Made by a program: the position numbers and the translations under genes
In this document: positions 1-7,330 of the stretch, piece after piece
Position numbering within the stretch: position 1 is the first letter of the stretch
Layout of the letters: every line of letters begins with the position of its first letter
Origin: a virus
Taxonomy: Duplodnaviria; Heunggongvirae; Uroviricota; Caudoviricetes
Length of the DNA stretch: 7,330 nucleotides
Strand: one strand, 5' to 3'
Virus record (IMG/VR): IMGVR_UViG_2609459769_000015
Notes under the pieces: generated by a model
Told to the model about the DNA's origin: nothing
The model's input: only the letters and a program-made list of their open reading frames with translations
Databases searched by the model: none

Positions 1-183
1 ATGACATTTTTACAGCTTATTTTATTGTATTTCTGCACGGCAGTATGTGCGTTATATCTGGTGAGTGGTGGTTATAAGGCCATCAGAAATTATGTTCGCC
101 GCAAAATTGAGGACGCAGCAGCTGAAAAACTCAGTAAAACAGCGCAGGTAACTCCGCTCCCAAAAGACCCGACCCAGCCCTGA
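1..183 (+). CDS. Hypothetical small membrane protein (60 aa): N-terminal hydrophobic helix FLQLILLYFCTAVCALYLV followed by a charged tail
   Basis: ORF begins with ATG at window position 1 (its promoter/RBS, or an upstream extension, would lie outside the window); stop TGA 181-183; 36 bp upstream of the next gene on the same strand. Confidence 0.35.
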   Translation: MTFLQLILLYFCTAVCALYLVSGGYKAIRNYVRRKIEDAAAEKLSKTAQVTPLPKDPTQP

Positions 184-218
184 TTGCAGGGCTTTATTCC
201 CGCATAAGGAGGATATAC

Positions 219-473
219 ATGCCAGAAATTAAAGGCACCGTCACTGAAGACCTGGTAAAACAGGCACTGTATTCCGGTGAAGTAAATAAGTTGCTGAAAG
301 CGCAGGTCCGCAAGGATTTTGAGGCACAAATCGACACTTACGTTGATGAAGTGCTGGCAAAACTTATTGGGCCAGCAGTTGCGGCCAGTGATGCTGATAA
401 TGAGCCGAAAACCGACGCGCAGCCAGAGCAACCAGACCCGGCTCAGCCCGGAACTGACAGTACCATGATGTAA
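219..473 (+). CDS. Hypothetical acidic protein (84 aa) with Pro/Gln/Asp-rich C-terminal tail
   Basis: ATG at 219 preceded by strong Shine-Dalgarno AAGGAGG (205-211); natural-looking composition; stable hairpin immediately after the stop. Confidence 0.5.
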   Translation: MPEIKGTVTEDLVKQALYSGEVNKLLKAQVRKDFEAQIDTYVDEVLAKLIGPAVAASDADNEPKTDAQPEQPDPAQPGTDSTMM

Positions 474-478
474 CAATA

Positions 479-506
479 CAAACCGGTGGTGTCCTCTGCC
501 GGTTTG
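479..506. terminator. Hairpin (8-bp stem CAAACCGG / CCGGTTTG, 12-nt loop) just after the 219..473 stop; possible terminator between convergent genes
   Basis: Perfect inverted repeat at 479-486 / 499-506; no clean U-tract on the plus strand, modest T-rich run on the minus-strand side. Confidence 0.3.
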
Positions 507-530
507 ACACTAATGAAAACATCTTTGCCG

Positions 531-572
531 CTATCCAGCCATATGTAATCGCTGGATAGTATTTCGTATTCA
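531..572 (+). terminator. Hairpin (9-bp stem CTATCCAGC / GCTGGATAG, 11-nt loop) followed by a T-rich tract TATTTCGTATTC; candidate intrinsic terminator
   Basis: Perfect inverted repeat 531-539 / 551-559 followed by T-rich sequence 560-572. Confidence 0.3.
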
Positions 573-640
573 GAAATATAGCTGCTTATGGAGCAGTCAA
601 TCCTGCTTCCCCATCCGGGCAGGCAAATGAACCGGTATCA

Positions 641-934
641 TTAGTCCGATTCACGCTTTTGTAGAATCGTTCCCAGAATGCTATACAGCTCATTAGCCTG
701 TTGCTCCATCATTGAGACGGAGGCTATACGGTGCAAAGTGATTTCAGGAGGTGGCACACCTCCATCTTCTTGCTGTGGAGGAAAAACATAAGATTTAATA
801 AAAAAGTTGAAGCATATGAACTCTCCCGCACTCGAACTGTATTTGCAGGCATCTGAATAATCGGAAAAATAATCATTATAGATTTCCGCATTTTCAATCA
901 TTTTTCGATTTCTCGTCGTTACATGATTGTCCAT
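641..934 (-). CDS. Hypothetical protein (97 aa), divergently oriented from com-mom
   Basis: ATG (reverse complement of 932-934) preceded by Shine-Dalgarno AAGAGG with 5-nt spacer; no family recognised by eye. Confidence 0.5.
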   Translation of the reverse strand: MDNHVTTRNRKMIENAEIYNDYFSDYSDACKYSSSAGEFICFNFFIKSYVFPPQQEDGGVPPPEITLHRIASVSMMEQQANELYSILGTILQKRESD

Positions 935-1057
935 AGCAGCCTCTTACGCTGGCAATTAACCAATTGACTTCTATAAATTAGTTGATTTGTTTGCTTTGCG
1001 GTATTCAAATGTACAATCATTCAGCACTTATGCGTTACAGCACCGTTTAAAATTAGT

Positions 1058-1147
1058 GATCAAACTCATAAATTTTCGCTAATGACATTTCGTGTTATTT
1101 GTTGTATCAATTAAATAAATCAAATCGATCGTTTTTGTCGATCGATT
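1058..1147. promoter_or_regulatory. com-mom upstream control region: three GATC (Dam) sites at 1058, 1127 and 1140, the latter two inside a perfect 9-bp inverted repeat AATCGATCG-N7-CGATCGATT (1123-1147)
   Basis: Read directly from sequence; AT-rich 250-bp intergenic region between divergent genes; candidate -35 ATGACA (1082-1087) and -10 TATCAA (1105-1110) are weak. Confidence 0.5.
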
Positions 1148-1190
1148 GAGTGATAAAGATATCAACAACAAAGCAGGAGGTTATGCGGCC

Positions 1191-1391
1191 ATGTATCGAA
1201 ACATACGGTGCCGACATTGTAACAAGCTACTGGCACGAGCCAGCTTCAGTTATCTGGAAGTTAAATGTCCGCGCTGTAAAACCCTCAATCAAATCACATC
1301 TCAGAGCGCCACAGAGCACCCCACATACACAAGGAAATCCTGTCGTGGGGAACAGAAAGCAAGTTACATCCCGTATCATCAGCACGCCTGA
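1191..1391 (+). CDS. com: Com-like zinc-finger translational activator (66 aa), Mu Com family
   Basis: ATG 1191 preceded by AGGAGG (1175-1180); Cys4 pattern CRHC...CPRC ([30 protein letters not shown]) closely resembles phage Mu Com; 3' end overlaps the start of the mom-like ORF as in Mu. Confidence 0.85.
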
Positions 1392-2082
1392 ACTTATTCA
1401 CTATAACGACAATATCGTCGGTTATGGCTCCCGTGAGTTACGGGTTGAGACAATAAGTTGCTGGCTGGCCCGGCTGGTCGTCGTCAATAAACATTACAGC
1501 CATCGTTTCGTAAATAATTCCTACCTTCATCTGGGCATATTTTCAGAACGGGAGCTGGTTGGCGTAATGCAATGGGGTTATGCCCTTAATCCAAACAATG
1601 GTGCACGCGTCGTAACTGGCACGCAGAACCGCGAATATATGGAGCTTAACCGGTTATGGCTGCATGACTGTATGCCGAGAAACTCCGAATCAAGGGCAAT
1701 CAGTTACGCGCTCAAACTAATCAGACAACTTTATCCGCAGGTGCAGTGGGTTCAGTCGTTTGCAGATGAGCGTTGTGGCTGTCTTGGTGTCGTGTACCAG
1801 GCAAGCAATTTTGATTATGTAGGCAGTCATGAAACAACATTCTATGAACTTGATGGCGAGTGGTATCACGAGATTTGCAAGAATGCAATCAAACGAGGAG
1901 GACAGCGAGGTGAACATCTGCGGGCTAATATCGACAGAGCCAGTGTTCATAAATTCCGTCAGTTTCGTTACATCCGGTTTCTGGACAAGAGAGCCAGAAA
2001 ACGCCTTAACACAAAGCTATTCAAAGTCCAGCCTTACCCAAAACCACAAACAGTTAAAACTGGTTTGAAAGAGAGTGAATGA
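1345..2082 (+). CDS. mom: Mom-like DNA modification protein (acyltransferase-fold adenine-modifying enzyme), about 245 aa if initiated at GTG 1345
   Basis: Long ORF overlapping com out of frame; motifs KHYSH, NSESR, SFAD recalled from Mu Mom; candidate start GTG 1345 with AAGGAAA (1331-1337) upstream; start position is uncertain (the ORF is open from 1150). Confidence 0.75.
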
Positions 2083-2117
2083 ACGCTTAAAAACTCATTC
2101 TAAAACTCAAAAGAAAA

Positions 2118-2158
2118 GCGCCGATTTAGTATCAAATAAGTTGCGTATCGGCGTTTTT
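2118..2158. terminator. Candidate bidirectional intrinsic terminator between convergent mom and dam: stem CGCCGAT / ATCGGCG (2119-2125 / 2147-2153), T5 on plus strand, T-rich run on minus strand
   Basis: Inverted repeat with 21-nt loop, followed by TTTTT (2154-2158) and preceded by AAAAGAAAA (2109-2117) which gives a U-tract for the opposite strand; the loop is long, hence moderate confidence. Confidence 0.4.
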
Positions 2159-2193
2159 CAGCGGTATCAAATGAAATGCAAATCGGTATCAAA
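2128..2193. repeat. Three direct copies of GTATCAAA (2129, 2164, 2186), two within an exact 10-bp repeat CGGTATCAAA (2162-2171 and 2184-2193, 22 bp apart)
   Basis: Read directly from sequence in the mom-dam intergenic region; function unknown. Confidence 0.4.
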
Positions 2194-2244
2194 AAAATCG
2201 CCGCGCTATATTAAAGCCGCTGCAGTTGTTCATATCAGCATGGC

Positions 2245-3102
2245 TCATGCACGCACTCCGTACACGGCAGAACTATCCACGCCACGCGAAGGATCAAATC
2301 CCACCCAGCAGCGCGCCCCAGAAACAGCGATGATTTCTGTTGCAGATTTACTCTCGCCAGCCGACACGCCGATGCTGCGTTTTGCCTTGATGTAGTGGTG
2401 AGTGAAATTTCGATACAGCGAACGGATCAGGGATGTGTCACTGTTAGAAACAATGACTGGATGACCTTCTGATGATCGATATTCAAGAACAGATGCCAGG
2501 TGATACTGGTCATCTTCAGTGAAGCCGTTAGTGTGATAGCCGGAAAACGTACCGTCATAAGGCGGATCGCAATACACCACATCCCCCACCTGCAGCATCG
2601 CCAGCGTTTCATCAAAGCTGGCGCAGATAAACGTTGCTTGCTGGGCTTTCTCTGCAAATGCGCGAATTTCTTTTTCAGGGAAATACGGATTTTTATAATT
2701 ACCGTATGGAATGTTGAAATGCCCGCTCTTGTTATAACGACATAACCCACGGTAACCATGACGATTGAGATACAGGAAATATACCGCTTTCATGAAATCA
2801 GTAATTTCAGTGGAGTAATTAAACTCCTGCCTTATGTTGTAATAAGCCAACTCCCTGTTTGCTTCCTCAAATAAAGCTCTGGCACGAGATATAAACGCCT
2901 CGCAATCAGCAGCAACCTTTTTATAGAGGTTGATTAAATCAGGATTAATATCCGCAACAAGATAGCTGGGGTAATCCGTCTCCATCATCACAGCACAGGA
3001 ACCCGCGAAAGGTTCAACCAGTCGCGGGCCAGCAGGAAGGTGTTTTTTCAGTTCGGACATTACGGCGGTTTTATTTCCCGCCCATTTCAGGATGGTGCTC
3101 AT
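2245..3102 (-). CDS. dam: DNA adenine methyltransferase, Dam family (D12-class N6-adenine MTase), 285 aa
   Basis: Strong resemblance to E. coli Dam along the length: [15 protein letters not shown] (AdoMet motif), [15 protein letters not shown], catalytic DPPY; start ATG at 3100-3102 overlaps the upstream stop in an ATGA junction. Confidence 0.9.
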
Positions 3103-3326
3103 ACAGCACCCCCGTTGTAATGTTTGCCTTTCAGCTCTGCGATTTCCTGACAGGTAATGCAAAGCTGCACACCCGGAATGGCACGGCGGCGTGCTGGCGG
3201 AATTGGCGCTTCACACTCAACGCAAAGCACGCGGGACACGCCCGGCGTTTTGGCACGGGCAGCACGGATATGGCGCTGGCGTTCTTCTTCAACGCGCTGC
3301 TGTACGAGATCCATTGCATCAGCCAT
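3099..3326 (-). CDS. TraR/DksA-family C4 zinc-finger protein (75 aa)
   Basis: CVEC...(17 aa)...CITC four-cysteine motif and size typical of phage TraR-like proteins; start overlaps the upstream gene stop (TAATG). Confidence 0.8.
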   Translation of the reverse strand: MADAMDLVQQRVEEERQRHIRAARAKTPGVSRVLCVECEAPIPPARRRAIPGVQLCITCQEIAELKGKHYNGGAV

Positions 3327-3559
3327 TAGTGGATCTCCTGCGCTTCGTTCTGGATTGCTTCAGCAGTCACACGCAGCAGTTCTGCCGCTTCCACGTGGTT
3401 TAGCTGACGGGATGAGATATGACACGCCAGGCTATCAAGGCGAGCTGCCATTGCTTCAGCCCTTGCCCGGCGTTCTTCCAGACGAGCCTCTGTCAGTAAA
3501 ATATTAAGCCCTGCGTCATCCGGTCCGGTTTTAGTCGTGAGGGTTTCAATATTACGCAT
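3326..3559 (-). CDS. Hypothetical early protein (77 aa), Ala/Arg/Glu-rich helical
   Basis: ATG (reverse complement of 3557-3559) preceded by AGGAG with 8-nt spacer; translationally coupled to the TraR-like gene; resembles small conserved proteins of P2-like early operons. Confidence 0.6.
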   Translation of the reverse strand: MRNIETLTTKTGPDDAGLNILLTEARLEERRARAEAMAARLDSLACHISSRQLNHVEAAELLRVTAEAIQNEAQEIH

Positions 3560-3626
3560 AATCAATTCTCCTGAATTTAGATAAAGGGATGCCCGGCGGG
3601 TTTACGCCATTAATTTCATTAGTTGG

Positions 3627-3968
3627 TTAATTCGGCATGGTTAGCCGTCTGGGAAATAAGCTCACCACTGCACGAAAATGATTCATTGCTTTAATCAGCT
3701 CCCGCTTTTCGTCAGTGGTCAGCTCATTAATGCTGATGCTATGACGTTCAGCTGGAATTTTTGCCATAAAGAATATGGCAGCCAGTGCCCGTTTATTTTG
3801 TTCATTATTGATATCCCGTGGATCACGCATATCTTTAATAAACCGCTCAAGCTCTGACTCAATATTCAGGCCAAAAACTTTCGCCCTTAACTCCGCAATG
3901 TGATTAAGTCCATTCAGGCGTTCACCGGGGCTTAATGGAACAGTTGCTGCAGCGCCATTAATTGCCAT
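3627..3968 (-). CDS. Hypothetical early protein (113 aa)
   Basis: ATG (reverse complement of 3966-3968) with G-rich RBS; ordinary protein-like composition; no family recognised by eye. Confidence 0.55.
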   Translation of the reverse strand: MAINGAAATVPLSPGERLNGLNHIAELRAKVFGLNIESELERFIKDMRDPRDINNEQNKRALAAIFFMAKIPAERHSISINELTTDEKRELIKAMNHFRAVVSLFPRRLTMPN

Positions 3969-3990
3969 ACTTCATATCCCCCAAACGCAG

Positions 3991-4215
3991 CTATCGTTCT
4001 TTGTTCTTACGGTAACGCTCAAGAGGAGATACATTTTTTCGTATCGTCTCTTTAACCTGCTCTCCCCGTAAAAACGTCCCATCCTTTAACGCGAAAAAGT
4101 AACTGCCATCGCCCGACAATGACGGATAGCAACAGAGCAAATCATCTTCAGGTACTGAATAACTCTCCCCTCTGTAACGAAACTGATAAACCACTTCACT
4201 TTCTGCCGCATACAT
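3991..4215 (-). CDS. Hypothetical early protein (74 aa)
   Basis: ATG (reverse complement of 4213-4215) preceded by GGAGAAAG; natural-looking sequence; overlaps the 3' extension of the upstream ORF in another frame. Confidence 0.6.
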   Translation of the reverse strand: MYAAESEVVYQFRYRGESYSVPEDDLLCCYPSLSGDGSYFFALKDGTFLRGEQVKETIRKNVSPLERYRKNKER

Positions 4216-4382
4216 TTGGACTTTCTCCGTTTCCTCGTGGTCAATTCAGACAGCAATTCATCTTGTGAATGACATGGATGCCAGCGTTTTCCATCCTCAC
4301 CCGTGATCCAGCCGTGACCGTAGTGCATTGCCGGGCTTTGTTTTACCAGCAGCGATGCAAATGATGGTTCTTTCGTCAGCAT
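4086..4382 (-). CDS. Hypothetical early protein downstream of cII (position of 186 fil); 98 aa as it stands, but the last ~42 aa look like out-of-frame read-through
   Basis: ATG (reverse complement of 4380-4382) preceded by GAGGTG; N-terminal 56 aa look protein-like, C-terminal part (Cys/Arg/Trp-rich) overlaps the 3991..4215 gene for 130 nt. Confidence 0.4.
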   Translation of the reverse strand: MLTKEPSFASLLVKQSPAMHYGHGWITGEDGKRWHPCHSQDELLSELTTRKRRKSKCMRQKVKWFISFVTEGRVIQYLKMICSVAIRHCRAMAVTFSR

Positions 4383-4389
4383 AAGCACC

Positions 4390-4899
4390 TCACAGCAAAC
4401 CGAATGAAGCACCGAGGCCAGTCACGGTATCAACTGCACTCGCCATCGCAGGGTTAGCCTGTAAACGGGCCTGCAATGAAACAGCAGCCAACGCCATCAG
4501 TCGTGTTACAGAGTTAATGCTGCTGATAGCATCACGACGACCTGCACTGGTTTTTACATCGCCAGATACCGCACCTGCAGCAACACGCCCGATCTCTGCG
4601 GTTGCACTCATGACGTAATGTGGCAGTTTCTCTTTTGCCACCTCATTAATTGGTACGCATGGCAGGCAGTGAATCTGTGCCAGAAAACCATCTACCAACG
4701 TTGAATCTTCAGTCAGATCGGTAAGCAGCCAGATTTCTGGTGCGGTTAATAAATGAGGTTGAGCTGGGTTCAGCTTGTTCCGCAGAATCTGCACATTCAT
4801 GCCCGCACGTTCTGCCAGTTGCACCAGATTGTGGCGCAGTGCGAATGCACGACAGGCTTCATCAAAATGTGGATGTTTGGAAACTTGGTAATCAAACAT
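4390..4899 (-). CDS. cII: Phage 186-type CII lysogeny-establishment activator (169 aa)
   Basis: Sequence [19 protein letters not shown]...[28 protein letters not shown] closely matches what I recall of phage 186 CII; ATG at 4897-4899 (reverse) is preferred over the TTG at 4906-4908 given by the ORF track. Confidence 0.85.
4873..4899. promoter_or_regulatory. Candidate CII operator: inverted 7-bp half-sites ATGTTTG (4873-4879) and CAAACAT (4893-4899), 20 bp centre-to-centre, overlapping the cII start codon; implies a rightward CII-dependent establishment promoter reading antisense through apl toward cI
   Basis: Half-sites read directly; the sequence and two-helical-turn spacing match my recollection of the 186 CII binding site at pE; weak -10-like ACTTAT at 4915-4920. 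Confidence 0.5.
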
Positions 4900-4963
4900 G
4901 GTTTTCAACTCCGAACTTATCGCAAAATCGAACTCAGCGTCTTATTGCGAAAATAGACGTCTA

Positions 4964-5167
4964 TTAAGCAGACAAAGCATCAACAGTCAGAGCAGCCAGG
5001 TTAATCATTACCTTTTCACGTTTTTTGTCTTTACGAAGACGATGACGAGGTAGTCGGCCATCAGCCAACATGTCGTTAATCGTATCAATAGAAAGGCCAG
5101 TCAGTTCGCTATAACGTTCGATTGTGACATGTGGTGTATTCAGAGTAATTGAAATGTTAGGTGTCAT
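4964..5167 (-). CDS. apl: Apl/Cox-family excisionase and transcriptional regulator (67 aa), first gene of the lytic operon
   Basis: HTH segment [25 protein letters not shown] resembles P2 Cox / 186 Apl; position immediately opposite cI across the switch region. Confidence 0.65.
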
Positions 5168-5312
5168 AAGGCAACATTCCTTCTAGATATGGCTTGTGGC
5201 GAGCCGTTGTTTGTCGTGATTAGTAGTGAAGGCTCCAAAAGAACACTTCTGGTTCAACTTTAAGATCGCTTTTGGAATCTGTCAACGAATTTTGGATTTC
5301 TTTGGAGGACTT
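5168..5312. promoter_or_regulatory. Lysis-lysogeny switch region. Candidate leftward lytic promoter (pR-like): -35 TTGACA (minus strand, 5280-5285), 17-bp spacer, -10 TAAAGT (5257-5262). Weaker candidate rightward promoter (pL-like): -35 GTGTCA 5161-5166, -10 TAGATA 5184-5189
   Basis: Hexamers read from sequence; face-to-face arrangement is that known for 186/P2; helically phased TTTGGA repeats at 5271, 5291, 5301 and TGTGGA at 5311 overlap the -35. Confidence 0.45.
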
Positions 5313-5882
5313 GTGGATTTCAATAGCGGCGGTAAGAAAGCCATAGAACGTTTAGTTGAAGCATATGGGTTCGGTACCCGTCAGGCTCTCTGTGATCATT
5401 TAGGTGTTTCTAAGAGCACCATGGCAACGCGCTATATGCGTGATATTTTTCCAGCAGATTGGGTAATCCAGTGCGCCCTTGAAACGGGCACCTCGCTTAA
5501 TTGGCTAACAACAGGGCATGGTTCAAAGCAAGCATCAGCAAATACAAATACTATAGAAGTAGAAAAATATTTATTGTCTGATGGAGCATTGCAGAAAGAC
5601 GGTTTTTATATTTTTGATAAGGGATTTCTACCCTCTACGTTTAAAAAACCTTTTGTCATCACAGATAACAATTCTGAATTTATTTGTGATAAAGAATTTG
5701 ATGATATACGTGATGGTAAATGGGTAATAAGTATTGATGGCGAAATAACGATCCGTGACATTACTCGTTTACCCGGTGGAAGAATCTTCGTCGAGGGTGG
5801 AAACAGAGCCTTCGAATGCAAGATAGAAGACATTGAAATAATTGGTAAAATTATAAGTTTAACAGTCAAGTATGTTAAATAG
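5313..5882 (+). CDS. cI: Phage 186-type CI immunity repressor (189 aa from GTG 5313; the ORF is open from GTG 5226)
   Basis: N-terminal HTH region ERLVEAYGF...CALETGTSLNWLTTGHG matches the 186 CI repressor family; GGAGG (5304-5308) precedes GTG 5313; the C-terminal half is AT-rich. Confidence 0.85.
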   Translation: MDFNSGGKKAIERLVEAYGFGTRQALCDHLGVSKSTMATRYMRDIFPADWVIQCALETGTSLNWLTTGHGSKQASANTNTIEVEKYLLSDGALQKDGFYIFDKGFLPSTFKKPFVITDNNSEFICDKEFDDIRDGKWVISIDGEITIRDITRLPGGRIFVEGGNRAFECKIEDIEIIGKIISLTVKYVK

Positions 5883-5897
5883 TACCGGGAGGAAACT

Positions 5898-6089
5898 ATG
5901 CTTGGTAAGGTATTTTTTGTGGTTTTGTCATGTTCTTTGTTATTAAACCCACTAACTACCTATGCTAGAAATTATCCCTGCTCAGGGAAAAAGGGAGGTG
6001 TTTCTCACTGTACCTCAGATGGCAAATTCGTTTGCAATGATGGAACTATTAGTAAATCCAAAAAAATCTGTACTAAAAACTCACGATAA
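5898..6089 (+). CDS. Small secreted Cys-rich protein (63 aa): signal peptide then a ~40-aa basic mature peptide with 4 Cys; moron between cI and int
   Basis: ATG 5898 with strong GGGAGG RBS (5-nt spacer) 16 bp after the cI stop; hydrophobic N-terminus [18 protein letters not shown]; AT-rich relative to flanks. Confidence 0.6.
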
Positions 6090-6224
6090 CTTTTGCTTTT
6101 ATATCTGCGTCTAAAATAAAAATGAGCCGCAGGTTAACCGCAAAAGTTACATGCTCACATAGCAAAAAGAATAGCCAACTTCATGATGGCTTCAGTGAGA
6201 TGTATGGTCGTAGGATTTCATACA

Positions 6225-6253
6225 TTGACACTGGTTATACATACAGTAAAAAT
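6225..6253 (+). promoter_or_regulatory. Near-consensus sigma70 promoter upstream of int (-35 TTGACA 6225-6230; -10 TAAAAA/AAAAAT 6247-6253) whose spacer is a LexA-box-like palindrome CTGGTTATACATACAG (6231-6246)
   Basis: Read from sequence; 13 of 16 positions match the CTGT-N8-ACAG LexA consensus (CTGG half-site as in ruvA box), with a perfect ACAGTA distal half. Confidence 0.4.
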
Positions 6254-6277
6254 GCTCTCTACTGGAGGGCATTTTTT

Positions 6278-7330
6278 ATGGCAGTACGAAAACTCACCAC
6301 AGGGAAATGGCTTTGCGAATGTTACCCCGCCGGACGTAGTGGGCGTCGTGTGCGTAAACAATTCGCCACCAAAGGCGAAGCTCTGGCTTTTGAGCGCCAC
6401 ACGATGGAAGAAACCGAAGCAAAGCCCTGGCTGGGTGAATCAGTGGATCGTCGAACACTGAAAGACGTAGTTGAGCTATGGTTCAAACTACATGGTAAAT
6501 CTCTGACAGCTGGGCAGCATGTCTATGACAAATTGCTGTTGATGGTTGACGCTCTGGGTAATCCTCTTGCAACCGATCTCACCTCTAAAATGTTTGCCCA
6601 CTATCGAGATAAACGCCTGACAGGCGAGATCTACTTCAGCGAGAAATGGAAGAAAGGAGCAAGCCCGGTCACCATTAACCTGGAGCAAAGCTATCTAAGT
6701 AGTGTTTTTAGCGAACTATCCCGTCTGGGCGAATGGTCGTATCCGAACCCACTGGAGAACATGCGAAAATTCACCATCGCAGAAAAAGAGATGGCATGGC
6801 TTACCCATGAGCAGATTGTTGAATTGCTGGCTGATTGCAAACGTCAGGACCCAATTCTGGCACTGGTAGTTAAGATATGCTTAAGCACAGGCGCACGCTG
6901 GCGTGAAGCCGTAAATCTTACCCGCTCACAGGTGACCAAATACCGAATTACCTTTGTCAGAACGAAGGGGAAGAAAAACAGAAGCATCCCTATCAGTAAA
7001 GAGCTTTACGAAGAGATCATGGCGCTTGATGGGTTCAATTTCTTTACAGACTACTATTTTCAATTTTTATCCGTGATGGAAAAAACGTCTATCGTGCTCC
7101 CTCGCGGTCAACTCACACACGTTCTGCGCCATACGTTTGCGGCGCACTTCATGATGTCGGGTGGAAACATTCTCGCCTTACAAAAAATTCTCGGACACCA
7201 CGATATAAAAATGACTATGCGTTACGCACATCTGGCACCAGATCATCTGGAAACGGCGCTCCGTTTCAATCCTCTGGCAACGCTGCCAAGTGGCGACAAA
7301 GTGGCGGCAGCGGTTGGCATTACCCCGTAA
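6278..7330 (+). CDS. int: Tyrosine site-specific integrase, P2/186 family (350 aa)
   Basis: N-terminus MAVRKLTTGKW...RKQFATKGEALAFERHT parallels P2 Int; catalytic region LSTGARWREA, HVLRHTFAAHF, MRYAHL with active-site Tyr; ATG 6278 preceded by GGAGGG (6265-6270); stop is the last codon of the window. Confidence 0.9.
   Translation: MAVRKLTTGKWLCECYPAGRSGRRVRKQFATKGEALAFERHTMEETEAKPWLGESVDRRTLKDVVELWFKLHGKSLTAGQHVYDKLLLMVDALGNPLATDLTSKMFAHYRDKRLTGEIYFSEKWKKGASPVTINLEQSYLSSVFSELSRLGEWSYPNPLENMRKFTIAEKEMAWLTHEQIVELLADCKRQDPILALVVKICLSTGARWREAVNLTRSQVTKYRITFVRTKGKKNRSIPISKELYEEIMALDGFNFFTDYYFQFLSVMEKTSIVLPRGQLTHVLRHTFAAHFMMSGGNILALQKILGHHDIKMTMRYAHLAPDHLETALRFNPLATLPSGDKVAAAVGITP

Follow-up and report, generated by a model that had tools for sequence, protein, structure and literature searches.

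The right end of phage Mu, in the order gin, com, mom and attR, is the closest described counterpart of one part of the locus analysed here. Its com and mom genes overlap, their control region carries GATC sites, the terminus bears repeated motifs and the insertion sites are random, and a divergent promoter, momP2, has been documented in the phage (PMC3378877). The distance between gin and com is 94 bp in Mu, and the genome terminates in ...CGCTTCA.

With NanS-p esterases, enterohaemorrhagic E. coli can use O-acetylated sialic acids from mucin for growth. In Stx and other lambdoid phages (933W, phi24B-type and VT2-Sakai among them), the nanS-p gene leads a block that continues with a DUF1378 gene and a DUF826 gene and is placed between the Q/stx region and holin gene S. 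The latter two families are mentioned in a single paper, where they are unannotated ORFs lying between nanS-p and S; the 20 papers listed by a locus-tag search were all unrelated, and no paper linking nanS-p with Mu-like phages was found. One NanS-p was reported as a capsid-decorating protein in a 2026 preprint, with DUF1737 as the capsid-binding N-terminal domain (bioRxiv 10.64898/2026.04.10.717836).

The window, that is, the whole stretch of 7,330 nucleotides analysed here, shares features with both systems. The account set out below, which runs from a Mu-like right end that lies in a 186-like prophage and carries a nanS-p cassette and a replaceable slot to the more tentative gene roles proposed further on, is considered probable when taken as a whole.

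The Mu-like right end and its insertion site

Positions 1-2210 of the window are the right end of a Mu-like transposable prophage, which has transposed into the replication-endonuclease gene (at codon ~13) of a 186/P2-like prophage occupying 2211-7330. The features discussed are as follows.

1..183, + strand: ORF1, DUF1378 protein of 60 aa, second gene of the nanS-p cassette (Pfam PF07125; PHROG 494)
219..473, + strand: ORF2, 84-aa DUF826 protein, last of the three nanS-p cassette genes (Pfam PF05696; PHROG 311)
479..506, no strand: GC-rich hairpin right after the DUF826 stop, marking the cassette end and the left slot edge (inverted repeat; sister homology ends at 502-507)
508..1081, no strand: replaceable slot with fixed borders, holding ORF3 here and unrelated genes in sisters (blastn against eight sister Mu-like loci)
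531..559, no strand: second hairpin, in the slot, between the convergent genes (12-nt arms, 92% complementary; folds of both strands)
641..934, - strand: ORF3, an acidic orphan of 97 aa (pI 4.7) without a recognisable domain (reading frame and substitution pattern)
1082..1190, no strand: com-mom control region (aligns with Mu 35,650-35,970; kept in all Mu-like loci from 1082 on)
1191..1391, + strand: com, translational activator of mom (Pfam Zn_ribbon_Com, E 7.5e-13; PHROG 'gpCom')
1345..2082, + strand: mom, DNA-modification enzyme (Pfam Mom, 261 bits; PHROG 1384)
2083..2210, no strand: right terminus of the Mu-like prophage, ending ...CGCTATA at 2210 (three direct GTATCAAA repeats; 22 loci and the window)
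2211..2248, - strand: remnant of the 186-like replication-endonuclease gene, first ~12 codons, the insertion target (comparison with strain 1283; break at 2211)

Across 23 sequences (22 loci and the window), the same DNA runs through 2210 and all diverge from 2211, so that a common terminus is followed by differing flanks, including xdhA, flgL, hsdR and agaF, and the element is flanked by disrupted host genes in other genomes. The repeated motif GTATCAAA occurs only at 2129, 2164 and 2186, against a chance expectation of 0.27 matches. What is expected of the right end of a Mu-like prophage is thus found here, namely com-mom with Dam-site control at the genome end and a fixed terminus with unrelated flanks. 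In strain 1283, which carries an uninterrupted 186-like prophage, the replication endonuclease starts 37 nt past the equivalent of window position 2211; the 186-like replication gene appears to be 'missing' from the window because the Mu-like prophage has interrupted it. The whole window was not found in any one complete E. coli genome, with homology breaking at 2211. The left end of the element, where transposase A/B genes and a 5-bp target-site duplication would be expected, falls outside the window, and no database record with this Mu-like/186-like junction was found.

The likeness to Mu extends to the overlap of com and mom in the same manner, the alignable GATC control region, the terminal repeated motifs and the random insertion sites. 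A GATC-bearing palindrome at 1123-1147, with GATC at 1127 and 1140, is homologous to the Dam/OxyR region of Mu. The two elements differ in that the gin-com interval here has about 3.4 kb of extra genes, namely those for the esterase, DUF1378 and DUF826 and those of the slot, and in that the end sequence is unalignable with Mu attR. The initial annotation was borne out in describing accessory genes that adjoin com-mom, but assigned them to a 186/P2-like early operon, whereas they lie within the Mu-like element. Its comparison with the retron-Ec67 region found no counterpart either, as no reverse-transcriptase-length ORF is present in 1-1150 and an Rfam scan of 1-2400 matched no RNA family.

The nanS-p, DUF1378 and DUF826 cassette

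Three small ORFs had been proposed, at 1-183 and 219-473 on the forward strand and at 641-934 on the reverse strand, and all three were recovered. Judged by homology and gene order, ORF1 and ORF2 close a three-gene block led by a nanS-p-type sialate O-acetylesterase. The window opens at the ORF1 ATG, and the upstream DNA was checked on 14 genomes that are 100% identical over 1-1150, one of which was read fully. In that copy the esterase gene, on the same strand, stops 144 bp short of position 1, and its product, with SASA and DUF6645 domains, shares 76% identity over 576 aa with lambdoid NanS-p; the suspicion that part of the unit lies upstream of position 1 was therefore correct.

The order esterase, DUF1378, DUF826 was seen in all 38 Mu-like loci with enough sequence, across esterase identities from 52% to 100%, and likewise in 12/12 lambdoid/Stx contexts, among them 933W and a prophage of Citrobacter farmeri. 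The Stx/lambdoid block has the three genes in the order found here and at similar distances, and a hairpin between genes is conserved, with compensatory changes across Mu-like and lambdoid types. Relative to the O55:H7 lambdoid copy, identity falls from 76% for the esterase to about 62% for DUF1378 and about 40% for DUF826. The esterase here lacks the DUF1737 N-terminal domain of the lambdoid type and has a different 108-aa N-terminus instead. The carrier also differs, being a Mu-like, myovirus-type phage in which the block is placed between tail-fibre/gin and com-mom, and the part of the right end that was examined has no annotated lysis gene; in the lambdoid contexts, by contrast, the pair adjoins a class II (S21-type) holin gene in 11 of the 12, an IS3 element lying between them in the remaining one (L044).

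The linkage is not universal from the side of the esterase. Phage YYZ-2008 has nanS-p and holin while the DUF1378/DUF826 pair is absent, and ~12% of nanS-p phage records (351 vs 307) are without detectable DUF826. Allele combinations of esterase, DUF1378 and DUF826 are shuffled and strict co-variation is absent, which makes co-variation uninformative as a test of interaction; physical linkage alone could account for the three genes travelling together. An apparent DUF1378-DUF826 fusion (PHROG 8301, 139 positions; 933W NP_049503.1, 148 aa) was rejected because the DNA shows two genes, the 148-aa 'fusion' of 933W being a mis-annotation caused by an over-extended GTG start in another frame.

The initial annotation held that none of the three products resembles anything recognisable; this stands for ORF3, for which no domain was found, and fails for the other two. 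ORF1 matches Pfam PF07125 with 109.4 bits (E 9.4e-32, residues 1-58 on model positions 1-58 of 59) and ORF2 matches PF05696 with 58.7 bits (E 6.4e-16, residues 1-57 on model positions 1-58 of 75), both passing the Pfam gathering threshold of 25 bits for these families. ORF2 also matches PHROG 311 over its full length (E 4.9e-28) and is identical to a RefSeq protein, as ORF1 is to WP_000143468.1 (identical copies).

The earlier description of a single-pass membrane protein followed by an acidic protein with a Pro/Gln-rich tail agrees with hydropathy, charge and pI. ORF1 is hydrophobic in one stretch only, residues 3-21 (Kyte-Doolittle mean 2.27), which is predicted to form an N-terminal transmembrane helix, after which its tail is basic (about +3.8) and amphipathic; the invariant columns of DUF1378 fall in its helix. 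ORF2 has a pI of 4.2, with a charge of -6 in its Pro/Gln-rich tail (residues 51-84). In the AlphaFold2 model, residues 10-17 and 20-59 are helical, giving a long amphipathic helix, and the acidic tail beyond it is disordered; the pLDDT, averaged in blocks of 10 residues, is 81-93 for residues 11-50 and drops to about 45-53 beyond them. The invariant columns of DUF826 fall in its N-terminal half.

No DUF826 was found in a scan of one genome per species, and when 1.84 billion representatives were searched exhaustively with HMMER, just 19 matched at E <= 0.001, four of them probably spuriously, through short stretches of proteins of ~1,000-6,800 aa. The DUF826 family is narrow, as the empty species scan and the small number of HMMER matches indicate. 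Its searches yielded no informative domain architecture, and profile searches of the PDB for relatives of the small proteins gave nothing below E 0.4.

The strong ribosome-binding sites noted earlier for two of the genes were both found: AAGGAGG at 207-213, 6 nt 5' of the ORF2 ATG, and AAGAGG, 5 nt 5' of the ORF3 ATG at 934. That of ORF1, GGGAGGG, lies before position 1 and was read only from an identical copy. Selection was gauged from pN/pS, which is 0.17-0.28 for ORF1 and 0.10-0.18 for ORF2; against a relative 86-90% identical, the values are 0.17 (Fisher p = 2e-5) and 0.10 (p = 6e-6), respectively, with 0.39 (p = 3e-3) for ORF3. Alternative frames overlapping ORF1-3 give 0.6-1.5. The three are more than chance ORFs because synonymous changes are in excess.

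The hairpins described between the convergent units were likewise recovered, at 479-506 and 531-559. The former, with which the cassette ends, has 8-nt perfect arms, and minimum-free-energy folding gives it an 11-bp stem. For 470-575 as a whole the folding energy is -32.1 kcal/mol (z = -3.6), a value matched by 0/200 shuffles.

ORF3 and the replaceable slot

When the window was compared by blastn with eight sister loci, seven lost similarity at 502-507 and regained it at 1082 (six loci) or 1096 (one), while the eighth (L002), which also has ORF3, shows no such break in the alignment. The slot thus bounded is occupied by the 97-aa ORFan, a protein of 154 aa, one of 66 aa or a zinc-ribbon protein of 175 aa, with two more loci matching none of these, and its content differs among sister prophages in which Com and Mom stay 94-100% identical. 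Conservation of the trio as a unit, the lack of which the initial annotation had itself taken to tell against its reading, was not found, ORF3 being replaced by unrelated genes in the sisters. The proposal that ORF3 regulates com-mom also fell away; ORF3 is not a dedicated regulator of these genes because it has no DNA-binding domain and the slot varies against a constant com-mom.

ORF3 had no match in Pfam, NCBIfam or PADLOC. Its 97-aa start is preferred over the 86-aa RefSeq version since a diverged homologue keeps the upstream Met and is without the internal one. Whether the ORF encodes a functional protein at all deserves consideration, as it might instead be a chance or decaying frame in a non-essential spacer. 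Its relatives amount to just 14 protein clusters among 5.8 billion, those named to an organism all belonging to the close relatives E. coli or Shigella; it is domainless, its AlphaFold2 model is of such low confidence (pLDDT 50.7) as to be unusable, its pN/pS indicates weaker constraint than that of its neighbours, and several sister prophages carry truncated or frameshifted slot occupants. Against this, the frame is intact in 13 loci and the window, including an 80% identical copy, the synonymous excess (p = 0.003) contrasts with 0.6-1.1 in the alternative frames, and a good ribosome-binding site precedes the conserved start, so that a non-coding ORF3 is judged improbable.

Under the favoured reading, ORF3 would be a lysogen-type 'moron' (an added accessory gene) that may be transcribed leftward from a counterpart of the Mu promoter momP2. 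No leftward sigma-70-like promoter was detected in 1082-1190 by a simple scan; promoter-like sites in the scan were at chance level, and the terminator scan gave matches that were short and uninformative.

Possible roles of the DUF1378-DUF826 pair

A mechanism can be proposed in which DUF1378 would insert N-out/C-in into the inner membrane and its invariant basic amphipathic helix (YKxIRNYxRxKIxxAAxEK) would hold the cytoplasmic, long-helix DUF826 protein at the membrane, with the acidic Pro/Gln-rich tail of the latter projecting into the cytoplasm. Both proteins would be made with NanS-p in one transcription unit closed by the hairpin, and the pair may act in a NanS-p-related or late-stage membrane step, for example one that handles or releases the esterase or particles decorated with it, rather than in defence or anti-restriction. 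The interaction between the two proteins is inferred solely from charge and helix patterns, no structural match tying either of them to NanS-p was found, and recombinant NanS-p enzymes are active alone (review PMC8065619), which counts against a need for the pair. The anchoring mechanism in its entirety, with ORF3 as a moron, is put forward tentatively, as a possibility more doubtful than likely. A stronger version, in which DUF1378 and DUF826 would form a dedicated membrane-anchored partner of NanS-p controlling particle loading or release from the lysogen, and the slot would be an accessory/defence hotspot, appears unlikely.

The T4 antiholins RI and RIII are a small single-pass membrane protein and a small helical cytoplasmic protein, respectively. 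By functional analogy, the DUF1378-DUF826 pair might regulate the holin or SAR-endolysin step and thereby the timing of lysis, its link to nanS-p being positional only. The combination of one transmembrane and one soluble helical protein fits antiholin pairs, and in the lambdoid contexts the pair is found upstream of the class II holin gene in all 12, in a region that is late-transcribed and Q-dependent (PMC10462455). Neither protein matches any Pfam holin or antiholin family, however, and the predicted cytoplasmic tail of DUF1378 differs from the periplasmic sensing domain of the T4 antiholin. The pair is also under purifying selection in the Mu-like prophages, where it persists away from lysis genes, whereas it is absent from YYZ-2008, whose holin/YdfR/lysozyme cassette is laid out alike. 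A lysis-timing function is accordingly given a low probability, on a par with that of the dedicated NanS-p partner.

Small inner-membrane proteins commonly act as exclusion factors. The pair could on that ground be an independent moron that blocks the entry or development of other phages, with the ORF3 slot as a hotspot of defence or anti-defence genes, and the location at the genome end, between the late genes and com-mom and beside a swapped slot, is typical of accessory hotspots. The searches did not favour this reading, as PADLOC returned nothing for ORF1, ORF3, the esterase or the three other slot occupants (175, 154 and 66 aa), its sole match for ORF2 being a partial one of 12.9 bits to PbeC (E 0.0076). 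It would also leave unexplained the invariant linkage to nanS-p in two unrelated backbones, and the lambdoid copies are in a Q-dependent late position, not one expressed in the lysogen. Exclusion or defence is consequently deemed slightly less probable still than control of lysis.

Very improbable is the reading of the initial annotation, with the three genes as toxin-immunity, abortive-infection or DNA-mimic cargo of a 186/P2-like operon near dam and ORF3 regulating com-mom, for which the acidity of ORF2 and ORF3 and their adjacency to the anti-restriction function mom can be cited, but which conflicts with the location in a Mu-like element, the lack of conservation of the trio, the variable slot next to a constant com-mom, an ORF3 devoid of a DNA-binding domain and searches of Pfam, NCBIfam and PADLOC in which no defence, toxin-antitoxin or anti-restriction family was matched. 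DNA mimics of the ArdA/Ocr type were among the families without a Pfam or NCBIfam match, and the acidic part of ORF2 is predicted to be disordered.

The three genes are real but largely ordinary, comprising two catalogued families that follow nanS-p and one orphan in a swappable slot. For annotation, the lesson is that what looks like 'odd cargo next to dam' is one prophage transposed into another, the insertion of the Mu-like element having inactivated the 186-like replication gene. The DUF1378-DUF826 pair follows nanS-p in every lambdoid or Mu-like context read, even though about one in eight nanS-p phage records is without it, and this fixed linkage across two unrelated backbones, together with purifying selection, gives a concrete reason to test the pair with NanS-p. 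Should the stronger version of the NanS-p partnership be true, esterase, DUF1378 and DUF826 would constitute a single functional unit with a history of transfer between lambdoid and Mu-like phages, and the slot at 508-1081, with its fixed borders, would be an accessory/defence hotspot that has so far gone unrecognised in Mu-like prophages and is read from the leftward mom promoter.

Genomic identity of the segment carrying the small genes

In similarity searches the window falls into two parts, with the break at 2211. The stretch 2211-7330 matches E. coli and Klebsiella prophages of the 186/P2-like type, and 1-2211 matches a different element located elsewhere in E. coli; the junction itself was found in no complete E. 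coli genome. The features concerned are as follows.

1-183, + strand: ORF1, 60 aa (ORF list, sequence)
219-473, + strand: ORF2, 84 aa (ORF list, sequence)
641-934, - strand: ORF3, 97 aa (ORF list, sequence)
2083-2248: Mu-like right end inserted into the 186-like replication-endonuclease gene, with the terminus at 2210 and three GTATCAAA repeats

In other genomes, segment 1-2210 terminates a prophage that encodes Mu-type head, sheath, baseplate, and tail-fibre proteins and often a gin-like invertase as well. Beyond it lie interrupted host genes, which vary between strains and include xdhA, flgL, hsdR, and agaF. The terminus ...AAATCGCCGCGCTATA is common to 22 loci and the window, with divergence from the next base onwards, and places the Mu-like right end (...CGCTATA) at window 2210. 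Three GATATCAAA-type repeats (GTATCAAA) lie in the last 85 bp, with 0.27 expected by chance and none elsewhere in the window. The identification of com and mom was unambiguous, and the GATC-bearing region 5' of com could be aligned with the Dam/OxyR control region of phage Mu. Of only three GATC sites in the entire 2210-bp Mu-like part, the two in the mom control region both fall in a perfect palindrome at 1123-1147 (AATCGATCG-N7-CGATCGATT). In one viral contig (L029:7033-8135), the mom match is interrupted, with window 1358-2110 absent and approximately 1.1 kb of other DNA in its place, which suggests an insertion or replacement within mom.

A copy of the 186-like prophage that lacks the interruption has the equivalent of window 2211 at 37 nt into its replication-endonuclease gene, and this gene overlaps the end of dam. 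A Mu-like phage has transposed into this replication gene, so that the early operon seems to end after dam, and an insertion at this point probably renders the 186-like prophage replication-defective. The left junction, beyond the window, is predicted to carry TTAAA as a 5-bp duplication. The initial annotation had taken the small genes for cargo of a 186/P2-like early operon; segment 1-2210 instead belongs to the Mu-like element, and their puzzling position arises from the insertion of one prophage into another.

Purifying selection and protein architecture

All three ORFs proposed by the initial annotation were upheld by the ORF list and the sequence. In ORF1, residues 3-21 form a single strongly hydrophobic segment, after which the tail is basic; ORF2 (pI 4.2) carries a tail rich in Pro, Gln, Asp, and Glu, and ORF3 has a pI of 4.7. 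The strong ribosome-binding sites claimed for two genes were located as AAGGAGG (ORF2) and AAGAGG (ORF3), while that of ORF1 (GGGAGGG), outside the window, was read in an identical copy. The hairpins said to separate the convergent units were likewise found, at 479-506 and 531-559, in a region folding better than 200 of 200 shuffles (z = -3.6).

Given that the window contains 72 ORFs with a length of 30 aa or more, coding was tested directly using prophages 86-96% identical to it. The pN/pS ratios were 0.17-0.28 for ORF1, 0.10-0.18 for ORF2, and 0.38-0.39 for ORF3, as against 0.6-1.5 for alternative frames, with a significant synonymous excess in each case (p = 2e-5, 6e-6, and 3e-3, respectively). 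A non-functional ORF3 is accordingly improbable. In a diverged homologue of ORF3 the upstream start is preserved and the internal Met missing, so the product is probably 97 aa long, contrary to the 86-aa RefSeq call. That call, in E. coli genomes, looks 11 codons too short.

Gene linkage in the esterase cassette and the adjoining slot

ORF1 and ORF2, previously thought to resemble nothing recognisable, match Pfam DUF1378 (109 bits; PHROG 494) and DUF826 (59 bits; PHROG 311) and are identical to RefSeq proteins so annotated; both families and the exact proteins are thus already catalogued. The literature mentions them in one paper, only as ORFs between nanS-p and S. The suspicion that part of the system lies upstream proved well founded: a nanS-p-type esterase gene (L001:9802-11856 in a compared locus), annotated in RefSeq only as a “DUF6645 domain-containing protein”, ends 144 bp before position 1. 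The Mu-like esterase shares 76% identity over 576 aa with lambdoid NanS-p, the prophage sialate O-acetylesterase; it has SASA and DUF6645 domains, with the SASA and lectin-like portions kept. Where lambdoid NanS-p has its DUF1737 capsid-binding domain, it bears an unrelated N-terminus of 108 aa with no family match.

Reference proteins were mapped to 40 Mu-like loci, of which 38 had enough sequence to determine gene order; all 38 have esterase, DUF1378, and DUF826 in this order, with esterase identity down to 52% versus 94-100% for Com and Mom. All 12 lambdoid contexts examined, including phage 933W and a Citrobacter farmeri prophage, have the cassette 5' of a class II holin. The real 933W genes encode a 59-aa DUF1378 (L042:4476-4655) and a 90-aa DUF826 protein (L042:4697-4968); NP_049503.1 (148 aa, GTG start; L042:4476-4968 = NC_000924 25261-25753) was rejected as an over-extended call, and PHROG 8301 probably collects similar ones. 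The GC-rich esterase/DUF1378 intergenic hairpin (L001:11868-11905) occurs in Mu-like and lambdoid copies with compensatory changes (alignment A6), one Mu-like lineage (L008) being without it; given the run of seven A ahead of it, the hairpin resembles an intrinsic terminator of the opposite rather than the coding strand. In 933W, a canonical terminator-like hairpin (GGCCAGCAG...CTGCTGGCC, then TTTTT; L042:4969-5044) lies between DUF826 and holin S, so that Q-independent transcription of the esterase block would halt before the lysis genes.

The pair is not obligatory beside nanS-p. In the Stx1 phage YYZ-2008, nanS-p is followed by a 447-bp gap (L047:4352-4798), with no ORF of >30 aa confined to it and no DUF1378 or DUF826 homologue, and then the holin; in the phage collection, NanS-p occurs in 351 records versus 307 for DUF826. 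Both families are narrow: DUF826 gave 19 matches among 1.84 billion representatives and none in species-representative genomes, and DUF1378 occurs almost exclusively in Escherichia and Shigella.

In seven of eight sister Mu-like loci, similarity to the window is lost at 502-507, directly 3' of the first hairpin, and regained at 1082 (1096 in one of the seven); in the eighth, L002, ORF3 is present and the alignment continuous. The intervening slot was occupied as follows.

Slot occupants among 40 Mu-like loci
ORF3: 13/40
154-aa protein (PHROG 26524), sole detected occupant, full-length or truncated: 10/40
66-aa gene, + strand: 10/40, of which 9/10 also retain part of the 154-aa gene
175-aa zinc-ribbon protein: 1/40
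Remaining loci: 6/40, two without a match to the listed occupants and four with too little sequence

ORF3 has no family match and an unusable structure model, and only 14 clusters were found in 5.8 billion proteins, every named organism being E. coli or Shigella; the three other occupants matched no defence model. Fixed borders with varying occupants indicate, from the loci compared, that the site is a hotspot with interchangeable occupants, ORF3 being one of them. ORF3 is not partnered with ORF1 and ORF2, nor is it a regulator dedicated to com-mom, a role once suggested by its position, as slot content varies among loci with Com and Mom at 94-100%.

Proposed role of the DUF1378-DUF826 pair

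The transmembrane helix of DUF1378 is preceded by two residues and immediately followed by five basic ones, so that the positive-inside rule predicts an N-out/C-in orientation. The amphipathic basic helix of DUF1378 and the N-terminal half of DUF826 are invariant and may form the contact surfaces; the DUF826 model consists of a single long helix, at block-mean pLDDT 81-93 for residues 11-50, and an acidic tail that is disordered. Orientation and invariant surfaces together lead us to propose that the two proteins form a complex anchored in the membrane at its cytoplasmic face; they would be expressed along with NanS-p, from a unit that a hairpin closes here (479-506) as well as in 933W.

A lysis-timing, antiholin-like role would fit the lambdoid position of the pair, but not its retention in Mu-like prophages or its absence from YYZ-2008. 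Only the esterase neighbours the pair in both phage backbones, and a membrane function related to the esterase or to a late stage is therefore preferred over a holin-specific one. Superinfection exclusion or defence would suit a genome-end hotspot, yet no model matched and the linkage to the esterase would be left unexplained. The toxin-immunity, anti-restriction, or regulator module of the initial annotation fails on location, conservation, and family tests alike.

The NanS-p of phi24B has been reported to be a capsid-decorating protein that binds via its N-terminal DUF1737 domain (bioRxiv 10.64898/2026.04.10.717836), and the different N-terminus of the Mu-like esterase is consistent with adaptation to a different particle. 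Phage Mu possesses a divergent promoter, momP2, used without activator C (PMC3378877); by analogy, an equivalent in the conserved flank 1082-1190 might read into any slot cassette, though a simple scan of that flank found no leftward promoter.

YYZ-2008 represents a natural “deletion” of the pair and a possible comparison strain. What is modestly new is the fixed esterase-DUF1378-DUF826 block common to lambdoid and Mu-like phages, the variable slot with fixed borders adjoining the mom control region, and the altered N-terminus of the Mu-like esterase.

Follow-up and report, generated by a model that had tools for sequence, protein, structure and literature searches.

A Dam-methylatable palindrome upstream of com-mom in a Mu-like Escherichia coli prophage is predicted to be half of a two-part OxyR-type operator

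We propose that the perfect inverted repeat at positions 1123–1147, upstream of the com and mom genes of a Mu-like E. coli prophage, serves the host LysR-type regulator OxyR as the methylatable half of a two-part operator, homologous to the Dam/OxyR region of Mu mom and following the design seen at agn43 and gtr. Based on the sequence comparisons below, we put the probability of this reading at roughly three in four. The window, as we use the term here, is the whole 7,330-nucleotide stretch of DNA that was analysed. Judged by its sequence, the core motif GATCG-N7-CGATC is a Dam-methylatable version of the OxyR dimer site, which is a known class, and the locus has the features of that class: a GATC pair 13 bp apart within one half-site, agreement with the OxyR consensus at the level of proven sites, a partner half-site at tetramer spacing, and constraint. 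The element resides in E. coli chromosomes, and E. coli carries dam and oxyR; a prophage adenine methyltransferase gene of the D12 class is also present at 2245–3162.

The palindrome consists of two nine-base arms, AATCGATCG (1123–1131) and CGATCGATT (1139–1147), which are 100% complementary and are separated by the 7-nt spacer TTTTTGT (1132–1138). The first-pass annotation had described a perfect inverted repeat with an N7 spacer and a Dam site in each arm, and the repeat is real: it is the sole match in the whole window even with up to two mismatches allowed, its pattern occurs in 0 of 200 dinucleotide-preserving shuffles, and it is single-copy in the roughly 39-kb Mu-like prophage. The two Dam sites lie at 1127–1130, inside the left arm, and at 1140–1143, inside the right arm. 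Each arm had also been said to centre on its GATC; a GATC is indeed contained in each, although not exactly at the centre. The GATC starts are 13 bp apart, the same spacing as in Mu, agn43 and both gtr pairs, and the two sites are positional homologues of GATC-2 and GATC-3, respectively, of Mu and agn43. Because the arms contain the overlapping small palindromes ATCGAT and CGATCG, the sequence can equally be read as TCGATCG repeated directly at 13-bp spacing. It ends 43 nt before the ATG of com (1191), in agreement with the earlier figure of 44 bp. Within positions 1–2291 of the window the only other GATC is at 1058. This GATC, together with a nearby imperfect inverted repeat (1049–1076), was considered as part of the operator and set aside, because homology with other prophage variants starts only at about 1082–1096, so that both lie outside the segment the variants have in common.

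Downstream of the palindrome, a Shine-Dalgarno sequence read as AGGAGG (1175–1180, plus strand), invariant in all haplotypes, precedes com (1191–1391, plus strand), which encodes the zinc-ribbon translational activator of mom (Pfam Zn_ribbon_Com PF10122, E 7.5e-13, and RefSeq annotation of an identical copy). The mom gene (1345–2082, plus strand; Pfam Mom PF25680, E 7.8e-78) encodes the DNA adenine modification enzyme, 78% identical to Mu Mom, and its GTG start overlaps the end of com, as in Mu. The mom frame is open for a further 195 nt upstream of GTG 1345, which gives a 310-aa open reading frame from GTG 1150 that spans all of com in another frame; one codon of this extended frame is an ATG, at 1183, which follows the Shine-Dalgarno sequence by 2 nt.

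Window positions 1–2210 are the right end of a Mu-like transposable prophage, whose terminal segment (2083–2210, plus strand) finishes with the bases ...CGCCGCGCTATA at 2210, unlike Mu, which has TG...CA ends. Five independent insertions share this same last base, ...CGCCGCGCTATA, and then pass at once into different flanks; among the full-length matches listed from complete E. coli genomes, the match ends at window positions 2210–2223 and is followed by different host genes. Near the end are three [GA]GTATCAAA repeats, AGTATCAAA at 2128–2136 and GGTATCAAA at 2163–2171 and again at 2185–2193, which look like transposase-binding sites. An identical copy of the region (L002 and L031) belongs to a prophage whose gene set is of Mu type (head, tail, transposase, Gam, Mor family and invertase); in L002, RefSeq also annotates a 'tRNA-OTHER' at 539–618, flanked by genes for the minor head protein and for virion morphogenesis. 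In the window, the Mu-like element is inserted in a P2/186-like prophage (dam, TraR-like, CII, CI and integrase genes), 34 bp past the stop codon of that prophage's dam gene. Intact relatives, such as Salmonella phage RE2010, have a replication gene directly after dam, so the P2-like early operon has been split here by a whole Mu-like prophage. Between the invertase/DUF6645 region and com-mom lie DUF1378 (1–183) and DUF826 (219–473), which are usually lambdoid, and their presence identifies the right arm as accessory and mosaic.

The closest comparison is with Mu itself. In the account given in PMC7549136 (citing Sun & Hattman, 1996) and in PMC2909390, OxyR binding upstream of Mu mom is controlled by three GATCs that lie within 43 bp, and methylation of these sites prevents it. 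In the Mu sequence (L001) the GATCs cluster at 1160, 1178 and 1191, and by position these are the three Dam sites of the literature. The window sequence had been described as looking different from the OxyR-bound site of Mu, a view that the alignment overturns: AAATCGATCG-N8-GATCGATT is present in both, collinear upstream of com, reading AAATCGATCG-GTAATACA-GATCGATT in Mu and AAATCGATCG-TTTTTGTC-GATCGATT in the window. More broadly, ...GATCGAATCAATTAAATCGATCGGTAATACAGATCGATTATG... of Mu aligns with ...TATCAATTAAATAAATCAAATCGATCGTTTTTGTCGATCGATTGAG... of the window without gaps over a 46-bp two-part site; the GATC spacing (13 bp) and the gap separating the two parts (16 nt) agree as well, and in both phages, which are transposable, the site precedes com-mom at the right end.

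The two loci also differ. Whereas Mu has three GATCs, the window has two, GATC-1 being replaced by TATC; the arms pair over 8 + 8 bases in Mu and over a perfect 9 + 9 in the window; the palindrome centre is 83 bp from the com ATG in Mu and 56 bp in the window; and the upstream neighbour is gin in Mu and an orphan open reading frame here. The C-binding dyad of Mu, TTAT-N6-ATAA, and the adjoining −35 segment have no counterpart in the window. Specifically, no Mu-type C dyad was found between the palindrome and the candidate −10 elements, where there are only 4–12 bp compared with a segment of ~28 bp in Mu. With the dyad and −35 segment missing, the window operator would abut the core promoter, whereas that of Mu lies at about −99 to −54.

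How well the site resembles a binding site for OxyR can be judged from the dimer consensus ATAGxTxxxAxCTAT (ATAGnTnnnAnCTAT), quoted in PMC2909390, against which 15-mers were scored at the 10 specified positions. The predicted half-site B, ATCGTTTTTGTCGAT at 1128–1142, scores 7/10, a moderate match in which position 10 is G where the consensus has A; the known sites score 7/10 (Mu), 8/10 (agn43) and 8/10 (gtr). A second predicted half-site, A, ATTTGTTGTATCAAT at 1097–1111, likewise scores 7/10 and lies 16 nt upstream of half-site B. Only 0.4% of the 15-mers in the window reach a score of at least 7. The AT-rich gap between the half-sites (1112–1127) is 12/16 identical to that of Mu, and because it is 16 nt long and ungapped in both phages, a 9-bp insertion (one helical turn) relative to Mu was ruled out. 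A 16-nt gap gives the best or joint-best upstream partner in nine of the ten com/mom-upstream loci scored; it does so in Mu, D108, L030, L004, L005, L016 and L020, a set that takes in a P2-like E. coli cassette (L030), one Symbiopectobacterium locus (L005) and loci from Edwardsiella, Pantoea and Sodalis. The exception is Symbiopectobacterium L015, whose best score, 7/10, comes with a 12-nt gap, whereas a 16-nt gap gives 6/10. At agn43 and gtr the half-site gap is 17 nt. Within half-site A, TATC (1105–1108) sits where Mu and agn43 have GATC-1, so that half-site A cannot be methylated and only half-site B is methylatable, as in each gtr half-site.

Variation among prophage copies follows the same two-part arrangement. 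Copies were gathered by means of the conserved leader string downstream of the site only, which makes their selection blind to the palindrome. Among 13 haplotypes from 33 copies, variable columns number 0/15 in half-site A and 0/15 in half-site B, compared with 4/16 in the gap, 8/19 in the upstream flank and 10/17 in the segment just downstream of the palindrome, and the exact palindrome is present in 28/28 IMG/VR contigs picked by the leader string. Two invariant blocks around a variable gap, one of the blocks free of GATC, are the pattern that would be predicted for a two-part protein site. Because the haplotypes are related, this invariance does not amount to independent observations, and it is supportive rather than decisive; for the window type and the O157 type alone, which are 93.7% identical, zero differences in 25 bp would be expected by chance with a probability of ~0.2.

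Two further switches share the design. In E. coli, agn43 (flu) is a Dam/OxyR phase-variation switch, and its OxyR operator, ATCGATCG-TTTATAT-CGATCGAT, has the same arms and the same 7-nt spacer length as the window, with a T-rich spacer; in full it reads TATCGATCG-TTTATAT-CGATCGATA, and its eight-base arm cores are identical to those of the window. Here, too, a second half-site lies 16–17 nt upstream, and the operator overlaps the core promoter region. Unlike the window, agn43 carries a GATC in its upstream half-site as well, three in all, and its promoter is a strong consensus one with the −10 inside half-site A, so that its operator spans the −10 and extends into the transcribed region; the window operator, by contrast, is probably upstream of the −10. 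The regulated genes also differ, a host adhesin for agn43 and a phage DNA-modification operon for the window.

At gtr of P22, both GATC-bearing OxyR half-sites are TTGATCG-N7-CGATCAA, and as in the window each regulated half-site is GATCG-N7-CGATC, holding a single pair of GATCs at 13-bp spacing. The gtr GATC pair lies in a single OxyR dimer half-site, and when the pair is methylated OxyR binding is abolished in EMSA (Broadbent et al., 2010, PMC2909390). Half-site C of gtr overlaps the −35 region, with GATCs at −46 and −33, and OxyR binding there represses (PMC2909390). Given a transcription start near 1164–1173, the GATC pair of the window would be at about −37 to −46 and −24 to −33. A clear difference is that gtr has three half-sites, OxyR(A), (B) and (C), which offer two alternative tetramer positions (one activating, one repressing), compared with one visible tetramer position in the window. 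GATCG-N7-CGATC thus appears as a recognisable signature of methylation-sensitive OxyR half-sites common to mom, agn43 and gtr. The earlier description of the palindrome as an operator-like site for a dimeric regulator is supported, and binding should be sensitive to Dam methylation, as was expected at that stage.

A promoter serving com would have to fit between the operator and the Shine-Dalgarno sequence (1175), which would place its −35 and spacer under the palindrome. Its candidate −10 region (1148–1165, plus strand) offers two possibilities, TGaTAAAGA (1151–1159) and TATCAA (1160–1165). In MAFFT the counterparts of the former are TGnTATCAT, a strong extended −10 found in P2-like com cassettes, and, at the Edwardsiella locus, TGaTAGATT; the latter has an ATCA core (1161–1164) that is invariant across haplotypes. 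A 9-nt indel linking the P2-like TATCAT to TATCA[A/T] at 1160–1165 was considered and rejected, because MAFFT aligns the P2-like extended −10 with 1151–1159 instead, and for this reason both candidates are kept. With either choice, the palindrome would lie over the −35/spacer at roughly −49 to −21, near the geometry of gtr half-site C. A consensus scan found no consensus sigma-70 site on the plus strand in 500–2300, and the best hit of a PWM scan, TTTAAA-17-TAAATT (1046–1074), is no better than the shuffle median and lies outside the segment conserved among variants; the genuine Pmom of Mu also scores poorly in the PWM scan. Both candidate −10 elements are weaker in the O157-type haplotype, which is the commonest, and some copies may therefore be poorly expressed.

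A separate observation concerns the 16 nt at 1148–1163, which form a hypervariable segment between the invariant palindrome and the invariant leader. E. coli prophages carry it in at least five clearly distinct forms (GAGTGATAAAGATATC, GCATGAGAAAGGCATC, AGGCGAGAAAGATATC, TGGTGAGAAAGATATC and TGATGAAGCAAACATC), and the segment could be an unconstrained promoter spacer or a site for a variant-specific factor.

For the proposed OxyR operator, we envisage the following mechanism. An OxyR tetramer would bind half-sites A (1097–1111) and B (1128–1142) while the GATCs of half-site B are unmethylated, or possibly hemimethylated. With just 4–12 bp between the end of the operator and the candidate −10 elements, OxyR in place would mask the −35/spacer region, and com-mom transcription would be shut off; we infer repression as the direction of effect. 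Full methylation by Dam of the two GATCs, 1127 and 1140, would keep OxyR off the site, and the promoter would then be accessible.

Other readings of the palindrome place its function with a different protein. One is a phage-encoded repressor, and the first-pass annotation had named the product of the divergent 97-aa open reading frame (641–934, minus strand) as a candidate regulator. The arrangement is suggestive, as this frame is divergent and the palindrome lies in the intergenic region common to both sides, but the candidate fares badly on closer comparison. It matches no Pfam family and no DNA-binding family, its only PHROG match (phrog_7175, unknown function) is not significant at E 0.26, the product is acidic (pI 4.3–4.7), and its homologues are unnamed E. 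coli and Shigella proteins only. By tblastn, it is present in L002 only, which is the same prophage in another genome, and is missing from the other palindrome loci examined: Mu, D108, SfMu, the O157-type prophages, the P2-like cassette L030, and the Edwardsiella, Symbiopectobacterium and Pantoea loci with the same GATC-pair site. Elsewhere the palindrome has other neighbours, namely an unrelated frameshifted frame in O157-type prophages, where the palindrome is identical, gin in Mu, and hok in L030, and DNA homology between prophage variants begins (~1082–1096) only downstream of the 97-aa frame. Control by such a repressor is, in our judgement, highly improbable. RefSeq calls an 86-aa version of this frame, starting at 901; among Mu-like prophages, the frame is confined to some of those in E. 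coli and Shigella. A late activator of the Mor/C family, acting as Mu C does at its dyad site near −43 in Pmom, is a somewhat better candidate, though still an unlikely one. The prophage has one gene for a Mor/C-family protein, immediately before the lysozyme gene (annotated in RefSeq as a 'Mor transcription activator family protein' of 140 aa); in Mu, the dyad bound by C adjoins a weak promoter on its upstream side; the palindrome centre would be ~30–38 bp upstream of a transcription start at ~1164–1173; and the lack of a consensus promoter makes an activator plausible. Against this, the palindrome occurs nowhere else in the prophage, and the late-type lysozyme and protease promoters of the same prophage share another, G+C-rich box, TCCGCAAAnCCnGCCCC, which is not found within three mismatches anywhere upstream of com. 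The same palindrome is moreover present in settings that involve no Mor/C protein: P2-like prophages, agn43 and gtr. The G+C-rich box itself, TCCGCAAA(T/A)CC(T/G)GCCCC at L031 8039–8055 (minus strand) and L002 1267–1283, lies ~20 nt upstream of TAYGCT, with a weaker copy upstream of the Mor/C gene itself, and is probably the late-activator box of the Mu-like prophage.

It is also conceivable that no dedicated regulator reads the palindrome. As a hairpin, it might form an intrinsic terminator on the minus strand, where a consensus scan finds a terminator-like 9-bp stem followed by TGATTTATTT, or a stem-loop in the com leader; the predicted RNA stems have energies of −12.6 kcal/mol on the plus strand (z −2.3) and −11.2 kcal/mol on the minus strand (z −3.3). 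Since any perfect palindrome folds, however, these energies add nothing. No minus-strand gene ends upstream of the palindrome, com and mom being on the plus strand; the plus strand lacks a T-run after the stem, the T-run on the minus strand is interrupted, and only 4/9 stem pairs are G-C. What relatives keep is the GATCs and consensus positions T6 and A10, not the stem pairing, the arms being imperfect in Mu, L004 and L005, and we consider a role as a hairpin barely credible. The palindrome could instead be an inherited relic with no present role, or a generic target of GATC-binding proteins such as SeqA, which can bind two GATCs about one helical turn apart. The missing Mu C site and the degenerate candidate −10 of the commonest haplotype would fit a relic. 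Both half-sites, including the GATC-free half-site A, are nevertheless invariant while the gap and flanks vary, and the two-part arrangement is kept across genera that differ at most other positions, which leaves this explanation improbable.

The operator that we favour is a feature of enterobacterial phages among the com-mom loci compared. A GATC pair 13 bp apart upstream of com/mom is present in Mu, D108 and SfMu and in Escherichia, Shigella, Edwardsiella, Symbiopectobacterium, Pantoea and Sodalis loci; it was not found in the com-mom loci of Pseudomonas phage JD024, Neptunomonas, Endobugula and Parathalassolituus. The com upstream region is present at ≥90% identity in about 235/5426 complete genomes, STEC O111 95JB1 being one of the carriers, and a scan of IMG/VR for exact ATCGATCG-N7-CGATCGAT returned 59 contigs, 35 of them with com-type cassettes. 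A common family of Mu-like E. coli prophages, itself uncharacterised, thus appears to have retained the classical Dam/OxyR control element of Mu mom.

In some related loci, the GATC-pair operator and com are followed by a different DNA-modification gene in place of mom. A C5-cytosine methyltransferase gene (Pfam DNA_methylase) occupies this position in L029 (1500–2816), a Mu-like prophage, and in L035 (8306–9611), and an N6/N4 methyltransferase gene does so in L030 (1410–2421) and L086 (2314–3349). The L030 cassette lies in a P2-like prophage, beside ogr and hok. The occurrence of operator plus com before varied DNA-modification genes suggests an exchangeable regulatory cassette, and the rearranged layout and the re-use of the operator and com leader before other methyltransferases provide testable cases of epigenetically switched DNA modification.

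The novelty here is modest: the methylatable sites number two instead of three, a Mu-type C site is missing, and the operator would abut the core promoter. No new principle is added. A search of the searchable literature found no description of the two-GATC operator variant, which is not proof that none exists, and the methylome papers on STEC O111 and ST131 make no mention of the palindrome site. A more speculative reading starts from the lack of a Mu-type C site and from an operator on the core promoter, as at agn43 and gtr: com-mom in the resident prophage could be a heritable ON/OFF epigenetic switch, and not only a late lytic function, and together with the methyltransferase sister cassettes it would represent a portable phase-variable DNA-modification module. 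We regard this as doubtful. If true, it would place a phase-variable module in a few percent of E. coli genomes, with subpopulations whose DNA is differently protected against restriction.

Several of the other palindromes in IMG/VR are AT-rich intergenic sites with a further GATC 18–19 bp away. Specifically, the exact palindrome with a third GATC ~18–19 bp off stands before other genes in L053 (605–1505), L080 (1007–1720), L058 (11445–12982), L040 (5107) and L075 (10158), and it is possible, judging by their sequence, that these non-com loci are further Dam/OxyR-switched phage genes. Downstream of the palindrome, both L053 and L080 have a family-25 glycosyltransferase gene (LPS biosynthesis), and L058 has a prophage tail-fibre gene.

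Follow-up and report, generated by a model that had tools for sequence, protein, structure and literature searches.

A probable Com-relieved hairpin at the mom start codon of a Mu-like Escherichia coli prophage

The DNA analyzed here (the window, a stretch of 7,330 nt) carries a short inverted repeat inside the end of a com gene, and one arm of that repeat contains a candidate start codon for a mom gene. Where does translation of Mom begin at this locus, and is it controlled as in phage Mu? Mom family members are GNAT-fold enzymes of adenine N6-carbamoylmethyl/methylcarbamoyl modification, Mu Com is an RNA-binding translational activator, and the action of Com on the translation-inhibition hairpin (TIS) at mom is textbook knowledge for Mu. 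We find that positions 1304 to 1350 of the window are very probably the com-mom translational control region of a Mu-like (Sp18-type) transposable E. coli prophage, orthologous to the Com site and TIS of Mu.

The com-mom locus and the start of Mom

A Mu-like transposable prophage contributes its right end to the window, positions 1 to 2210. E. coli 1283 and other strains carry the rest, from 2211 to 7330, as uninterrupted prophage DNA with 100% identity, and in strain DLI.5a the same Mu-like element stops at the same base, which there lies within ypdB. Between the window and O157:H7 strains the com-mom segment has 95% identity; of 5,426 complete E. coli genomes searched, 233 carry it. The DNA from 2211 to 7330 is a separate prophage with integrase, CI, CII, and Dam methylase genes, and the Mu-like phage inserted 35 bp past the 3' end of the dam gene of this resident prophage (2245 to 3162, minus strand). 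The features of the right end are as follows.

641 to 934 (minus strand), 1 to 183, and 219 to 473: small ORFs of the prophage right end, annotated by PGAP on an identical copy as hypothetical protein, DUF1378, and DUF826
1123 to 1147, no strand assigned: perfect 9-bp palindrome AATCGATCG-N7-CGATCGATT with two GATC sites, about 45 to 65 nt upstream of the com ATG
1175 to 1180, plus strand: Shine-Dalgarno sequence (SD) of com, AGGAGG, 10 nt ahead of ATG 1191, read directly from the sequence
1191 to 1391, plus strand: com, coding for a 66-aa zinc-ribbon homologue of the translational activator
1345 to 2082, plus strand: mom, coding for a predicted 245-aa adenine-modifying enzyme of the Mom family
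2119 to 2160, plus strand: hairpin CGCCGA(23 nt)TCGGCG followed by TTTTT, between the mom stop codon and the prophage end, kept in the related cassette L002
2110 to 2210, plus strand: prophage right end, with the junction with the flanking prophage at 2210/2211

The com product matches Pfam PF10122 (Zn_ribbon_Com; E = 7.5e-13) and is 45% identical to Mu Com, and all four of its zinc-binding cysteines (4/4) are invariant in our alignment of Com proteins (A2). The coordinates of com agree with those of the PGAP CDS WP_014334043.1. PGAP names this product, in the window (1191 to 1391) as well as in L099 (1692 to 1892), “Com family DNA-binding transcriptional regulator,” which appears to be a misnomer because Mu Com acts on RNA, at translation. 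A simple promoter scan of positions 950 to 2250 returned no sigma-70 consensus promoter, a result that fits an activator-dependent promoter and is uninformative alone. The Mu promoter Pmom is Dam and activator dependent, and clusters of GATC sites occur upstream of com in Mu, L002, and phage Chuche as well. By analogy with Pmom, the palindrome at 1123 to 1147 may be a candidate Dam/OxyR- or activator-sensitive control region of the com-mom promoter. At the other end of the operon, the hairpin at 2119 to 2160 is likely the com-mom terminator, embedded in the transposon end; a simple terminator scan did not pick it up because its loop is longer than 8 nt.

The mom product matches 202/202 profile positions of Pfam PF25680 (E = 7.8e-78), with the domain beginning at residue 31, and it is 78% identical to Mu Mom over 233 aa when both proteins are counted from GTG. 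By sequence match, the regulated gene of the window is a true Mom, matched over its full length. GTG 1345, which the first-pass annotation took to be the real mom start, is in frame with the ORF ending at 2082 and lies 46 nt ahead of the last base of com. Between 1150 and 1700 the mom frame offers GTG 1150, ATG 1183, GTG 1345, and ATG 1567, and then later start codons. GTG 1150 has no SD, ATG 1183 has an SD (the AGGAGG of com) just 2 to 3 nt away, GTG 1345 has the SD AAGGA at a spacing of 9 nt, and a start at ATG 1567 would cost 44 residues of the Pfam Mom domain. Judged on these features, GTG 1345 is the sole in-frame start that pairs a well-spaced SD with an intact Mom domain, and the PGAP/RefSeq CDS WP_000528246.1 already begins Mom there. 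A protein read from this GTG would begin (M)GNRKQVTS.

The strongest evidence that this GTG is the start is that homology among cassettes ends 10 nt after it. The identity between the window and L002, whose gene in the position of mom codes for a C5 cytosine methyltransferase (PF00145), is 90% or higher over the 200 nt upstream of GTG and the first 10 nt from GTG (GTGGGGAACA), and beyond that it is at the random level. The same break was found in an independent cassette lineage, between the Mom locus L048 and the C5 methyltransferase (MTase) locus L004, and is likewise seen against an N6 MTase (L056). Because cassette homology ends at this point, three unrelated enzymes have the N-terminus MGN... 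in common and nothing beyond it.

That Mom starts elsewhere, either at ATG 1183 (a long form running over all of com) or at ATG 1567, we regard as highly improbable. Such a start is suggested by the mom frame, which is open from 1150, 65 codons upstream of GTG, and spans all of com, by the AGGAGG that precedes ATG 1183, and by RefSeq, which has Mu Mom begin at an upstream ATG. Yet the frame upstream of GTG is closed in the near-identical L002 cassette, and by that comparison its openness in the window is probably accidental; the SD of ATG 1183 has a spacing of 2 to 3 nt only; ATG 1567 would lose those 44 domain residues; PGAP uses GTG; and the cassette junction directly follows GTG. As to Mu itself, PMC6483171 gives GUG as the start, and the protein mass fits the GTG form. 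Purified Mu Mom has a reported mass of 27050 Da, with the N-terminal Met removed (PMC7261163), and the calculated values are 27042 Da for the GTG form minus Met and 28146 Da for the RefSeq ATG form. The reported mass fits the former and not the latter, which indicates that Mu Mom starts at GTG rather than at the RefSeq ATG. The assignment of the mom start to GTG 1345 is thus borne out by SD spacing, by PGAP, by the retained Mom domain, and by the cassette junction just after GTG, and for annotation we consider the Mom start fixed there.

The same question touches two other records. The RefSeq ATG of Mu Mom (L001, NC_000929, 428 to 430; 241 aa) is in the 5' arm of the Com-binding hairpin, and the GTG (458 to 460; 231 aa) lies 10 codons downstream of it. 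In phage Chuche (L003, PP925824), the com-linked N6 methyltransferase is annotated from ATG 1630, in the hairpin loop and 2 nt after GAGGAG; translation more likely begins at the conserved GTG 1636, which lies in the 3' arm with the SD 8 nt ahead of it. Both annotated proteins probably include extra codons at their start, 10 in RefSeq Mu Mom and 2 in the Chuche methyltransferase.

The hairpin at the mom start and its conservation

The inverted repeat consists of three parts.

1319 to 1324, plus strand: 5' arm of the translation-inhibition hairpin, CCCCAC (columns 19 to 24 of alignment A1, 100% paired in 28 sequences)
1325 to 1344, plus strand: hairpin loop ATACACAAGGAAATCCTGTC, 20 nt, with the mom SD AAGGAAA at 1331 to 1337
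1345 to 1350, plus strand: 3' arm, GTGGGG, of which GTG 1345 to 1347 is the mom start codon

The first-pass annotation had described a CCCCAC/GTGGGG stem holding the mom GTG, placed within the end of com, with AAGGAAA in a 20-nt loop, and this description agrees with what we found. CCCCAC is the exact reverse complement of GTGGGG, the GTG is in the mom frame, the entire hairpin falls within the 66-codon com ORF (1191 to 1391), and AAGGAAA is present in the loop, though its GG is partly paired in the minimum free energy (MFE) structure. Refolding of the region, which had been proposed as a check, returned the stem as the MFE structure in the 91-nt context, as it did in contexts of 32, 51, and 65 nt. 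In the MFE structure the GG of the SD (G1333-G) is paired with C1339-C1340, and a weak inner helix, A1329-C-A/U1341-G-U, is also predicted. In these models the loop leaves only part of the mom SD unpaired.

Taken alone, the stem at 1319 to 1350 is statistically unremarkable and its thermodynamic signal is weak. The isolated hairpin has a predicted stability of -11.5 kcal/mol (z = -2.07), and z is only -0.5 when 91 nt are folded. The whole window has 83 perfect 6-bp stems whose loops measure 3 to 25 nt, against 46 +/- 9 in shuffles, and 11 with at least 5 G/C, against 2.3 expected. When the flanks were shuffled, the GUG was still fully paired in 59% of shuffles. With z ranging from -0.5 to -2.1 by context and the GUG paired in most flank shuffles, single-sequence thermodynamics was dropped as stand-alone evidence. 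What sets the hairpin above chance is its position together with its conservation and homology, not its thermodynamics. A search of Rfam gave no family over the hairpin region.

To assess conservation, we aligned the com 3' regions of 28 distinct enterobacterial sequences (A1). Each of the six TIS pairs (6/6) is formed in 28/28 sequences, and five of the pairs are invariant. The sixth (column 19 = C1319, column 50 = G1350) is C-G in 25 sequences and U-A in 3 sequences of the Mu clade. Two scans of a viral-contig collection were aimed at alternative combinations of this pair, and 34 distinct com-linked sequences had C/G in 23 cases, U/A in 11, and C/A or U/G in none (0 each). The scan for the C19/A50 mismatch gave 27 matches, none of which was com linked, and these were set aside as chance matches. 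The loop is 11, 14, 17, or 20 nt long among relatives and is variable in sequence. We regard the covariation as supportive and qualitative, since by the alignment it amounts to a single evolutionary event between two clades, and the five other pairs are invariant and hence uninformative. Within the enteric group the arms are invariant, and sequences of the distant lineages could not be aligned.

Invariant arms could also be expected if the inverted repeat had no regulatory role and followed from the coding demands of the overlapping Com (“...EHPT...RG...”) and Mom (“MG...”) frames. One or the other frame constrains every base in the 3' arm, covariation is minimal because five of the six pairs never vary, and similar stems are common in the window. 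Coding constraint nevertheless fails to explain the arms, because all four bases occur immediately before GTG, so that the com codon reads CGT, TGT, GGT, or AGT (R/C/G/S), while the GT of the start stays fixed, and because C1322 is invariant. The latter base, in the 5' arm and outside mom, is the third position of a four-fold degenerate com proline codon, and the neighboring com third positions 1313, 1319, and 1325 are variable. Moreover, the stem region codes for the C-terminal tail of Com, which is disordered and dispensable for RNA binding (PMC6483171). The sixth pair changes jointly on both sides in 34/34 sequences, and distant Com lineages sequester the start by helices of unrelated sequence. 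On this evidence we consider a coding by-product very unlikely, and a conserved regulatory hairpin is the reading that we carry forward.

Com recognition and opening of the hairpin

A putative Com site adjoins the hairpin on its 5' side.

1304 to 1320, plus strand: Com recognition motif GAGCGCCACAGAGCACC, in perfect agreement with the bipartite Com SELEX motif GAGNNCC(N)3GAGNNCC

The SELEX motif was reported as NGAGNNCC(N)2-3GAGNNCCNN, with CC(N)2-3GAG in a loop closed by C-G (PMC6483171). The match at 1304 to 1320 is the only one in the 7.3-kb window, where 0.01 would be expected by chance; it abuts the stem on its 5' side, as in Mu, and is identical to the Mu 19-mer at 13/19 positions. Motif bases at synonymous com positions are conserved. 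A homologue of the Mu Com hairpin H1 (of the 3- to 4-bp type) can be drawn with the pairs G1306-C1319, G1308-C1317, and C1309-G1316, a C1307-A1318 mismatch, and the loop CACAGA. In the window, H1 has a marginal predicted stability of -1.7 kcal/mol, and the predicted fold is in another register.

The likeness to sequestration of the mom start in Mu, which the first-pass annotation had pointed out, is confirmed at the level of alignment columns. The Mu sequence (L001) reads AUGC[CUGCGA]GCAU-CCCAC-GGAGAAACAUU-GUGGG-A, with GTG 458 in the mom frame, and in A1 the stem of the window occupies the same columns as the Mu TIS CCCAC/GTGGG (L001, 442 to 446/458 to 462), which has GGAG in its loop; the Com site is adjacent. 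The two loci share gene order, the overlap of the com 3' end with the mom start, and location at the prophage right end. In both, the core stem is CCCAC/GUGGG, its 3' arm holds the GUG and its loop the SD, and the CC(N)3GAG Com motif lies immediately 5' of it; the proteins are homologous (Com, 45%; Mom, 78%). They differ in the loop (20 nt in the window, 11 nt in Mu), the SD (AAGGA versus GGAG), the closing pair (C-G versus U-A), and the predicted stability of the hairpin (-11.5 versus -8.7 kcal/mol). The Com hairpin of the window is the weaker, with its C-A mismatch, whereas its motif is closer to the bipartite SELEX consensus than is the site of Mu. The window hairpin is a correct rediscovery of the known Mu mechanism in a Mu-like E. 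coli prophage and would not surprise a Mu specialist. From these sequence comparisons, the Mu Com/TIS switch appears to have been kept essentially unchanged in Sp18-type Mu-like prophages.

In Mu, the TIS stem contains the GUG start of Mom, and the accepted model is a Com-induced opening that exposes the start signals (PMC6483171). The Com hairpin and TIS of Mu go back to work by Wulczyn & Kahmann (1991) and Hattman (1991/1999), as summarized in PMC6483171. Carried over to the window, the model would run as follows. On the com-mom mRNA, the mom GUG (1345) would lie in the 3' arm of a 6-bp G+C-rich hairpin with the SD in the loop, partly paired, and with GUG and SD sequestered, 30S subunits would be unable to initiate on mom. 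Com, translated from the same mRNA, would bind CC(N)3GAG in the small hairpin abutting the TIS (1304 to 1320), and binding would open the TIS or prevent its formation, permitting initiation at GUG with AAGGA. The toxic DNA-modifying enzyme would thus be made only after Com accumulates, late in lytic growth. Com binding and Com-dependent opening in this phage are inferred from Mu. We are nonetheless considerably confident that Mom starts at GTG 1345 and that the element is a translation-inhibition hairpin relieved by Com.

Forming the Com hairpin would not by itself be expected to expose the start. With H1 forced in silico, the mean P(unpaired) over positions -13 to +3 is 0.37, against 0.36 when the RNA is free. 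TIS opening must therefore be protein driven, because forced H1 leaves the initiation region unexposed. A purely thermodynamic switch is therefore not supported for the Mu/window lineage, the forced Com hairpin exposing the start in neither the window nor Mu.

The fact that stabilizing the Com hairpin in silico leaves the start hidden could also be taken to favor translational coupling in cis, in which the TIS is opened mainly by ribosomes translating com and no binding of Com protein is needed. The TIS lies wholly inside the com frame, and com stops 44 nt after GTG, so every ribosome translating com must unwind it. Against this stand the perfect and unique Com motif directly against the stem, the conservation of motif bases at synonymous com positions, and the example of Mu, whose Com protein binds this RNA and, in the accepted model, induces its opening (PMC6483171). 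Furthermore, in some lineages, L188 and L204 among them, the control region is located wholly downstream of the com stop codon, where coupling cannot act. We consider coupling as the main route improbable and favor opening by Com.

Com-type control regions ahead of other modification genes

Mom is not the only enzyme found behind com. Homologues of com and putative Com sites precede non-Mom methyltransferases in FluMu (hin1523), Pnm1 (nma1821), and B3 (ORF48) (PMC3299994). The window shares with these loci a com homologue and a putative Com site 5' of a DNA-modification gene in the mom position, and differs from them in that its enzyme is Mom and not a methyltransferase. In more distant com-linked MTase lineages the sequestering helix differs in sequence from that of the window and often shares nucleotides with the Com hairpin. 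In L002 the cassette type of the window is itself joined to a C5 MTase, and Chuche has a related type joined to an N6 MTase. It appears that the com-plus-hairpin switch travels as a unit ahead of different DNA-modification genes. A structural analogy with HIV Tat-TAR has been noted (PMC6483171); both systems have a small RNA-binding protein and a hairpin-loop motif and activate expression, but the target of Tat-TAR is transcription elongation and the two are not related by evolution, so that the likeness is one of analogy only.

Com loci were gathered from genomes and viral contigs, and 24 lineage representatives with a Mom, C5, N6, or Dam-like gene downstream were compared. The distant lineages were found by scans seeded with L178 and L009; a rescan with the Com alignment mostly gave the same close relatives. 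In 16/24 representatives all three bases of the start codon are paired in the MFE structure, against 8.0 +/- 2.1 in shuffled sets, 0/200 of which reach 16, and the summed MFE of the 24 is -457.6 kcal/mol, against -337.9 +/- 13.1 kcal/mol in shuffles; the representatives are not fully independent, and their sequestering helices are unrelated in sequence.

In 12/24 representatives, part of the Com hairpin also belongs to the helix in which the SD or start is hidden, and because these nucleotides are shared, the Com hairpin and the start-hiding helix are mutually exclusive. In L181, AUGC[CGGCGA]GCAU competes with GAGCAUCC...GGAUGCUC; in L188, GCAC[CAUGA]GUGC competes with CAUGAGUGC...GCACUCAUG; and the corresponding helix of L189 is GCCCAUGA...UCAUGGGC. 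RNAs of the L178/L181 type have GCAU in common between the two helices. The Mu/window type has a single shared nucleotide, C1319, which covaries with both of its possible partners: with column 6 (G1306; G-C to A-U) and with column 50 (G1350; C-G to U-A). How Com binding melts the adjacent TIS is described as unresolved in PMC6483171. The shared nucleotides of the modeled structures suggest, as a hypothesis, that the switch originated in strand exchange. In its widest form, which we put forward tentatively and think somewhat more likely wrong than right, this hypothesis holds that the Com site, the start hairpin, and the first 3 to 4 codons (MGN...) make up a portable translational ON-switch grafted onto unrelated toxic DNA-modifying enzymes (Mom, C5, N6, and Dam-like). 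That switch would ancestrally have worked by protein-stabilized strand exchange, with the overlap shrunk to C1319 in the Mu/window type. If true, strand exchange would be a concrete answer to how Com opens the TIS.

Two further arrangements were observed among the distant loci. The Acinetobacter-type Com loci L261 to L298 have two tandem Com-type hairpins, and in them the SD is sequestered by a conserved helix of 8 to 9 bp, CUUACCUG(A)/(U)CAGGUAAG. This helix also encloses the second hairpin, and what it encloses varies in length and content. In L008 (1661 to 1750; a Moraxellaceae MAG) and L338 (from about 1266 onward; a viral contig), a conserved small ORF (MNPAKPQKPLGKNGYKYRSQFGV and MAKERKVPGKNGFKYAPKFGV, respectively) lies downstream of com, ahead of an ORF of 246 to 273 aa (…SHRC(T/S)DF(S/D)S(Y/F)RAA…VKSLFNVESG…). 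The locus of this longer ORF may be another Com-controlled modification system.

What the first reader, a model, noticed from the sequence alone, without database searches (positions are those of the whole stretch)
2109..2193. Bidirectional terminator plus GTATCAAA direct repeats in the mom-dam convergence zone
The hairpin at 2119-2153 is flanked by T-runs on both strands, as expected for a terminator serving convergent transcripts. Overlapping and following it are three copies of GTATCAAA, two as an exact 10-bp repeat spaced 22 bp (two helical turns). Such phased repeats could be protein-binding sites (iteron-like) rather than chance, which is intriguing given that no replication gene or origin is visible in this window.
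Basis: seen in the sequence. Interest (0 to 1): 0.4.

Follow-up and report, generated by a model that had tools for sequence, protein, structure and literature searches.

The report
Transposase-binding repeats at Mu-like prophage end
The repeats and hairpin sit in the last 100 bases of a Mu-like transposable prophage that has jumped into the replication gene of a P2/186-like prophage, so the GTATCAAA repeats are the ordinary binding sites for the Mu-type transposase at the element's right end, not replication iterons.

Summary
GTATCAAA occurs three times (2129, 2164, 2186) and nowhere else in the window, and a 13-bp inverted repeat (2113-2125/2147-2159) encloses the first copy.

The context was misread. 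The window is a chimera:
- 1-2210 is the right arm of an Sp18-type Mu-like prophage (com, mom), 99.96% identical to E. coli copies.
- 2211-7330 is 100% identical to a 186/P2-like prophage, whose gpA replication gene is cut after codon 12.

So mom and dam converge only by accident of insertion.

The repeats lie 18, 40 and 75 nt from the element's terminus (...CGCCGCGCTATA). The same motif occurs inverted, 18, 113 and 165 nt from the left end. This mirrors Mu's R1-R2-R3 and L1-gap-L2-L3 layout, including the 22-bp R1-R2 spacing.

Motif, spacing and terminus are kept in Edwardsiella and Sodalis relatives while the spacers diverge. Complete elements encode MuA- and MuB-family proteins.

The repeats are therefore the right-end transposase-binding sites. 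The hairpin is most likely the mom terminator and is not positionally conserved.

This is already known in kind: six putative sites were reported for Sp18. Low interest. One side note: these elements mostly show 4-bp, not 5-bp, target duplications.

The parts
1191..1391 (+). com, the translational activator of mom, in the Mu-like prophage
   Evidence: Pfam Zn_ribbon_Com, E 7.5e-13. Annotated as a Com family protein in identical E. coli prophages.
1345..2082 (+). mom, the last gene of the Mu-like prophage
   Evidence: Pfam Mom, E 7.8e-78. 72% DNA identity to Mu mom, which also ends about 115 bp from Mu's right end.
2113..2159 (+). Hairpin (arms 2113-2125 and 2147-2159, 21-nt loop) followed by a T-run; putative intrinsic terminator of com-mom, weaker on the opposite strand
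   Evidence: -21.6 kcal/mol on +, -13.3 on -. Kept in the 85%-identical LC727881 variant, replaced by a differently placed tight hairpin in Edwardsiella, absent in Sodalis.
2126..2144 (-). R3-like transposase-binding site (core GTATCAAA 2129-2136), inside the hairpin loop
   Evidence: Core lies 75-82 nt from the terminus. Core and position are invariant in the Edwardsiella, Sodalis and LC727881 right ends.
2161..2179 (-). R2-like transposase-binding site (core GTATCAAA 2164-2171)
   Evidence: Core lies 40-47 nt from the terminus, 22 bp from R1, the same spacing as Mu R1-R2.
2183..2201 (-). R1-like transposase-binding site (core GTATCAAA 2186-2193)
   Evidence: Core lies 18-25 nt from the terminus, the same distance as the L1 core from the left terminus in Sakai Sp18 and strain M3.
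2199..2210 (+). Conserved right terminus CGCCGCGCTATA; the last base of the Mu-like element (the cleavage and joining point) is 2210
   Evidence: Homology to more than 1250 E. coli genomes stops here, with unrelated flanks beyond. The same terminus is found in Edwardsiella and Sodalis.
2211..2214 (.). TTAA: first bases of the target (gpA), presumed copy of the target-site duplication
   Evidence: Inferred from 4-bp duplications in 6 of 7 insertions where both ends were read. The other junction of this insertion is outside the window.
2211..2248 (-). Remnant of gpA (P2/186-type replication endonuclease): start codon plus 38 nt, cut by the insertion
   Evidence: Uninterrupted prophages that are 100% identical over 5120 bp continue ...GCGGCTTTAA|CGAGG into an 804-aa GPA protein. 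See also vB_EcoM-813R9.
2245..3102 (-). dam-type DNA adenine methylase of the 186/P2-like prophage (not part of the Mu-like element)
   Evidence: PF02086. The exact protein is found in many E. coli P2-like prophages, directly upstream of an intact gpA.

Best explanation
Window 2109-2210 is the right end (attR) of an Sp18-type Mu-like transposable prophage. This copy has inserted into codon 13 of gpA in a resident 186/P2-like prophage.

The three GTATCAAA copies read inward from the terminus as ~19-bp sites with consensus G.AAAtyATTTGATACCrA, whose cores lie at nt 18, 40 and 75. They are the binding sites for the element's MuA-family transposase. Protomers bound at R1 and R2 (and at L1 on the other end) would pair the two ends into a transpososome. 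That complex nicks after the terminal ...CTATA-3' (2210) and joins it to target DNA. This is both how the phage integrates and how it replicates.

Shown here:
- terminal position of the repeats;
- the same motif in mirror image at the left end;
- conservation of motif, spacing and terminus across genera;
- MuA- and MuB-family genes in complete copies.

Inferred: actual binding by the transposase, and the relative roles of the three sites.

The hairpin around R3 is a separate feature. It is most likely the Rho-independent terminator of the com-mom operon. It may also stop transcription reading in from whatever gene the phage lands in, here the dam-gpA early operon of the P2-like prophage.
For: 1. 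The window is a chimera.
- Window 1-2210 is 99.96% identical and colinear with the right arms of complete Mu-like prophages in E. coli.
- Window 2211-7330 is 100.000% identical over 5120 bp to uninterrupted 186/P2-like prophages, in which gpA continues.

2. The element is mobile.
- 1254 of 5426 E. coli genomes match up to about 2210.
- Beyond that point their flanks diverge into unrelated genes (sorM, citF, flgL, cheB, rhs and others).

3. The motif is mirrored at the other end.
- TTTGATAC lies at nt 18, 113 and 165 of the left end, and its complement at nt 18, 40 and 75 from the right end.
- Only one further copy, a chance-level count, occurs in 38-39 kb of element.

4. The layout matches Mu.
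- The Mu site cores lie at R 22, 44 and (inverted) 57, and at L 22, 127 and 167.
- So the R1-R2 spacing is the same 22 bp, and there is the same long L1-L2 spacer (PMC3145075).

5. The sites are conserved across genera.
- Edwardsiella, Sodalis and Symbiopectobacterium right ends keep all three cores, the 35- and 22-bp spacings and the CGCGCTATA terminus, with no indels, while the spacers diverge.
- Other Mom-carrying Mu-likes keep the 22-bp spacing but use different motifs.

6. Complete copies carry the transposition machinery.
- They encode a transposase with Mu-transpos_C and HTH_Tnp_Mu_1 domains. It aligns end to end with MuA at 22% identity, E 5e-11.
- They also encode a MuB-type ATPase.

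7. Literature.
- Sp18 is listed among prophages with six putative transposase-binding sites (PMC2628397).

8. The hairpin.
- Stability is -21.6 kcal/mol, z = -4.8, followed by UUUUUC.
- It is stronger on the mom strand than on the opposite strand.
Against: - No binding or transposition experiment exists for this motif, so the assignment rests on position, symmetry and conservation.
- The sites do not match the MuA consensus.
- R3 is in direct orientation, whereas Mu R3 is inverted.
- The right terminus ends in TA, not CA.
- Target duplications are 4 bp in 6 of 7 cases rather than Mu's 5 bp. The transpososome may therefore differ in detail from Mu's.
- The transposase and the left end of this particular copy are outside the window, so whether this copy is intact is unknown.
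- For the hairpin, the 21-nt loop is atypical for an intrinsic terminator, and the structure is not positionally conserved in relatives.
Confidence: 0.93

Rival explanations
1. The repeats are iterons of a replication origin, bound by a Rep-type initiator of a replicon hidden in or near the window.
For: Two copies are an exact 10-mer spaced 22 bp apart, i.e. in helical phase. In a loose sense the ends of a transposable phage do act as its replication start sites.
Against: - No Rep gene is adjacent. The only replication gene, gpA, belongs to the other element, is truncated, and is a rolling-circle nickase with no iterons here.
- The motif sits at a fixed distance from a mobile-element terminus.
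- It recurs in inverted orientation at the other terminus, 38-39 kb away. That is the signature of transposon ends, not of an origin.
Confidence: 0.02
2. The repeats are bound by some protein other than the transposase. Candidates are the phage repressor or Ner-type regulator, a host factor such as IHF, HU or OxyR, or the packaging machinery.
For: No biochemical data identify the binding protein. In Mu, host HU acts at the ends, and the repressor shares a DNA-binding domain with MuA for the operator/enhancer (PMC3145075).
Against: - The arrangement is three sites per end in inverted orientation, with the first core exactly 18 nt from each terminus.
- The 22-bp R1-R2 spacing is kept across lineages even where the motif changes.
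- These features are what end recognition by the transposase predicts.
- From established knowledge, Mu packaging starts at the left end only and the operators lie internal to the c gene.
Confidence: 0.04
3. The whole 2109-2193 segment is simply a bidirectional terminator module, and the repeats are incidental parts of its RNA structure.
For: A stable hairpin with flanking A-runs and T-runs on both strands.
Against: - Two of the three repeats lie outside the hairpin.
- The repeats are conserved in relatives where the hairpin is moved (Edwardsiella) or absent (Sodalis).
- The same motif occurs at the left end, where no mom transcript ends.
- No Rfam family matches.
Confidence: 0.01

Closest known systems
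Bacteriophage Mu attR (MuA-binding sites R1, R2, R3) and attL (L1, L2, L3)
   Same: - Three sites per end, just beyond the last gene (mom) on the right.
- R1 and R2 are adjacent with 22-bp core spacing.
- L1 is separated from L2-L3 by a spacer of about 100 bp.
- The first site is at the same distance from both termini.
- The element encodes MuA- and MuB-family proteins (PMC3145075).
   Different: - The recognition sequence is unrelated (ATTTGATACC core versus Mu's ...CGAAA).
- The transposase is only 22% identical to MuA.
- R3 is direct rather than inverted.
- The right terminus is TA, not CA.
- Target duplications are mostly 4 bp rather than 5 bp.
Prophage Sp18 of E. coli O157:H7 Sakai and its relatives in about 23% of complete E. 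coli genomes
   Same: The last 128 bp of the element are essentially identical, including all three repeats, the hairpin and the terminus. Sp18 is described as an intact, packaged Mu-like phage (PMC2669165), and six putative transposase-binding sites are attributed to it (PMC2628397).
   Different: Only the insertion site differs: here it is inside gpA of a 186/P2-like prophage. None of the 5426 complete E. coli genomes searched carries this junction.
Mu-like phage inserted in Stx-converting phages (LC727881, LC727895)
   Same: A Mu-like element of the same lineage nested inside another prophage. Same terminus and repeats, and a 4-bp duplication annotated by the depositors.
   Different: About 85% identity in the right arm; the host prophage is lambdoid rather than P2-like.
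Plasmid and phage iterons
   Same: Short direct repeats in helical phase that bind a replication-related protein.
   Different: Iterons cluster at an origin next to their rep gene. These repeats are terminal, mirrored at the other end of a 39-kb element, and belong to a DDE-transposase system.

Membership tests
Mu-type transposable-phage end (att site with transposase-binding repeats) | Lies at the extreme terminus of a mobile prophage; flanking DNA differs between genomes | tested here: met
   Homology stops at 2210. Flanks differ (sorM, citF, flgL, cheB, rhs, a diguanylate cyclase gene and others). The P2-like side is 100% identical to uninterrupted prophages.
Mu-type transposable-phage end (att site with transposase-binding repeats) | The same repeat at both ends in inverted orientation, several per end, with Mu-like spacing (R1-R2 adjacent, L1 set apart from L2-L3) | tested here: met
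   Cores at 18, 40 and 75 nt (right) and 18, 113 and 165 nt (left); one chance-level internal copy in 39 kb. Mu comparison.
Mu-type transposable-phage end (att site with transposase-binding repeats) | The element encodes a MuA-family DDE transposase and a MuB-type ATPase | tested here: met
   Shown in complete relatives, not in the window: Mu-transpos_C, HTH_Tnp_Mu_1, weak rve, Phage-MuB_C plus AAA domains. Full-length alignment to MuA, E 5e-11.
Mu-type transposable-phage end (att site with transposase-binding repeats) | Sites conserved among diverged relatives while the spacers drift | tested here: met
   Edwardsiella, Sodalis and Symbiopectobacterium right ends.
Mu-type transposable-phage end (att site with transposase-binding repeats) | Transposase shown to bind the sites and to require them for transposition | not testable with these tools
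   Needs EMSA or footprinting and mini-element transposition assays.
Phage Mu proper (Muvirus) attR | Sites match the MuA consensus (...CGAAA core) | tested here: not met
   The core here is ATTTGATACC. No CGAAA-type sites are present. The transposase is 22% identical to MuA.
Phage Mu proper (Muvirus) attR | R3 inverted relative to R1 and R2 | tested here: not met
   All three right-end cores are in the same orientation. Mu R3 is inverted.
Phage Mu proper (Muvirus) attR | Termini 5'-TG...CA-3' and a 5-bp target duplication | tested here: not met
   Left end is TG (or TA), right end is ...TA. Duplication is 4 bp in 6 of 7 insertions and 5 bp in one. For this window's own insertion the duplication cannot be read.
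Iteron-type replication origin | Direct repeats next to a cognate rep gene and origin features (AT-rich region, DnaA boxes) | tested here: not met
   There is no rep gene of that kind. The adjacent gpA is a truncated rolling-circle nickase gene of a different element. The repeats are terminal and mirrored at the far end.
Intrinsic (Rho-independent) terminator, bidirectional | G+C-rich stem directly followed by a U-run; A-run upstream for function on the other strand | tested here: met
   GCGCCGAU/AUCGGCG(U) stem followed by UUUUUC, with AAAAGAAAAG upstream. Stability is -21.6 kcal/mol on + and -13.3 on -.
Intrinsic (Rho-independent) terminator, bidirectional | Short loop (3-8 nt) and a compact hairpin | tested here: not met
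   The loop is 21 nt, and the consensus scan does not call it.
Intrinsic (Rho-independent) terminator, bidirectional | Conserved in relatives; transcript 3' ends map there | tested here: inconclusive
   Hairpin kept in LC727881. A different, tight hairpin lies just upstream of R3 in Edwardsiella. None in Sodalis. No transcript data are available.

The most novel reading that the evidence does not exclude
Sp18-type Mu-like phages may assemble a transpososome with a geometry different from Mu's. The evidence is a 4-bp rather than 5-bp target stagger (6 of 7 insertions read), a TA-3' right terminus, all three right-end sites in direct orientation, and an unrelated recognition sequence read by a transposase only 22% identical to MuA. 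If so, they would be a natural variant for asking how Mu-type transposases set the target stagger. A more speculative extra: because R3 sits in the loop of the mom terminator hairpin, transcription or cruciform formation could modulate occupancy of R3.
Probability: 0.35. Interest if true: 0.4.

Novelty: already known. Interest (0 to 1): 0.18.

Why it matters
The main value is correct annotation.
- What looked like a designed mom-dam intergenic module with mysterious iterons is a junction between two nested prophages, plus the standard cis-acting end of a transposable phage.
- It explains the missing replication gene: gpA is cut after codon 12.
- It marks the P2-like prophage as very probably unable to replicate on its own. 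This rests on established knowledge that P2-family replication needs the A protein.
- It gives a precise end coordinate (2210) and a site consensus. These can be used to delimit Sp18-type prophages, which are present in about a quarter of complete E. coli genomes.
- The 4-bp duplications and the TA terminus are small, checkable departures from the Mu paradigm.

Tried and rejected
- The consensus terminator/promoter scan of 1900-2400 found nothing, because the loop is too long.
- The Rfam scan at E<=1 gave only chance-level hits.
- An exact search for the junction in IMG/VR viral contigs found no copy, and none of the 5426 complete E. coli genomes covers the junction. The source genome and the other junction of this insertion, and hence its own target duplication, were not recovered.
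- Looking up the exact Dam protein returned only uninterrupted prophages. That was useful as a reference but did not give the source.
- Morgan et al. 2002 (J Mol Biol 317:337) and Harshey's Mu review could not be read. The statement that six sites were described for Sp18 therefore rests on a secondary citation (PMC2628397), and I do not know whether the published sites are the ones mapped here.
- A literature search for 4-bp duplications by Mu-like phages found nothing relevant.
- A fourth site at 2146-2150 (GTATC in CGTATCGGCG) was considered and rejected. It is not conserved in Edwardsiella or Sodalis.
- A 5-bp duplication with shifted element boundaries was considered and rejected. Alternative boundaries fit only 1 or 2 of the 7 insertions.

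Full report
**1. Observation**

GTATCAAA occurs three times in the window, at 2129, 2164 and 2186, all on the + strand and nowhere else. The chance expectation is 0.27, and 0 of 200 shuffles reached three. The last two copies are the exact 10-mer CGGTATCAAA, 22 bp apart; the first lies 35 bp upstream.

A 13-bp inverted repeat (2113-2125 / 2147-2159, 92% complementary) encloses the first copy in a 21-nt loop. As + strand RNA it folds at -21.6 kcal/mol (z = -4.8) and is followed by UUUUUC. On the - strand it reaches only -13.3 kcal/mol. The simple terminator scan does not call it, because of the long loop. Rfam has nothing.

**2. The window is two elements joined at 2210|2211**

- A megablast of the window against phage genomes matched 186/P2-like phages only from 2211 onward.
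- A search of 1950-2350 against 5426 complete E. coli genomes matched 1254 genomes, but only up to about 2210. Beyond that the flanks are unrelated host genes: sorM, citF, flgL, cheB, ydcF and others.
- In O157 Sakai the match is the right end of 'prophage Sp18, Mu-like phage'.
- Window 1-2210 is 99.96% identical and colinear with the right arms (DUF1378, DUF826, com, mom) of complete Mu-like prophages.
- Window 2211-7330 is 100.000% identical over 5120 bp to uninterrupted 186/P2-like prophages beside rcdA/ybjJ. In those, dam is followed by an intact 804-aa gpA that overlaps its stop codon.
- The uninterrupted sequence reads ...GCGGCTTTAA|CGAGG. The window reads ...GCGGCTTTAA|TATAGCGCGG (gpA sense).

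So the Mu-like element ends at 2210, and gpA is cut 38 nt after its ATG. mom and dam therefore converge by accident. The 'missing' replication gene is the gene that was hit.

**3. What the repeats are**

*Position relative to the termini.* Reading inward from the right terminus, the TTTGATAC cores begin at nt 18, 40 and 75. In Sakai Sp18 and in strain M3 the left end (T[G/A]TAACCAGGTGAATCA-TTTGATACC...) carries the same core in the inward orientation at nt 18, 113 and 165.

*Distribution along the element.* In three complete elements of 38-39 kb, the 8-mer occurs three times at the left end, three times inverted at the right end, and once internally. One internal copy is the chance expectation.

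*Consensus.* Seventeen distinct sites give an approximately 19-bp consensus, G.AAAtyATTTGATACCrA.

*Comparison with Mu.* Mu, fetched for comparison, has its site cores at 22, 44 and (inverted) 57 on the right and at 22, 127 and 167 on the left. The R1-R2 spacing is therefore the same 22 bp. The long L1-L2 spacer, where HU binds in Mu, is also shared (PMC3145075).

*Conservation across genera.* Right ends found through Mom homologues in other genera keep all three cores, the exact 35- and 22-bp spacings and the CGCGCTATA terminus, without a single indel, while the spacers diverge. These are Edwardsiella anguillarum, Sodalis and Symbiopectobacterium. Decaying symbiont copies show point mutations in the cores. 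Other Mom-carrying Mu-likes keep the 22-bp spacing of two terminal repeats but use different motifs. That is the expected pattern if the repeat co-evolves with its transposase.

*Encoded machinery.* Complete Sp18-type elements encode a transposase with Mu-transpos_C and HTH_Tnp_Mu_1 domains and a weak rve core. It aligns over its full length to MuA at 22% identity (E 5e-11). They also encode a MuB-type AAA+ protein.

*Conclusion.* The repeats are the right-end transposase-binding sites, the R1, R2 and R3 analogues. Binding itself is inferred, not shown.

**4. Mechanism**

By analogy with Mu (PMC3145075; PMC5977238), transposase protomers on R1 and R2, and on L1 at the other end, synapse the two ends. 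They nick after the terminal base (2210) and join it to a staggered cut in the target. This serves integration after infection and replicative transposition during lytic growth. In Mu R3 is dispensable, and the same may hold here.

**5. The hairpin**

It is stronger in the mom sense than in the opposite sense. It is retained, with one strengthening and one weakening substitution, in the 85%-identical LC727881 variant. In Edwardsiella it is replaced by a tight 13-bp hairpin with a 4-nt loop placed just upstream of R3. It is absent in the degenerate Sodalis copy.

It is therefore independent of the repeats. I read it as the com-mom intrinsic terminator (confidence about 0.6). It may also block read-in transcription, which a randomly inserting phage must often face; here that would be the dam-gpA' transcript (about 0.3, inference only). 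R3 lying in its loop appears to be a matter of compaction.

**6. Comparison with the known, and novelty**

Sp18 is a described Mu-like prophage, judged intact, packaged and not circularised (PMC2669165). Its relatives occupy different sites in different strains (PMC7430833). Sp18 is listed with Mu, FluMu and Pnm1 as having six putative transposase-binding sites (PMC2628397, apparently citing Morgan et al. 2002, which I could not read). The last 128 bp of the element in the window are essentially identical to those of Sp18 and identical to those of the other E. coli copies read. Nested insertion of this phage lineage into other prophages is also on record (LC727881).

The feature is therefore already known in kind and, very probably, in detail.

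It fails membership of Mu proper on four tested points:
- the site sequence;
- the orientation of R3;
- the TA rather than CA right terminus;
- the length of the target duplication.

It meets every structural criterion of a Mu-type transposable-phage end.

**7. Side observation**

In seven insertions where I read both junctions, the duplication is 4 bp in six (TAAA, CATC, TTCG, CGCA, GTAT, TACG) and 5 bp in one (CCAAA). The depositors of LC727881 also annotated 4 bp. Shifting the element boundaries does not rescue 5 bp. Mu's 5-bp duplication is established knowledge. I found no paper that discusses this difference.

**8. Verdict**

The feature is ordinary and already known. Interest is low (0.18), with a modest residual interest in the 4-bp stagger and the TA terminus.

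Noticed in passing
L003:995-1000 with L001:3262-3266; L027, L028, L029, L030, L038; L006/L007: Sp18-type Mu-like prophages are flanked by 4-bp direct repeats in 6 of 7 insertions read (TAAA, CATC, TTCG, CGCA, GTAT, TACG) and by 5 bp in one (CCAAA). Mu makes 5 bp. The right terminus ends in TA, not CA. The left end is TGTAACC or TATAACC.
   Followed up: partly
window 2211-2248 (- strand): The 186/P2-like prophage's replication gene gpA is cut after codon 12 by the Mu-like insertion. Everything from dam to int (2245-7330) is 100% identical to uninterrupted prophages, so the insertion looks recent. The P2-like prophage is probably no longer able to replicate.
   Followed up: yes
window 1121-1147: Two GATC sites, each within a TCGATCG palindrome (1127-1130 and 1140-1143), lie just upstream of com. 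In Mu the mom promoter is controlled through Dam methylation of clustered GATCs. Here a second, prophage-borne dam gene lies 1 kb away on the other element.
   Followed up: no
L026:60-150; L008 and L012 downstream of mom: Other Mom-carrying Mu-like prophages end in GCGCTACA. They carry two terminal repeats of a different sequence (GGATCACTTTGTCTGC; GAACCGCTA) at the same 22-bp spacing. This suggests a conserved R1-R2 geometry with lineage-specific recognition.
   Followed up: partly
L020:3793-3914 and L010:3707-3829: Copies in insect-symbiont genomes (Symbiopectobacterium) carry single substitutions inside the cores (R1 GTGTCAAA; R2 GTATTAAA). This is consistent with decay of immobile prophages.
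   Followed up: no
L030:21645-21724 (also in L027, L028, L037, L038): RefSeq annotates an 80-nt 'tRNA-OTHER' inside the head-gene region of every complete Sp18-type prophage fetched. It lies outside the window.
   Followed up: no
window 641-934 (- strand): A 97-aa ORF between the DUF826 gene and com has no Pfam match. In the E. coli copies a shorter hypothetical gene (261 nt) is annotated on this strand at the same place. Its function is unknown.
   Followed up: no
window 5898-6089: A small ORF (63 aa, with a signal-peptide-like N-terminus) lies between the cI repressor and integrase of the P2-like prophage. It is recorded as PF27300 (YdcA) in identical prophages and looks like a moron-type insertion.
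   Followed up: no

Follow-up and report, generated by a model that had tools for sequence, protein, structure and literature searches.

Gene content of the two blocks

The stretch of DNA analyzed here, hereafter referred to as the window, comprises 7,330 nucleotides. Based on the listing of open reading frames and Pfam scans, it was divided into two gene blocks, a left one spanning positions 1-2082 and a right one spanning positions 2245-7330. The following genes were assigned to the right block:

2245-3102, minus strand: dam, encoding a D12-class N6-adenine DNA methyltransferase of 285 aa (PF02086, E 1.9e-76)
3099-3326, minus strand: gene for a TraR/DksA-type zinc-finger protein of 75 aa (PF01258, E 4.4e-11)
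3326-3559, minus strand: gene for a DUF2732 protein (PF10809, E 3.2e-29), named 'Orf80 protein' in phage vB_EcoM-813R9
3627-3968, minus strand: gene for a DUF5347 protein (PF17282, E 3.7e-33), named 'replication protein GpB' in vB_EcoM-813R9
4086-4382, minus strand: fil, 186 Fil family, 98 aa (annotated as Fil in the related locus L001; PF10893 on the identical product)
4390-4899, minus strand: cII (CP76 family) regulator gene (PF06892, E 3.2e-42)
4964-5167, minus strand: apl/cox-position gene, the first of the early operon (the gene at the same position is Cox in vB_EcoM-813R9; no Pfam match)
5313-5882, plus strand: cI repressor gene of the 186 type (PF07022 and PF16452)
5898-6089, plus strand: gene for a YdcA-like small protein of 63 aa, between cI and int (PF27300 on the identical product; no match in the Pfam scan of the window itself)
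6278-7330, plus strand: tyrosine integrase gene (PF24624 and PF00589)

Pfam assignments and nucleotide identity revealed the early-region synteny of 186/P2-like phages (Peduoviridae), which is present from int through dam in the order int, YdcA-like gene, cI, apl/cox, cII, fil, DUF5347 gene (annotated gpB), DUF2732 gene (orf80), TraR/DksA gene and dam. The arm at positions 2211-7330 is 100% identical over 5120 nt to the chromosome of E. coli 1283, its best megablast match, and shares 95% nucleotide identity with Escherichia phage vB_EcoM-813R9 (ON470620). This phage, Klebsiella phage 4LV2017 and the prophage of E. coli 1283 feature the same gene order as the window at 95-100% identity, and the prophage of the relatives is integrated beside rcdA (ybjK). 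An earlier note on this DNA had placed TraR-like and dam genes between positions 2245 and 3565, which was confirmed (minus strand) and can be extended by the DUF2732 gene. The retron-Ec67 phage (phiR67) is likewise a 186/P2-like prophage carrying dam in its early region; in the window, neither a reverse transcriptase nor msr/msd was noticed, the ORFs scanned with Pfam included no reverse transcriptase domain, and an Rfam scan of the window returned no match at the gathering threshold.

Regarding gene calls, the listed dam ORF of 305 aa, which starts with TTG at 3162, is too long and reaches into the TraR gene. The start annotated in relatives is the ATG at 3102, which overlaps the stop codon of the TraR gene by 4 nt. 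Furthermore, fil (4086-4382) and a 74-aa ORF (3991-4215) overlap in different frames, both on the minus strand, and annotations of identical DNA call either of them. The slot between cI and int (5898-6277) is variable, being occupied by the 63-aa YdcA-like ORF in the window and by a 1.7-kb 'chromosome segregation ATPase' gene in vB_EcoM-813R9 (L036, 7656-9332).

The left block and the adjoining non-coding stretch contain the following features:

1-183, plus strand: accessory gene for a DUF1378 small protein (PF07125, E 9.4e-32), also found in the Mu-like prophages L002, L003 and L023
219-473, plus strand: accessory gene for a DUF826 protein (PF05696, E 6.4e-16)
641-901, minus strand: hypothetical ORF of 86 aa in a low-GC stretch (GC 0.35-0.41; WP_000571916.1 in relatives; no Pfam match)
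1058, 1127 and 1140 (1058-1143), no strand: three GATC sites upstream of com, located by motif position, the only GATC sites in 1-2210
1191-1391, plus strand: com, translational activator of mom (PF10122 Zn_ribbon_Com, E 7.5e-13; annotated as Com in relatives)
1345-2082, plus strand: mom, encoding a DNA adenine modification enzyme, the last Mu-like gene (PF25680 Mom, E 7.8e-78)
2083-2210, plus strand: right end (attR) of 128 nt, with the terminus ...CGCCGCGCTATA at 2210; the same terminus occurs at 11 other sites

With com and mom on the plus strand and dam on the minus strand, the left block is convergent with dam, so that the convergent module described in the note was indeed found to the left of dam (com at 1191-1391 and mom at 1345-2082). 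The com-mom module represents the terminal genes of a Mu-like end. In Mu, D108 and SfMu, com and mom are likewise the last genes at the right end and show about 71-72% nucleotide identity; their mom region, about 72% identical, is located within about 120 nt of the right genome end. The module of the window matches positions 35950-36598 of the 36717 positions of Mu.

Beyond the left edge of the window, every relative of the segment 1-2210 carries more of a Mu-like prophage, namely DUF6645/SASA, invertase and tail fibre genes, and a gene A homolog directly past this edge is not to be expected. A complete copy of 38.4 kb (L023) resides in bcsA. Its genes encode a repressor, a small HTH protein, a MuA-type transposase, an ATPase of the AAA type at the place of MuB, Gam and Mor, followed by genes for lysis, a Mu gpT-type head, a contractile tail, the baseplate, and invertase and tail-fibre genes, and by DUF6645/SASA, DUF1378, DUF826, com and mom. 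Complete copies resemble Mu in their MuA-type transposase, MuB-type ATPase, Gam, Mor and invertase and in their inverted three-site ends. In contrast to Mu, D108 and SfMu, they harbor DUF6645/SASA, DUF1378, DUF826 and the 86-aa ORF between invertase and com. This interval (1-1190 and beyond; L003, L023), which encodes a SASA/DUF6645 protein of 684 aa, the DUF1378 and DUF826 proteins and the 86-aa ORF on the opposite strand, is without counterpart in Mu; to the left of com its GC content decreases to 0.35, and it looks like an accessory or moron region. Moreover, a 'tRNA-OTHER' is annotated at L023 25044-25123 between head morphogenesis and virion morphogenesis genes.

The breakpoint and the dam-A adjacency in relatives

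The whole window was compared by megablast to phage records and to 5426 complete E. coli genomes. The P2-like part was matched by 59 phage records and 1771 E. coli records, and among the matches listed all start at position 2211. Bases 1-2260 matched about 700 E. coli genomes, 18 of which cover 97-98% of this query at up to 100% identity, most of them ending at 2210-2213. Neither among the phage records nor among the complete E. coli genomes (5426) was there a record spanning 80% of the window. Homology thus breaks exactly at 2210/2211. Across this breakpoint (denoted by a slash), the window reads ...CGCCGCGCTATA / TTAAAGCCGC..., and strain 1283 reads ...GGCGGCCTCG / TTAAAGCCGC... at the same place; alignment of the two revealed identity from 2211 rightwards and none leftwards. 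Two features are located at the breakpoint:

2211-2248, minus strand: 5' remnant of gene A, codons 1-12 plus 2 nt (identical to L001 12001-12038)
2211-2214, no strand: TTAA, the predicted 4-bp target-site duplication, in line with the duplications of 4 bp read at three insertion sites of this phage

On the minus strand, positions 2248-2211 read ATG AGC CAT GCT GAT ATG AAC AAC TGC AGC GGC TTT AA. This remnant of 38 nt is identical to the start of gene A in E. coli 1283, where the gene is intact (804 aa); the ATG of the remnant overlaps the stop codon of dam (ATGA). The frame of A continues into the Mu-like end, where a stop follows after 19 codons. The window represents the junction of two prophages, composed of the right end of a Mu-like prophage (1-2210) and the left arm of a 186/P2-like prophage (2211-7330). 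The intact replication endonuclease gene A (PF05840) expected downstream of the early genes is absent from the window, which contains its start only. The earlier statement that no replication initiator follows dam therefore holds insofar as no intact one was found within the window, but the first 38 nt of A do follow dam. By contrast, the assumption that the operon terminates after dam was not borne out, as a terminator scan of the window found no terminator-like site there and the start of A overlaps the dam stop codon.

The region following dam was also inspected in relatives. In strain 1283, the gene next to dam encodes a 'replication endonuclease' of 804 aa that matches PF05840 (Phage_GPA, E 1.4e-126), with the two genes overlapping by 4 nt (ATGA). 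The sequence ...GGCCTCG / TTAAAGCC... is unbroken in strain 1283 and in nine further loci encoding an identical Dam protein. Full-length A of 794-804 aa is present in six of these nine; of the other three, one has an A shortened to 452 aa by a deletion further downstream, one is a deleted remnant in which A is not called, and one shows a portal gene remnant of 131 aa. At places featuring the identical integrase, A lies downstream of dam in all cases (10/10) and directly so in eight, the remaining two showing an extra ORF of 273 aa between dam and A and a dam gene split by IS21, respectively. The dam/A junction was also probed with 240 bp from strain 1283; of 1136 complete E. coli genomes matching this probe, 1100 had it intact (coverage of at least 80%), and vB_EcoM-813R9 shows the dam-A arrangement as well. 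Exact look-ups of Dam, Mom and Int retrieved, among the matches listed (24 of 198, 24 of 2424 and 24 of 1740 blocks, respectively), nothing but loci with dam-A intact or Mu-like copies located elsewhere, and no rarer protein was found in the window. The adjacency of dam and A is the rule in this phage group; among the loci inspected, it was seen in all cases in which this stretch is intact, and the dam stop codon overlaps the A start (ATGA) in the relatives examined. While vB_EcoM-813R9, 4LV2017 and the E. coli 1283 prophage encode an intact A directly after dam, A is cut after 38 nt in the window.

Side observations on these loci concern the 273-aa ORF between dam and A, which has no Pfam match (L028, 2144-2965), the IS21-family element inside dam (L034, 915-3222), and a locus downstream of A (L006, L008, L011 and L012, about 14300-18320) at which DarT/Macro, AIPR, SieB or DUF4145 genes are found, differing by strain.

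These data bear on explanations that treat the locus as one natural element, i.e., a variant with A located elsewhere, a satellite-like element devoid of A, or com-mom cargo between dam and A. Variation does occur nearby, as illustrated by the extra ORF between dam and A in L028 and by the variable loci downstream of A in P2-like phages (DarT/Macro, AIPR, SieB). Nevertheless, the window includes a start of A that breaks off in mid-codon, and the arm matches that of a complete prophage without any difference. The supposed cargo forms a continuous part of a 38-kb transposable phage, whose end it matches identically and which shows the same terminal base everywhere. Accordingly, explanations of this kind are considered extremely improbable. 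The unusual natural gene order put forward earlier is not supported, given the intact dam-A junction in 1100 of 1136 probe-matching genomes and the A start kept in the window. Likewise, a satellite, understood as a small element without structural genes and a replication module of its own, does not agree with an arm that is 100% identical to a full-length P2-like prophage, since this relative encodes capsid, terminase and portal genes; the other half of that suggestion, a defective element, is probably correct, with insertion as the cause. The proposal of cargo between dam and the replication gene came closest, as an insertion is indeed present. However, cargo loci of P2-like phages hold their cargo between intact core genes, and the breakpoint found here lies inside gene A, with the inserted DNA being the end of a Mu-like prophage of about 38 kb.

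Terminus and target sites of the Mu-like element

The terminal base of the Mu-like end (...GCGCTATA) is the same at 11 other, unrelated chromosomal sites of E. coli. All of them have ...AAAAAAATCGCCGCGCTATA in common and differ from the following base onwards, where no base is preferred. They include ypdB, elyC, bcsA, citF, a position near lpxK and a T6SS locus, among others; across the genomes carrying this end, the adjoining genes vary (ypdB, elyC, bcsA, citF, cheB, a diguanylate cyclase gene, fimD and others). As judged from these sequences, a constant terminus combined with unrelated flanks fits transposition and not site-specific integration, and the insertion sites of this lineage appear effectively random, as in Mu.

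Within the last 82 nt of the element, the motif GTATCAAA occurs three times, at 2129, 2164 and 2186. The complete 38.4-kb copy possesses three such motifs per end, inverted at the left end (first 172 nt), and one copy elsewhere. Since Mu features three sites per end (L1-L3 and R1-R3), the repeats are regarded as putative transposase-binding sites.

For three insertions of the same Mu-like lineage, both junctions were read, yielding 4-bp duplications of GACG, TAGA and ACTG. Duplications and termini were taken from positions 2205-2214 of the window, L023 6961-6975 and 45390-45400, L024/L025, and L002 1261-1272 and 11725-11737. The right terminus of the lineage is TA (...TATA-3'), and the left terminus reads TATAACC (two copies) or TGTAACC (one copy). 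A length of 5 bp, as duplicated by Mu, was considered and rejected: with the pair of termini kept constant, 5 bp is not obtained at each of the three insertions, whereas 4 bp fits all. Phage Mu ends with TG...CA and duplicates 5 bp of its target. In contrast, the right terminus ...TA, the left terminus TA/TG and a duplication of apparently 4 bp distinguish the present lineage, so that its termini and target duplication appear unlike those of Mu. The mechanistic analogy with MuA would be one of gene content and end architecture.

Proposed insertion into gene A and its implications

The breakpoint, the nature of the two partners, the start of A that is still present and the Mu-like terminus that is constant at other sites were observed directly. 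On this basis, it is proposed that a resident 186/P2-like prophage received a Mu-like transposable prophage by transposition within the 5' end of its gene A and that the window covers the right-hand junction of this insertion. A probability of roughly 0.8 is assigned to this interpretation. The insertion point would lie within gene A, two nucleotides past codon 12, cutting the gene in mid-codon, so that the last 2210 nt of the Mu-like genome would abut base 38 of A. The early operon would thus be broken rather than ending after dam, and its transcript would run antisense into mom. Since the left junction lies outside the window, we infer the position of the rest of A: the remaining 2.4 kb would be located beyond the Mu-like genome of about 38 kb, behind the 4-bp TTAA duplication. 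Simple insertion would give a left junction of the form ...GCTGCGGCGGCCTCGTTAA / T(A/G)TAACCAGGTGAATCATTTGATACC..., in which GCTGCGGCGGCCTCGTTAA is the continuation of gene A. Modelling of this junction regarding an A fusion started from the Mu-like left end gave 19 in-frame codons and no ATG, and such a fusion was dismissed.

In P2, the A protein acts in cis and the origin of replication lies inside gene A. If this arrangement applies, the distal piece of A would carry the replication origin. Because of these features of P2 A, the P2-like prophage would be expected to be unable to replicate; moreover, the composite element would be too large to package. The P2-like phage was therefore probably made defective by the Mu-like insertion 38 nt into A.

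The junction was also searched for in other collections. The right junction is absent from the 5426 complete E. coli RefSeq genomes, which hold no independent replicate of the event, and exact searches of viral, representative-genome and metagenome contig collections did not find a 34-mer spanning it. Concerning the predicted left junction, the T[A/G]TAACC pattern is absent from viral and metagenome contigs, and the TGTAACC form is absent from viral and genome contigs, the latter search being of little weight as the closest relatives have TATAACC. Furthermore, a protein look-up revealed that neither the junction-spanning ORF 2075-2395 nor its ATG-started version (2171-2395) is on record.

The absence of the junction from complete E. 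coli genomes and from viral, genome-representative and metagenome contigs, together with the fact that both partners are common, repeated elements, would also be compatible with an assembly artefact, in which two prophages of the same or of different genomes were joined in a chimeric contig. However, the join falls precisely on the final base of the element, which is also where the element ends at 11 genuine insertion sites, and a collapse of repeats is expected inside shared sequence, of which the two partners have none at the join. Because the join coincides with the terminal base of the element, a chimeric contig is rated as very unlikely.

A rearrangement associated with the Mu-like phage was considered as well, in which the rest of A or of the P2-like prophage was deleted or moved by replicative transposition or by recombination between copies. 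Several copies of the Mu-like phage per genome are common, at up to four places, and provide substrates for recombination; deleted remnants are common in both phages (a Mu-like copy of 10.5 kb, L002, and truncated P2-like prophages, L007 and L009), and the window shows the right junction of the Mu-like insertion only. On the other hand, both partners are pristine, the arm being 100% identical to an intact prophage and the Mu-like end 100% identical to intact copies, and nothing in the window favours rearrangement over simple insertion. Rearrangement is therefore regarded as unlikely, and simple insertion into gene A is retained as the preferred interpretation.

A nested prophage as found here represents an already known and ordinary kind of event, as Mu-like phages inside other prophages have been published. 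In LC727881 and LC727895, the annotation of Stx prophages marks the region of an inserted Mu-like phage, along with a 4-bp 'duplication due to insertion', and among 13 closed genomes of CC119 STEC, six of ten Mu-like (Sp18-like) phages were located inside mobile elements (PMC10132054). The Sp18-like phages in Stx prophages are thus nested Mu-like phages, too, and show 84.6% identity over 39% of window positions 1-2215 with the same end at 2210. They differ from the present case in that the host prophage is lambdoid (Stx-converting) instead of P2-like, in that the lineage is related but not identical, and in that another gene is disrupted.

Considering the regulatory context, the three GATC sites upstream of com, clustered within 90 nt, recall the Dam/OxyR-dependent control region of Mu mom. 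The phage dam gene lies about 1.1 kb away by accident of the insertion, and its adjacency to the GATC sites is best read as coincidence. More far-reaching readings, according to which this Mu-like lineage, abundant in E. coli and marked by its apparent 4-bp duplication and TA termini, often disables resident prophages by hitting essential genes in a competition among prophages, or the neighbouring dam feeds a Dam-dependent mom switch, are judged highly doubtful. Random transposition is expected to produce a junction like this single one at an AT-rich TTAA site.

The relevance of the finding is chiefly one of annotation. Taken at face value, the locus would appear as a P2-like element with an odd gene order or as a satellite without a replication gene, and handling it as a single element leads to wrong boundaries, wrong cargo calls and a false signal of a missing replication gene. 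The com-mom module belongs to a virus other than the one contributing the dam arm.

Follow-up and report, generated by a model that had tools for sequence, protein, structure and literature searches.

The closest described counterpart of the locus analysed here is the establishment promoter pE of coliphage 186 (Eganvirus ev186), which is activated by the phage protein CII. It was found that 186 CII binds an inverted repeat whose half-sites are separated by two helical turns and have their centres at -38 and -58 of pE, and that it contacts the alpha and sigma subunits (PMC6593788). The basal activity of pE is negligible, and one base change in the -10 element abolishes activation and leaves CII binding unaffected (PMC6593788). 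In the 186 genome (GenBank NC_001317), the cII start codon is located at 23435, the feature "CII, activate pE" occupies 23435-23462 from this ATG, and pE is annotated as complement(23400..23462). The sequence of the site is ATGTTTG-ATTTTCAGGTTTC-CAAACAT; the GenBank feature together with the 186 sequence is our basis for the 186 half-site sequence. When +1 is set at 23400, the centre of the proximal half-site (23438) falls at -38. This annotated start is 8 nt past the end of the hexamer TAAAGT and, given the start at 23400 and the published positions of -38 and -58, TAAAGT, 21 nt past the half-site, is the only plausible -10 of 186 pE. Another hexamer, TACAAT, 10 nt past the proximal half-site, was also considered as the -10, and it was ruled out by the GenBank coordinates of pE and the published half-site centres.

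The same logic has been known in phage lambda, where CII, an unstable activator produced from the lytic promoter, fires a promoter in or next to its own gene. This promoter, pRE, is likewise convergent with pR, and its transcript traverses the lytic operon in reverse to reach cI (PMC7708051, PMC6593788). The lambda CII protein and the CII described here belong to unrelated families. The lambda protein binds direct TTGC repeats that flank the -35 of pRE, and not an inverted repeat with a spacing of 20 bp. The switch of phage P2 (C / Cox, Pe / Pc) shares with our locus the Peduoviridae backbone, the face-to-face arrangement of lytic and lysogenic promoters, and a Cox-like excisionase-repressor (phrog_575 in our case). 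P2-type phages possess neither cII nor an establishment promoter (PMC11126057), whereas the locus examined here has cII and a predicted establishment promoter.

The DNA analysed is a single stretch of 7,330 nt, hereafter called the window, which runs opposite to the usual map of 186. From 2211 to 7330 it matches a P2/186-like E. coli prophage with 100% identity, and the RefSeq annotation of this identical prophage gives the same CDS boundaries as those in the window (Table 1). The 1.6-kb switch region is present in 562 of 5,426 complete E. coli genomes at a coverage of at least 80%. The genes are arranged as in 186, in the order int-cI-(pL/pR)-apl-cII-fil, and Fil and Int are present and intact as judged from Pfam/PHROG assignments. 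The initial annotation had described cI and cII as 186-like, and the protein families agree with this description. The window CII belongs to PF06892 (Phage_CP76, the 186 CII family; E = 3e-42), has an N-terminal helix-turn-helix, and is 69% identical to 186 CII (117/169) in an ungapped alignment. Within the helix-turn-helix, one residue differs from 186, namely T38I in the recognition helix. The window CI carries both 186-type domains, PF07022 and PF16452. Since it is just 33% identical to 186 CI, the immunity of this prophage is probably different from that of 186, that is, heteroimmune. The 67-aa protein at the position of Apl is assigned to phrog_575 ("Cox-like excisionase and repressor") and shows almost no similarity to 186 Apl, with a weak match at the N-terminus.

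Another difference from 186 is the presence of a 63-aa ORF between cI and int. This ORF has no Pfam match and is missing from 186, in which cI and int are directly adjacent. Its product has a hydrophobic N-terminus and is Cys-rich, and in some RefSeq copies it is named "YdcA family protein". It looks like a moron and would share the pL/pE transcripts with cI and int.

Table 1. Coordinates of the genes and regulatory elements in the 7,330-nt window.
Feature	Position	Strand	Remarks
DUF826	219-473		Mu-like segment
Com zinc ribbon	1146-1391		Mu-like segment
Mom	within 1150-2082		PF25680
cII, activator	4390-4899	minus	169 aa; ATG at 4899-4897; RefSeq CDS agrees
Distal CII half-site ATGTTTG (plus strand)	4873-4879		cII codons 7-9 (S K H) on minus
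Spacer between half-sites, 13 nt	4880-4892		would hold the upstream part of the pE -35 region
Proximal CII half-site CAAACAT (plus strand)	4893-4899		cII start ATGTTTG on minus; codons 1-3 (M F D)
cII Shine-Dalgarno GGAG (CTCC on plus)	4909-4912	minus	9 nt upstream of ATG; between the pE -35 and -10 positions
Predicted pE -10 hexamer CAAAAT	4923-4928	plus	23 nt past the proximal half-site
Predicted pE start, about 4936	4935-4937	plus	186 hexamer-to-start distance applied
apl/cox-like excisionase-repressor gene	4964-5167	minus	67 aa; phrog_575, E = 1e-29
Candidate pL maintenance promoter	5149-5177	plus	TTGAAA 5149-5154, 17 nt, CAACAT 5172-5177; predicted
pR lytic promoter	5257-5285	minus	TTGACA 5285-5280, 17 nt, TAAAGT 5262-5257; 10/12 consensus matches
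cI Shine-Dalgarno GGAGGA	5305-5310	plus
cI repressor	5313-5882	plus	189 aa, GTG start; PF07022 + PF16452; RefSeq CDS coordinates
Small ORF between cI and int	5898-6089	plus	63 aa
int (integrase)	6278-7330	plus	downstream in the same lysogenic operon as cI; PF24624 + PF00589; RefSeq CDS

On the plus strand, positions 4873-4899 read ATGTTTG-GAAACTTGGTAAT-CAAACAT, a perfect 7-bp inverted repeat in which the half-site centres, 4876 and 4896, are 20 bp apart. The CAT at 4897-4899 is the cII ATG on the minus strand, so that the repeat starts exactly at the cII start codon. This operator pattern has a sole match in the window even when up to two mismatches are allowed (0.07 matches are expected at that tolerance), and by our own arithmetic 7.3 kb should contain about 3e-5 exact copies of a 14-base self-complementary pattern. 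The initial annotation had reported two half-sites with a centre-to-centre distance of 20 bp at the 5' end of cII, just as they are found here, and had likened them to the 186 CII site. The comparison with the annotated 186 site bears out this likeness, in that the half-sites ATGTTTG / CAAACAT, the 13-nt spacer length and the start at the cII ATG are identical in both. A deviating half-site or spacing in 186, which the initial annotation had named as grounds for refutation, is thus not seen. It is very likely that the inverted repeat is the operator of the prophage's own 186-type CII and a part of a CII-dependent pE on the plus strand. The operator is identical to the 186 site, the proteins are cognate, and both the operator and the -10 are conserved family-wide, as described below.

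Both half-sites are located wholly within coding sequence, in cII codons 1-3 and 7-9, and the residues encoded there are conserved. The repeat might then be a by-product of the conserved CII N-terminus (M-F-D...S-K-H), having no function at the DNA level here. Against this stands the pattern of synonymous codon use. When cII was dereplicated to 75 representatives with less than 97% nucleotide identity, 97 codons were amino-acid-conserved and degenerate. Codon 2 (Phe2, TTT in 69/69) and codon 8 (Lys8, AAA in 67/67) are the sole invariant ones among these 97 codons, both are inside the half-sites, and codon 9 (CAT) comes 4th. Over the 97 codons, the most frequent codon has a median share of 0.57; the synonymous positions of the half-sites are thus the most constrained in cII. 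Constraints on translation initiation can likewise bias codon use at the 5' end of a gene. A different kind of evidence comes from a divergent CII clade (57-61% identity; loci L064, L068-L071 and L073, with the cII start at about 2001-2027), in which the half-sites have changed to ATGTTAG / ATGTGA(G/C) and the recognition helix reads IKPHTLYNKL, compared with MNVQ(T/I)LRNKL. This joint change is a natural specificity switch, with the Q-to-H and R-to-Y positions as candidate base contacts. The synonymous constraint and the covariation of half-sites with the recognition helix argue for a DNA-level function, and they lend indirect support to CII binding at the site and to CII-dependent activation. 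In addition, the identical sequence in 186 is an annotated CII site, and a -10 lies at a fixed distance from the repeat in otherwise unrelated spacers. A repeat produced by coding constraint alone is hardly credible in view of these observations.

The region between the operator and apl differs considerably between the two phages. The apl-cII spacer is 64 bp long in the window and 30 bp in 186, and the two sequences are unrelated, so that the -10 of 186 is not transferable by alignment alone. We surveyed 161 CII-encoding sequences, consisting of 160 related loci (186 included) and the window, with CII identities of 54-100%. The sequences were anchored on the proximal half-site, and a -10-like hexamer was defined by A at the second position, T at the sixth position, and at least 4/6 matches to TATAAT. 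The 13-nt spacer between the half-sites is constant in length in nearly all of the 161 sequences and variable in sequence. The apl-cII spacers fall into about 35 sequence clusters and are otherwise unrelated between lineages. A -10-like hexamer is present 20-23 nt past the proximal half-site in 32 of the 35 spacer clusters, and other 4-nt bins contain one in at most 4/35. Counted by sequence, 157/161 have the hexamer at 21-23 nt; an offset of 21 nt is seen in 57 sequences, one of 22 nt in 78, and one of 23 nt in 21. The window's spacer type makes up the 23-nt class, all members of which (21/21, CII identity 79-100%) have CAAAAT at this distance. Alignment A1, composed of eight sequences that represent different spacer types, shows no variation at A4924, A4926 and T4928.

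From this survey, CAAAAT at 4923-4928 is predicted as the -10 of the window pE. The initial annotation had drawn the right edge of the site at 4927, one base short of this hexamer. CAAAAT matches the consensus at 4/6 positions, and the -35 positions (GGTTTT / TGGTTT) match TTGACA at no more than 2/6. The architecture, without a -35 and with an A2/T6 hexamer downstream of the operator, is the same as that of 186 pE. The difference lies in the distance, since CAAAAT of the window is 23 nt and TAAAGT of 186 is 21 nt from the proximal half-site. With the hexamer-to-start distance of 186, +1 would be near 4936. The half-site centres would then fall near -40 and -60, compared with -38 and -58 in 186, because the hexamer is 23 nt and not 21 nt from the half-site. 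The predicted start is located in the intergenic spacer, whereas that of 186 is in the 3' end of apl.

Even with a real operator that CII binds, pE might be weak or dead in this spacer type because of a poorly placed -10 (23 nt and not 21-22 nt), and establishment might proceed via pL alone or by another route. The 23-nt offset is found in the window's spacer type alone, the hexamer reaches only 4/6 consensus matches, and a 2-bp shift can matter to an activator in contact with sigma. A consensus promoter scan of 4700-5450 was also blank at pE; pR was called, and pE and pL were not. The miss of pE is expected because an activator-dependent promoter has no -35, and the scan is uninformative there. 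Other observations speak for an active promoter. First, CII proteins of 100% identity occur with a spacer of 22 nt as well as with one of 23 nt, and the distance in 186 is 21 nt, which indicates that the family tolerates 21-23 nt. Second, CAAAAT at 23 nt is kept across CII of 79-100% identity while the sequence farther downstream diverges. Third, the switch region is widespread in E. coli. A weak or dead pE therefore appears improbable, and the promoter of the window is predicted to be active and to tolerate the distance between operator and -10 that is 2 bp longer. A different situation is found in one locus of Enterobacter nematophilus (L011; cII start at about 2001), where the distal half-site is disrupted (ATGCTGA), the 186-type spacer is shortened, and no -10-like hexamer is present at 21-23 nt. 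In this locus, pE has apparently decayed. The window site itself is best regarded as a copy of the 186 CII/pE system; the sequence comparisons support an ordinary, well-conserved copy with small architectural differences.

The other promoters of the switch also resemble those of 186. The lytic promoter pR is the only consensus promoter found by the scan in 4700-5450. The candidate pL has the same placement relative to the ATG of the apl-like gene as the annotated 186 pL and is below the threshold of the consensus scan. In both phages pR and pL, a candidate in the window, face each other at a similar distance. A terminator-like hairpin is present at 5189-5207 on the plus strand, with 8 pairs and a weak T-rich tail (TGTTTGTCGT). 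It is located between the candidate pL and cI, and also between pE and cI, on the strand of the pL/pE transcripts and inside the overlap of pR and pL. This weak hairpin and the T38I change in the recognition helix of CII are points against the proposed CII-dependent pE.

In 186, the -10 of pE is overlapped by the CI operator FR (ATTCAC-N5-GTGAAT), which is an accessory and not a defining element of the CII/pE module, and the words ATTCAC / GTGAAT recur in 186 at pB, FL and FR. At the window pE these words are absent and no equivalent of an FR-like CI operator was found, so that, unlike in 186, no recognisable FR-type operator covers the -10. The only word common to 4900-4965 and 5170-5420 is TTCAACT. 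With 4 copies in the window and 1.3 expected, its excess is not compelling. One copy lies by the CII operator (4904-4910, plus), another over the -10 and start of pR (5253-5259, plus), and another in the 5' end of cI (5354-5360, minus); the latter two are joined by a 19-nt imperfect inverted repeat (5241-5259 / 5354-5372). The TTCAACT copies or the 19-nt repeat may be operators of the window CI.

The surroundings of the -10 contain repeats of their own. In the window (4916-4964), a dyad is formed by TCGCAA (4920-4925) and TTGCGA (4945-4950), the direct repeats CTTATCGCAAAAT / CTTATTGCGAAAAT bracket the -10 and the predicted start, and the palindrome TAGACGTCTA is located at the apl stop (4955-4964). 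Related loci with other spacers have comparable elements. For example, L024, L030 and L031 (about 1947-1984) carry the dyad TTATCGCA-N21-TGCGATAA at the pE -10, and in L063 and L008 (about 1968-1985 each) elements bracket the -10; such flanking elements in relatives include AACTTG-cataat-CAAGTT and AGTTC-N8-GAACT. The corresponding dyad of 186 is the FR operator of CI. The dyads that flank the -10 in the other spacer types have no further copy near pR of the same locus, so they are not assignable to CI. No interpretable pattern was found for the direct repeats CTTATYGCRAAAAT and further repeat families. It is conceivable, if rather doubtful, that pE is regulated differently in the window's spacer type, in which the distance from operator to -10 is 2 bp longer and FR is missing, and that the dyad or repeats found there serve as a gatekeeper site. 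The factor that times the firing of pE could in such a case be the window CI, the Cox-like protein or a host factor. On this view, each immunity type might embed the -10 of pE in an operator of its own and keep the CII site universal.

With the repeat read as the CII operator of an active pE, the following order of events can be proposed by analogy with 186. After infection, pR would transcribe the apl-like gene, cII and fil. Binding over its own start codon, to two ATGTTTG half-sites separated by two helical turns, CII would substitute for the missing -35 contact and bring RNA polymerase to CAAAAT. Binding as an oligomer, contact with alpha and sigma, and strong activation from a negligible basal level are expected from the work on 186. 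The transcript from about 4936 would then pass the apl-like gene in antisense orientation, cross pR/pL, and deliver the first burst of cI, followed by the small ORF and int. As in 186, pE would thus be antisense to apl and convergent with pR; the transcript is predicted to run about 314 bp against pR, compared with a pR-pE separation of 340 bp in 186. An antisense transcript across apl and pR into cI had been predicted in the initial annotation, and the presence of a -10-like hexamer at the family-typical distance, pointing to cI, is consistent with it. The site overlaps the cII ATG and is just downstream of the ribosome-binding site of cII, an arrangement that would also suit a CII whose main role is negative autoregulation, through a roadblock to transcription from pR or through a block of cII expression. 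Autoregulation as the main role leaves the conserved -10-like hexamer on the opposite strand unexplained, and we consider it very unlikely.

The circuit had also been called complete and probably functional. This holds for the switch, all parts of which are intact, but not for the prophage as a whole. The left part of the window, 1-2210, is the right (com-mom) end of a transposable prophage of the Mu-like kind. At the junction (2210/2211) it interrupts replication gene A 37 nt into the gene, which starts at 2248 on the minus strand and retains 12 codons. Among 5,426 complete E. coli genomes none has the junction, and in other genomes this Mu-like end adjoins unrelated genes. Since gene A is cut by this insertion, the 186-like prophage is probably replication-defective here, with the switch itself left intact. 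The insertion places the com-mom DNA-modification module tail to tail with the 186-like prophage's own gene for a Dam-type adenine methylase (2245-3102, PF02086; the whole arrangement spans 1146-3102). In Mu, expression of mom depends on Dam methylation. The juxtaposition is curious and probably accidental.

The current picture of lysogeny establishment is unchanged by these results, and their value lies mainly in annotation. The 186 CII operator and pE are recognisable from sequence in many enterobacterial P2/186-like prophages, and for the immunity type of the window the likely -10 and start of pE are now fixed. For the field of the 186 switch, the family survey indicates that conservation of the CII site extends to synonymous positions and that the -10 stays 21-23 nt from the operator despite the mosaic nature of the apl-cII spacer. 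Finally, the joint change of half-sites and recognition helix in one clade points to the residues of CII that may contact the bases of the operator.

What the first reader, a model, noticed from the sequence alone, without database searches (positions are those of the whole stretch)
5898..6089. AT-rich moron encoding a small secreted four-cysteine peptide inside the lysogenic cI-int operon
The gene is inserted between cI and int, carries a strong RBS and is noticeably more AT-rich than its surroundings, so it is probably horizontally acquired and expressed in the lysogen. The product has a signal peptide and a ~40-aa basic mature domain with Cys at four spaced positions, which suggests a disulfide-stabilised periplasmic or exported peptide. 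Candidate roles are superinfection exclusion, a bacteriocin or toxin-like peptide, or a host-interaction factor. I recall a periplasmic exclusion/virulence gene (glo) at a comparable position in Vibrio phage K139, which gives precedent.
Basis: partly seen in the sequence, partly recalled or inferred. Interest (0 to 1): 0.6.

Follow-up and report, generated by a model that had tools for sequence, protein, structure and literature searches.

The report
Phage-borne YdcA-family periplasmic mini-protein gene
The small gene between the repressor and integrase genes of this E. coli prophage is real and strongly conserved, and it encodes an exported 40-residue, four-cysteine protein of the already catalogued but functionally unknown YdcA family, so it is an ordinary annotated gene whose role is still an open question.

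Summary
The ORF at 5898-6089 is real. It has a GGGAGG ribosome-binding site 5 nt upstream, a Sec-type signal peptide (cleavage predicted after Ala23) and a 40-aa, pI 9.7 mature part with four Cys. It is not an orphan. It is RefSeq WP_000900883.1, "YdcA family protein" (NCBIfam NF007463 above cutoff, Pfam PF27300 "YdcA", PHROG 6000 "unknown function"), a paralogue of the uncharacterised E. coli K-12 periplasmic protein YdcA.

The mature domain is under very strong purifying selection (pN 0.04 against pS 0.93). YdcA variants occupy the same cI-int slot in other 186-like prophages of E. coli, Klebsiella and Hafnia. An unannotated copy sits there in Haemophilus phage HP2. In sister phages the slot holds anti-phage systems (PD-Lambda-1, a KAP NTPase) or, in Vibrio phage K139, the exclusion gene glo.

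The AT-richness is real but is shared with the 3' half of cI. cI and ydcA diverge together as one immunity cassette.

The only solved relative is a lobe of Legionella Dis2, a disulfide-pinned subunit under the outer membrane in the Dot/Icm secretion complex. No function has been tested. My best guess, at low confidence, is a lysogen-expressed periplasmic binding protein that acts in exclusion or in envelope fitness.

The parts
5313..5882 (+). cI repressor gene (RefSeq start; the ORF is open from 5226), first gene of the lysogenic operon
   Evidence: Pfam Phage_CI_repr 3e-31 and Phage_CI_C 5e-29. RefSeq CDS WP_001346406.1 lies at the corresponding coordinates.
5887..5892 (+). Shine-Dalgarno GGGAGG, 5 nt upstream of the ATG
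   Evidence: Read directly from the sequence.
5898..6089 (+). ydcA-family gene (63 codons plus stop), identical to RefSeq WP_000900883.1
   Evidence: NCBIfam NF007463 115.8 bits against a cutoff of 93. phrog_6000 2e-34. PF27300 'YdcA' is precomputed for the cluster representative. The exact sequence is found on more than 1000 contigs.
5898..5966 (+). Codons 1-23: predicted Sec signal peptide ([23 protein letters not shown]), with SPase I cleavage after Ala23
   Evidence: Hydrophobicity and the -3/-1 rule. Ala23 is at least 90% conserved while the rest of the signal peptide is not. No dedicated signal-peptide predictor was available.
5967..6086 (+). Codons 24-63: mature 40-aa basic domain with C28, C38, C46 and C58 and the motif [12 protein letters not shown]...[17 protein letters not shown]
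   Evidence: Invariant columns in the alignments. AF2 pLDDT is about 84-90 for the core. pN 0.036 against pS 0.93.
6090..6277 (.). 188-bp spacer. 6090-6176 is specific to this cassette. From about 6177 the sequence is shared with phages that carry other cargo (int leader).
   Evidence: Megablast matches to phage 813R9/KP12 start at window 6177, and to Klebsiella phage 4LV2017 at 6220. GC is 37.2%.
6278..7330 (+). Integrase gene (350 aa plus stop), last gene of the operon in this window
   Evidence: Pfam Int_N 3e-32 and Phage_integrase 7e-22. RefSeq start confirmed. tblastn aligns from residue 1.
5475..6201 (.). Continuous low-GC block (100-bp windows below 40% GC) covering the 3' half of cI, ydcA and most of the spacer

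Best explanation
The ORF is a genuine gene of a 186-like (Peduoviridae) E. coli prophage. It encodes a phage-borne member of the YdcA family.

Shown:
- Family membership.
- Extreme purifying selection on the mature domain.
- Recurrent placement directly in the cI-int lysogenic operon in several hosts.
- Co-divergence with cI as one immunity cassette.

Inferred:
- The gene is co-transcribed with cI from the lysogenic promoter, so it is made continuously in lysogens.
- The precursor is exported by Sec and cut after Ala23.
- The four Cys form two disulfides, by analogy with Dis2. This gives a 4.3-kDa, strongly basic, rigid mini-domain that stays in the periplasm.
- It has no catalytic features, so it should act by binding. 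The most likely target is a conserved component just under the outer membrane, as its only solved relative, a lobe of Legionella Dis2, does in the Dot/Icm complex.

Proposed pay-off for the prophage: a lysogenic-conversion effect at the envelope, most likely interference with entry of competing phage or other foreign DNA. This would be superinfection-exclusion-like, as for Glo in the same slot of K139.

I put the identity and localisation steps at about 0.9 and the exclusion function at about 0.3.
For: Identity: NF007463 above cutoff; PF27300 YdcA; RefSeq name.

Selection: 14 invariant columns, including all 4 Cys, across gamma- and beta-proteobacterial homologues. pN 0.036 against pS 0.93, and dN/dS 0.047.

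Operon: a 15-nt gap after cI, a strong SD and no terminator. In HP2 the homologue's ATG overlaps the cI stop. The 186 record documents pL as the promoter of the cI-int lysogenic operon.

Same slot elsewhere: E. coli and Klebsiella have cI-ydcA-KAP NTPase-int. Hafnia has cI-orf143-ydcA-int. HP2 has cI-ydcA-orf1-int.

The slot is a defence or exclusion hotspot: PD-Lambda-1 at 3e-120 in phage 813R9 and PDC-S20 at 1e-171 next to ydcA; glo in K139; a cI-int hotspot described for K139-like phages (PMC9122126).

Binding fold: the top Foldseek PDB hit is Dis2 chain 7muc_AN (probability 0.97, 38% identity). A profile hit to the same chain scores E 1.8e-5. Dis2-like proteins carry PF27300. hhalign gives 85%. 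Dis2 is disulfide-pinned, lies close to the outer membrane and contacts DotC, DotD and DotK (PMC8486379, PMC12716638).

Mobile-element spread: at least 535 IMG/VR contigs; Moraxella, Acinetobacter, Haemophilus and Pseudomonas phages; small mobilisable Acinetobacter plasmids.
Against: - No experiment on any YdcA protein shows exclusion, and I found no paper on phage YdcA.
- There is no PADLOC hit.
- Most family loci across species are chromosomal and not phage-linked. Only about 6 of 80 lie next to a cI gene. This fits a housekeeping envelope role at least as well as a defence role.
- E. coli already has a chromosomal ydcA.
- Deleting dis2 has only subtle effects (PMC12716638).
- Export, cleavage, disulfides and lysogen expression are all predictions.
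Confidence: 0.4

Rival explanations
1. Host-fitness (envelope or acid-stress) factor. The phage copy supplies extra or constitutive YdcA activity that helps the lysogen tolerate envelope or organic-acid stress, and has no effect on other phages.
For: The E. coli K-12/W ydcA product is a predicted periplasmic 57-aa protein (PMC11340327). Its deletion made E. coli W sensitive to 300 mM 3-hydroxypropionate, and the paper cites ydcA up-regulation at pH 5 under YdcI (PMC7642389). Most family members are chromosomal in varied, non-phage contexts.
Against: It does not explain why the gene sits so consistently in a slot otherwise filled with anti-phage cargo, or why it is carried by 3.9-kb mobilisable plasmids. 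The phage protein fails the cutoff of the K-12 YdcA equivalog model (NF007462, 68.5 bits against 118), so it is a distinct subfamily.
Confidence: 0.25
2. Periplasmic nucleic-acid (polyanion) binder. The basic mini-protein binds DNA that reaches the periplasm and so blocks natural transformation or phage DNA transit.
For: The mature peptide has net charge +7 and pI 9.7. Among 65 long representatives of the family, the only enzymatic fusion partners are secreted nucleases of two unrelated superfamilies: Endonuclease_NS in 4 and SNase in 1. A PBCV basic adaptor module also occurs. Phage copies occur in the naturally competent genera Haemophilus, Moraxella and Acinetobacter. In HP2 the next gene encodes a signal-peptide protein with an OB-fold (tRNA_anti-like) domain.
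Against: The YdcA domain in the nuclease fusions is nearly neutral (0 to +1). Long proteins average +2.0 against +3.9 for stand-alone ones (p = 2e-6). Positive charge is therefore not a conserved property of the fold, and in fusions the domain could equally be an anchor. E. coli is not naturally transformable under usual conditions. Injected phage DNA is normally shielded from the periplasm (general knowledge).
Confidence: 0.15
3. Accessory subunit or modulator of a type IV secretion or conjugation machine (Dis2-like), for example affecting conjugative entry.
For: The Dis2 relationship. UniRef labels the cluster 'Conjugal transfer protein'. A homologue lies beside traD and mobA on a 3.9-kb Acinetobacter plasmid.
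Against: This protein has a single lobe, whereas Dis2 has two lobes with five disulfides. No T4SS genes lie nearby in the window or in the prophage loci. The UniRef name has no visible basis. Dis2 is reported only from Legionellales.
Confidence: 0.07
4. Exported toxin or bacteriocin-like peptide acting on neighbouring cells.
For: It is a small, basic, disulfide-rich peptide with a signal peptide.
Against: There is no adjacent immunity, processing or export gene; the neighbours are only cI and int. A Sec signal delivers the product to the periplasm, not outside the cell. The family includes stable chromosomal single genes in many species. It has no similarity to known toxins in Pfam, NCBIfam or PADLOC.
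Confidence: 0.03

Closest known systems
E. coli K-12 YdcA (b1419) and the YdcA family (Pfam PF27300; NCBIfam NF007462/NF007463; PHROG 6000)
   Same: Same architecture: a signal peptide followed by a ~35-40-aa domain with four Cys and the PCSGxKGG...F[VI]C[NK]DG[TS]xSxSK motif. The window protein passes the NF007463 cutoff. Function is unknown for all members.
   Different: The window protein belongs to the prophage-type subfamily (NF007463) and not to the K-12 equivalog (NF007462, below cutoff). It is encoded inside a phage lysogenic operon and not next to trg/rydC on the chromosome.
Legionella pneumophila Dis2 (Lpg0823), outer-membrane-cap subunit of the Dot/Icm T4SS (PDB 7MUC/7MUD)
   Same: It is the only solved structure with detectable similarity: Foldseek probability 0.97 at 38% identity, profile E 1.8e-5, shared PF27300, hhalign 85%. 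It is a periplasmic, disulfide-pinned small fold that binds other envelope proteins just under the outer membrane.
   Different: Dis2 has two tandem lobes with five disulfides and belongs to a T4BSS that E. coli lacks. The sequence link is marginal once the signal peptide is removed (E 0.035). The function of Dis2 is itself unknown and its deletion is nearly silent.
Glo of Vibrio phage K139
   Same: A gene in the cI-int lysogenic operon of a P2-related phage, annotated as periplasmic and involved in phage exclusion. The cI-int interval is described as a defence hotspot in K139-like phages (PMC9122126).
   Different: There is no sequence similarity (BLASTP E 0.16). Glo is 137 aa and is not Cys-rich. 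The analogy is positional only.
Defence cargo of the P2/186-like cI-int (int-primase) hotspot, e.g. PD-Lambda-1 and KAP NTPase (PDC-S20)
   Same: They occupy the same slot in phages with 98-99% identical integrases. They are AT-rich like ydcA.
   Different: Those are large cytoplasmic NTPase or nuclease-type proteins that PADLOC recognises. YdcA is a 63-aa exported protein with no PADLOC hit.

Membership tests
YdcA family (PF27300 / NCBIfam NF007463) | Scores above the curated cutoff of the family model | tested here: met
   NF007463 115.8 bits against a cutoff of 93, full length. PF27300 is precomputed for the 98%-identical cluster representative and named YdcA. The local Pfam copy lacks this model.
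YdcA family (PF27300 / NCBIfam NF007463) | Four conserved Cys and the PCSGxKGG...FxCxDGxxSxSK core | tested here: met
   All invariant columns are present in the window protein.
YdcA family (PF27300 / NCBIfam NF007463) | N-terminal Sec signal peptide giving a periplasmic product | tested here: inconclusive
   The sequence features fit: K4, a hydrophobic core, TYA|R and a conserved Ala at -1. No dedicated predictor and no experiment were available.
K-12 YdcA equivalog (NF007462) | Scores above the equivalog cutoff | tested here: not met
   68.5 bits against a cutoff of 118. It is a paralogous subfamily and not the K-12 orthologue.
Dis2 (Lpg0823) T4BSS outer-membrane-cap subunit | Two homologous lobes pinned by five disulfides | tested here: not met
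   The window protein has one lobe and four Cys in the mature part.
Dis2 (Lpg0823) T4BSS outer-membrane-cap subunit | Homology of the lobe fold | tested here: inconclusive
   [not shown]
Dis2 (Lpg0823) T4BSS outer-membrane-cap subunit | Physical association with a Dot/Icm-type machine | not testable with these tools
   No T4SS genes lie in the window or in related prophage loci.
Phage superinfection-exclusion proteins of the cI-int slot (Glo type) | Encoded in the lysogenic operon between cI and int | tested here: met
Phage superinfection-exclusion proteins of the cI-int slot (Glo type) | Sequence homology to Glo | tested here: not met
   BLASTP E 0.16 over 30 residues.
Phage superinfection-exclusion proteins of the cI-int slot (Glo type) | Exclusion phenotype | not testable with these tools
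   This needs plaque, adsorption and DNA-entry assays.
Known anti-phage defence systems (PADLOC-DB 2.0) | Match to a defence protein model | tested here: not met
   0 families at E up to 1.
Bacterial lipoprotein | Lipobox [LVI][ASTVI][GAS]C after a signal of adequate length, conserved in homologues | tested here: not met
   VLSC at residues 9-12 sits too early: K4 falls within the six preceding residues. Homologues have LLIC, LFVC or no Cys at that position.

The most novel reading that the evidence does not exclude
Phage- and plasmid-borne YdcA proteins are a minimal (40-aa) periplasmic entry-blocking factor. They are made with the repressor and dock onto a universally conserved component beneath the outer membrane, or onto incoming DNA, to stop competing phages or foreign DNA. 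If so, this would give the first function to the whole YdcA/Dis2-lobe fold, including the E. coli y-gene ydcA and Legionella Dis2.
Probability: 0.2. Interest if true: 0.7.

Novelty: new member of a known kind. Interest (0 to 1): 0.4.

Why it matters
As it stands this is an annotated gene of a named family, so the finding is not a discovery. Its value is as a lead. A 40-residue exported domain is kept almost unchanged at the protein level while its synonymous sites are saturated. It is carried by temperate phages of at least five genera, by small plasmids and by many chromosomes. In P2/186/HP1-type phages it sits next to the immunity repressor in a slot otherwise used for anti-phage systems. 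About 11% of complete E. coli genomes carry this cI-ydcA cassette. A simple expression or deletion experiment could assign a function to an orphan family that includes an E. coli K-12 y-gene and an unexplained subunit of the Legionella Dot/Icm machine.

Tried and rejected
- Foldseek against the viral structure library BFVD returned nothing below E 0.9.
- The afdb50 library was unavailable.
- PADLOC gave no hit.
- The local Pfam copy gave only a sub-threshold chance hit, because it lacks PF27300.
- Rfam found nothing anywhere in the window.
- Glo homology was rejected.
- Literature searches for YdcA with periplasm, prophage or small protein found only passing mentions of the K-12 gene and the unrelated B. 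subtilis rhomboid YdcA. PF27300 appears in no paper. The hotspot papers and the supplements that are held do not mention YdcA or WP_000900883.
- A lipoprotein reading of Cys12 was rejected because the lipobox is not conserved and sits too close to the N-terminus.
- I first favoured DNA binding because of the nuclease fusions. The charge analysis showed that the fused domains are nearly neutral, so I demoted it to a rival.
- The Dis2 link weakened when the signal peptide was removed from the profile (E 1.8e-5 to 0.035). I therefore report it as probable and not proven.
- The weak NCBIfam hit to lpg1681_fam (E 0.11) was not pursued.

Full report
**1. What is in the window**

The right two-thirds of the window (2211-7330) is 100% identical to a prophage in E. 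coli strain 1283, integrated next to rcdA/ybjJ. The gene order is that of a 186-like member of the Peduoviridae:
- dam
- TraR/DksA
- DUF2732
- DUF5347
- Fil
- cII (4390-4908, -)
- an Apl/Cox-like gene (4964-5167, -)
- then, on the + strand, cI (5313-5882), the small ORF (5898-6089) and int (6278-7330)

In prototype phage 186, cI and int abut with nothing between them. Its record annotates pL as the promoter of the cI-int lysogenic operon. The ORF is therefore extra cargo relative to 186.

**2. Checking the observation**

- GGGAGG lies at 5887-5892, 5 nt before the ATG and 15 nt after the cI stop. No + strand terminator-like site lies between the two genes.
- The product starts with a basic residue (K4), a hydrophobic core (residues 5-17, mean Kyte-Doolittle 2.37) and T-Y-A|R.
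- In an alignment of 32 homologues the signal peptides are unrelated in sequence, yet all are hydrophobic and end in a conserved Ala (at least 90%). The following about 35 residues are nearly invariant, including all four Cys.
- The mature peptide is 40 aa, 4.29 kDa and pI 9.7.
- The lipobox-like VLSC at residues 9-12 is too close to the N-terminus and is not conserved, so I reject a lipoprotein reading.

The ORF is a real gene. Against the diverged copy in another E. coli prophage, 21 of 22.5 synonymous sites differ in the mature domain but only 3 of 82.5 nonsynonymous sites. Against the Hafnia copy dN/dS is 0.047.

The composition claim is half right.
- The ORF is 35.4% GC (GC3 0.30), against 45.3% for the window and 48.6% for int.
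- The low-GC block is continuous from 5475 to 6201 and includes the 3' half of cI (32.9%).
- In related prophages ydcA and neighbouring cargo are also AT-rich (30-39%).

**3. Identity**

The protein is RefSeq WP_000900883.1, named "YdcA family protein" or "hypothetical protein" in different genomes.
- It passes the NCBIfam equivalog NF007463 (115.8 bits, cutoff 93).
- It fails the K-12 YdcA equivalog NF007462 (68.5 bits, cutoff 118).
- It matches PHROG 6000, "unknown function".
- Its cluster carries Pfam PF27300, named YdcA. The local Pfam copy lacks that model.
- The exact sequence is on more than 1000 contigs.
- About 624 of 5426 complete E. coli genomes hold the cI-ydcA segment at 80-100% identity.
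- At least 535 IMG/VR viral contigs encode a relative.

The literature I could search says only the following. K-12 YdcA is a 57-aa protein with a signal sequence and unknown function (PMC11340327). A ydcA deletion made E. coli W sensitive to 3-hydroxypropionate, with cited acid-induced expression under YdcI (PMC7642389). Nothing was found on phage-borne YdcA.

**4. Context across elements**

YdcA variants occupy the same slot in other 186-like prophages.
- E. coli and Klebsiella: cI-ydcA-KAP NTPase-int.
- Hafnia: cI-orf143-ydcA-int.
- Haemophilus phage HP2/S2: an unannotated 60-aa YdcA ORF whose ATG overlaps the cI stop. It is followed by orf1(S), a signal-peptide protein with an OB-fold-type domain, and then by int.

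Between the window and the E. coli/Klebsiella variants, cI is 65% identical and YdcA is 59-67% identical, with almost all change in the signal peptide. Int is 98% and 88% identical and CII 89% and 78%. cI and ydcA therefore travel and diverge together as an immunity cassette. This is not a recent insertion of ydcA alone.

Phages with nearly the same int carry other cargo in the slot, or none.

| Phage | Content of the cI-int slot |
|---|---|
| vB_EcoM-813R9 | PD-Lambda-1 (PADLOC 3e-120) |
| Klebsiella phage 4LV2017 | a 349-aa unknown protein |
| PSP3 | DUF2511 |
| K139 | a BRCT protein plus Glo |
| ESSI2_ev129 and 186 | nothing |

The KAP NTPase next to ydcA matches the PADLOC candidate PDC-S20 at 1e-171. 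Rousset et al. describe the cI-int interval of K139-like phages as a defence hotspot (PMC9122126). A 2026 survey lists an int-primase hotspot holding 8% of the systems in P2-like phages (PMC13586616). Neither mentions YdcA.

Outside this slot the family occurs in:
- Moraxella siphophages, within the structural region, and Acinetobacter and Pseudomonas phages;
- 57 plasmids, including 3.9-kb MOBQ Acinetobacter plasmids and Rhizobium megaplasmids;
- many chromosomes of alpha-, beta- and gamma-proteobacteria.

Among the neighbours of 80 species-level loci, only 6 had a Phage_CI_repr gene and 5 an integrase. The rest were varied chromosomal genes. Moraxella bovoculi has a plainly non-phage locus.

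**5. Structure and relatives**

AlphaFold2 gives a small beta-hairpin core with pLDDT near 90 in the middle of the mature domain.

The best PDB match by Foldseek is chain AN of 7MUC/7MUD (probability 0.97, E 0.13, 38% identity over 39 columns). A family profile hits the same chain at E 1.8e-5 and touches both of its lobes. That chain is Dis2 (Lpg0823) of the Legionella Dot/Icm outer-membrane cap. Dis2 has two similar lobes pinned by five disulfides and lies close to the outer membrane. It contacts DotK, DotC and DotD, has no known function and is dispensable (PMC8486379 and PMC12716638).

The link has support and caveats.
- Support: Dis2-like proteins carry the same precomputed Pfam PF27300, and hhalign gives 85%.

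I regard homology to a Dis2 lobe as probable and not proven. By that analogy the four Cys should form two disulfides.

**6. Domain fusions**

An exhaustive HMMER search found 312 family clusters at 50% identity. Most are stand-alone, with a signal peptide and one domain. Some have two or three tandem domains or basic low-complexity tails.

Among the 65 longest of the top 150, the only enzymatic partners are secreted nucleases of two unrelated superfamilies: Endonuclease_NS in four and SNase in one. One each of VasL, DUF4124 and a PBCV basic adaptor module also occurs.

This first suggested nucleic-acid binding. However, the YdcA domains fused to nucleases are nearly neutral (0 to +1). Stand-alone domains average +3.9 against +2.0 in long proteins (p = 2e-6). 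The charge is therefore not a conserved property of the fold, and in the fusions the domain may simply be a periplasmic or outer-membrane anchor.

**7. Most likely mechanism**

Shown:
- a real, strongly constrained gene of the YdcA family;
- physically and evolutionarily coupled to cI;
- located in a slot used for defence and exclusion cargo.

Inferred:
- transcription with cI from pL in lysogens;
- Sec export, cleavage after Ala23 and two disulfides;
- a non-catalytic, binding mode of action in the periplasm, probably on a conserved component beneath the outer membrane, as for Dis2.

I commit, at low confidence (about 0.3 for this last step), to an exclusion-like role against competing phages or foreign DNA. 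The main rival is a host-fitness role related to that of chromosomal ydcA (0.25). Next are periplasmic DNA binding (0.15), a T4SS or conjugation accessory role (0.07) and a toxin or bacteriocin (0.03).

**8. Verdict**

- The gene is a lysogenic-operon accessory gene for an exported four-Cys peptide, and the K139 glo analogy is valid by position.
- AT-richness does not mark the ORF as a separate acquisition.
- A bacteriocin role is unlikely.

This is an annotated member of a known but uncharacterised family, sitting in a known hotspot. Interest is moderate (0.4), mainly as a cheap experimental lead.

Noticed in passing
window 1-2245 (junction at about 2211): The 186-like prophage is truncated about 12 codons into its replication gene A. 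Window 1-2210 is instead the end of a different, lambdoid-type prophage, with DUF1378 (1-183), DUF826 (219-473) and a Mu-like com (1146-1391) overlapping mom (1150-2082; Pfam Mom 1.6e-77). No complete E. coli genome in the collection holds window 1-3200 contiguously, so this is either a prophage remnant or fusion, or a chimeric window.
   Followed up: partly
[not shown]
   Followed up: yes
L003 3112-3876 (HP2 orf1(S)): The gene after the HP2 ydcA homologue encodes a signal-peptide protein with an OB-fold 'tRNA_anti-like' domain (Pfam 2.8e-13). It is a second exported protein in the same lysogenic operon of a phage whose host is naturally competent.
   Followed up: no
L001 1841-3517; L014 4198-5529: Phages and prophages with 98-99% identical integrases carry PD-Lambda-1 (PADLOC 3e-120; annotated only as 'chromosome segregation ATPase'), or a KAP NTPase matching the candidate system PDC-S20 (1e-171), in the same cI-int slot. 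The slot therefore behaves as a defence hotspot in E. coli/Klebsiella 186-like phages too.
   Followed up: partly
window 6090-6277: An unusually long 188-bp spacer lies between ydcA and int; in 186, cI and int overlap. A + strand promoter-like site (TTGACA-17-AAAAAT) lies at 6225-6253, and a minus-strand terminator-like hairpin at 6143-6127. The number of promoter-like sites is not above the shuffled expectation. Terminator-like sites are more frequent than in shuffles (7 against 1.4).
   Followed up: no
window 5850-5878 (- strand): A near-consensus sigma-70 promoter-like site (TTAACA-17-TATAAT, 11 of 12) points antisense into the 3' end of cI. It lies in AT-rich DNA, so it may be a chance match.
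   Followed up: no
L011 (Acinetobacter pittii plasmid pApiMCR53a, 3916 bp) 728-904: A YdcA homologue is one of only five genes on a 3.9-kb MOBQ mobilisable plasmid, directly after a traD-like gene. UniRef labels the E. coli cluster 'Conjugal transfer protein' without visible support.
   Followed up: no
proteins P0056, P0058, P0060, P0062, P0188 and others (betaproteobacterial homologues): Some family members carry a second Cys-containing C-terminal module with a CxGPRGGxYC...G.K.Y motif (one matches Pfam PBCV_basic_adap). Many stand-alone members end in a basic Ser/Thr/Lys-rich tail followed by an 'NPF' motif.
   Followed up: no

Follow-up and report, generated by a model that had tools for sequence, protein, structure and literature searches.

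How is the integrase of a 186-like prophage switched on when its gene carries what looks like an SOS box in a promoter of its own? The window, by which we mean the whole stretch of 7,330 nucleotides analysed here, ends with such a gene. A preliminary description of it had proposed that TTGACA-CTGGTTATACATACAG-TAAAAAT, upstream of int, combines a promoter with an embedded LexA box, so that the integrase would be derepressed by DNA damage independently of the cI operon, which is not how 186 or P2 are understood to work. The sequence and coordinates behind this proposal proved correct throughout, and the proposal itself gains support in silico from the score of the box, its position in the promoter spacer, its conservation and the contrast with 186, PSP3 and Fels-2. 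From the elements in the sequence, with their scores, geometry and conservation, we infer, with reasonable confidence, an autonomous int promoter that would be repressed by LexA and derepressed in the SOS response, and that is probably also activated by CII and insulated from read-through transcription.

Positions 2211-7330 of the window are 100% identical to a prophage integrated beside rcdA in E. coli strain 1283, and the window covers the early region of a Peduoviridae phage of the 186 type. Its genes, assigned from the annotation of strain 1283 and from Pfam, are listed in Table 1 together with the control elements. The gpA part (1-2210) diverges from genomes that are 98-100% identical over 2211-7330, with a mosaic junction close to where gpA meets dam. 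The int frame is open upstream of 6278 back to an ATG at 6122 (6122-6277); a longer integrase of 402 aa starting there was considered and rejected, as it lacks a ribosome-binding site and homologues begin at 6278. The record of phage 4LV2017, for its part, has int annotated about 24 codons too short. Between cI and int lies a variable cargo slot (5883-6199 in the window) that holds different genes in other phages and measures 1.3-2.7 kb in many species: in 813R9 it encodes a 558-aa 'chromosome segregation ATPase' (4341-6017 of our locus L001), and in 4LV2017 a 349-aa hypothetical protein (2313-3362 of L002). The cargo gene of the window, orf63, encodes a Cys-rich product with the appearance of a signal peptide. 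Between orf63 and the int cassette there is also a minus-strand terminator-like hairpin with a T run (6127-6143), with no evident minus-strand gene to terminate.

Table 1. Genes and control elements of the window, in order of position; promoter elements, operators and hairpin are predictions.
Feature	Position	Strand	Remarks
gpA (partial)	to 2248	-	
dam	2245-3102	-	
traR-like	3099-3326	-	
DUF2732	3326-3559	-	
DUF5347	3627-3968	-	
fil	4086-4382	-	
cII	4390-4899	-	Pfam Phage_CP76 3e-42; 69% identity to 186 CII, BLASTP 4e-95
pE-type CII operator, ATGTTTG-N13-CAAACAT	4873-4899		where cII begins; agrees with the annotated CII site of 186 in half-sites, spacing and position
apl/cox	4964-5167	-	
cI, 186-type immunity repressor	5313-5882	+	Pfam Phage_CI_repr, Phage_CI_C; RefSeq
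orf63, small cargo gene between cI and int	5898-6089	+	63 aa; no Pfam family
Left half-site ATGTATG of 186-CII-type inverted repeat	6200-6206		upstream of the -35 in most orthologous modules
Right half-site CATACAT	6219-6225		its final T also begins the -35, as at 186 pE
-35 hexamer TTGACA (consensus)	6225-6230	+	promoter scan
LexA operator (SOS box) CACTGGTTATACATACAGTA, predicted	6229-6248; 16-bp core 6231-6246		HI 5.67
-10 region TAAAAAT	6247-6253	+	AAAAAT with 17-nt spacer or TAAAAA with 16-nt spacer
Hairpin AAAAAUGCUCUCU-ACU-GGAGGGCAUUUUU and T run, holding the ribosome-binding site	6248-6276	+	-17.2 kcal/mol, z -5.6
Shine-Dalgarno GGAGGG, within the 3' arm of the hairpin	6264-6269	+	
int, P2/186-type tyrosine integrase	6278-7330	+	350 aa; Pfam Int_N 3e-32, Phage_integrase 5e-22; same CDS in RefSeq

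Direct reading of the 16-bp core against the LexA consensus CTGTATATATATACAG reproduces the 13 matches in 16 positions that had been reported, the mismatches being at positions 4, 5 and 10, and the motif does sit directly upstream of int, with the end of TAAAAAT 24 nt from the ATG. The preliminary description had also named a LexA matrix score, compared with the genomic background, as one test by which the box could fall. We drew on the candidate SOS boxes of E. coli K-12 that are listed with a heterology index (HI) in Table S1 of PMC12527982. Since the index is additive, its position matrix could be recovered by regression on 140 pairs of site and HI; the rms residual is 0.0002, and the matrix is palindromic and reproduces the values of recA (4.31) and sulA (4.65). 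On this matrix p95 of 186 has an HI of 1.49. The 20-mer of the window is a strong site by the same measure, as its index falls between those of sulA and lexA (6.40) and far under the working thresholds of ~13.6-15: binding is associated with HI <15 (PMC11002266), and the low-HI class of the K-12 list tops out at ~13.6 (PMC12527982, Table S1). Among the 368 K-12 candidate boxes just six distinct sites score better. These six are presumably known SOS boxes, and the window site is stronger than the sites listed at HI 6.40, 6.98 and 6.11, which we take to be the lexA, uvrA/ssb and uvrB boxes. The core is palindromic, of the form CTG-N10-CAG, with an AT-rich centre. Four further CTG-N10-CAG sites bring the count in the window to 5 against 1.46 expected; with HI 16.9-26.3 they were ruled out as LexA sites, and the one upstream of int is alone in being LexA-like. 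By chance, 1.6e-4 to 3.6e-4 sites with HI <= 5.67 are expected in a 7.3-kb window.

Is the box kept in relatives? A search with the Int protein in one genome per species yielded 77 loci, about 40 of which carry a CTG-N10-CAG box 45-52 nt ahead of the int ATG. The 39 distinct int-upstream modules come from about a dozen genera of Enterobacterales (Escherichia, Klebsiella, Raoultella, Citrobacter, Enterobacter, Kluyvera, Serratia, Yersinia, Rahnella, Pantoea, Pectobacterium, Brenneria, Mixta and others), with Int identity going down to ~53%. Throughout these modules ACTG and ACAGT are invariant and the centre is variable, with HI between 2.8 and 11.3; a single relative, L017, has a mutated half-site with GTG for CTG. 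The box always directly follows a -35-like hexamer (TTGACA, TTGACC, TTTACA or TTGAAT), the -10 of the relatives is at the same place (TAAAAT, TTAAAT or TAAATT), and the box is conserved at orthologous positions more than the neighbouring bases are. Invariant ends around a variable centre are the signature of a site that is read by a conserved host protein.

Box and promoter are kept as one unit with int in two contexts, either after cI and variable cargo or after ogr, often behind an intrinsic terminator. Similarity of the window to vB_EcoM-813R9 and 4LV2017, which have different genes between cI and int, starts at ~6200-6220, just 5' of the cassette. In prophages of Rahnella and Pantoea the same cassette is remote from any cI and comes after ogr, the gene of the late activator, with its terminator, and in ESSI2_ev129 it is packed in 77 bp between cI and int. 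Relatives in which int directly abuts cI (L048-L060, L069, L080) have no box. Searched by tblastn, the Rahnella-type and IMG/VR loci gave no match to cI, cII or apl, the early regions lying outside the DNA searched. One of the loci, L038, contains a second copy of the last ~57 int codons (5658-5900), 1.6 kb downstream of the prophage int, with an unrelated 367-aa ORF on the minus strand in between; an earlier integration or a duplication of the target may have left it behind. Within E. coli, the 136-nt cassette region is matched in 1056 of 5426 complete genomes, BL21 and HS among them. The BL21 copy of the prophage (L083 1296-2741) is defective, with gpA and cII truncated and fused by a deletion, and it retains the cI-orf63-int end with the LexA/CII cassette intact.

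Immediately upstream of the -35 we found a further element, which the preliminary description had passed over: the inverted repeat ATGTATG-N12-CATACAT (6200-6225). Its geometry was compared with that of CII sites as given in PMC6593788 and in the annotated 186 record. At 186 pE the CII half-sites are centred at -38 and -58 (PMC6593788); relative to the predicted start at 6260, the repeat in the window has its half-site centres at -38 (6222) and -57 (6203). The two promoters resemble each other in having 7-bp inverted half-sites about two helical turns apart, of which the right one abuts the -35. A cognate cII is present in the same element. They part ways in the core: with its poor -35, 186 pE has negligible basal activity, and it transcribes int along with cI, whereas at the int promoter the consensus TTGACA stands where pE has TGTTGC or TGGTTT, and a LexA operator is present besides. 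Given the repeat, its geometry and the cognate cII, the int promoter resembles one of the pE type to which a consensus -35 and a LexA operator were added. As a consensus -35 is unlike the weak basal core of pE, CII is perhaps dispensable at this promoter.

The alternative that survives best concerns this repeat. It grants the LexA-repressed promoter but takes the repeat for the operator of another protein, or for an RNA or DNA stem left over from an upstream terminator, in which case Int for integration would come from leaky or transiently derepressed expression. The half-sites of the window do differ from those of its own pE at one symmetric base (ATGTATG against ATGTTTG), and they stand 19 rather than 20 bp apart, centre to centre. 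The left one is degenerate in some relatives (e.g. L014, L073, L075), and the repeat folds as a stem in read-through RNA (101-nt fold). Moreover, Rahnella-type prophages carry a third copy, ATGTATG-N13-CATACAA, ~40 bp upstream of their ogr-like late activator gene (L038 2576-2602; IMG/VR loci L087-L113), and on account of this copy the binder in these phages is perhaps an immunity repressor rather than CII. LexA sitting in the spacer might also bar activation by CII in an undamaged, newly infected cell, and the source of Int for integration would then be unexplained. Against these points stands the distribution of the pattern ATGTWTG-N12/13-CAWACAT, which occurs in the window at the int promoter and at pE alone (0 expected by chance) and is confined to the same two places in all E. 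coli-type genomes analysed (~0.02 expected per 31 kb); E. coli-type phages have no third copy. In ESSI2_ev129 half-sites and spacing are identical at the two promoters and of the exact pE type. Furthermore, across the orthologous modules the arms are conserved and the spacers unrelated, and the position relative to the -35 is the same as at pE. On balance we regard a repeat that serves something other than CII as unlikely, though it is the alternative that we take most seriously, and activation by CII remains our preferred reading.

Does the promoter itself work? The scan matched TTGACA-17-AAAAAT at 10/12 positions, and from the -10 a transcription start is predicted at ~6259-6261. The LexA operator lies between the predicted -35 and -10 and overlaps both hexamers. 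Given that int would thereby have a promoter of its own with a high-scoring, conserved LexA site, DNA damage probably turns on the integrase directly. One could argue instead that LexA binds but that TTGACA/TAAAAAT is not a working promoter, so that int would be expressed by read-through from cI/pE, with LexA acting as a roadblock or having no effect. This would agree with the co-transcription of int and cI in 186, PSP3 and Fels-2, and promoter-like hexamers are no more frequent in the region than in shuffled sequence (4 found, 4.8 expected). Nonetheless, the -35, its fixed abutment to the box and the A/T-rich -10 are kept in 39 modules, and the module sits after intrinsic terminators or after unrelated operons (ogr, cargo genes). 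What makes the read-through reading improbable in our view is, in addition, the hairpin with its T run between box and ATG, which would stop or silence the very RNA on which that reading depends.

A hairpin is found at this place in 33 of 35 distinct modules, with a median z of -4.5, unrelated stem sequences and GGAG on the 3' arm; in Rahnella-type relatives it comes without the T run. In the window the GC-containing stem-loop leads directly into the T tract, as in an intrinsic terminator. A rule-based terminator scan of the window did not list it, possibly because the T tract is taken up by pairing in the longest stem. As the 5' arm starts within the -10 or just after it, RNA from the int promoter would lack this arm; RNAs starting at 6258-6262 are unstructured (z ~0). 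With its predicted start point inside the hairpin, the transcript of the int promoter would thus be open for translation. We infer that the hairpin serves as an intrinsic terminator or anti-SD element against read-through RNA from cI and the cargo genes, and since it would terminate or silence such RNA, Int would depend on its own promoter.

Less probable still is that the palindrome is the operator of a phage protein, such as CI, Apl/Cox or Int, and resembles an SOS box by coincidence. Operators are indeed dense in phage regulatory regions, the adjoining inverted repeat is phage-specific, and Rahnella-type phages have a similar repeat upstream of ogr, which is where 186 has CI sites. However, the invariant bases coincide exactly with those that LexA contacts, CTG and CAG separated by 10 bp around an AT-rich centre, and several relatives have near-perfect SOS boxes with HI 2.8-3.8. 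The box is also constant even though the CI proteins encoded beside it are just 33-60% identical, and it is found as well in elements without a detected relative of cI, cII or apl in the 3 kb upstream of int. More specific assignments were examined for the box and rejected. The 186-type CI sites (ATTCAC..GTGAAT) are unrelated to it, as is the Int arm-site consensus YAYCGCCAYTY, CGCCA being absent from 6190-6277, and the attachment site is downstream of int, which leaves the box outside attP. Finally, a functionless chance match in AT-rich intergenic DNA is extremely improbable: the centre of an SOS box is AT-rich like the region, and CTG-N10-CAG does occur five times in the window, yet the expectation for a site of this score is 2-4e-4 and the box is kept across genera although its central and surrounding bases change.

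How does SOS control of int relate to the Tum pathway? The well-known members of the family differ from the window in the way int is placed. In 186 int overlaps cI and the sole annotated LexA site is at p95, in PSP3 int comes directly after orf28, a cargo gene that lies downstream of cI, and in Fels-2 it abuts cI; all three have no LexA box at int and a strong one at tum alone. By contrast, ESSI2_ev129 and DuoHS, a prophage of E. coli HS, have exactly two strong LexA boxes, one at tum and one at int. In ESSI2_ev129, strain 1283, BL21 and HS the second box lies after gpA, upstream of a 62-aa ORF and a DinI-like ORF that are named tumA and tumB in the PSP3 record. Given that the same prophages keep a LexA-controlled tum operon, SOS control of int would be added to the Tum pathway rather than replace it. 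DuoHS is a functional prophage whose induction requires cleavable LexA and tum (PMC12055606), and its int box and repeat are identical to those of the window. The tumA promoter itself (HS, L084 44555-44595; L003 ~1000-1040) carries two overlapping LexA-type boxes, ACTGTAAATATAAACAGTGGTTATACATACAGTA, the second of which has 17 nt (TGGTTATACATACAGTA) in common with the box at int in that prophage. Overlapping double LexA boxes of this kind resemble those of colicin promoters.

Several known systems come close to this arrangement, each in one respect. The p95-tum and tumA/tumB operons of 186 and PSP3 belong to the same family, answer to the same host repressor through an operator that overlaps a promoter, and are retained in the lineage of the window; their target, however, is an antirepressor, and the int gene of these phages is without a LexA box and co-transcribed with cI. 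LexA control of a tyrosine recombinase has precedents in the promoters of integron integrases (intI; Guerin et al., 2009, as cited in PMC3998124) and in a site that LexA binds upstream of an integrase gene in a Firmicute phage; the latter is one Gram-positive site from a metagenome, assayed by EMSA alone (PMC3998124). These share with the window, where it is predicted, the logic of a LexA box in a recombinase promoter that leads to derepression in the SOS response, but they belong to other recombinase families, elements and hosts. The gene studied here is not an integron integrase: it is of the P2/186 type with an Int_N domain and lies at a prophage end, beside rcdA. Unlike in both precedents, the operator is part of a conserved cassette of P2/186-type phages of Enterobacterales and is joined with a CII-type operator. 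A separate int promoter turned on by an establishment activator is known from lambda pI (textbook knowledge and PMC7708051), although the CII protein and its sites are unrelated there and pI has no LexA input. In lambda, Int made by read-through is controlled through sib retroregulation at the 3' end, a job that the 5' hairpin would do in the window. In the literature searched we found no description of a LexA box at an int gene of the P2/186 type.

Taken together, positions 6200-6277 probably form a self-contained, four-layer control cassette for the int gene of a 186-like prophage. A predicted sigma-70 promoter, TTGACA-N16/17-TAAAAAT, would drive int alone. In an undamaged lysogen LexA would occupy the spacer and exclude RNA polymerase, keeping int silent; upon DNA damage, activated RecA (RecA*) would trigger self-cleavage of LexA and int would be derepressed. 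The tumA/tumB operon of the same prophage would be derepressed simultaneously, and the Tum antirepressor would inactivate CI, thereby releasing pR and the excisionase Apl. With int and the tum operon derepressed at the same time, Int and Apl would appear together for excision. After infection, on the other hand, CII bound at the -38/-57 repeat could switch on int for integration, much as lambda CII does at pI. Transcripts arriving from cI and the cargo genes would be terminated or translationally silenced by the hairpin and its T run, while RNA that begins inside the hairpin, at the int promoter, would be translatable. More tentatively, the cassette may be read as a portable switch with three inputs (repression by LexA, activation by CII, and a promoter nested in a terminator/anti-SD hairpin) that would uncouple the supply of integrase from the immunity operon; this wider reading is a good deal less secure than the LexA-controlled promoter at its core.

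If int is under direct SOS control, the regulatory model changes for a very common prophage family, including the prophage of BL21 and the functional, SOS-inducible one of the commensal strain HS. A phage integrase would be added to the enterobacterial SOS regulon, and excision would be tied to DNA damage at two points, through the antirepressor and through the recombinase. This bears on tools that predict the inducibility of prophages from LexA boxes, and the cassette is a compact, dual-input natural promoter that could be reused. It may also be the reason why cargo genes between cI and int leave the expression of the integrase unbroken. Should the reading as a three-input switch be true, P2/186-type phages would be able to hold variable cargo and even to move int across the attachment site to a place behind ogr, and 186-like phages would have both an establishment input like that of lambda pI and a direct SOS input to excision.
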